This document shows, piece after piece, positions 1 to 35,990 of a stretch of DNA of 35,990 nucleotides. Position 1 is the first letter of the stretch, and every line of letters begins with the position of its first letter. This DNA is from an uncultured Gemmatimonadales bacterium (lineage in GTDB: Bacteria; Gemmatimonadota; Gemmatimonadetes; Longimicrobiales; Gaopeijiaceae): contig CAWELD010000005.1 of the NCBI GenBank assembly GCA_963809895.1, positions 1 through 35,990 on the forward strand, read 5' to 3'. A program made the translations under genes and the position numbers. The notes beneath the pieces were generated by a model. The model had not been told where the DNA came from. It saw nothing but the letters and a program-made list of their open reading frames with translations, and searched no databases.

Positions 1-2858
1 GGGTCGCCAGGCTCGAAGGCAGCTGGCTCGCCTTCTCCGGCACGTAGATGAGGTCGTTGGTGCGGTCGAAGGCGGGGCCCTGGCCGGGATAGCCGTCGCC
101 GTTGATGTCACCGTAGTAGACGTACGAGAAGGGCAGCCCCGACTGGCCGGTGTAGAGCAGCGAGATCTGGTTGTCGTCGAGTCCCGGGAAGGGCGCGCCG
201 TAGACCGACAGCACCAGCTTGTGGGGCCGGTCGAAGTTGGACGTGGTGAGCTCGGCACGGTTCGGGTCCGAGCGCGTGGGCGTGAGGCCGTAGTTGGCCA
301 CCATGTCGGTGGACACCAGGCTCATCTTGTCGTACGAGCGGGCGTGGAGTCAGGGTCTGGAACCCAGCCTGTCGGTGAGCTGCCCGCGCGGCTCGGCCGT
401 GATCGAAAAGCCCCAGTCCTCGCTCTCGTTCGTCGCCAGCAGCGCGTGACCAAACTCCGGGTAGTCCCAGGTCGGCACGAAACCCGTTCCATTGGCCCTG
501 CCGTAGCGCCGGCGCTCGAAGCCGCCGTAGCCGTCCAACGGTCCCTGGTTCCCGGCCGGATCCCCCAGGTTCAACTCCTGGAGCACGATCTGGTTGATGG
601 CCCGGTTGAAGAGGAAGCCCAGCGAGCCACTGATGCGTGAAGTGAACTCCTGATCCACCACCACCGAGAACTTCAGGTCCTGGGGATGTTTGAACCCGGG
701 TCGGACACGTAGCGGTGCGCCGCAGGTTCGGCTGCCCGGCGTAACACGTGCCCGGGGGATTGAAGGGATCGAAGGGGGGCACCGTGTTGCCCGAGAACAG
801 GTCGTCGGTGACGCGGCCGGTGCAGGTCATGGTCATGCGGCTCATGCCGTCGTACTGGAACGCATTGGACAGCCACACGAAGGGCAACTGACCCACGAAC
901 ATGCCCAGCCCGCCCCGCACCTGGGTCGTGTGCTCGCCCTCGCTCTGCCAGTTGAAGCCCCAGCGCGGGGACAGCAGGAACTGTCCCGACGGCAGCTTGC
1001 TGGTCTTGTAGTCGAACAGGTCGGTGAACTCGAAGTTCTCGTCGGGATGATCCAGCACCCAGGGCACATCGATGCGGAGCCCGAAGCGCATGGTGAGCCC
1101 CTTGCCGGCATCGATCTGGTCCTGCAGGAACGCCACCCACTGCAGCACCGAGAAGTTCGTGGTCGGATCCGCCCCGTCGGCCAGGAGCGTGCGCTCGTAG
1201 CGCTGCGGGGCGTTGTTGCGCACGTCTCTCATGCTGGCCCAGAAGTAGCTGCCGGTCTCGCCGGGCACGTAGCGGTGGCTGATGTCGTAGTAGGCGCCGG
1301 TCAGCCCCGGCGTGTATACGCTCCCGGTGCCGGTGCCCTCGTCGGGATCCTTGTTCAGCGACAGCGTGTTGGTGAACTGGATGTTGGTCTGCCGCAGATC
1401 GTTGTTCTGGGCGTAGAACTGCGAGCCCACCCGCACGCCCCGCTGGAAGCTGGCGCCGTCGATGCTGCTCACCAGATCCGCCTCCATCTGCGGCCAGGTC
1501 ACCGCCGGGGTGGACTCGTCCACGCTGTGCTGGATGGAGACGTTCAGCTCGTTGGCGCCCCGGTCACCCAGGTCCGAGAAGAGCTGGAACGAGGTCGTGT
1601 TGTTGAGCCCCTTCCGGTGCACCGCGTTGGACGACAGCCCGTACGGCTCGAAGGCGAACCGGTTCGGGCTCTCGTCGTTCGACGCGTACGCGAACACGTT
1701 GCGCACCGTCATGCGCTGCCCGTTGGCCAGCGTCCAGTCCACCCGGCCGAACACGTTGGCCAGCTCCTGCTTCAGCGGATACGGCCCGGCGATCCCCGTC
1801 TCCAGCCCGAACTGGTTCGCCAGCTCGTCGGAGAAGTCGCCCACCGCTTCGGGCGACAGCCGCACCAGCAACGGATCGTCACGCAGCAGGTTGTAGCCCG
1901 TGGGCGGTTGCTTGCGCCGCTCGAACTCGCCCGACACGAAGAAGTGTGCCCGGTCCTGGATGATGGGCCCGCCCACCGACAGCCCCAGCAGCGTGCGGTC
2001 CACCCCCGAGGCCTCCACCGGCCCCGTGGGCAGGCTCAGGTCGCCGATGAGCGCTTCGGCCCGGTAGGCGCCGAACGCCCGCGCGTTCCACTGGTTGGTG
2101 CCCGTCTTGGTCACCGCGTTCATGACCCCGCCCGTGAACCCCGACAGCCGCACGTCGAAGGGCGCCACCAGCACCTCGTACTGGGCCACCGCGTCCAGCG
2201 GGATCAGCTTGGCCCCCGCCTGCCCCCCAGGCACGCCGCCCGCCGTCAGCCCGAACACGTCCTTGCTCGCCACCCCGTCGATCAGGATCGAGTTGTAGCG
2301 ATCGTTCTGCCCCGCCACCGAGAAGCCTCCGCCCTCGGTGGTCTTCACCAGCGGCGACAGCACCGCCAGCTCCATCAGGTTCCGGGACAGGATCGGCACC
2401 GACTCCACCACCCGCTCGTCCATGCGCGTCGCCGGACCCACCTGGCTCGGGTTGAAGATCTCCGCCCGCTCGGCGTTCACCTCGATCCCTTCCACCTCGA
2501 TGGCCTGCTCCTGCAAGCGCACGTCCAGCGTGACCACGTCGCCCACCTGCAGGTGGATGTCCTCCAGCGTCGCGTCGGCGTAGCCCAGGCTCTGCACCAG
2601 CAGCGTGTACGGCCCGCCGGGTTGGAGTTGCAGGATCAGGTAGCGGCCCTCGGCGTTGGTGGCCACCCGCTTGAGCGTCCCCGTCTCCTCCTGGCGCAGC
2701 GTCACCACCGCCGCCGACAGCGGCTCGCCCGCCTGGTTCGTCACCGTGCCTCGCACCGCCGCCGTGGTGCGGGACTGTGCCGCCAGCGGCAGCGCCGTGC
2801 CCCCCAGCGCCAGGACGAGAAGGACCAGCCGGAAGAACGTGCCGTGGATCCGGCGCAT
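1..2858 (-). CDS. TonB-dependent receptor, Oar-like with N-terminal carboxypeptidase-regulatory-like domain; C-terminus runs off the window; frameshifted near 700 and 350
   Basis: Signal peptide MRRIHGTFFRLVLLVLALGGTALPLAAQ. Family motifs VRGTVT..G.PL, GRYLILQLQPGGPY, VAGQNDRYNSILIDG, APFDVRLSGFTGGVMNAVTKTGTN, AFLQDQ, LSPRWGFNW. The coding sequence continues in ORF 350..664 and then in another frame (SNFDRPHKL, GDINGDG, NDLIYVP). Confidence 0.9.
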
Positions 2859-2982
2859 CGAAAGCTCTCTGTGATGGAGGTCGTGGTCTCGGACGAGGAG
2901 GAGGGACCCCGACATTCGCCGCACCTCCCCCCTCCCACAAGAGACGAGCGGCGCGGACGGAATCTGTCAGCGAGAGCCCTTC

Positions 2983-4239
2983 CTACATCACCCGCCACCA
3001 CGGCATGGCCAGCACGCGCTCGGACACCCACTCCGTTCGCTCCCCGGCATGCAGGAGCAAGCATCCCCTGACCGCCTCCTGGTAGCGGTCGCGGAACTCC
3101 ACCAACCGGGCCCAATCGCGGGGCCGGGGACGGGCTGTGGCCTTCACTTCGATGCCGACCACGGCGCCCTCGCTCTCGAGGACGAAATCCACCTCCGCTC
3201 CGTCGTATGTGCGCCAGAAGAGGATCTGCGACGAGCCCGCCCGTGAGTCCTTCCAGGTCATCAGGTCCGTCAGGACCAGGTTTTCGAGGTGCGCCCCCCG
3301 CGGCTCCGTCTCTCCGGCCACGCGCATCCCCAGCCCCACGTCGCTCCAGAAGAGCTTCGGCGACTTCACCACCCGCTTGGTCCGGTTCCCGTGAAAGGGC
3401 GCGATCCGCAGGAGCTGGAACGACGTCTCGAGGAGGTTGAGGTACCGGCGCGCCGTCGTGTGTGGCAGGTCGGCGTCCCGGGCGATCTCGGACTGGATGG
3501 CCAGATTCCCGACCCGCAGGCTCGCCACACGCATGAGTCGACGGAAGTCCACCAGCCCGCCGATGGCCGTCAGTTGCTGGAGATCGCGCTCGAGGTAGGT
3601 GGTCACGTATCCGTCGAACCAGATCGAGGCCGCCGTGGGGTCGACGAGCTCGTGGGCGGGGACCGGGTATCCCCCGAGGCGGACCACGTCGCGCCAGTCG
3701 GCTGCCGGTAGCTCGATCTCTTCCAGCCGCTGAGGCCACAGGTCGGGCTCCTCGCCGAGCAGGACGTCCCACGCGCCGGTGCCACCCCGTCCCAGCAACT
3801 CGTTCCGGGTGAGGGGCCACAGCGTGACGTAGGCCGCGCGTCCGGCGAGGGACTCGGTCACCGTCTCCATCAGCAGCAGATTGGCTGATCCCGTGAGCAG
3901 GAAGCGCCCGGGGCGTCGCGGGCGATCCTCGTCCACAGCCTGCTTGATGGCCAGAAGAAGGTCCGGGACTCGCTGCACCTCGTCGATCACGAGGGCATCG
4001 GCCCGGGCGAGCAACCCCCTCGGATCGGATTCCGCCACCGCCCGGACGTCCAGGTCGTCGAGGCTCAGGTAGGGCCGGCCGTCGATGCCGGCGAGCTTCC
4101 GGGCGAGCGTGCTCTTTCCGGTCTGCCGCGCTCCCATGAGCACGACCACGGGAAAGACCTCCAGCACGCGCCGGAGCCAGGGTTCCGCCGCTCGCGGAAG
4201 CAGAGGCGGCGTCGAGTCTTCTTCGCGATAGTCCACCAT
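2983..4239 (-). CDS. AAA+ ATP-binding protein (AAA_14 plus C-terminal DUF4143)
   Basis: Walker A GARQTGKS, Walker B IDEVQR, LLTGSA, SLAGR, GGYP, KSPKLFWSDVG, AEVDFV..GIEVK. Confidence 0.9.
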   Translation of the reverse strand: MVDYREEDSTPPLLPRAAEPWLRRVLEVFPVVVLMGARQTGKSTLARKLAGIDGRPYLSLDDLDVRAVAESDPRGLLARADALVIDEVQRVPDLLLAIKQAVDEDRPRRPGRFLLTGSANLLLMETVTESLAGRAAYVTLWPLTRNELLGRGGTGAWDVLLGEEPDLWPQRLEEIELPAADWRDVVRLGGYPVPAHELVDPTAASIWFDGYVTTYLERDLQQLTAIGGLVDFRRLMRVASLRVGNLAIQSEIARDADLPHTTARRYLNLLETSFQLLRIAPFHGNRTKRVVKSPKLFWSDVGLGMRVAGETEPRGAHLENLVLTDLMTWKDSRAGSSQILFWRTYDGAEVDFVLESEGAVVGIEVKATARPRPRDWARLVEFRDRYQEAVRGCLLLHAGERTEWVSERVLAMPWWRVM

Positions 4240-4323
4240 ATGGTCAAAATCATGCCATATCGTGGTCAGATGCGCAATGCGCCCAGATGTCGCGCCTACA
4301 CGCGCATCCCCCCTTCCTCCTCC

Positions 4324-6997
4324 CTACTCTTCTCTCAGCACCTGCGCCGGATCCAGTGACGTAGCCCGCCGCGATGGCAGCAGCGCCGCGGCCCCCGCTA
4401 CCACGGCGAAGAGCGCCGCAGCCACCGCAATGACCACCGGATCGTGCGCCGTCACCCCGAACAGAAAACGTCGTAGCGCGTCACCCAGGAGCAGCGCCAT
4501 CACCGTGCCACCGGCGAGCCCTACGGCCAGGAGCACCCCGGCCCGCCGAAGCACCAGCGCCAGCACGCTCCGGCGGGGGGCGCCCAGTGCGATGCGCACC
4601 GCCAGCTCGCGGGTGCGGGCCCGCACCAGGCCCGCCAACACACCGAACAGCCCTACCGCAGCGAGTCCGGTGGCGAACAGCGCTACCAGCGCCCATGACC
4701 CGGGTCTGGAAGCGGGGCGCCGCGGTGGCGTCGGCCACCCAGTCATCCATGCTCCGCACCTCGCGCACCGGCTGCTCGGGATCTACGCCGAACACGGCCT
4801 GGCGGAGCGCGTCGGGATGTGCCGGATGGCCGGGCTGCCAGCGCACCACGTACGACTTGCTGGTCAGGTACTCGGCGGAGTAGGGCAGGTAGAGCTCGGG
4901 CCGTACCTCGCGGTCCGGGCCGTCGTGGTGCACGTCGCCCACCACACCCACGACCCGCACCCACTCGTCGTGGCCCGAGAGCCGCACCTGTGCATCGAGG
5001 GGATCGGCCCCGCCCCAGTAGTGCTGGACGGCGGAGCGATTCACCAGCGCCACCTGGGGCTGTGCCAGGTCCTGGCGCCCGAACGCCCGTCCCGACAGCA
5101 CGGGAATCCCCAGGGTCTGGAGGTAGTCGGGGCCGATGCCCCGGATGGCGAAGGCCGGAGCGTCGTCGGGGCCCGCGATCCCCTCGATCTCGGCGCGCTG
5201 CGTCTGGTTGGATCCGCTCAGCGGGAGCGAGTTGATCATGCCCGCCGATGCCACGCCCGGCACCTGGCGCATGCGCTCCAGGACCTCGGTGCTGAAGCGC
5301 GCGCGGGCGTCCAGCGTGGGCACGCGGTCCCACGACAGCGCCACCGTCAGCGCCGTGACGTCGTGGGGATCGAAGCCCAGATCCACCGAGCGGAGTCCCT
5401 GGAAGCTCCGGGCCAGCAGCCCCGCGCCCAGGAGGAGCGCGAAGGTGACCGCGAGCTGGGCGGCCACGAGCACGTTGCGCGCGCGCCCCCAGGGCCCGTG
5501 TCCGCCGCCGCCCCGGAGCACGTCGGCCGGGGCCTGGCGCGAGGCGGCCAGGGCGGCGGCTCCCCCCACGGCCAGCGCCGACAGCGCGGTCACCCCGAGC
5601 ACGGCCAGCACGACCCGCCCATCCAGGGTCACCGCGTCCAGCCGGGGGATTCGGCCCGGCTCCAGCCAGCGCGCCAGCGCCAGGAGTCCGCGGGCCAGGG
5701 CCAGCCCCAGCGCCCCCCCGGCCACCGCGAAGACCGCGCTCTCGCCGGCCACCAATCCCACGATCGCACCCCGGGAGGCGCCGATGGCTCGTCGCGTGGC
5801 GAGCTCGCCGCGCCGGTCCAGCACCCGATTGAGGCTGAGGTTGGCCACATTCGCGCACGCCACCAGCAAGAGGAGCCCCGTGGTGGCCAGCATGAGCCAG
5901 AGCACCGGCGCCACGTCGCCCACGATCAGGTCCTGGTAGCGATCCACTCGGGTGTACCAGTCCCGGTTGTCGCCGGGACGCTCCTGCGCCAACCGCGCGG
6001 AGAAGGCCGTCATCTCGCTCCGGGCCGCGGCCAGGTCGACGCCGTCTGCGAGCCGGCCGATGGCGTGGAAGGAGCGCCCCGATCCCAGGGCGTCTTCATC
6101 GATGGGGAAGGGCCGCCAGAGCTGCACGGGCAGCCCCGCCCAGTCGCCGTGGGCCTCGAACCCCGGGGGCATGACGCCCACCACCGTGTTGGGCTCGCCG
6201 TCGATGCGGACGGTGCGTCCCACGATGTCTGGATCGGCGCCGAAGTCCCGGGTCCAGAGGCCGTTGCCCAGGATCACCACGGGCGCCGCACCCGGGGCCG
6301 CGTCGTCGTCGGTGAAGCGCCGGCCCAGCGCCGGCTCGGTGGCGAACACGTCGAAGAACCCGGGCGTCACCCGCGCGGCGTAGGCGTATTCCGGGATCAC
6401 GTCGGTCGTCACCGACGCGCTCCGGCCGCGCACCAGCGCCAGCGACTCGAACGACGAGGCGTCGCGCTGCCATTCCTGGAAGTTGGCGGCCGTGGCGTAG
6501 CCCGCGGGCATGTCGATGCCGTCGTTGTCGTCGTAGACGAACACGATGCGCGACGCGTCGGGATAGTCCAGCGGCTTCAGGAGGACGCCCTCGATGAGCG
6601 AGAAGACCGTGGCCGTGGCGCCCACGCCCAGCGCCAGCGTGCCGGTCACCGCGAGCAGGTATCCCGGCCGCGCGGCCAGCCGGCGCAGCGTGGTGCGGAG
6701 TCCCGTGATCAGGTCGCGCATGGCCTCTCCTCCCCTCCCTCTGGTGTGTCGTCGTCGTCCGCCGTGCCGGTAGCGCCATGCCGCCGTCACGGCCTGCCGC
6801 AGATACCACGCGCTCGCGCGTGTTCTGCCCATGCGCCGCCGCCGCTCGCGCCAGAGCTCTTCCAGGTCGCCCACCAGCGTGCGCGAGCGGGGTCCGGGCC
6901 GGAGCGCCAGTGCCAGGAGCCAGCGACCCAGCGCCGGGGGACGGGGGTCGCCGGGGGTCCGCGGCGGCGGCTCGCGCCCGTCGTCTCCGGACGTCAT
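4324..6997 (-). CDS. Duplicated MacB/FtsX-type orphan ABC permease (ADOP-like) with N-terminal prefix domain; frameshift near 4690
   Basis: TLALGVGATATVFS, LLLVACANVANL, ELATRRAIGASR, DLGFDP. The C-terminus in ORF 4324..4746 has RTRELAVRIALGA and RRATSLDPAQVLREE. The ATG overlaps the PadR stop (ATGA). Confidence 0.88.
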
Positions 6998-7329
6998 CCC
7001 CCCTTCTCCAGGAGTCCCTCGATGCCCTCCCACACGCTGAGCAGCGCCTCGCGATGCTCCGCCAGCGCCCGCACGCCCTCGGGGGTCACGCGCACGAAAC
7101 GCTTGGGTCGTCCGCCGCGCTCGGGATCCGGCTCATCGACGGTGGACTCGAGCCAACCCTTGTCCTCGAGCCGGTCCAGCGCCACGTAGACCGAGCCGGC
7201 CTGCACCGGGCGGCCGGTGCGCTCCTCGATGAGCCGGATCAGCGAGGCGCCGTAACCCCGCCCGCGCTCCCGCAGCGCCACCGCGAGCACCAGGTGCTCC
7301 AATCCCCCGGGAAACGTGCGATCTCCCAC
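6994..7329 (-). CDS. PadR family transcriptional regulator
   Basis: LEHLVLA, GYG, GSVYVALDRLEDKGWL, ERGGRPKRFVRVTPEG; GAGGAG RBS before GTG. Confidence 0.92.
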   Translation of the reverse strand: MGDRTFPGGLEHLVLAVALRERGRGYGASLIRLIEERTGRPVQAGSVYVALDRLEDKGWLESTVDEPDPERGGRPKRFVRVTPEGVRALAEHREALLSVWEGIEGLLEKGG

Positions 7330-7345
7330 CGGTTCATCTCCTCGT

Positions 7346-7372
7346 GTCGGGTGCGTCGGGTGCGTCGGGTCC
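7346..7372. repeat. 9-bp tandem repeat (gtcgggtgc)x3 in the PadR leader
   Basis: gtcgggtgc gtcgggtgc gtcgggtcc read directly. Confidence 0.8.
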
Positions 7373-7454
7373 GGACGTCGCGGACCCGCTCGCAGCGCGT
7401 AGCCCGCCGCGGCCGGGGGGCGATCCGTCCCCCATCATACCCTTGGACGCCGGG

Positions 7455-7470
7455 CAACTCGTAAAAGTTG
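7455..7470. promoter_or_regulatory. Inverted repeat CAACT-N6-AGTTG, candidate PadR operator
   Basis: caactcgtaaaagttg, an AT-rich palindrome upstream of the PadR gene. Confidence 0.4.
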
Positions 7471-7567
7471 GGATGACCTGTGCAGACCGGAGTGACCAAC
7501 CCGATTACGCTGCCGGTGCCCAGGGACTTATGTTCGGGCCCACGTGGGAAGCCAACCTGGAGCGAGG

Positions 7568-7941
7568 ATGCCGGTACCCGACATCGTCATCGTGCGCGAC
7601 ACGCCCCTTTCCGGGGAGGCGCTGGGAGAGCTGGTACGGCGCTTCTTCGAGGACATGGTGAAGTACGTCGTGGACCTCGAGCGCGAGGTCCTGGCGGTGG
7701 GCGGGGAGCTGCACGCCGACGCCGAGGCGCTTCTCCTGGAGGACGGAAGTCGCCAGGAGGATCTCTGGGGCGCGAACTATTATCCCGGCCTCGGCCGCGA
7801 GGCCTGCATCGAATTCACGTCGCTCATCAAAATCCGCCCCTCACAGGGGAATCGGAGCATGTTGATCGAGGACCCGATCCTCTGTGAGCGCGTGCGGAAG
7901 ATCACCGAACGGCTGCTCGGCAGGGGGAGGCGCTTTCGTGA
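7568..7941 (+). CDS. DUF5674-like protein; true stop probably at 7939-7941 after restoring one G in the G-run at 7923-7927
   Basis: MVKYVVD, GGELHADAEALLLEDGSRQEDLWGANYYP, IEFTSLIKIRPSQGNRS. Adding one G gives ...GRGEALS-stop overlapping the next GTG. Confidence 0.75.
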
Positions 7942-8321
7942 GCCAGCACGCGGGGCTCGACGTGGCGCGCTGGTCGAAGTTCGACCTGGATCAGCAGGTC
8001 CTGATGATCGCCAACGAGATGAACCGGGCCACCCGCTTCGTCGACGCGGGCGCGGCCGACGCGGTACGTCGCGGATACGAGCGCGTCTTGCGCCTCGCCG
8101 ACCTGACCATGGCGTGCGTTCCCAGGCGTGCCTTCCTGCGCGAGATCGCGCGATGGCGCGACGTGATCGCGGAACTCTACCTGGCCGAGTCCGTGAGGTT
8201 GCCGGACCACCGTGCCGCTTTCAAGGCGCTGCTCCAACTGCGGCCGACGGCCGCCAAGCAGATCCCGCTCCTGCTGCGTCCCGAGGAAAGCCCTTCGCCG
8301 CCCGCTCCTACTCCTCCTTGA
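7938..8321 (+). CDS. Small helical hypothetical protein coupled to the DUF5674 gene
   Basis: GTGA overlap; (M)SQHAGLDVARWSKFDLDQQVLMIANEMNRA... has natural protein composition. Confidence 0.7.
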   Translation: MSQHAGLDVARWSKFDLDQQVLMIANEMNRATRFVDAGAADAVRRGYERVLRLADLTMACVPRRAFLREIARWRDVIAELYLAESVRLPDHRAAFKALLQLRPTAAKQIPLLLRPEESPSPPAPTPP

Positions 8322-11040
8322 GGCAGGTTGCCGGCTGGGTGCGCGCCGCGCGGAAGGCCGGGAGCGCGCAGGCCGCGGTGGCGGTGGTGATGAGCATGAG
8401 GGCGACACTCGCCAGCACCGTGGCGTCGAAGACGGACGTCTCGAAGAGCAGCGGCTGCACCCAACGCTGGGCCATCACGACGAGGGCGACCCCCGCTGCA
8501 AGCCCCGCGGCGGCCGATACGAGGCCGTTGCCCATGACGAGCCGATGGATGCCGCCGGGCGATGCGCCCAGCGCGATGCGCACGCCGATCTCGCGGCGGC
8601 GCTGCTCCACCAGGTAGCTGAGCACGGCGTAGACCCCGAGGAGCGACACCAGCACGGCCACCAGCGCCGACACGCCCAGCGTCCAGGAGCCCATGCGCCA
8701 GGGCCGGATCTCCGGGGCCAGGGCGTCGTCCAGGCGCTCGATGTCGACGTAGGCGATGCCCGGATCCAGGGCATGGATGCGCTCGCGGATGTCGCCGGTC
8801 GGGGGGGCCTGTCCCGGGGGGTGATGGAGCACCAGCGCCATCCCCCCGAACCCGCTGCCGCCGGGCGACAGGGGCAGGTAGTACTGAAACGAGGGTGGCT
8901 CGCGGTAGCCCACGCGGTGCACGTCCTGCGCCACCCCCACCACGCGCTGGCAGGGGCTCGTCTCGTCGCCCACGCGCACGCACTGGCCCAGGGGATCGGC
9001 GTCGGGCCACAGCAGGCTCGCCATGGTGGCACCCACGACCATCACCTTCTCGTCGCCGGCGACCTCGGCGTCGGTGAAGCCGCGCCCGCGCAGGAGCGGC
9101 GTGCCGATGGCCTGGAAGTAGTCACGGGTGACCGCGTTCAAGTACGGTCCGCCGCCGGGCATGGCTGGTACGGAATCCAGGCCGGGCACCACGATGCTGA
9201 TGCCGAAGTTGTAGCGGTACGGCAGCCCCAGGGTGACCGCGGCGGAGGTGACCTGCGGGAGTCCCAACGTCGCCTCCATGGCGCGCAGGTAGAGGGTGCG
9301 CTCGGCGTCGGAGCCCTGGCGCAGGGCCCGGGGGTCGCCGTACTGGATCGGTCACCACCGAGACCTCGTCAGGCGCCACCCCGAGATCGGTGCTACGCAT
9401 GGTCCAGAAGCTCTTGAGAAAGAGCCCGGCGGCCACGGCCAGGGCCGCGGACAGGGTGAGCTGCGCCACGGCCAGCGCACGGGGCAGGTTGGCCCACGAG
9501 CGCCCGCCGCCGCTCCGGCCGCTGCGCATGGCCTCGGCCACGTCGGTGCGGTTGGCGCGCCGCACCGGGAGCAGCCCAGCCAGCAGACCGGTCACCAGCG
9601 CCACGCCGACCGTCAGTCCCAGCGCCCGCGCCTGGAGGGGTGAGCCGGGCCACGGCACGCCGGGGAGCAGGACCCTCCGCAGCATGTTGCCCGCCAGATA
9701 GGTGGCGGGCAGGCTCGCCAATCCGCCGAGCACGGCCAGCACCAGCGTCTCGGCGAGCACGAGGCGCGCGAGCCGCCAGCGTCCCACACCCAGCGCCAGG
9801 CGCACGCCGATCTCGCGGCGGCGGCGGGTGAGGCGGGCCAGCATGAGGTTGACCACGTTGGCGATGGCCACCACCAGCACCAGCCCGGCCACCGCCATCA
9901 GGAGCTTCACCACCGCCGCCTCGGCCGGTGGCTGGCCCGCGTCGTCGACGTTGATCGGAGCAGCTACGAACGAGCCGTCCTTGGCCCACTGGAAGAAGCG
10001 CCCCGGGTCGGTGCGCCGGTGGATGGCCGTCGCCTCTTCGGCGGCCCGGGCCGGATCGACAGCGCCGGCGCCGCCGGCGTGCAGCCGGCCCACCAACCAC
10101 CACGAGCGGTTTCCCGCGGTGGCCGGGTCCAGGGGGATCCACAGGTCGACCGGGGCGAGTTGCGGACCGGTGAACCCCTTGGGAGCCACGCCCACCACCG
10201 TGTAGGCGTGGCCCTGCACCGTCACGCGCTGGCCCGAGAGCCTCATCGGTCCCGCTGAAGGCCGACATCCACAGCTCGTGCGAGATCACCGCCACATCCG
10301 AGCCCTCGGCGTCGTCGGCGCCGCCGAACAGGCGGCCCGCCGCCGGAACCGCGCCCAGAACCGGGAAGTAGTCGCCGCTCACGGTGCTGACCTGGAGCGG
10401 CCGGGAGCCCGAGGGGGTTTCCACGAGCTGCTCGTCGAGACGGTAGAGCATGAGGCCGTCGAAGCCGGTGCTCTGCTCCTGTACGGCCGCCGCCGTCTGG
10501 TAGGGGACCCATGCCACCGTGCGCTCCGGGAGCCCGGCGGGGGCGCGCGTCGAAATGAAGCAGAAGACGCACCAGCTCCTTCGGGCTCCGCACTCCCTCG
10601 GGCCCCTGGAGCAGCATGCGGTCCGCCACCCCGAAGGCGGCGGCGTTGCCGGCGATCCCCAGGGCGAGGGTGGCCGTGACGAAGAGCGCGAAGCGGGGCT
10701 CACGGGCCAGCCCGCGCACCACCTGTCGGAAATCCCGCGCCCACCCTTCCAGTCCCGATCCCTTGGCCCGTCGTCCCATCCCCACTCCTCCTCCCCTCGC
10801 GTGATCCCGCGCCTCGGCCCGGCGCCGCCGCATGAGCAGCACGAACCGGAGCGTGTCCGGCGCCACGAGCTGCGCGGCGTACCAGAGCTCGGCCCGCCGG
10901 CGTCCGCGGCGCTCCCGGACGCGAGCGTATTCCCGGTCCAACTCGGCGACGAAGTCCCGACTCCACGCGTCGCGTGCGACGAGCCGGAGCAGGATCCGGC
11001 GCAGCATCCGTGGGGGCTCGGGACTTCTCCCTCCGGCCAT
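8308..11040 (-). CDS. Duplicated MacB/FtsX-type orphan ABC permease with prefix domain; about three frameshifts (~10560, ~10245, ~9345)
   Basis: Pieces in ORFs 10243..11064, 9393..10703, 9122..10246 and 8308..9279: TLALGIAGNAAAF, AIANVVNLMLARLTRRRREIGVRLALG, QRRREIGVRIALGA, PAFRAARTQPATCLKEE. TGATG overlap with the PadR stop. Confidence 0.85.
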
Positions 11041-11345
11041 CAGGCTCTCTCCAGGCCTTTCCACATGCGCTCGGTGGTGGCCCGGGTCTCGTCCAGGGCG
11101 GCCCGGCCCTCATCGGTGAGCGCGAACAGCCGCACCTTGCGGCCACCCCGCGCCGGGGGACGCCCCCGCTCCGAGCCCAGGAGCCCCTGGTCCTCGAGGC
11201 GCGTCAGCGTGACGAACACCGTGCTCACCGACACGTCGCGCTCCGCCACCTCCAGCAGTACCTGGCGGATCTCGCGGGCGTGTGCGTCGCGGCCGAGGCG
11301 TGCCACGGCCAGCAGCGTCAGGTACTGCAGGTCACCGAGTCCCAT
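11040..11345 (-). CDS. PadR family transcriptional regulator
   Basis: MGLGDLQYLTLLAVARLG, STVFVTLTRLEDQGLL, RGGRKVRLFALTDEG. Confidence 0.9.
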   Translation of the reverse strand: MGLGDLQYLTLLAVARLGRDAHAREIRQVLLEVAERDVSVSTVFVTLTRLEDQGLLGSERGRPPARGGRKVRLFALTDEGRAALDETRATTERMWKGLERA

Positions 11346-11351
11346 GTGACT

Positions 11352-11376
11352 CCGAAAATGACAGTGTCGTTTTTGG
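11352..11376. promoter_or_regulatory. Imperfect palindrome CCGAAAATGACA-G-TGTCGTTTTTGG just upstream of the PadR ATG; candidate autoregulatory operator
   Basis: 12-bp arms with 2 mismatches, AT-rich, a few bp from the start codon. Confidence 0.6.
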
Positions 11377-11410
11377 GGCGCAAGGAGGGGGGCAAGGGAG
11401 AAGCGCACCG

Positions 11411-12823
11411 TCACGCCCCGAGCAGGAACGCGACGAACCCGGCCGGGAGCGCCCACCCTCCGTCGTGACGCGCCAGCCCCGAGCGTGTGGCGACGATGCC
11501 GGTGGTGCGGCCGGACGCCTCGATGGTTTGAAAGGCTCGTCCCCAATTACGGTCGACGAACTTCGACTCCACGCACGAGCGGGAGAAGTCGGGCGAGACG
11601 AAATCGATCTCGGCGCGAGTCGAAGACCGGTAGTGGAGGAGTCGGTCGTGATGCACCGCCGCGCCGGGCTCCCGACGCTCGAGAGCCCGGAGCAAGGCGA
11701 CGGCCACCTGCTGCTCGGACAGGACCGTGGGATCCGGCGGCTGTCCCGCACCCCGTGCGGAGGCCAGGCGAGCGAGCGCAGGATCGGTGAAATACCACTT
11801 CGACTGGGCCCGCGGTCGCGGAGCGAGCCCCTGCTCGCGAGGCACCGGAAAGGCGATGAAGGCCCGGCGCAGGGCGTCGAGACGGTGACCGGCCGTCGCA
11901 TGCGCGATGGACGCTCGCTCGGCTGCGGCGTGGACCGAGAGCAGCGACGACAGAGACGAGGTGACGGTCCGGAGAACGGCCTGGGTCTGCGTATGCGTGA
12001 GGCCGGAGCCCGCGAACGCATCGCCGTGGACGACGTCCCAGAGCGCCGCCAGCAATGTTGAGCTCGATGGGTCAGCCCGCAGGGCCGCGGCCACATTCTG
12101 CGGGTACCCGCCGACCTCCAGGTAGCGATCCCACGTATCGACGAGGGCATCGATCCAGGGACGGTACTCGGAGACCGCGTCGGCGATGAGGTCGTCATTG
12201 GCCAACTCCGCCACGTTGAGCTCCGGAGAAGGAGGGAGCTCGCGGCCGAGCGCATCCGCCACGTCGACGAAGCGCATCTGGAACAGGATGCGGTCGCTAC
12301 GCTCCGTGCGGCGCCGGCCCGCGAGCCGCTTGCGAGCCTCGTCGAAGGCCGATGCGGAGGATCCGGTGAGCACGACGGTGTCGGTCGCGAACGACGGGTG
12401 GTCGTCCCGGAGCCGCTTGACGGTGGACGGCCAATCGCCGTGCACGCCGGTGATCTCGTCCAGGAGCCAGAGTCGCTCGTCGGCGCCATCGTCCAGCCAT
12501 TCCAGGGAGGCCCGGCGGACGATATCGGCGACGTCCTGAGCGCTTCGGCCCTCGACGGATACGTGGAGGATTGCGCGTGCGGAGACGCCTGCGCTCAAAC
12601 GGTCGTGCACCAACTGCTTCAGCGCCGTGGACTTTCCCACCCGTCGCGGCCCGCGGAGGATGTACAGACCTCCGGGCGCCAGGTCGGCGAGCGGCCGGGG
12701 GGCATATGCGAACGCGGAGTCGCGCACCGCGCGGAGCTGCACGTCGCGCTCCGCCCATCCCTCGGGATCGCGCCACCAGGGGTTCGAATGAATCAACTCC
12801 GCATCGATGTCGGCGATCCTCAT
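11411..12823 (-). CDS. AAA+ ATP-binding protein (AAA_14/DUF4143-like)
   Basis: NPWW N-terminus, Walker A GPRRVGKS, Walker B LLDEIT, LTGSS, LAGR, GGYP, KWYFTDP, AEIDFV..CVESK. Confidence 0.85.
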   Translation of the reverse strand: MRIADIDAELIHSNPWWRDPEGWAERDVQLRAVRDSAFAYAPRPLADLAPGGLYILRGPRRVGKSTALKQLVHDRLSAGVSARAILHVSVEGRSAQDVADIVRRASLEWLDDGADERLWLLDEITGVHGDWPSTVKRLRDDHPSFATDTVVLTGSSASAFDEARKRLAGRRRTERSDRILFQMRFVDVADALGRELPPSPELNVAELANDDLIADAVSEYRPWIDALVDTWDRYLEVGGYPQNVAAALRADPSSSTLLAALWDVVHGDAFAGSGLTHTQTQAVLRTVTSSLSSLLSVHAAAERASIAHATAGHRLDALRRAFIAFPVPREQGLAPRPRAQSKWYFTDPALARLASARGAGQPPDPTVLSEQQVAVALLRALERREPGAAVHHDRLLHYRSSTRAEIDFVSPDFSRSCVESKFVDRNWGRAFQTIEASGRTTGIVATRSGLARHDGGWALPAGFVAFLLGA

Positions 12824-12848
12824 GGGAATGCTTGGCCCCCCTGTGTCG

Positions 12849-12997
12849 TGTGTAATTGACGTTAACTATACATACTTCATGTGTCACAATCAATATTGTA
12901 GCCTTGTAATGGACGGCACTCGGCGCTCTCATGCCGCATCCTGCTTGCGGCAGGTCCGAGCTCTTATTATATAGAGTGCCGACATAAAGAATGCCGA
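12849..12997. promoter_or_regulatory. AT-rich divergent promoter region with two imperfect palindromes and a 15-bp tandem direct repeat
   Basis: TGTGTAATTGAC/GTTAACTATACA (12849-12872); ACAAT-N4-ATTGT (12886-12899); tatatagagtgccga and cataaagaatgccga (12968-12997, 12/15 identical). Confidence 0.55.
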
Positions 12998-13024
12998 TAG
13001 GGCCGGTGCGGCCCCAGGGGGCCC

Positions 13025-13378
13025 ATGACCGAGACCGACTTCGACGTGCAGGGATTCGCACGGGACATCCACGAGCTCCTGGTGCTGTCCACCCTCCGGG
13101 ACGACGCCAAGCACGGCTACCAGATCGCCCTCGACGTGGAGAGCGACAGCAACGGGCTGTTCCGCTTCAAGCACGGCACGCTCTATCCGATCCTGCACCG
13201 CCTGGAAGAAGGCGGGCTCATCAAGGGGTCCTGGTCGCGCGACGGCGGCCGGCGCAAGAAGGTCTACTCGCTGACCCGCACCGGGCGGCGTCACCTCACG
13301 GGTGAGACCCACCGAGTCGAGGAGATCGTTGCGCGCCTGATGAAGCTCCTGCAGCGGCCGCTGGAGGCCGGAGCATGA
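13025..13378 (+). CDS. PadR family transcriptional regulator
   Basis: ELLVLSTL, KHGYQI, FKHGTLYPILHRLEEGGLIKGSW, RRKKVYSLTRTG. Confidence 0.93.
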   Translation: MTETDFDVQGFARDIHELLVLSTLRDDAKHGYQIALDVESDSNGLFRFKHGTLYPILHRLEEGGLIKGSWSRDGGRRKKVYSLTRTGRRHLTGETHRVEEIVARLMKLLQRPLEAGA

Positions 13379-14157
13379 GCGCCCGCGCCGCCAGCGTCTT
13401 CCTGCCGACCCTCCGGGCGCTGGAGCGGCAGCTCGGCCTGCCCCTGCCCCGGCGCCTGCGGCTCCTCGAGGAGCTGGCCTTCGACCTGGAGGAGCTGGAG
13501 CAGCGCTTCGTCGACGAGGGCATGGCCCCGTCGGATGCCCGCGCCCGCGCGCTGGAAGCCCTGGTCCCCGACCCCGCGACGCTGGCCACGCTCGACCGCC
13601 TGCACGCGCCCATGTACCGGCGCCTGACCTCGCACCTGCGCGAAGCCCGGCTGCGTCTGCTGGAACGCGTGGTCCTGGCCGTGGCGGGCCTCGGGGTGCT
13701 GGTGGCCGAGAGCGCGTTGCTGTTCCGGACGCCGCTCCTCGCCGATCCCTCGCCCTTCCTGTGGCCGACGCTCTTCCTGGGCGCGGTCCTGGCGGCAGGC
13801 GTCCTGGCCCGGGGCTTCGGGCTCTGGATCAGGGGCGACCGCGACCCCCGCTCCGCAGGCAATCGGGGGATTCTCGTGCTGGCGGGACTACCGCTGGTGG
13901 CGGCCGCGGGCGGCGCCCTGGTGGATCTCTACGTGCTCGCCGGAACACTGGAGCTCGAGCCCGAGCGCGCAACGGCGCTCACGCTCCAGTGGCTCATGCG
14001 CGACGCGACGCTCCTGTGCGTGGCGCTGTTGCTGGCGCTGGCGGGTGGCCTGGCGTGGTTCGTGTTCGCGCAGTGGCACGCGGTCGTGTCGGGTGCGCGC
14101 CGGACCCTGCTCGGCCTCGAGCGGCCTGCAATCCCCGAATCAACCGACGGAGAGTGA
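13375..14157 (+). CDS. Membrane protein with N-terminal HAAS/permease-prefix-like helical domain and a degenerate MotA/ExbB-like TM region
   Basis: ATGA coupling to PadR; RRLRLLEELAFDLEELEQRFVDEGMAPSDARARALEAL; about four hydrophobic segments. Confidence 0.7.
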   Translation: MSARAASVFLPTLRALERQLGLPLPRRLRLLEELAFDLEELEQRFVDEGMAPSDARARALEALVPDPATLATLDRLHAPMYRRLTSHLREARLRLLERVVLAVAGLGVLVAESALLFRTPLLADPSPFLWPTLFLGAVLAAGVLARGFGLWIRGDRDPRSAGNRGILVLAGLPLVAAAGGALVDLYVLAGTLELEPERATALTLQWLMRDATLLCVALLLALAGGLAWFVFAQWHAVVSGARRTLLGLERPAIPESTDGE

Positions 14158-14160
14158 CCG

Positions 14161-14559
14161 ATGCTGGGCAAGATCATGAGCGACATGGGATACATCCGGT
14201 ACCCGCTCACTTTCTCGCTGCTGGTGGTGCTCGCCCTGGTGGCGTGGTCAGCGCTGAAGCTGTTCGGCTCCGGGCCCGGCGTGAGCGCCCGCACCAAGGC
14301 GTGGCTGGACGCCATCCTGTTCTGGGGCGGCTTCGCGCTCGTCACCGGGATCCTCGGCACGCTGCTGGGCGTCATCCAGGCGGCGCAGGCCATCGAGCTC
14401 CAGGGCGGCGCCTCCACGCCCCTGGTGTGGGGCGGCATCAAGGTGGCGCTGCTGAGCTCGGTCTACGGCATCCTCATCCTGACCTTCGCCGGCCTCGCCT
14501 GGTTCGTGCTCCACATGCGCTGGCGCACCCTGTCGGCGGGGCGGGAAGCGGCGGCGTAG
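14161..14559 (+). CDS. Small MotA/TolQ/ExbB proton-channel-like membrane protein
   Basis: GGFALVTGILGTLLGVIQAAQAI...LVWGGIKVALLSSVYG matches the ExbB/TolQ TM2-TM3 signature (GLLGTV.G.I.AF..I...GI..AL.TT..G). Confidence 0.75.
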   Translation: MLGKIMSDMGYIRYPLTFSLLVVLALVAWSALKLFGSGPGVSARTKAWLDAILFWGGFALVTGILGTLLGVIQAAQAIELQGGASTPLVWGGIKVALLSSVYGILILTFAGLAWFVLHMRWRTLSAGREAAA

Positions 14560-14567
14560 AGGGGGGA

Positions 14568-17213
14568 TCACTCCTGCCGCAGCACCTCCGCCGGATCCAC
14601 CCGGGTCGCGCGCGCGGCGGGTAGCCAGCACGCGAGCCCAGCCACCAGGAGCATCGAGACGGTCACGCCCAGGGTCGTGCCGAGGTCACCCGGCTCCACG
14701 CCGAAGAGGAGCGAGGCGAGCAGGTCGTCGAGGAGTGCCGCGCCCCCGAGCCCGACCACCGTACCGATCAGCGTCAGGCCCATGCCCCAGCGCAGCACGC
14801 CGATGCGCACCGTACCTCTAGGCGCGCCGAGCGCCATGCGAATCCCCATCTCGCGGCGCCGCTGCGTGATGGCGTAGCTCAGCACACCGAAGAGCCCGAC
14901 GGCCGCGAGCAGGAGCGCGATTCCGGCGAGCACGCTGATGAGCAGCACCACGAAACGAGGGCGGGTGAGGGCGGCGGCGGCGGCCCGCTCTCCCGTCTGC
15001 AGCGTTCGCAGCGGCACCACGTCGTCCACCGCCCGGAGCGCTGCGCGCATGGCGGGCAGGAGCGCCGCGGGATCACCGTCGGTCCGGACGACGAAGCCCA
15101 TGTAGGAGGGCGGCGTCCTCAGATCCATGGGGTAGACGAGGGCCGCCGATCCCGTGCGGTCGTCGGGTCCCCCGAGCCGCAGCTCGTCGACGACGCCCAC
15201 GACGGTGAGCCAGTCGCCGTCGCTGTCGAGTCGGAACCGGCGGCCGGCGACCTGCTCGGAGCCGAACACCAGGCGCGCGAGGTCCCGGTCGATCAGCACT
15301 CCCCCGGATTCGACGTCGCCGGTTTCCAGCGGACGACCGTCGATCAATCGGGTGCCCAGCACCGACACGTAGCCCGGCTCGGCCAGCACGAAGGGCATCA
15401 GCCCATCGAACTCCACCGGCTCGCCCCCCTCGGGCTGAGGCTCCAGACCGAACGACACGCCCCCTCCCTCGGGCGGCACGCCCTGAGCCGCCGCCGCACT
15501 CACCGCGCCCGGGATCGCGCGCAGCCGCTCCAGCGCCTCCGCCACGTACGCTCCGCGATCGGCGCCGGTGGGATAGCGGCTCTCCGGCAACGTCAGCTCG
15601 GCCACGGCGACGCGATCGGCGTCCATCCCGAGGTCCACCGCGTTCAGGGCCGCGAAGCTGCGCAGAAGGAGGCCGGCGCCCACCAGCAGGATCACGGAGA
15701 CCGCGACCTCGAGGGCCACCAGCGCGCTCCGAAGTCGGCTGGACGAGCGATCATCCCTGGCGGATCCGTGCAGCGCGCCGCGAGTGGGCCGGGACCGGGC
15801 CACCGTCACCGCCGGGAGCAGCCCCACCAGCAGGCCCGCCGCGACGGTGGTGGCGAACACCATGAGCACGGTGCGGTGCTCGACACCGAATCCGTAGACC
15901 ATGCCGAAGGTGACCTCGCGTGGGGCGACGCGCCCGATCAGCGAGGTGGCGGCGCTGGCGAATCCCACGGCGAAGACTCCGCTGACCAGTGAGAGGGCCA
16001 GCGACTCCACCAGCACCTGGCGGAGCAGGATCGGCCCCGAGGCTCCCAGGGCCTGACGCAGCGCGGCCTCGCCTTGCCGCTCCCTGCTGCGCACGAGCAG
16101 GAGGTTCACCGCGTTCACCAGCGCGATGAGAAACATGAGCGCCACCGCTCCGGCGGCCATCCACAGGCCCTTCGCCGTGTCGTCGTTGGCGCGCCAGTCC
16201 GTGACCGGACGGAGCCGGGTCGCCCACCCCATGTCGTGCGGGTGTTCCGCGGCCAACGACGCACTCAGCGCGTCCGCGCGCTCCTGCGCGGCGGCGAGCG
16301 ACATCCCGTCGGGGAGCCGGGCGGCCACCGAGATCGAGCTCAGCGGATGCCCGGCCGCGGTCATGTCGTCGGCCAGGGGGATCCACAGGTCGTCGGTGCC
16401 CGCCACCGGGTACTTGAAGTTGGCCGGGAGCACGCCTACCACGGTCCAGGGCTCGTCGTCGAGACGGAGCGTCGTGCCCAGGATCGCCGGGTCACTGCCC
16501 AGCCGTGCCCAGTAGTCGTGGGTCAGGATGGCCACGCGCGTGCCGGGAGTGGCGTCTTCGGGCAGGAATCCCCGGCCCAGTGCCATGGTCACCCCGAGCA
16601 GGTCGGTCAGGCCGGGCGAGACCACCGTGGCCGAAAGCTGCTCCGGATCGCGCCCGTCGGTGCGCACCAGCGACTGGCGGTCCCAGAGCGCCTTCTGCTC
16701 CAGGAAGTCCGCCGCCGGCAACCATGTGTCCGCCTGGTCCGCACGCAGGCCGCGGAGCGTCATGCCACCGGAGATGGCGAGGTCGACCTCCACGATACGG
16801 TCGGGCTCGTGGTACGGGAGCGGCCGGAGCAGCACCGCGTCCACGACGGAGAAGACGGCCCCGGCGGCTCCGATCCCTACGGCCAGGGTGAGCACCAGGG
16901 TCCAGGTGAACGTCGGCTGGCGGCGAAGTCCCCGCCACGTCACCCGCACGTCCTGCAGCACGCCCGCGATCCAGTCCCTCATCGTCCACCTCCCCCCTTC
17001 GCCGGTCGCCAATCCCTCCAGCTCGCGCTGGAGCGCTTCCATGTCTCCCATGCGCCGCAGGGCCTCGGCCCGGGCCGCCCCTGGATCCATCCCCTGCTCT
17101 TCGAGCCGGTCCGCCAGCTCGTCCACGTGATGGCCGAGCTCCTCGCTCACGGCCCGCCGTGTGGTGGGTCGCGCCAGCCCGAGCCGCCTGACCGGACCGC
17201 GACGGCGGGTCAT
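14568..17213 (-). CDS. Duplicated MacB/FtsX-type orphan ABC permease (ADOP-like) with permease-prefix-1-like N-terminus; intact
   Basis: EELGHHVDELADRLEEQGMDPGAARAEALRRMGD, TLAVGIGAAGAVFSVVDAVLLRPLPY, QRRREMGIRMALGA, PAARATRVDPAEVLRQE; ATGA overlap. Confidence 0.92.
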   Translation of the reverse strand: MTRRRGPVRRLGLARPTTRRAVSEELGHHVDELADRLEEQGMDPGAARAEALRRMGDMEALQRELEGLATGEGGRWTMRDWIAGVLQDVRVTWRGLRRQPTFTWTLVLTLAVGIGAAGAVFSVVDAVLLRPLPYHEPDRIVEVDLAISGGMTLRGLRADQADTWLPAADFLEQKALWDRQSLVRTDGRDPEQLSATVVSPGLTDLLGVTMALGRGFLPEDATPGTRVAILTHDYWARLGSDPAILGTTLRLDDEPWTVVGVLPANFKYPVAGTDDLWIPLADDMTAAGHPLSSISVAARLPDGMSLAAAQERADALSASLAAEHPHDMGWATRLRPVTDWRANDDTAKGLWMAAGAVALMFLIALVNAVNLLLVRSRERQGEAALRQALGASGPILLRQVLVESLALSLVSGVFAVGFASAATSLIGRVAPREVTFGMVYGFGVEHRTVLMVFATTVAAGLLVGLLPAVTVARSRPTRGALHGSARDDRSSSRLRSALVALEVAVSVILLVGAGLLLRSFAALNAVDLGMDADRVAVAELTLPESRYPTGADRGAYVAEALERLRAIPGAVSAAAAQGVPPEGGGVSFGLEPQPEGGEPVEFDGLMPFVLAEPGYVSVLGTRLIDGRPLETGDVESGGVLIDRDLARLVFGSEQVAGRRFRLDSDGDWLTVVGVVDELRLGGPDDRTGSAALVYPMDLRTPPSYMGFVVRTDGDPAALLPAMRAALRAVDDVVPLRTLQTGERAAAAALTRPRFVVLLISVLAGIALLLAAVGLFGVLSYAITQRRREMGIRMALGAPRGTVRIGVLRWGMGLTLIGTVVGLGGAALLDDLLASLLFGVEPGDLGTTLGVTVSMLLVAGLACWLPAARATRVDPAEVLRQE

Positions 17214-17554
17214 GCCCCTCCGGCCGCCTGACGGAGCGCCGCCACCGCGTGCACGTAGCCGTCCCACTGGGTGCGCTGATCTTCCACGGCCCGGTGGCCG
17301 GCGGCGGTGAGCCGGTAGTACTTGGCCCGGCGGCCCTTGTCCGACACGCCCCAGTCGGCGGCGAGCCAGCCGCGCTTCTGCATGCGGTGGAGCGCGGGAT
17401 AGAGGGCCCCTTCTTCGATGACCAGGGCCTCGTCGGTGCACTCCCGGATCCAGTCCAGGATCTCGAAGCCGTGCATCTCCTGGTTGGCCGACAGCGTGGT
17501 GAGGATCAGCATCTCCAGCGTCCCCTTCAGCACGTCCAGCTCGCCTCGCGACAC
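17210..17554 (-). CDS. PadR family transcriptional regulator (Acidobacterial ADOP-associated type)
   Basis: GGAGG RBS then GTG; LDVLKGTLEMLIL, MHGFEI, IEEGALYPALHRM..GWL.ADWGVSDKGRRAKYYRLT. Confidence 0.93.
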   Translation of the reverse strand: MSRGELDVLKGTLEMLILTTLSANQEMHGFEILDWIRECTDEALVIEEGALYPALHRMQKRGWLAADWGVSDKGRRAKYYRLTAAGHRAVEDQRTQWDGYVHAVAALRQAAGGA

Positions 17555-17582
17555 CTCGTTTCCTCCGTTCGTGCTCGCATGA

Positions 17583-17634
17583 CCTAAAACTCTTAGGACA
17601 ACGGAAGATTGCTGGCCTAAGTGTTTTATGTCAA
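17583..17634 (-). promoter_or_regulatory. Sigma70-type promoter (TTGACA -35 at 17634-17629) with two CCTAA-N5-TTA(G/T)G boxes; candidate PadR operators
   Basis: cctaaaactcttagg (17583-17597) and cctaagtgttttatg (17616-17630); the second overlaps the -35 element. Confidence 0.7.
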
Positions 17635-17693
17635 GGGGAAAGCCGGGCCAGGCTGAAGCGGACCGCGGGCGGTGGGCGCGCCGTGGCCCGTCC

Positions 17694-20425
17694 TCACTCC
17701 GCCTGCAGCGCCGACGCCGGCTGCACGCGCGCCGCGCGCCGCGAGGGGATCCAGGCGGCCAGGCAGGCGGCGGCGATGAGGAATCCCCCGGCACCCGACC
17801 AACACCAGGGGATCGAAGGGACCCACCTGGAAGAGCTGCGCCCGCAGCGCGAGGCCGGCGGGCCAGGCTCCGGCCAGACCGATGAGGATGCCGACTACGG
17901 CCGGGCCCACGCCCTGGGCCATCATGGTGCGGCCCACGGAACCGCCCTGGGCACCCAGCGCCAGCCGGATGGCAGCCTCGCGCCGGCGCCGGTTGGTGGC
18001 GAACGAGACGACCGCGTACACGCCGGTGGCGGCCAGGACCGAAGCCATGCAGGCGAAGGCGAGGGCGACGAGCAGGAGCACCTGGCGGTCGGCGAGTTGC
18101 GCCCGGAGCAACGCGGGCAGAGGGCGCACGTCGACGGGCACCATGGGATCGATGGCCGCCAGCGTCTGGCGCACCCGGGGGGCGAGCGTGGAGGCGGCGC
18201 CGTCGTGCCGGACCATGAGGAACATGTGCAGGAGCGCGTTCGGAGAGGCGTGCCAGTCGCTGTAGATCGTGCCCATGCCCCGCTCCTGATTCCACTCCCG
18301 GACCGACCCCACTACGCCTACCACGCGCGACGGGAACTCGAGCTCGCCGCCGATGGCATTGCCGTCGGGCCAGAGCTCGTCGGCCAGGTTCGCGTCCAGC
18401 ACCAGGTCGGGCTGCTCGGGGTCGTTGGGGCGCACTTCGTCGCCCCGGAGCAGGGGGATGCCGAGGGCGCGGAAGTAGCCCGCGTCGGCGTAGCGGTACG
18501 CGGTCCACGCGCGCTCCTCGCTCCCGGGGCGCGCCACGGTGCCGATCATGGCCGAGGTCTCGAAGGGCTGCATGCTGTTGAGGCCGACTTCGCGCACGCC
18601 GGGGAGCCCCCGCACCTCGCGGAGCGCGCGCTCGTAGAATCCCACGCGGCTCAGCGAGTCCGGATAGAGCCCATCGGGGAGCGTCACGTCGACGCTCAGC
18701 ACCCCGGTGGGGTCGTAGCCCAGGTCCACGTCGTCGGCGGCCACGAAGCTCCGGACCAGCAGGCCGCATCCCACGAGCAGCGTCATGGTGAGCGCGGTCT
18801 GGCCCGCCACGAAGACGCGCCACAGCGCGTGGCTCTGGCGCCCGGCGGAGGTGGAGCGCGACCCGGCGGACGCCGTCTGGGACCTGGCCGAGAAGAGCGC
18901 AGGGATCAGCCCCGCGGCGAGGGCCGCCGCCAGCCCGAGTCCGGCGGCCAGACGCGACCTCGAGCCCGTCGATCCCGACCTGATCGAGCCGGGGCAGCAC
19001 GCCCACCGTCTCGCGCCGGAGCAGCGCGAGCCCGGCCCACGCGGCGCCGAGGCCGGCGAGCGAGGCGGGCACCCCCACCAGGAGCGATTCCGCGACCATC
19101 TGGCGCACCAGTCCCGCGCGGCTCGCGCCCAGCGCCGTGCGGATGCCGAGCTCCCGCACCCGCCCGAGCGCCTGGCCCACCAGCGACGCGGCCAGGTTCA
19201 TGCAGGCCACCAGCAGCACACCCAGCGCCGCGGCGAGCAGGATGCGGAGAGGCTTTCGCATGGGACCCACCACGTCGTCGGTCAGCCGTGTGACCAGGAT
19301 CTGGTCCGCGTGGGTCGGCTCGCCGTTGGCCTCCTTGATGCGCGTGGCGAGGCGGTCCATCTCGGTGCGCGCCCGTTCCAGACTCATGCCGGGGGCGAGG
19401 CGCGCCACCACGTGGTAGCCGTGCGAGGTGCGGGGGCCCAGATCGTCGGAGCGCTCGAGGGGTGTCCACACGGCCACGTCCTGCCACGCCCCGCCGTAGC
19501 CCAGGAAGCGGAAGCTCCGGGGCAGCACGCCCACCACCTGGAAGCGCTCGTCGCCCAGGCCGAAGGTGAGCTGATCCAGCGGGCGTCCGCCGAGCTCGTT
19601 GGTCCAGAATCGCCAGCTCACCAGGGCCACGGGGGCGCCTCCGGGTGTGTTTTCGTCGGGCGAGAAATCCCGCCCCAGCGCCGGTGCGACGCCCAGCATC
19701 TGGAAGAATCCCCTGGACACGCCGCCCGTGAGCGCGCGCACCGAGCGGTCGGCGAGCAGGATGGGACGCTCGTCGGGCGGCGACGTGGCGGTCACCCCGT
19801 CCAGGATGCCGCCGGCCTGGTCGCGCCAGTCACGCACGTTGGGGAACGAGGGCCAGTACGTCTGGTGCGTGTCAGAGACCTCGCGCAGGCGCACCAGGCG
19901 GTCGGGCGCGTCGAAGGGGAGCGGCCGCAGTACGATGTCCCGCACCAGCACCAGGACCAGCAGCGTTGCGGCCACCCCGAGGCCCAGGACGCCCGCCGAG
20001 AAGAGGGTGCGCCCCGGGTGGCGAAGGACGCGCCGGGTGGCGGCGCGGAGCTCGTCGGTGATCCGGAAGCGGGCGGCGGGCTGGGGCATGGAGAGCTCAG
20101 TCGTGGAGTGGGCGTGAGCAGGAGCCGATACGACACCGCGAAGGCCCGCCCAATGTTCGGCGGCGGCGGTGAGGGCGAGGTCGGCGAGCGTGCGGAGCCA
20201 GAAGCGCAGGCGGGGGAAGGGCCCGCGGGTGTTGTGGGTGCCGCCGGCGCCGTGGGGGTCGCGGGCCGCGTGGGCCGCAGCCCAGCCATCGCGGAACACC
20301 TCGACCAGCTCGCGCTCGGCCTCACGCCGGAAGCGCGCGGGCAGCACGCGCAGGAGTGTCCGGTAGATCCTCTCCGCCCGCCGGGCCCCGTGTCGCCCCC
20401 CCGGCCGGGGCGAGCCGCGCATCAC
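17694..20425 (-). CDS. Duplicated MacB/FtsX-type orphan ABC permease; frameshifts near 18950, 18830 and 17790
   Basis: IYRTLLRVLPARFRRE prefix, LRPLPFDAPDRLV, LLVACMNLA, RELGIRTALGASR. The second half in ORF 17626..18810 has DLGYDP and RRREAAIRLALGA. Ends ...LQAE-TGA at 17694. Confidence 0.85.
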
Positions 20426-21046
20426 ACCGCTCCGCGGCCCGGGTCCAGGAGCCCCGCAGTCAGGAGCGTCCGCCGCAGCCGCTCGGCCTCCGCGGCGAGC
20501 ACCGCACGGCCCAGCGGCGTGAGGCCGTGATACTGTCGCCGGTCGTCGGCGCCCTGGGCGTGGGCCGGGGGATCCACCGGGTCGATGAACCCGTCACGCC
20601 TCAGCTCGCTCAGCAGCCGGTAGAGCGTCCCGGGCCCGAGGATCGGGTTCCCGGGCACCGTCTCATTGATGGCCGACAGGATCGCGAACCCGGCCAGCGG
20701 GCCGTCGGCCAGCGCGGCCAGGGCGGAGAAGGACGCGGGGCGGAGGGGGAGGTGGCGGGCGGGGTCGGCGGGGGTGGCGGGCGTGGGCGGGGGGTGTTCG
20801 CCGGTGGAGCTGGCTGTGCGGGTGGGAGCTGCGTTGCCGGCGTCCCCGGCCGAGCGCGGTGTTGCCGGCCGAGCGGGTGCCATTGGCGGCGCCGGCGTGT
20901 CGGGCTGCGTTGGTGCTGTTGGACGCGCCGGCGACATCAGCCGTGCCGCCCTCTCCAGCCGCGCTGGCCTTTCTGGCCGTGGGAGTCCTACCGCCGCCCT
21001 CGCCAGCCGCGCTGTCCCCTGCCGGGGTTTCACGTTCGTGTGACAT
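20422..21046 (-). CDS. PadR family regulator with long low-complexity N-terminal extension; probable ATG at 21046 with a frameshift, or a later start
   Basis: HLPLRPASFSALAALADGPLAGFAI, LGPGTLYRLLSEL, DDRRQYHGLTPLGRAVLAAEAERL. The ATG at 21046 (MSHERETPAG...) lies within the upstream palindrome. Confidence 0.8.
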
Positions 21047-21066
21047 GTCTTCGATAATGAAGATAC
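21045..21066. promoter_or_regulatory. Inverted repeat ATGTCTTC-N6-GAAGATAC, candidate PadR operator overlapping the putative start codon
   Basis: atgtcttcgataatgaagatac. Confidence 0.6.
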
Positions 21067-21346
21067 TTGCGCGCGGGGTCAACGGGTGGAGGGAGCGGGC
21101 GGGTCGAAGACGGCCGGACCCGGCGCTGGCCGAGCGCGTCGCGGGTGGATCCGACCGCGTGCGGTGCCGCCGCACCCGGTCATTGACGTCAGGCCCGCCG
21201 CCAGGACAGCGACGGACCTCTGGCGAGCGCCCCGCACCCACCGACCGCCGGCGCCCATCGAGCCATGGTGGCGCCCGTATCGTCCTGCGTTGTTGGGGGG
21301 TGCGACGTCGCCCCGGTGCGACTCGAGGGGTCGTCAGCAACAGTTT

Positions 21347-21439
21347 GTCGATTGAACTCGCTGAGCGAGTTGATCTCGACATGTCGCCGAAGCGGCCCAC
21401 CACACTTCTACGGATTCAACTCGCTCAGCGAGTCGAATC
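21347..21439. repeat. Pair of related REP-like palindromes in opposite orientation
   Basis: GTCGAttgAACTCGCT-G-AGCGAGTTgatcTCGAC (21347-21380) and GATTCAACTCGCT-C-AGCGAGTCGAATC (21413-21439). Confidence 0.8.
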
Positions 21440-21466
21440 GGTAAATCGTCATCCAGGAGGCCTCCA

Positions 21467-22564
21467 GTGGCCAGTACGCGTAACCTGCGCCGCACGCCGC
21501 GCGGCCAACCCCGATCGCCGGAAGCGCCGGAACGGCCGGCCGAACCGCAATCGGTCGCCCAGCCGGACGCGCCCGCCCAGCCGGACGCGCCCGCCCAGCC
21601 GGCCGCGCCCGTCCAGCCCCAACGGCCTGCCCGGCAATCGCCCGCCTCCCCCAACCCGCCCGCCCCGCCCCGCCCCGACGCCGTCATCCGCCGCCTGGCC
21701 GCCCGCCAGCACGGGGTCGTCACGCGCACCCAATTGCTCGACGCGGGAGTCAGTCGCCAGATCATCGAGCGGCGGCTCCGATCAGGCACGTTCAGGGCGG
21801 CGCACCGCGGCGTGTACCTGGTCGGCGTCGTCACGTCGCCTCGCGCCAACCTCGCGGCCGCGTATTACGCATGCGGACCCACGGCAGTCGTGAGCCACCG
21901 GAGCGCCGCCGTCATCCGGGGGATGCTCCCGCGCGGCACCGGCAAGCGGCGCCCCGACATCACGGCTCGCGCGGGCCGGCGCCGTCCGTCGGGGGTGCGG
22001 GTACACCAGCTCACGACCCTCCGCGACGACGAAGTCACCGACCTCGACGGACTACGGGTTACCACGCCGGCCCGCACCCTCCTGGACCTGGGCGCCGCCG
22101 AGTCGGTCCCCACGCGCGTGGTGGAGCGGGCGTACGCCGAAGCGCTCGCGGCGCGCATCGTGAAGGAAGAGGAAGTCGAGGAGATGGTCGCGCGGCACCG
22201 GCGTCATCCCGGCGTGCGCCGCTTGCGAACCGTCCTTGCCGCCGACCGGCCGGCACTCACCCGTTCCGAGGCCGAGGAGCGCCTGCTCGCGCTGATCCGG
22301 AAGGCCGAGGCGCCGCCGGTTCGGACCAACGTGCGCGTGGGTCGATACGAGGTCGACTTCTACTGGCCGAAGCAACGCCTGGTCGTCGAGGTCGATGGCT
22401 ACCGCTACCATTCGTCCAGGCGTGCCTTCGAAGGGGATCGGCGCCGGAGCGCCGCGCTCTCCGCCCGCGGGCTGCGGGTGATCCCCGTCACCTGGCGGGA
22501 GATCGAACGCGCGCCGGAGGCGCTCCTCTTCACCCTGGGAAGGCTGTTCGGCCCGGGCGCGTAG
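21467..22564 (+). CDS. AbiEi-antitoxin-like N-terminal domain plus DUF559 (Vsr-like endonuclease) protein; start uncertain
   Basis: LAARQHGVVTRTQL, RGVYLVG, VVSHRSAA, GLRVTTPARTLLDL, RSEAEERL, YEVDFYWPKQRLVVEVDGYRYH, DRRR..L...GLRVIPVTW. Confidence 0.88.
   Translation: MASTRNLRRTPRGQPRSPEAPERPAEPQSVAQPDAPAQPDAPAQPAAPVQPQRPARQSPASPNPPAPPRPDAVIRRLAARQHGVVTRTQLLDAGVSRQIIERRLRSGTFRAAHRGVYLVGVVTSPRANLAAAYYACGPTAVVSHRSAAVIRGMLPRGTGKRRPDITARAGRRRPSGVRVHQLTTLRDDEVTDLDGLRVTTPARTLLDLGAAESVPTRVVERAYAEALAARIVKEEEVEEMVARHRRHPGVRRLRTVLAADRPALTRSEAEERLLALIRKAEAPPVRTNVRVGRYEVDFYWPKQRLVVEVDGYRYHSSRRAFEGDRRRSAALSARGLRVIPVTWREIERAPEALLFTLGRLFGPGA
21557..21619 (+). repeat. 18-bp tandem repeat x3.5 (AQPDAP) in the N-terminal linker
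   Basis: gcccagccggacgcgccc twice, then gcccagccggccgcgccc and gtccagccc. Confidence 0.85.
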
Positions 22565-22644
22565 CGAAGCCCCACTGGAGCGCACAACTGACCCGACCCA
22601 CCCCGCTCGATGAACACACCATCGCCAACACCGAGGAGCCGAGG

Positions 22645-23028
22645 ATGCCGCAGACGCCGGATGTCGTGAATCTCGAAGCCGCGTGCGGGGAGCTCCCCGA
22701 GTTGTGGTCGCCGAAGGTGGTGGCGCGCGTGGGCGGCAGCTACGTGAAGGTGGCTCGCGTGCAGGGGGAGTTCGTGTGGCACGCCCATCCCGCCGAGGAT
22801 GAGATGTTCCTGGTGCTTCGGGGGAGCCTGCGGATCCAGCTCGAGGACCCTGAGCGTCCCGAGGTGATCCTCGGTCCCGGCGATGCCTTCGTGGTTCCCG
22901 CCGGGCTCCGTCACAATCCCGTGGCAGAGGAGGAATGCTGGCTCGCGCTCGTGGAGCCCACGACCACCGGCCACACCGGCGACGTGGTCACCGAGCGCTC
23001 GCGATCCATCGAGGACCAACTCTCCTGA
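22645..23028 (+). CDS. Cupin domain protein
   Basis: WSPKVVARV, YVKVARVQGEFVWHAHPAEDEMFLVLRG, VVPAGLRHNPVAEEE; GAGG upstream. Confidence 0.9.
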   Translation: MPQTPDVVNLEAACGELPELWSPKVVARVGGSYVKVARVQGEFVWHAHPAEDEMFLVLRGSLRIQLEDPERPEVILGPGDAFVVPAGLRHNPVAEEECWLALVEPTTTGHTGDVVTERSRSIEDQLS

Positions 23029-23055
23029 CCCGAGGCTGGCGCGCCCCGGCGTCCC

Positions 23056-23517
23056 ATGGTCATGTTGAACGCGTATTGGATGCGCACGAAGGACCTCGAC
23101 CCACGAATGCACGTGTTGTCTCGCCACGCTCACCCCGGCTCTGCCGGGCTCCCGTCGCCGACTCGCCTGTTGCGCGCCATGGGCCTCGCCGCCCTCGTGG
23201 TCCTCTGCGCCTGCTCGCACCCCACGGGCATCGACGCCCCCGAAGGTGCGGAGGCGATGGTGCGGCAAATCGTGGGATGGCGAGCCGATGATCCGGACGA
23301 CGACGTGGTTCTCTACCTCGACGAGTGGGCCGCCGGGGATCCGGGGATCACGTCCGGGAGCCCACCCTTCGTCGTCGCCGAGCCCTCGATCCTCTTCCGG
23401 GTGAAGGGGGATCGCCTCGAGCGGGCGAGTGTCCGCGACGTGCGCTGGGGGGAACGCGTGGAGATCTGGCGCCCGGCCGGGAGTGCGGAGATCCGTCAGG
23501 TGAGGCTGCTGCCGTGA
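23056..23517 (+). CDS. Hypothetical lipoprotein (start may be 23107 or 23179)
   Basis: MGLAALVVLCAC lipobox-like signal; shares motifs with the downstream gene. Confidence 0.6.
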   Translation: MVMLNAYWMRTKDLDPRMHVLSRHAHPGSAGLPSPTRLLRAMGLAALVVLCACSHPTGIDAPEGAEAMVRQIVGWRADDPDDDVVLYLDEWAAGDPGITSGSPPFVVAEPSILFRVKGDRLERASVRDVRWGERVEIWRPAGSAEIRQVRLLP

Positions 23518-23930
23518 GGCGCCGCGGGCTGTCCCCGGTTCGTCGCGCCCGCCCCCGGCTGCGGGTGCTCCTGTTCGCGGCCGCCGCAGCACTGACAGCA
23601 TGCGAGGCACCGACCTCCACACCGCCTCTGGAGGCGCTCCCCCGGCCCGACGGCGACTTCTTCGAGAGGACGGCCCTGGGTGTTCTCGCCACCGACCCGG
23701 CCAACGAGGTCACGGTGCTCCTCTCGGACTGGGCGGTGACACCGGATCAGGAGCCCGCGGACATGCTCGGCCCGCGCATCATCGTCGACGCCGAGCACTT
23801 CCACTGGGTGGGCCCCAGCGGGCTCCTGCCCGCCGATCCCGATCGCCTGGGATGGGGCCGGACCGTGCGCATCTGGCCTGGCGATCCCGCCAGCGCCATG
23901 CGGGCGCAGGAGGTCTGGATCATGCCGTGA
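23514..23930 (+). CDS. Hypothetical lipoprotein, paralog of the upstream gene
   Basis: GTGA overlap; Arg-rich N-region then LLFAAAAALTAC lipobox. Confidence 0.65.
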   Translation: MRRRGLSPVRRARPRLRVLLFAAAAALTACEAPTSTPPLEALPRPDGDFFERTALGVLATDPANEVTVLLSDWAVTPDQEPADMLGPRIIVDAEHFHWVGPSGLLPADPDRLGWGRTVRIWPGDPASAMRAQEVWIMP

Positions 23931-23961
23931 GGGGTGGGGCTTCAGCGCCGCCGTCTCCCTC

Positions 23962-24585
23962 CTACCCCCCCACCACCCCCAGCTCACCCTGCCCGCCCAT
24001 GCTGGGCACGTCGTGGCACTTCCGGCAGCGGGCCTCGTAGCTCTCGGAGCCGCCGACCTGGATCGTGGGACCCTCGGCCGGCGCGGGGCGTCCGTCGATG
24101 AGGCGCTGGTTGCGGGTGGCCAGGTCGCCGCACTTCACGCAGATGGCGTGGAGCTTGTCCACGCGCTCGGCGATGGCCAGGAGCTGGGGGATGGGGCCGA
24201 AGGGCTCGCCCCGGAAGTCCATGTCGGTGCCGGCCACGATGACCCGCACTCCGTGGTCCGCCAGGTGGTTCACGACGCGGAGCACGCCGTCGTCCAGGAA
24301 CTGGGCCTCGTCGATGGCCACCACCTGGGTCTCGGGCCTCACCCGGCCGGCGATCTGGGTGCTGGTGTTGACGGGGGTGGCCTCGATCTCCTGGCCGTCG
24401 TGGCTGCTGATGCGGAAGACCCCGCCGTAGCGGTCGTCCAGGTGCGACTTGAACACCTGCACGCGCTTGCGGGCGATGAGGGCGCGGCGCACCCGGCGGA
24501 GCAGCTCCTCGGACTTGCCGCTGAACATGACGCCGGAGATGACCTCGACCCAGCCGTCCTGCGCGCCGTGGAACATGGGCGTCAC
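23962..24585 (-). CDS. tdk: Thymidine kinase
   Basis: [40 protein letters not shown] and YEARCRKCH zinc site. Confidence 0.97.
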
Positions 24586-24607
24586 CTCTCGCCGCTCGCG
24601 CCGGCCG

Positions 24608-25123
24608 TCAGTTCCCGATGGGGAACGCCAGCGCGCCGAAGAGCACCACGCCGTCGCCGCCCTCGAACTCGGCCTTCACGCCCACCGTGGGACGGGGCCC
24701 GCCGGTGAGGAAGGTGAAGCCGCCGCCCACGTTGAGGCCGAGGTCGGTGGTGCCGTCGCCGGGGCACCGCTCGACCTCGCCGCAATCCCACGAAAAATGC
24801 GCCAGGTTGAGGCCTGCCAGGATGAAGGGGCTCACGACGGTGCTCGAGACGGGAAGCCGGTAGAGCAGATCACCGTTGATCTCGTAGTAGCTGCGGTCGC
24901 GGAAGCGCCCGTGGCCGGGAAAGAAGATCACCAGGTCGCCGACGAAGCTCACGCCGGGATTGATCTGCTCCAGGGGCAGCGACACGAATCCCCCGATACC
25001 CAGATCGGCGTCGTCGTGGAAGGCGAGGATGGGGCCGATGGCGGGCCCGGTCTGGGCACGGAGCGCGGAGGGAGCGGTGGCGAGGCACGCGGCGACGGCG
25101 ATCCAGCAGGCGAGCTTCTTCAT
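24608..25123 (-). CDS. Small outer-membrane beta-barrel protein
   Basis: Signal peptide [23 protein letters not shown]; alternating beta strands [39 protein letters not shown]. Confidence 0.8.
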
Positions 25124-25303
25124 GGCCAGGGCGGGGCTGGGGGATGGCGGAGCGTCGCCGGGTTCGTCCCGGCCGGCCGCACCCTCGATGATACCCGAAA
25201 TCCGAGGCGTGACGCAATCGGTGCGGGCCCGCTCTTTCCGGGCCGGGGCCCACGGTCTAGCGTAGGGATTCGCGCCTCCGATCCCCTACAGTCCGCGCTT
25301 ACC

Positions 25304-26941
25304 ATGCGACCGACCCTCCCGGCCTTCACCCACGCCCGCGCCGCGGCTCTGGCGCTGCCCTTGCTCGCTGCGTCGTTCCTGGCATCCTGCGGCGGTGAGT
25401 CCGCTCCCGTGGCCGAGGCTCCCGAGCATCCCACGCTGGTGGTGCTGGTCTCGGTGGACCAGCTCCGGGCCGACCTGCTGGACCGCTACGATTCGCTCTT
25501 CACCGGCGGCTTTCGGCGGCTCCGCGACCAGGGACACGTCTTCGACGGCGCCTCGCACCGCCACGCCCACACCGAGACGGCGGCGGGCCACGCCACGCTG
25601 GCCACCGGCGCGTATCCCTCGCACTCGGGGATCGTGGCCAACAACTGGTACGAGAGGCGGCCCGACGGCTCCCTCGTGAGCGTGTACGCGGTGCAGGACA
25701 CCACGGTGGCGATCGTGGGATTCCCGGAGATGGAGGGACGCTCGCCGGCGAACCTGCTCCGCGACGGCCTGGCCGACTGGATCCTGGCCGCCGACACCGC
25801 GGCCCGCGTGCTGAGCGTGAGCAAGAAGGACCGGGCGGCCATCACCCTGGGCGGGCGCACCCGGGACGGGCGCGCCGAGGTGTACTGGCTCAACGTGCCC
25901 GGCGGCCGCTTCGTGAGCTCCACCTGGTACGCCGACGGGCTGCCGGCCTGGGTGGAGCGCTTCAACCGGGAGCGCATGCCGGCGTTCTTCGCCGATACGA
26001 TCTGGACGGAGCAGGTGCCCGAGGCGGCCCGGGTGCTGGCCCGTCCGGACTCGGCGCCCTACGAGGCCGACGGCGTGCACGTGGCCTTCCCGCACCTGCG
26101 CTCCGGCGAGGCCCGGGACATGGGCGAGGCCGCGCTCCGGGGCTGGACCGAGGACACGCCCTTCCTGGACCGGGCGGTGCTGGCGCTGGTGGAGGACGGG
26201 CTGGGGGAGCTCCAGCTCGGGCGCCGGGGCGTGACCGACTACCTGGGGGTGTCGTTCTCGCAGACCGACTACGTGGGACACACCTACGGGCCCCTGAGCC
26301 AGGAGCAACTGGACAACCTGCTGCGGCTGGATCAGGTGTTGGGTCAGCTCCTCACTCTGTTGGACGCGCGCGTTGGTGAGGGGCGCTGGGTGCTGGGGCT
26401 GTCGGCGGACCACGGGGTGCTCACAATGCCCGAATACCTTGCCACGGAGGGGCTTCCGGGCCACCGCACCGGCCGGGCCTGGCGCGACGAGATGGCACGG
26501 CAGGTGCAAGCAGCGATGGACGAGGGCGGGGACGACGAGGCACAGGTGCGGGCCGCCGCGATCCGGCGGCTGGAGGCGCTTCCGTACGTGGCCGACGTCG
26601 TGGGACCCGCCGAGCTCCAGGGTGAGCCCGCCGATTCGTTCGTGGCGCTCTACCAGAACTCCTACAGGCCCGAGCGGCTGGCCGGCATGCTCGCCGAGCT
26701 GGGGCTGGAGGTGCGTCCGGATGCCTATACGCTGGTCACCTCGAGCGCCCATGGTACCAGCCATGGGACCCCCTACTGGTACGACCGCAGCGTGCCCTTC
26801 ATCCTGGACGGTGCGGGGGTCGACGCGGGCCACTCCTCGGAGGGGGTCTTCACGGTGGACCTGGCGCCCTCGCTGGCCGCACTCGCGGGAATCCAATTTC
26901 CGGGGGATCTGGACGGCCGTCCGGTGGGGGGCGGAAAGTGA
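25304..26941 (+). CDS. Alkaline phosphatase superfamily protein, PafA-like, probable lipoprotein
   Basis: LASC lipobox, VSVDQLR, HAHTETAAGHATLATG (Thr nucleophile), SKKDRAAI, DYVGHTYGP, SADHG, TSHGTPYWYD. Confidence 0.92.
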   Translation: MRPTLPAFTHARAAALALPLLAASFLASCGGESAPVAEAPEHPTLVVLVSVDQLRADLLDRYDSLFTGGFRRLRDQGHVFDGASHRHAHTETAAGHATLATGAYPSHSGIVANNWYERRPDGSLVSVYAVQDTTVAIVGFPEMEGRSPANLLRDGLADWILAADTAARVLSVSKKDRAAITLGGRTRDGRAEVYWLNVPGGRFVSSTWYADGLPAWVERFNRERMPAFFADTIWTEQVPEAARVLARPDSAPYEADGVHVAFPHLRSGEARDMGEAALRGWTEDTPFLDRAVLALVEDGLGELQLGRRGVTDYLGVSFSQTDYVGHTYGPLSQEQLDNLLRLDQVLGQLLTLLDARVGEGRWVLGLSADHGVLTMPEYLATEGLPGHRTGRAWRDEMARQVQAAMDEGGDDEAQVRAAAIRRLEALPYVADVVGPAELQGEPADSFVALYQNSYRPERLAGMLAELGLEVRPDAYTLVTSSAHGTSHGTPYWYDRSVPFILDGAGVDAGHSSEGVFTVDLAPSLAALAGIQFPGDLDGRPVGGGK

Positions 26942-27229
26942 AGAAAATCTCAGTCTACTTGACTTTCCGGCCTCTGCGGCCAATTCATTCGTTGCCGCCG
27001 TAAACATTTGATTAGCCCCCCTCGAGGTTCCGGTCTGAGGTGCGCGCTCGCGGCGGTTCGTCGCCCGAGACCGGCGTTGACAGAACGGCGGGAACTCGTC
27101 GCCGGCGTGCAGATCGGCGTGTGCGAACGGGCCGAGGCGGGGGGCACCCCCACGCCCCTGAGCCACGCCTGAGCCGGCGGAGCGAGACCGACCGTGTCCG
27201 CCCTTTTCGTCCCTGGCCGGGAGCCGTGG

Positions 27230-27982
27230 ATGGGAGTGCAGTCCCAAGGCAGTGAGGAAGGCTGGACCATCGAGGGCGCCGAGCGCCTGCTCACGACCCT
27301 CACGGGGGTGGTGAGCGCGCGCCTGGTGGCCAAGGCCGGGGGCGAGATCGAGGAGATCCACGTCCTGACGACGGAAGAGATCTCTCCCAAGCAGACGGTC
27401 CGCAACGTGGAGTCCGCCCTGCTGGCGCACTTCGACCTGACCGTGGATCACCGGAAGATCTCGGTGGCCCAGACCAAGGCCGCCGTGCTGCCGCTCCGCG
27501 AGCCTCAGCTCGAAGGCGCCGGCGTCACGCTCCAGGCCGTGGCCCCCGAGGCCATGGCCCGCATGGGCGCGGGCCGCATCCTGTTCGCCGGCCACGAGAT
27601 GGCCGCCGAGCGCGCCCACCGCATCAAGATGAAGGTGGCGGTGGAGTGGAAGGGCGAGACCTTCACCGGAGAGGCCAGCGGCACCGACCTGCCCCGGACG
27701 AGGCTCGAGATCGTGGCCGAGGCCACGCTCCGGAGCATCGAGCTGGCGGTGAACGGTGCCGAGACCGAGGGGGTGGGGCAGGGCCTCAGCCTCTCGCTCG
27801 ACGGCGTGAAGCTCGTGGACGCCTTCGACCGTCAGTACGTCATGGTCGGCGTGCACGCCATCACGCCCCGCAAGGTGACCACCCTGGTGGGCTCGGCGCC
27901 GGTGGACGATTCGCCGGACCGCGCCACCATTCTAGCGACCCTACAGGCCGCGGACCGTTGGGTCCGGGGCCGATTGCAGTAG
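27230..27982 (+). CDS. Two-domain hypothetical protein; C-terminal half resembles a LeuA-regulatory-like alpha/beta domain
   Basis: GC-rich host-like codon usage; VVSARLV..GEIEEIHVLT..SPKQTVRNVESAL..VDHRKISVAQ; KVAVEWKGETFTGEASG..RLEIVAEATLRSI..ATLQAADR. Confidence 0.8.
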   Translation: MGVQSQGSEEGWTIEGAERLLTTLTGVVSARLVAKAGGEIEEIHVLTTEEISPKQTVRNVESALLAHFDLTVDHRKISVAQTKAAVLPLREPQLEGAGVTLQAVAPEAMARMGAGRILFAGHEMAAERAHRIKMKVAVEWKGETFTGEASGTDLPRTRLEIVAEATLRSIELAVNGAETEGVGQGLSLSLDGVKLVDAFDRQYVMVGVHAITPRKVTTLVGSAPVDDSPDRATILATLQAADRWVRGRLQ

Positions 27983-28126
27983 CCGAGATAACGAAGCGCC
28001 ACACACACGTTTCACCTGAAACCCAAGGAGATTCCCCCTCGGTCCGTCCAGAGCGAAGATGAGCGGATGAGCGGAGCGCCGCGGCCCGAATAGCGAAAAG
28101 GGCCGACTCCACAGCCCGTGAACGGG

Positions 28127-28137
28127 AAAGGAGGTGA
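28127..28137 (+). promoter_or_regulatory. Extended Shine-Dalgarno AAAGGAGGTGA
   Basis: 11-nt match to the canonical anti-SD, 6 nt before the ATG at 28144. Confidence 0.85.
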
Positions 28138-28143
28138 GCCGGT

Positions 28144-28218
28144 ATGCTCTTTAGCTCTCTGTTCGATTTCTTCGGAGAGGCTCTCGCGGTCATGGCCCGA
28201 GGCCTTCTGAGCTGGTAG
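28144..28218 (+). CDS. Small peptide MLFSSLFDFFGEALAVMARGLLSW (24 aa), not in the ORF track
   Basis: ATG CTC TTT ... AGC TGG TAG; strongest RBS I saw in the window; lies in-operon 40 bp before the HD-GYP gene. Confidence 0.75.
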   Translation: MLFSSLFDFFGEALAVMARGLLSW

Positions 28219-28258
28219 GGCTAGGATGGACTGAGGGGGATACACCGAGAGGGCACGG

Positions 28259-29650
28259 ATGAAGGCTATCAACGCCTACGTTCTCACGGTATGCGGAGCC
28301 GCGATCGTGGCCATCCCATTCGCTGGATGGCCGCAACTCCTCGAATTGCCAGGCGATAGCCTGACTGCTTTGGGTGTCTTGATGGGCCTTGGCCTCTTGT
28401 CCGAGCGACTATCAGTTGCGACGATCGTCGGGCAATCAGGGGGATCTCATTCCGTGACCTTCATCCCCCTGCTTGCTAGCGTGCTGCTCTTCGGCCCCGC
28501 TGCGCCTGTTCTGTTCGTGGGGGTCGTCGGAACGATCGGAGAGTTTTCGTTCCGAAAGAAAGGCGTATTGCGGGGCGTTTTCAATGTTGCGCAGTACATC
28601 CTCGCATGTACTGTGGGGGGATTCCTCTTCACTCTCGCCGGTGGCACGCCCCAAGCGCAGTTTGGGGTGGGTAGACCAGGACAGAATTTCGATCTTCAAT
28701 TCTGGGCCTTCTTTGCGTTCAGTGCTGTCCTTCTAACAATGAATCAGGTCTTGGTCTCCGGCGCCATATCCTTGTCGCAGGGGTTGCCCTTTCGTGAGGT
28801 ATGGAGGAAGATTGTGGGGCGGTCCGGCGCGAACGTCTTCTACGATGTCCTTCTCACTCCCATTGCGATTGTCATCGCCTCACTCTGCATCGAGCTCGAG
28901 AGCCTGGGGCTCCTTATCGCGGTCCTGCCCCTGCTCGCCATTCGTCACGCATATCTTACGAGCTACCGCCTTCAGCAGGCGAATCGTGATCTGCTTCGCG
29001 CACTTGTAAAGGCAATTGAGACGCGAGATCCATATACATCTGGCCACTCTCGCCGAGTGCAGGCGCTCGCGTCGAGGATTGTCCGCACTCTGGGTCTCTC
29101 TGAACGCCAAGCGTCGGCAGTCGAGCAGGCGGCGTTGCTCCATGACATTGGCAAGATCGAAGCCATCTATACTGAAATCTTGCGCAAGCCCTCAGAGTTG
29201 TCGCGGGAGGAACGAGAAGTCATCGAGTCCCATGTTACAAAGGGCGTGGAACTCCTCCGATCGCTTTCGTCGTTTCCTCGCGAGGTCATTGAAGCGGTCC
29301 GTCACCATCATGAGCGAGAAGATGGCAAGGGATATCCTGATGGCCTCCGGGGATCAGAGATTCCACTTGGAGCAAAGGTCATAAGTATCTGTGATGCCAT
29401 TGACGCGATGTTGTCCGACCGGCCATACCGGCGGGCCCTGCCGCTGAGTGCCGTGCGTGAGCAGTTGGAGATCTACTCTGGGATCCAATTCGATCCAAAG
29501 CTAGTCCAGACTGTGATAAACAGCTCAATATTGGAAGATCATGCCTCCGAATTGAGTGGGGACGTAACTGCAGACCAAGACCTGCGCACCTCCTCGGAAG
29601 CGGGAGGCTTGGCCGCGACGGGTCGCTCTACGGTCGCATCAGGCACGTGA
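28259..29650 (+). CDS. Membrane-bound HD-GYP protein (putative c-di-GMP phosphodiesterase) with N-terminal multi-TM sensor region
   Basis: About 230 hydrophobic N-terminal residues, then AIETRDPYTSGHSRRV, ALLHDIGK, HHHEREDGKGYPDGLRG, ICDAIDAMLSDRPYR, GIQFDP. Confidence 0.95.
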   Translation: MKAINAYVLTVCGAAIVAIPFAGWPQLLELPGDSLTALGVLMGLGLLSERLSVATIVGQSGGSHSVTFIPLLASVLLFGPAAPVLFVGVVGTIGEFSFRKKGVLRGVFNVAQYILACTVGGFLFTLAGGTPQAQFGVGRPGQNFDLQFWAFFAFSAVLLTMNQVLVSGAISLSQGLPFREVWRKIVGRSGANVFYDVLLTPIAIVIASLCIELESLGLLIAVLPLLAIRHAYLTSYRLQQANRDLLRALVKAIETRDPYTSGHSRRVQALASRIVRTLGLSERQASAVEQAALLHDIGKIEAIYTEILRKPSELSREEREVIESHVTKGVELLRSLSSFPREVIEAVRHHHEREDGKGYPDGLRGSEIPLGAKVISICDAIDAMLSDRPYRRALPLSAVREQLEIYSGIQFDPKLVQTVINSSILEDHASELSGDVTADQDLRTSSEAGGLAATGRSTVASGT

Positions 29651-32600
29651 TAGAAGATTCCCAAGCTCTTCTGCTCTGAGCTTTAGATTCAGACGTTCCG
29701 CAATGGTGAGTGCACGACCGGATCGTTCGGATGGCCTCGTCCCAAACCGGCGTGCGAGCCTCTCTCGTTCAATGGCAACGCGAATTGCGGGGGCCGGGAA
29801 CCGCCTAGCTATTCGTGTGCCTTCCTGATCCAACTGTCTGAGACCGTCCTCGACTCTTCCTGCGCGACACAGCATTTTCGCCTTGAACGTCAGTATAAGG
29901 CTCGGATCGAAATACCAGTGAGACCAATCGTTCAATGCTAGATGACACCGCTTGGCTAGTTCAAGCCGACCGGTCTCGAGGGCGGCTGTTCCAAGCCCGG
30001 CATGAATGACGTCCAAGAGGAACCGGCGCACGCCATTATTGAGGAGATTCTCCGCCTCTTGATACGCATGCAGGGCCTTATCGAATTGTCGCCTAGCGAG
30101 AAAGATCTCACCAAGATTGCACTGGAGATTGATTCTTTCCCCAACTGCGACGGCTTCATCGAGAAAGCGGGCCGCCCCTTGGAGGGCGTGCTCCGCCGCG
30201 TCGTACTCTCCGGTCTCGATCAACCACACGGCGTGGTTCGCTCGCGTCGTATACTGAAGTCGTAGGTCGCCGGTGTCCTCACTGTATTCCAGAAGTTCCT
30301 TCAAAGCGTTGACTGCCTCCTTGTTCGAGCCGAGACCACGAAACATCAGCGCGATAAATAGGCGGTGGTTCGCTTGGAGAATGAGCTTCTGGTCATCGAG
30401 ATCTGTTGCGAGGAGACGAGCAGCTCGTGCGCTCTCAACACTCCGCTCAGGGCGCCCATATAGGCACTCCAAGGCGAGAATCAACATGCCGCTGCAACGG
30501 TCCCGCCCAGCCAGATCCGGCACGAGCTGAGACACACGGGCAAGCGTTGGAGGGATCATCTCCAGGGAGCCGTCTCTTTCGAGGACGCGAATCCGGGATT
30601 CCGCAGCCTTCAGGAAGGTGGCCGAATCCTGGTCCATGAGGGAAGCCTCCGCCTCGGCAGCCAATCGAGCCGCGGCAATTGAGTGGGGCAAGTCGCCTGA
30701 CTCACTGCGGGCATCCAAATGTAATACCCGGCATGCCCTGGCTTCACGTCGGTTCCCGAGAATGCTGAAACGTCTCTCGGCGCGGCGAAGAAATGAGTTA
30801 CCTCTCGGGTCGCACTGTCGAAGATGCGCCTGGCCAACATGCTTGAGGTGAGTCCCGGTCACCTTATCGCCCCGGCACTCAACTGTGAGTCGTAGGAATC
30901 GGAGTCCCTCTCTGAACGCCCCCCGTCCTAATGCATGGTCAGCAGCGGCCTCCGCTAGATCGGCTGCCTGCGCACCGAGGCCGCCCCGTGTTAGATGGAT
31001 TGCAGCCTCTCCGACCCGTGGAGGGACGCGACTCGCCAAGAACCGCCCAATACTCCGGTGCGCGTGGCGTATCAAGAGAGATCCGAGGGCGGACACGGCG
31101 GATTGCTCAATTAGACGATGACGTATCCGGACGGAGTCCTCATTGTGGATGAGCAGCCCCGTCCGGAACATGCTGTCGAGGTCGTTGGATAGATCCGGGA
31201 CTGTGGTCCCTGAGAGCATCGCGATGTCACTGAGGGGTATCGTGCCTTCGTGGAGGCAAATGATGGCTAGGGCGCGGCGAGCAGCGGGCGACAATGATCC
31301 TACCACAGGTCGCAATTGCCGGTCCCAATGGGAGGACGTGACGTTGGCCGCTGCGGTGAGCCGGTCTCCATTCAATGAGGCCACCGCGAGAGCGATAAGT
31401 TGCAGAGGATTACCCAAAGCTGTGTCGAGTATTGTTTCAAGATCCGAGTGGCTGAGAGACTCCGGCGCGACCCCGACCACGAGACGGCGTGCCTCGGACC
31501 GCCTGAGTGGACGAAGCGAAGAATAGAAGACACGTGAATGTCGACGATTCTGAAACTGCAGGATTGGCGCAGAAGGATCTTCAAGTGAACCTGAAAAGAT
31601 GAGCATCAACCTACCACGGTGCCATCGCCGGTGAGCGTACTGAAACGCGGCCAGCGAGGTCGGGTCGATCCAATGCGCATCATCAACCAGGACCGCCGTC
31701 GGACGGTCGACGCACATCTGCTCCAGCGCCATCATGAGACTCGGCAGCAGCCGGCTTGAGGCGGCTTCTGGTGGCAGTGCGACGGGGGGAACCGTCTGGT
31801 CACTCGTAATGTCCAGCAAGTCTGCGATTACCGAACGCCATGGCTGCCCGATTTGTGCTAAGTCGGTCGATGTCAGGGTTCTCGCGAGACAATCGATCAT
31901 GGTGGCGAGCGGGATGCCGTGTTCAAGTCGATTGCACTCCGACCAGACCACTCGAATACCCCTGAGACTCAGCCTAAGGGCCGCCTCACGTAGGACCCGG
32001 GTCTTCCCCATTCCCGGTGCGCCAACGAGGACCTGGAAGCTCATGCCGTTTGTATTGCTAGCGAGCGATACCAATTGCTCCACGACCGCCGCTCTGCCAA
32101 GCAGAGGAGTATTGTAGGCGGCAAGTGCTCGGTCCTCTGTGCGCTCTCCCCCTCCGAGCCGAAGCGATGTCGCCGTGTGACGGAGCTCGTCCACATCTCG
32201 ATCTGAGAACCCGTGCAAGGGAGCCTCCTTCAGGAGTGACTCTGCGGAGGCCCATCGACCCGCAGCGAGGTAGGCATGAAAGAGGCGGCGAATCCATTTC
32301 GGCTCGAACTGGTCGATGGCGACCAACGCGAGACCGGCACTTTCGGCCTTCGGCCAGTCGCCAACTCTCTCAGCCTCATCCCACTGCCGTGCCGCTAGGC
32401 GCCTGATGGCGGTGCGAAGCGAAGCGACATACCCAGCAAGGGCAGACTCCGCTTCAGGAGTTGGAGCCTCTCCGAGAAGGCCACATACGGAGAGCTCTCT
32501 GAAGCCTACCGTTGTGGCTGGCCAGTCCCGAATTACGTTGCGAAGATGATCTCCATCGAGGTCATGTGGGAGAACCGGGAGGATATGGTCAGGCGTCGTC

Positions 32601-32851
32601 GAGAATACCGGGACGCCCACCCTCTGAGTCAGGTCGTAGAGCAATTGACTGAGCCGGCGCCGGGCCTTGGACTCATCAGCACGGCCCCAGAGCAGGTCCG
32701 CTGCCCGCATTCGGCTGATGCCGCCCGCACCTGAGAGATAGGCCAGCGCGGTGAGCCATCCTTGAAGCCCGGTGAGTGGCACGTGTCGCTCCGCGATGTC
32801 CATCACCGGACCGTCAAGGAGTCGCACAAAGTGCTGCCTGCCTTGAACCAT
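29639..32851 (-). CDS. Large SARP/BTAD-like + AAA (STAND-type) ATPase + TPR regulator
   Basis: N-terminal LLDGP..LAYL..SRMRAADLLWGRADESKARRRLSQLLY; Walker A GAPGMGKT; Walker B VLVDDAHWIDPTS; GNPL; C-terminal TPRs (NLGEIFLARRQFDKALHAYQEA). Start at MVQGRQ (32851) preferred over 33004. Confidence 0.82.
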   Translation of the reverse strand: MVQGRQHFVRLLDGPVMDIAERHVPLTGLQGWLTALAYLSGAGGISRMRAADLLWGRADESKARRRLSQLLYDLTQRVGVPVFSTTPDHILPVLPHDLDGDHLRNVIRDWPATTVGFRELSVCGLLGEAPTPEAESALAGYVASLRTAIRRLAARQWDEAERVGDWPKAESAGLALVAIDQFEPKWIRRLFHAYLAAGRWASAESLLKEAPLHGFSDRDVDELRHTATSLRLGGGERTEDRALAAYNTPLLGRAAVVEQLVSLASNTNGMSFQVLVGAPGMGKTRVLREAALRLSLRGIRVVWSECNRLEHGIPLATMIDCLARTLTSTDLAQIGQPWRSVIADLLDITSDQTVPPVALPPEAASSRLLPSLMMALEQMCVDRPTAVLVDDAHWIDPTSLAAFQYAHRRWHRGRLMLIFSGSLEDPSAPILQFQNRRHSRVFYSSLRPLRRSEARRLVVGVAPESLSHSDLETILDTALGNPLQLIALAVASLNGDRLTAAANVTSSHWDRQLRPVVGSLSPAARRALAIICLHEGTIPLSDIAMLSGTTVPDLSNDLDSMFRTGLLIHNEDSVRIRHRLIEQSAVSALGSLLIRHAHRSIGRFLASRVPPRVGEAAIHLTRGGLGAQAADLAEAAADHALGRGAFREGLRFLRLTVECRGDKVTGTHLKHVGQAHLRQCDPRGNSFLRRAERRFSILGNRREARACRVLHLDARSESGDLPHSIAAARLAAEAEASLMDQDSATFLKAAESRIRVLERDGSLEMIPPTLARVSQLVPDLAGRDRCSGMLILALECLYGRPERSVESARAARLLATDLDDQKLILQANHRLFIALMFRGLGSNKEAVNALKELLEYSEDTGDLRLQYTTRANHAVWLIETGEYDAAEHALQGAARFLDEAVAVGERINLQCNLGEIFLARRQFDKALHAYQEAENLLNNGVRRFLLDVIHAGLGTAALETGRLELAKRCHLALNDWSHWYFDPSLILTFKAKMLCRAGRVEDGLRQLDQEGTRIARRFPAPAIRVAIERERLARRFGTRPSERSGRALTIAERLNLKLRAEELGNLLSRA

Positions 32852-32885
32852 CGGCCTACCCTTCCGACCCAAGAGATCGCGCCAT

Positions 32886-33704
32886 TTAAGTAGATCCGCC
32901 CTTCGATCGTGTTTGACGGCTACGCGGCTGGTTGGAGCTGCGGTGTTGATGACCTCGCCGATATTCGCGCCAAAGCCACGACTCCACAATCCACTCCCAT
33001 CCAATCCTAGCCTTCAACTCAGTGGGCCGCACTCCTACTAGCCGCTTCATCTGATTGCTGAGGGCAAAGGAATCTGGATAGCCGAGTTCGAACGCGATGC
33101 GGCTGAGTGGATCATCCGAACCCAATATTCGAAGACTTGCCCTCAGAATCCGACCAAAGTGGAGACAGTGTGAGGGTACTGGCAGTCCGTATTGGGCGAA
33201 GCGACGACCGAGAGCCCGCCTAGAAAGATACAGGGAACGGGCGAGGCCACTTACGGAGCGGAGTTCTCCAGAAAGCTCCAGTGTACGGCGCACGAGTCGC
33301 CGCGGACCTGACCCTCGCAGTGTCCCTCGCCAGACCAGATAGTCTACGACACTGTCAACGAGCCTCTTCGGGCCGGCATTCACAAGTAGGCGAATATCTT
33401 CGGTAGACGGCTCTTCGTGATAGGGGAGGATACTCGTCGGCCGGCAGATCTCGACCATGTGGTACAACTCCGCTGAGGACCTTGTCTCCCCGGGCGGCAG
33501 CACAGCGACCAGGGTGACGCCCTTTGGCCTGAAGCGAACAGAGGTCATGGCCTCTGTGAAATGAGTGCCCATCTGCCAGACCAGGACGACGCCTTCACGA
33601 CCTCTCGGTGGCTCCAGCAGCGGTAGGCTCAGGTGGGTGGTTGGGGATGTGTAGGGTGGCGTCAAGAGCAAGAACTGATCCCGTCCCTTGGGTGCTGGGT
33701 GCAT
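32886..33704 (-). CDS. AraC family transcriptional regulator
   Basis: SVSGLARSLYLSRRALGRRF and LSRIAFELGYPDSFALSNQMKRLVGVRPTE double HTH. Confidence 0.88.
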   Translation of the reverse strand: MHPAPKGRDQFLLLTPPYTSPTTHLSLPLLEPPRGREGVVLVWQMGTHFTEAMTSVRFRPKGVTLVAVLPPGETRSSAELYHMVEICRPTSILPYHEEPSTEDIRLLVNAGPKRLVDSVVDYLVWRGTLRGSGPRRLVRRTLELSGELRSVSGLARSLYLSRRALGRRFAQYGLPVPSHCLHFGRILRASLRILGSDDPLSRIAFELGYPDSFALSNQMKRLVGVRPTELKARIGWEWIVESWLWREYRRGHQHRSSNQPRSRQTRSKGGST

Positions 33705-33720
33705 TGTGCGCTCCTCCGCG

Positions 33721-33738
33721 TTGACATGAGACTGTCAA
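33721..33738. promoter_or_regulatory. Perfect inverted repeat TTGACA-N6-TGTCAA upstream of the AraC gene
   Basis: ttgacatgagactgtcaa, 16 bp from the ATG. Confidence 0.6.
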
Positions 33739-33758
33739 GACATGATCGGTAGAGGGCA

Positions 33759-34586
33759 TCAGATGGCTATCAGGTGATGGAAGACGGTGGCGGAAGGCGT
33801 GCCCACACCGTCACGCGGTGGTGGATTGAACGGCCGGGACGTGACCAATCGCACGAACAGCCGCGCGCGGCCCACGCCCAGCGCCACCATCGTGGCCATC
33901 TCGCGGCGACGGGCCGTGGCTCGGGCCAGCGGGAGCCCGGCCAGGTTCACGGCCACGATGAGCAGCACCAGGAGCGGCGTGCGGATGGAGCCGGTGAGGC
34001 GGGTCTGGAGCGGCTCCGTGACGAAGGTCTTGTCCGCGTTGGTGTCGGGATAGGCGTCGGTCAGACGCTGGCCGAGCTGCGCCAGCTCCGCGCCCGCCGC
34101 CTCGCCGGCGAGGCCGGGTGACAGCCGCCCGAGGGCGTAGATCCAGTCGGTGCCCCGGCTGTGCCGCCATCCGGCGATGGACGTGCGGATGGGAATCCAC
34201 TCCGCCATGTCACCCAGCACGTCCGCGTGGTCGGGCGCCACGCCCACGATCTCGCACGGGCGCCCATCGACGTCCACCACGGAGCCCACCGCCGCCGGAT
34301 CGCGGCCGTACGCCCGCGCCCACAGGCCCTCGCTGATGACGACTCGCGCGGCCTCCTCGTCCTGGGATCCGAAGAAGCGTCGCGTCACCGGCCGCACGCC
34401 CAGCAGGTCGAAGTAGTTGGTGGACACCTCGGCGCCGCCCTCGCCCCGGACTCGCTCGATGGAATACAGCCGGTCCGATTGCGGCACCGGGAGGGGCGCC
34501 ACCAGCAGGTCGTGGACGAAGGTGAAGACGATGGCGTTGGCGCCGATCCCCAGGGCCAGCGACGCGACGTGGGCGACCTCGGCCGT
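33759..34586 (-). pseudogene. Truncated and internally deleted ADOP-like permease remnant
   Basis: SLALGIGANAIVFTFVHDLLVAPLPVPQSDRL, VSTNYFDLLGV, ARATARRREMATMVALGVGRARL. No start or prefix domain and no second half. Confidence 0.8.
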
Positions 34587-35213
34587 CTACCAGCCTCTGC
34601 GACTTGCGATGGCTACCAGACGTTCGTTGGCCGCAGGATCCTGAACGGCACCATCAACGAATAGCTGCCGTAGGCGACTCACTCCTGGTTCGCCGAGTTC
34701 GTCAGCGAGGATCTGGACTGCCTGAACCGCCACATCGCTATCCGTGCCGGCGGCGATGTCGGCGAGAAAGCCAACCACGCGCCCCTTCTCCGGCAACTGG
34801 GAGAAGAGCATGAGGGTCCCACCCCTCGCACCGCGGTCGGGCGATTCCTCGTACACTCGCTGAAGCTTCTCAAACGCATGCGGATAGGGGGTCCCACGTC
34901 CGGGGTGGGTCGAGACGACAAGAGCTGCCTTCGCGGCGACAGCAGCCCGCTGCGTACTGAGGTCATCGCCGGGACCGAACGCGACCGCGATGGCAACCAG
35001 GCTATCGGGGAAGGCGTCCAGCTCGTCGCTGGGAAGCAGTGTCCGATCCTGCGCGAGTATGGCTGCGGCCAACGACAGATGTCCGTCACGCACGGCCATC
35101 AGGGCCCTGCTCAACTCCGTTGGAGCGCCTTGCGGATCCTTGGGATCTTGACTCAGAGCCCGCGTGGGGAGGACGACGCCCGCCGCTACGAAAGCAAGAA
35201 TTGTCTTTCTCAT
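34587..35213 (-). CDS. Secreted helical hypothetical protein (HEAT-like C-terminus)
   Basis: GAGGAGG RBS; signal peptide MRKTILAFVAAGVVLPTRALSQ; DSDVAVQAVQILA. Confidence 0.7.
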   Translation of the reverse strand: MRKTILAFVAAGVVLPTRALSQDPKDPQGAPTELSRALMAVRDGHLSLAAAILAQDRTLLPSDELDAFPDSLVAIAVAFGPGDDLSTQRAAVAAKAALVVSTHPGRGTPYPHAFEKLQRVYEESPDRGARGGTLMLFSQLPEKGRVVGFLADIAAGTDSDVAVQAVQILADELGEPGVSRLRQLFVDGAVQDPAANERLVAIASRRGW

Positions 35214-35226
35214 CGTTCGGGCCTCC

Positions 35227-35457
35227 TCAATGGCGAACTCTGGTGATTACGAACCGCCATCCCCCGGTACCTCGCCAGAAGGCGAAGTGGGTGGTCGCTC
35301 CCGTGTGGATGTTTCCTGCCGCTGAAACCCGCGCATGCATGTCGCTTTGCACCGTGTTCGCGGCGGACCGAGCAGCGAAGTCGGAGGACTCCGCGATGCT
35401 GTCCCACCCTGCGTAGATGTCGTTTCGCGCTTCCCAAGACCATTCGTTCGTCTCCAC
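35227..35457 (-). CDS. Short hypothetical ORF, possibly a C-terminal fragment of a larger gene
   Basis: Protein-like composition and ends 13 bp before the next gene, but has no convincing start or RBS. Confidence 0.3.
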   Translation of the reverse strand: METNEWSWEARNDIYAGWDSIAESSDFAARSAANTVQSDMHARVSAAGNIHTGATTHFAFWRGTGGWRFVITRVRH

Positions 35458-35530
35458 TCCGCGTGAGCCTGACCCTTGACCTCGTCGCCGGGGGTTGGCG
35501 TTCTCATTTCATTGCGAGGAGCGGGTCCCC

Positions 35531-35990
35531 TCATTCTCCCACTGGAGGAGCCAAGCGGTAGATCTCGATCGTCGCGATTCCCCGGGCGTCTCTGTGCAAC
35601 ATGATGAGACGTGAGTGCGAGGTCCTGATCGGCTGGAGGTTGGATGGGAAGCGGAGCGTACCCGCATAGCCTCTCGAGATCGAGATCAGCCGCCACACTC
35701 GGTCCTCGCCCTGGATTGCGCCTCCCTCACCGTTAGCATGGATCAGCGCACTCTGGTACATGCCGAAAATCGAGTCGCCAAACCCACGGAGCTGAGTTGT
35801 AATCGGTCGACGGTCGTAGACGGGCGGTGCTCCTGCAGCCAGCGGATCAGCTTCCTGCGGCCCCATGAGCTCTTGTACGATGCCTCGACGCTCGAGCTCG
35901 GACAGCCGTTCGGCCTCGAGGGGCAGCCGGATCTCGCGAACCGTCCGTCCATCACGATCAGTCACACGGAAGGTGGTCCCGTGGGATGAT
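35531..35990 (-). CDS. C-terminal part of a putative beta-propeller-type protein (N-terminus outside the window)
   Basis: VWRLIS..GYAGTLRFP..LIMLHRDARGIATIEIYRL resembles the terminal blade of 6-bladed propeller surface proteins. Confidence 0.55.
   Translation of the reverse strand, partial: SSHGTTFRVTDRDGRTVREIRLPLEAERLSELERRGIVQELMGPQEADPLAAGAPPVYDRRPITTQLRGFGDSIFGMYQSALIHANGEGGAIQGEDRVWRLISISRGYAGTLRFPSNLQPIRTSHSRLIMLHRDARGIATIEIYRLAPPVGE

Follow-up and report, generated by a model that had tools for sequence, protein, structure and literature searches.

Small peptides reach their receptors by several known routes. Linear pheromones of the Phr, PapR and NprX type are made as Sec-type precursors with a short C-terminal active unit and are matured by housekeeping peptidases; these signals are then re-imported and bind cytoplasmic RRNPP proteins. 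In the MgrB–PhoQ pair, a small membrane protein modulates a sensor. ECF S components have a pocket within the membrane that binds small ligands, and—to our knowledge—few c-di-GMP enzymes have a defined input.

The MASE9 membrane domain is found with an HD-GYP output in T. maritima TM1467 and S. venezuelae HdgA (Galperin and Chou, bioRxiv 10.1101/2021.11.05.467447; PMC6205966). Its ligand is described as not known, and intramembrane binding has been proposed (Galperin and Chou, bioRxiv 10.1101/2021.11.05.467447). HdgA is reported to be membrane-bound and to give no developmental phenotype, perhaps with its activating signal missing (PMC6205966). Small membrane proteins of the CD1980.2 family in C. 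difficile are described as outputs under c-di-GMP riboswitches (PMC13724677). The word ‘peptide’ is absent from the main text of the MASE9 preprint, and the available part of PMC6205966 mentions neither an upstream micro-gene nor an RNA leader. Our literature search, largely without subscription papers and the supplements of the MASE9 preprint (Fig. S5), turned up no account of the three elements reported below, namely the peptide, the RNA and the pairing with a protease.

Here we follow up a sequence-only reading of 35,990 nucleotides of DNA (hereafter the window) from an uncultured Gemmatimonadales bacterium. That reading proposed that a 24-residue, Trp-terminated peptide encoded directly ahead of a multi-transmembrane HD-GYP protein is part of a peptide-sensing c-di-GMP system. 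We find that the peptide module is real and widespread, and that it accompanies MASE9 across output enzymes and phyla.

Organization of the locus

The arrangement first read from the letters was borne out: a strong Shine–Dalgarno (SD) sequence is followed by a 6-nt spacer, an ATG at 28144, the codons for MLFSSLFDFFGEALAVMARGLLSW and a TAG at 28216–28218, and the 463-residue gene begins 40 nt further on, at 28259 (Table 1). What that account overlooked is a conserved RNA element around the open reading frame (ORF) and a conserved gene upstream, which we label UpA. The window peptide is amphipathic (hydrophobic moment 0.50), with Asp8 and Glu12 in the helix and no basic residue at the N-terminus. 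Its exact sequence is absent from a collection of around 15 billion proteins, as are nine of the ten peptides looked up there, this one included.

Table 1 Features of the locus, in positions of the window
Feature	Position	Strand	Basis
UpA (label of this work), conserved upstream gene, no Pfam family	27194..27982	+	predicted structure
Helix P1, 5′ arm; long-range helix enclosing the peptide gene	28033..28049	+	helix 1: 7/11 pairs changed on both sides, 90.9% of cells paired
Three AGCG(G/A)A repeats, at 28052, 28062 and 28070	28052..28075	+	unpaired in alignment fold
Covarying hairpin with a fourth AGCG(G/A)A (28092–28097) in its loop	28082..28105	+	helix 2: 5/7 pairs changed on both sides
SD of the peptide gene, strong, AAAGGAGGTGA	28127..28137	+	sequence
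Micro-gene for the 24-residue peptide MLFSSLFDFFGEALAVMARGLLSW: amphipathic helix, then C-terminal G-x-x-x-W	28144..28218	+	ORF and conservation
Helix P1, 3′ arm; its G run is the only SD-like site for the next gene in many Gemmatimonadota relatives	28224..28240	+	helix scan, SD survey
SD-like GAGAGGG outside P1, 5 nt ahead of the MASE9-HD-GYP start	28247..28253	+	sequence
MASE9-HD-GYP, predicted to be an active c-di-GMP phosphodiesterase, with a membrane domain modelled as ECF S-component fold	28259..29650	+	Pfam, motifs, predicted structure

The downstream product, rightly described as a multi-transmembrane HD-GYP protein, carries MASE9 (PF20972) at residues 60–220 (25.7 bits against a cut-off of 24.3) and HD_5 at 248–415. 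Its catalytic motif set is complete and intact (HSRRV, HDIGK, HHHE..DGKGYP and D..DAM...RPY), and it is predicted to be an active c-di-GMP phosphodiesterase. The sensor region evolves fast and has a lower GC content, with GC3 below that of UpA in 46 of 51 cases; in the window, G+C drops from around 70% to 56–62% across 28–34 kb. Downstream in the window lies a convergent AAA-TPR gene, which recurs at 13 of 93 related loci from 12 genomes.

The host genome holds only one such locus. An apparent second copy on contig C6 proved to be an assembly overlap (7.6 kb, 99.3%) rather than a paralogue. A sigma-70 promoter scan returned 0 sites. Two metatranscriptome contigs lie over the leader and the ORF, one of 177 nt (28062–28238, 1 difference, depth 3.3) and one of 179 nt (28024–28202, 0 differences, depth 2.5). 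Three metatranscriptomes contained small shares of the sequence; one covers the end of UpA, and the HD-GYP gene is uncovered in all; as the contigs show no ends, strand or level and there was no DNA run for comparison, the missing cover of the HD-GYP gene carries no inference.

Conservation and selection in Gemmatimonadota

From searches of 61 relatives and 251 genomes of the phylum, one of which gave 114 places, we examined 94 related loci, consisting of the top-ranking hits and some of the lower ones. Of these, 1 duplicate, 4 contig-truncated loci and 1 that was split by an IS were put aside, which left 88 evaluable loci. An SD-led ORF of 14–35 codons lies upstream in all 88 (84 automatic calls and 4 by eye), a count that overstates independence because the loci were chosen from top hits and are related to one another. 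The identical rule fires on only 50 of the 3,109 long ORFs of the host genome, the target counted in. Across 18 non-overlapping close pairs the peptide ORF has a dN/dS of 0.26, compared with 1.1 and 1.7 in the shifted frames, and changes at codon positions 1, 2 and 3 number 65, 32 and 97. The unannotated ORF is thus a real micro-gene under selection on its protein sequence, and both the conserved upstream position and the dN/dS below 1 that the sequence-only reading had proposed as checks were found. The ORF at L048, one of the 88, is atypical and may be chance.

The terminal Trp on which that reading laid weight is common but not universal: it is the last residue in 40 of 88 peptides and lies within the last two in 75, and in a minority I, L, F, Y or M stands in its place. 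Four residues before the Trp, G, D or E occurs in 67 of 71 peptides. Early K or R is present in only 18 of the 88, which, together with the lack of a basic N-terminus and the Asp8 and Glu12 of the window peptide, makes Sec export and cleavage doubtful in Gemmatimonadota.

Co-variation between peptide and receptor is weak (partial rho 0.21 on pairwise identity, from pairs that are not independent and are confounded by kinship). L014 and L005 have peptides that are 91% identical and sensors that are only 40% identical, and both peptide changes fall in the last five residues. At L047 the RNA, the peptide and MASE9 are all present and the upstream gene is unrelated to UpA.

RNA leader and upstream gene

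The region 28020–28260 folds better than 200 of 200 shuffles (z −4.9). Helix P1 and the AGCG hairpin covary in 21 relatives, with double changes in 13 of 19 pairs, a value equalled by 0 of 500 shuffles and far above the slid controls; the structure was derived from the same 21-relative alignment, which favours this result. Helices of the single-sequence fold that would hide the SD or pair with the ORF were discarded, as they have no covariation support: all that survives of them in the alignment fold is a stub of 3 pairs, none with changes on both sides. In a wider scan without a shuffle control, a P1-like helix scored above threshold in 72 of 85 Gemmatimonadota loci and 108 of 138 others, and P1 usually starts within about 15 nt of the peptide stop. 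Rfam covariance models gave no match at the locus (best E 2.9) and 0 matches in 17 sources.

The UpA model combines an N-terminal KH-II/CDF-CTD-like domain with a C-terminal LeuA-regulatory/dsRBD-like domain, a fold-level assignment (Z ~9.5) that reflects matches to the LiCMS regulatory domain (Z 9.5, rmsd 3.1, 109 aligned) and the CzcD CTD (Z 9.4, rmsd 2.0, 68 aligned). Among 37 actinobacterial genomes, which are related and in some cases incomplete, UpA occurs in 15 of the 15 with at least two AGCG repeats in the examined leader, in most cases close by on the other strand. It occurs in 3 of the 22 with no or one repeat; two of these three have UpA beside another MASE9 locus, and the locus of the third is contig-truncated. 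This co-occurrence offers a lead, with UpA as a candidate for a protein that binds the AGCG repeats.

Predicted fold of the sensor

The MASE9 model is of high confidence (pLDDT 93.6), and its 14 best structural matches are all ECF S components (Z 8.6–11.9, rmsd 3.1–4.7, 150–188 aligned), followed by the next unrelated match at Z 7.3. The membrane domain is therefore predicted, at the level of fold only, to share the ECF S-component architecture. Its predicted pocket is lined by the conserved positions F108, N109, Q112 and N162. Foldseek alone gave no match to the model at E 0.001 or better, a PDB sequence search with MASE9 found no solved relative, and a plasmid search with the sensor domain found no match.

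For co-folding, a check suggested by the earlier reading, the 35-residue peptide of L057 stood in for the window peptide, so the outcome says nothing direct on the 24-residue copy. Together with its own MASE9, the L057 peptide scored 0.57, compared with 0.01 for the best of 3 controls (contact agreement between runs at least 97%, partner pLDDT at least 71). For the peptide alignment, 60 of the 88 Gemmatimonadota peptides were used, picked for a Trp near the end, and the procedure returned scores and no interface. Of 157 solved pairs, 116 pass the mark used, as do 2 of 215 mismatched pairs; passes at 0.60 or below number only 18 among the solved pairs and include both mismatches. These calibration counts apply only roughly here because our own alignments were used. 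The result is a weak pass for a homologous pair, and weakly suggests that the L057 peptide contacts its MASE9.

Related peptides in other phyla

A search with UpA yielded 80 loci, distributed over Armatimonadota, Bacillota, Actinomycetota, Sumerlaeota and other lineages. Seventy have a complete peptide ORF, 4 are cut within the peptide, 2 have no usable downstream DNA and 4 are peptide-less; all 4 of the last group are also without a downstream MASE9-HD-GYP gene. At L145 a peptide is present without an adjacent sensor. Cultured carriers of the module include Desulfosporosinus species and Thermosediminibacter litoriperuensis.

Peptides of Bacillota, Actinomycetota and Armatimonadota share a layout of a hydrophobic helix, small residues and usually xxxW. 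Outside Gemmatimonadota the sequences resemble signal peptides (for example, MKRIVFLLSSLAALVLGGGASFRW): K or R is found among the first six residues in 128 of 133 by pattern count, and small residues occupy positions −7 to −4 from the Trp in 83–88% of 82. Armatimonadota peptides run for 20–25 residues beyond an A-S-A site, and in some peptides the Trp is followed by up to around 25 residues. Here too selection acts on the protein sequence, with a dN/dS of 0.27 (31 pairs); shifted frames of both groups together give 1.1–2.3. A comparison by hhalign of Gemmatimonadota with other peptides showed no significant similarity (probability 2.7%), and the case for their kinship is therefore one of position, RNA context and layout. 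Searched against Pfam and NCBIfam, the peptide profiles gave only weak signal- or lipoprotein-like matches, with AgrD and ComX absent.

Linkage to MASE9 across outputs

We assembled 161 MASE9 loci of Actinomycetota and Bacillota that were picked without regard to peptides, from 90 of around 125 Actinomycetota places and 70 of around 135 Bacillota places (in which long-output and weaker forms were deliberately chosen), plus two from another search. The scoring profiles were trained on earlier loci only, so this sample lies outside training, and 149 of its genes are first in their operon. Among these 149, a peptide precedes 75 of 85 MASE9-HD-GYP genes and 4 of 7 forms left unclassified by pattern, 7 of 29 MASE9 histidine kinases and 2 of 7 actinobacterial MASE9 GGDEF-EAL forms. 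Bacillota MASE9-GGDEF genes have a peptide upstream in 0 of 21 cases, and the MASE9-HD-GYP paralogues L290–L292 have none. Evident peptides score under the threshold at L192, L227, L283, L288 and L296. The output architecture of 34 of the MASE9 proteins was confirmed by Pfam.

As similar Trp-ended genes precede MASE9 in several phyla, other output enzymes included, the peptide is likely to be the signal or partner of MASE9. The earlier description of a second messenger wired in instead of a histidine kinase was too narrow, because MASE9 histidine kinases are preceded by the same class of peptide. Several peptide–MASE9 pairs are without AGCG repeats and without an adjacent UpA. Whole peptide genes are duplicated in tandem at L195, L206, L319 and L334, and L326 encodes MKKRILGILATLATVFLASGANASWLNASWLSGK, in which only the pentapeptide NASWL is repeated, in different codons. 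These duplications make the C-terminal unit of the peptide look functional.

A second kind of gene occupies the same place. Twelve others of the 29 MASE9 kinases follow Trp-repeat ORFs; some of these ORFs are subtilases that carry a pentad tail, the rest small ORFs containing STTWS repeats. Conversely, we fetched 80 metagenome subtilase loci with Trp tails, of which 15 were truncated and 12 had less than 600 nt downstream. A MASE9-like gene lies directly behind the protease in all 53 that were left, which are not independent draws, as proteases adjacent to MASE9 had served as the query. What recurs upstream of MASE9 is, by its predicted products, a source of short Trp peptides. A scan of the host genome for Trp repeats returned mostly non-coding, GC-rich frames and was discarded.

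Proposed mechanism and alternatives

We consider it quite probable that the peptide product acts on MASE9, whether cleaved or uncut. The original proposal of a ligand or subunit of the transmembrane sensor is thereby supported in part, by the comparative data that follow MASE9 over HD-GYP, histidine-kinase and GGDEF-EAL outputs and by the weak co-fold of a homologue. Our main reading, to which we assign a probability of about one half, is that the Trp-ended peptide is a precursor that its hydrophobic helix would bring to the membrane, where a peptidase may cut after the small residues. The short Trp-ended tail released in this way (here approximately GLLSW) would bind in the pocket of the MASE9 sensor encoded next to it, a predicted contact, and could tune the predicted c-di-GMP phosphodiesterase in either direction. 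The AGCG/P1 leader, together with UpA, would set the amount of peptide made. Points that weigh against this reading are the weak co-variation of peptide and receptor, the divergent sensor that accompanies a near-identical peptide at L014, the MASE9 classes with no peptide upstream, the variants that have another residue in place of Trp, the doubtful Sec export in Gemmatimonadota and the lack of a dedicated maturase in the locus.

The linkage and selection evidence fits equally well a peptide that stays uncut in the inner membrane as a subunit or modulator, its Trp end docking on MASE9 much as MgrB does on PhoQ. This suits the window peptide, because it has no basic N-terminus; its amphipathic helix with acidic residues agrees with such a role, as do the lack of a dedicated maturase in the locus and of AgrB in the genome and the use of a full-length peptide in the co-fold. 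The n, h and c regions of a classical signal, as seen in Bacillota, Actinomycetota and Armatimonadota, point instead to a detachable unit, and so do the repeated pentapeptide at L326 and the Trp repeats carried by proteases. We regard an uncut subunit as unlikely, although it deserves to be taken seriously.

Other explanations place the function in the RNA or in translation. If the ORF were a cis-acting leader only, a ribosome reaching its end would melt P1 and free the ribosome site of the HD-GYP gene, and the product would be irrelevant. P1 is real and usually begins close to the stop, and an SD-like run for the next gene lies inside it in 31 of the 72 Gemmatimonadota loci with P1 and a start call, with another 18 having no other clear SD. 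In other lineages, however, that SD lies inside P1 in 0 of 108 loci and after it in 92, and the window itself has a second SD-like site outside P1. Peptides are also retained where AGCG repeats or a clear P1 are missing, and in tandem copies, and coupling needs neither amino-acid selection nor a position-fixed Trp. Pure leader control is, given where the SD lies, improbable and P1 coupling at most lineage-specific; such coupling may be a second layer in Gemmatimonadota. A tryptophan-sensing attenuator, in which stalling at the Trp codon controls the downstream gene, would accord with the Trp near the end of most peptides, the structured leader and a U-rich run after P1 in some Bacillota. Yet tandem WW occurs in only 3 of 210 peptides, the Trp is often replaced or stands far from the end, Trp-pathway genes were not seen among the neighbours examined, and a scan of the + strand between the ORF and the HD-GYP gene found no terminator-like site; we give attenuation very little credence. 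That the ORF arose by chance or as a by-product of RNA structure could appeal to the single-sequence fold, in which the AGCG region and the first part of the ORF are paired, but this pairing is lost in the alignment fold, and the dN/dS of the ORF and its presence in every evaluable locus make such an origin scarcely conceivable.

We tentatively propose that MASE9 is a widespread receptor for short Trp peptides, built on the ECF vitamin-binding fold and present in at least five phyla. Its peptides would come from micro-genes or from repeats in the tails of secreted subtilases, and its output would be hydrolysis or synthesis of c-di-GMP, or phosphorylation. An AGCG-repeat RNA absent from current catalogues would control the peptide supply, together with a dedicated protein that binds this RNA. 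If this is true, it would define an unrecognized, multi-phylum family of peptide communication that includes diderm bacteria, a form of peptide signalling linked to c-di-GMP without a dedicated maturase in monoderm and diderm phyla alike, and a use of the ECF S-component fold as a peptide receptor. It also supplies a concrete and cheaply synthesized candidate ligand for MASE9, and a rule for locating the cognate peptide of a MASE9 gene.

Comparison with known systems

The window protein has the same domain architecture as TM1467 and HdgA. With the CD1980.2 family the locus shares small membrane proteins tied to c-di-GMP; it differs in having no Rfam match and in that the peptide appears as the input of the enzyme. 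The likeness to MgrB–PhoQ lies in a hydrophobic product of 20–45 residues encoded with a membrane sensor, whereas the conserved, detachable-looking C-terminal unit and its protease-tail equivalent have no parallel there.

The Phr, PapR and NprX pheromones resemble the peptides in their Sec-type precursor form with a short C-terminal unit. The Sec-signal layout of a basic n-region and a small-residue site, judged by pattern only, is found outside Gemmatimonadota and not in the window peptide. Among 55 non-Gemmatimonadota peptides, one matches Phr_nterm (E 7 × 10−4) and two each match PhrK and NprX weakly, which is consistent with signal-peptide likeness only. The linked partner here differs from that of Phr in being a co-oriented membrane sensor with an HD-GYP, kinase or GGDEF-EAL output.

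As the sequence-only reading stated for the window, AgrB and an adjacent ComQ are lacking: PF04647 has no match in the host genome (95% complete), and the three polyprenyl-synthase matches all lie on contig C3, none of them on the contig of the window. The peptides match neither the AgrD model nor the ComX profile, and an Agr-type tail is rare among 210 of them (Cys in the last 8 residues in only 7, two or more acids in 4). The locus nevertheless resembles AgrD/AgrC and ComX/ComP in its tiny peptide gene beside a polytopic membrane sensor, its amphipathic leader and its fast-evolving, lower-GC sensor region, and ComX also in its conserved Trp near the C-terminus. It is peptide-pheromone-like with a membrane receptor, yet falls outside Agr and ComX, from which it is set apart by another sensor family and by an output that is often c-di-GMP turnover.

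Tryptophan repeats upstream of MASE9 genes

S8 subtilases with Trp pentad repeats at their C-termini are encoded immediately before genes for MASE9-like membrane sensor proteins (L221, L224, L234, L238, L239 and L350–L429), and a MASE9-like gene directly follows the Trp-tailed subtilase in all 53 of the 53 loci that could be evaluated.

Small open reading frames containing repeated STTWS units were observed in Actinomycetota (L207, L209, L222, L226, L228, L333 and L341), where they precede MASE9-containing histidine kinases and have no obvious hydrophobic helix.

Variation in the operon and its upstream gene

At four loci (L283, L284, L288 and L300), a further peptide gene precedes a MASE9-HD-GYP gene, and two of these MASE9-HD-GYP proteins bear a C-terminal HATPase domain. 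A helix resembling P1, the long-range RNA pairing that encloses the peptide gene, occurs without the AGCG-repeat array at L283, L284 and L288. L281 encodes a MASE9-HD-GYP-DUF5317 fusion, and the MASE9 gene of L088 is split by an insertion sequence element.

The conserved upstream gene UpA is duplicated in tandem at L120. In many Actinomycetota (L190, L202, L203, L218, L219, L325, L326 and others), it is encoded on the opposite strand close to the peptide-MASE9 operon, and the AGCG repeats remain beside the peptide gene. One Gemmatimonadota clade (L037, L051, L060, L068, L078 and L082) carries an extra gene between UpA and the RNA leader; it encodes a protein of around 200 amino acids, in which a helix–turn–helix and a receiver domain are apparent by eye.

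A complete module, accompanied by a gene that by eye appears DUF5317-like, is present at L106 (OY725879.1, 3956–6911), in an entry that is classified as a Subdoligranulum plasmid; here a U run follows P1.

Genomic context of the HD-GYP gene

Positions 28355–35990 of the window correspond to positions 1–7630 of contig C6 from the same genome (G000), an assembly overlap of 7.6 kb at 99.3% identity; as read on C6, the HD-GYP gene contains a frameshift. Contig C3 of this genome holds a partial UpA paralogue (371596–371913).

The low-GC stretch that holds the HD-GYP gene also contains two downstream genes. Among 93 related loci, compared over short flanks only, 13 had a match to the AAA-TPR gene and 1 to the AraC-type gene.

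Genes downstream of the HD-GYP gene in the window
Feature	Position	Strand	Orientation
AAA-TPR (STAND-like) regulator, 1,121 amino acids	29639–33004	−	Converges on HD-GYP gene
AraC-type HTH gene	32886–33704	−	Converges on HD-GYP gene
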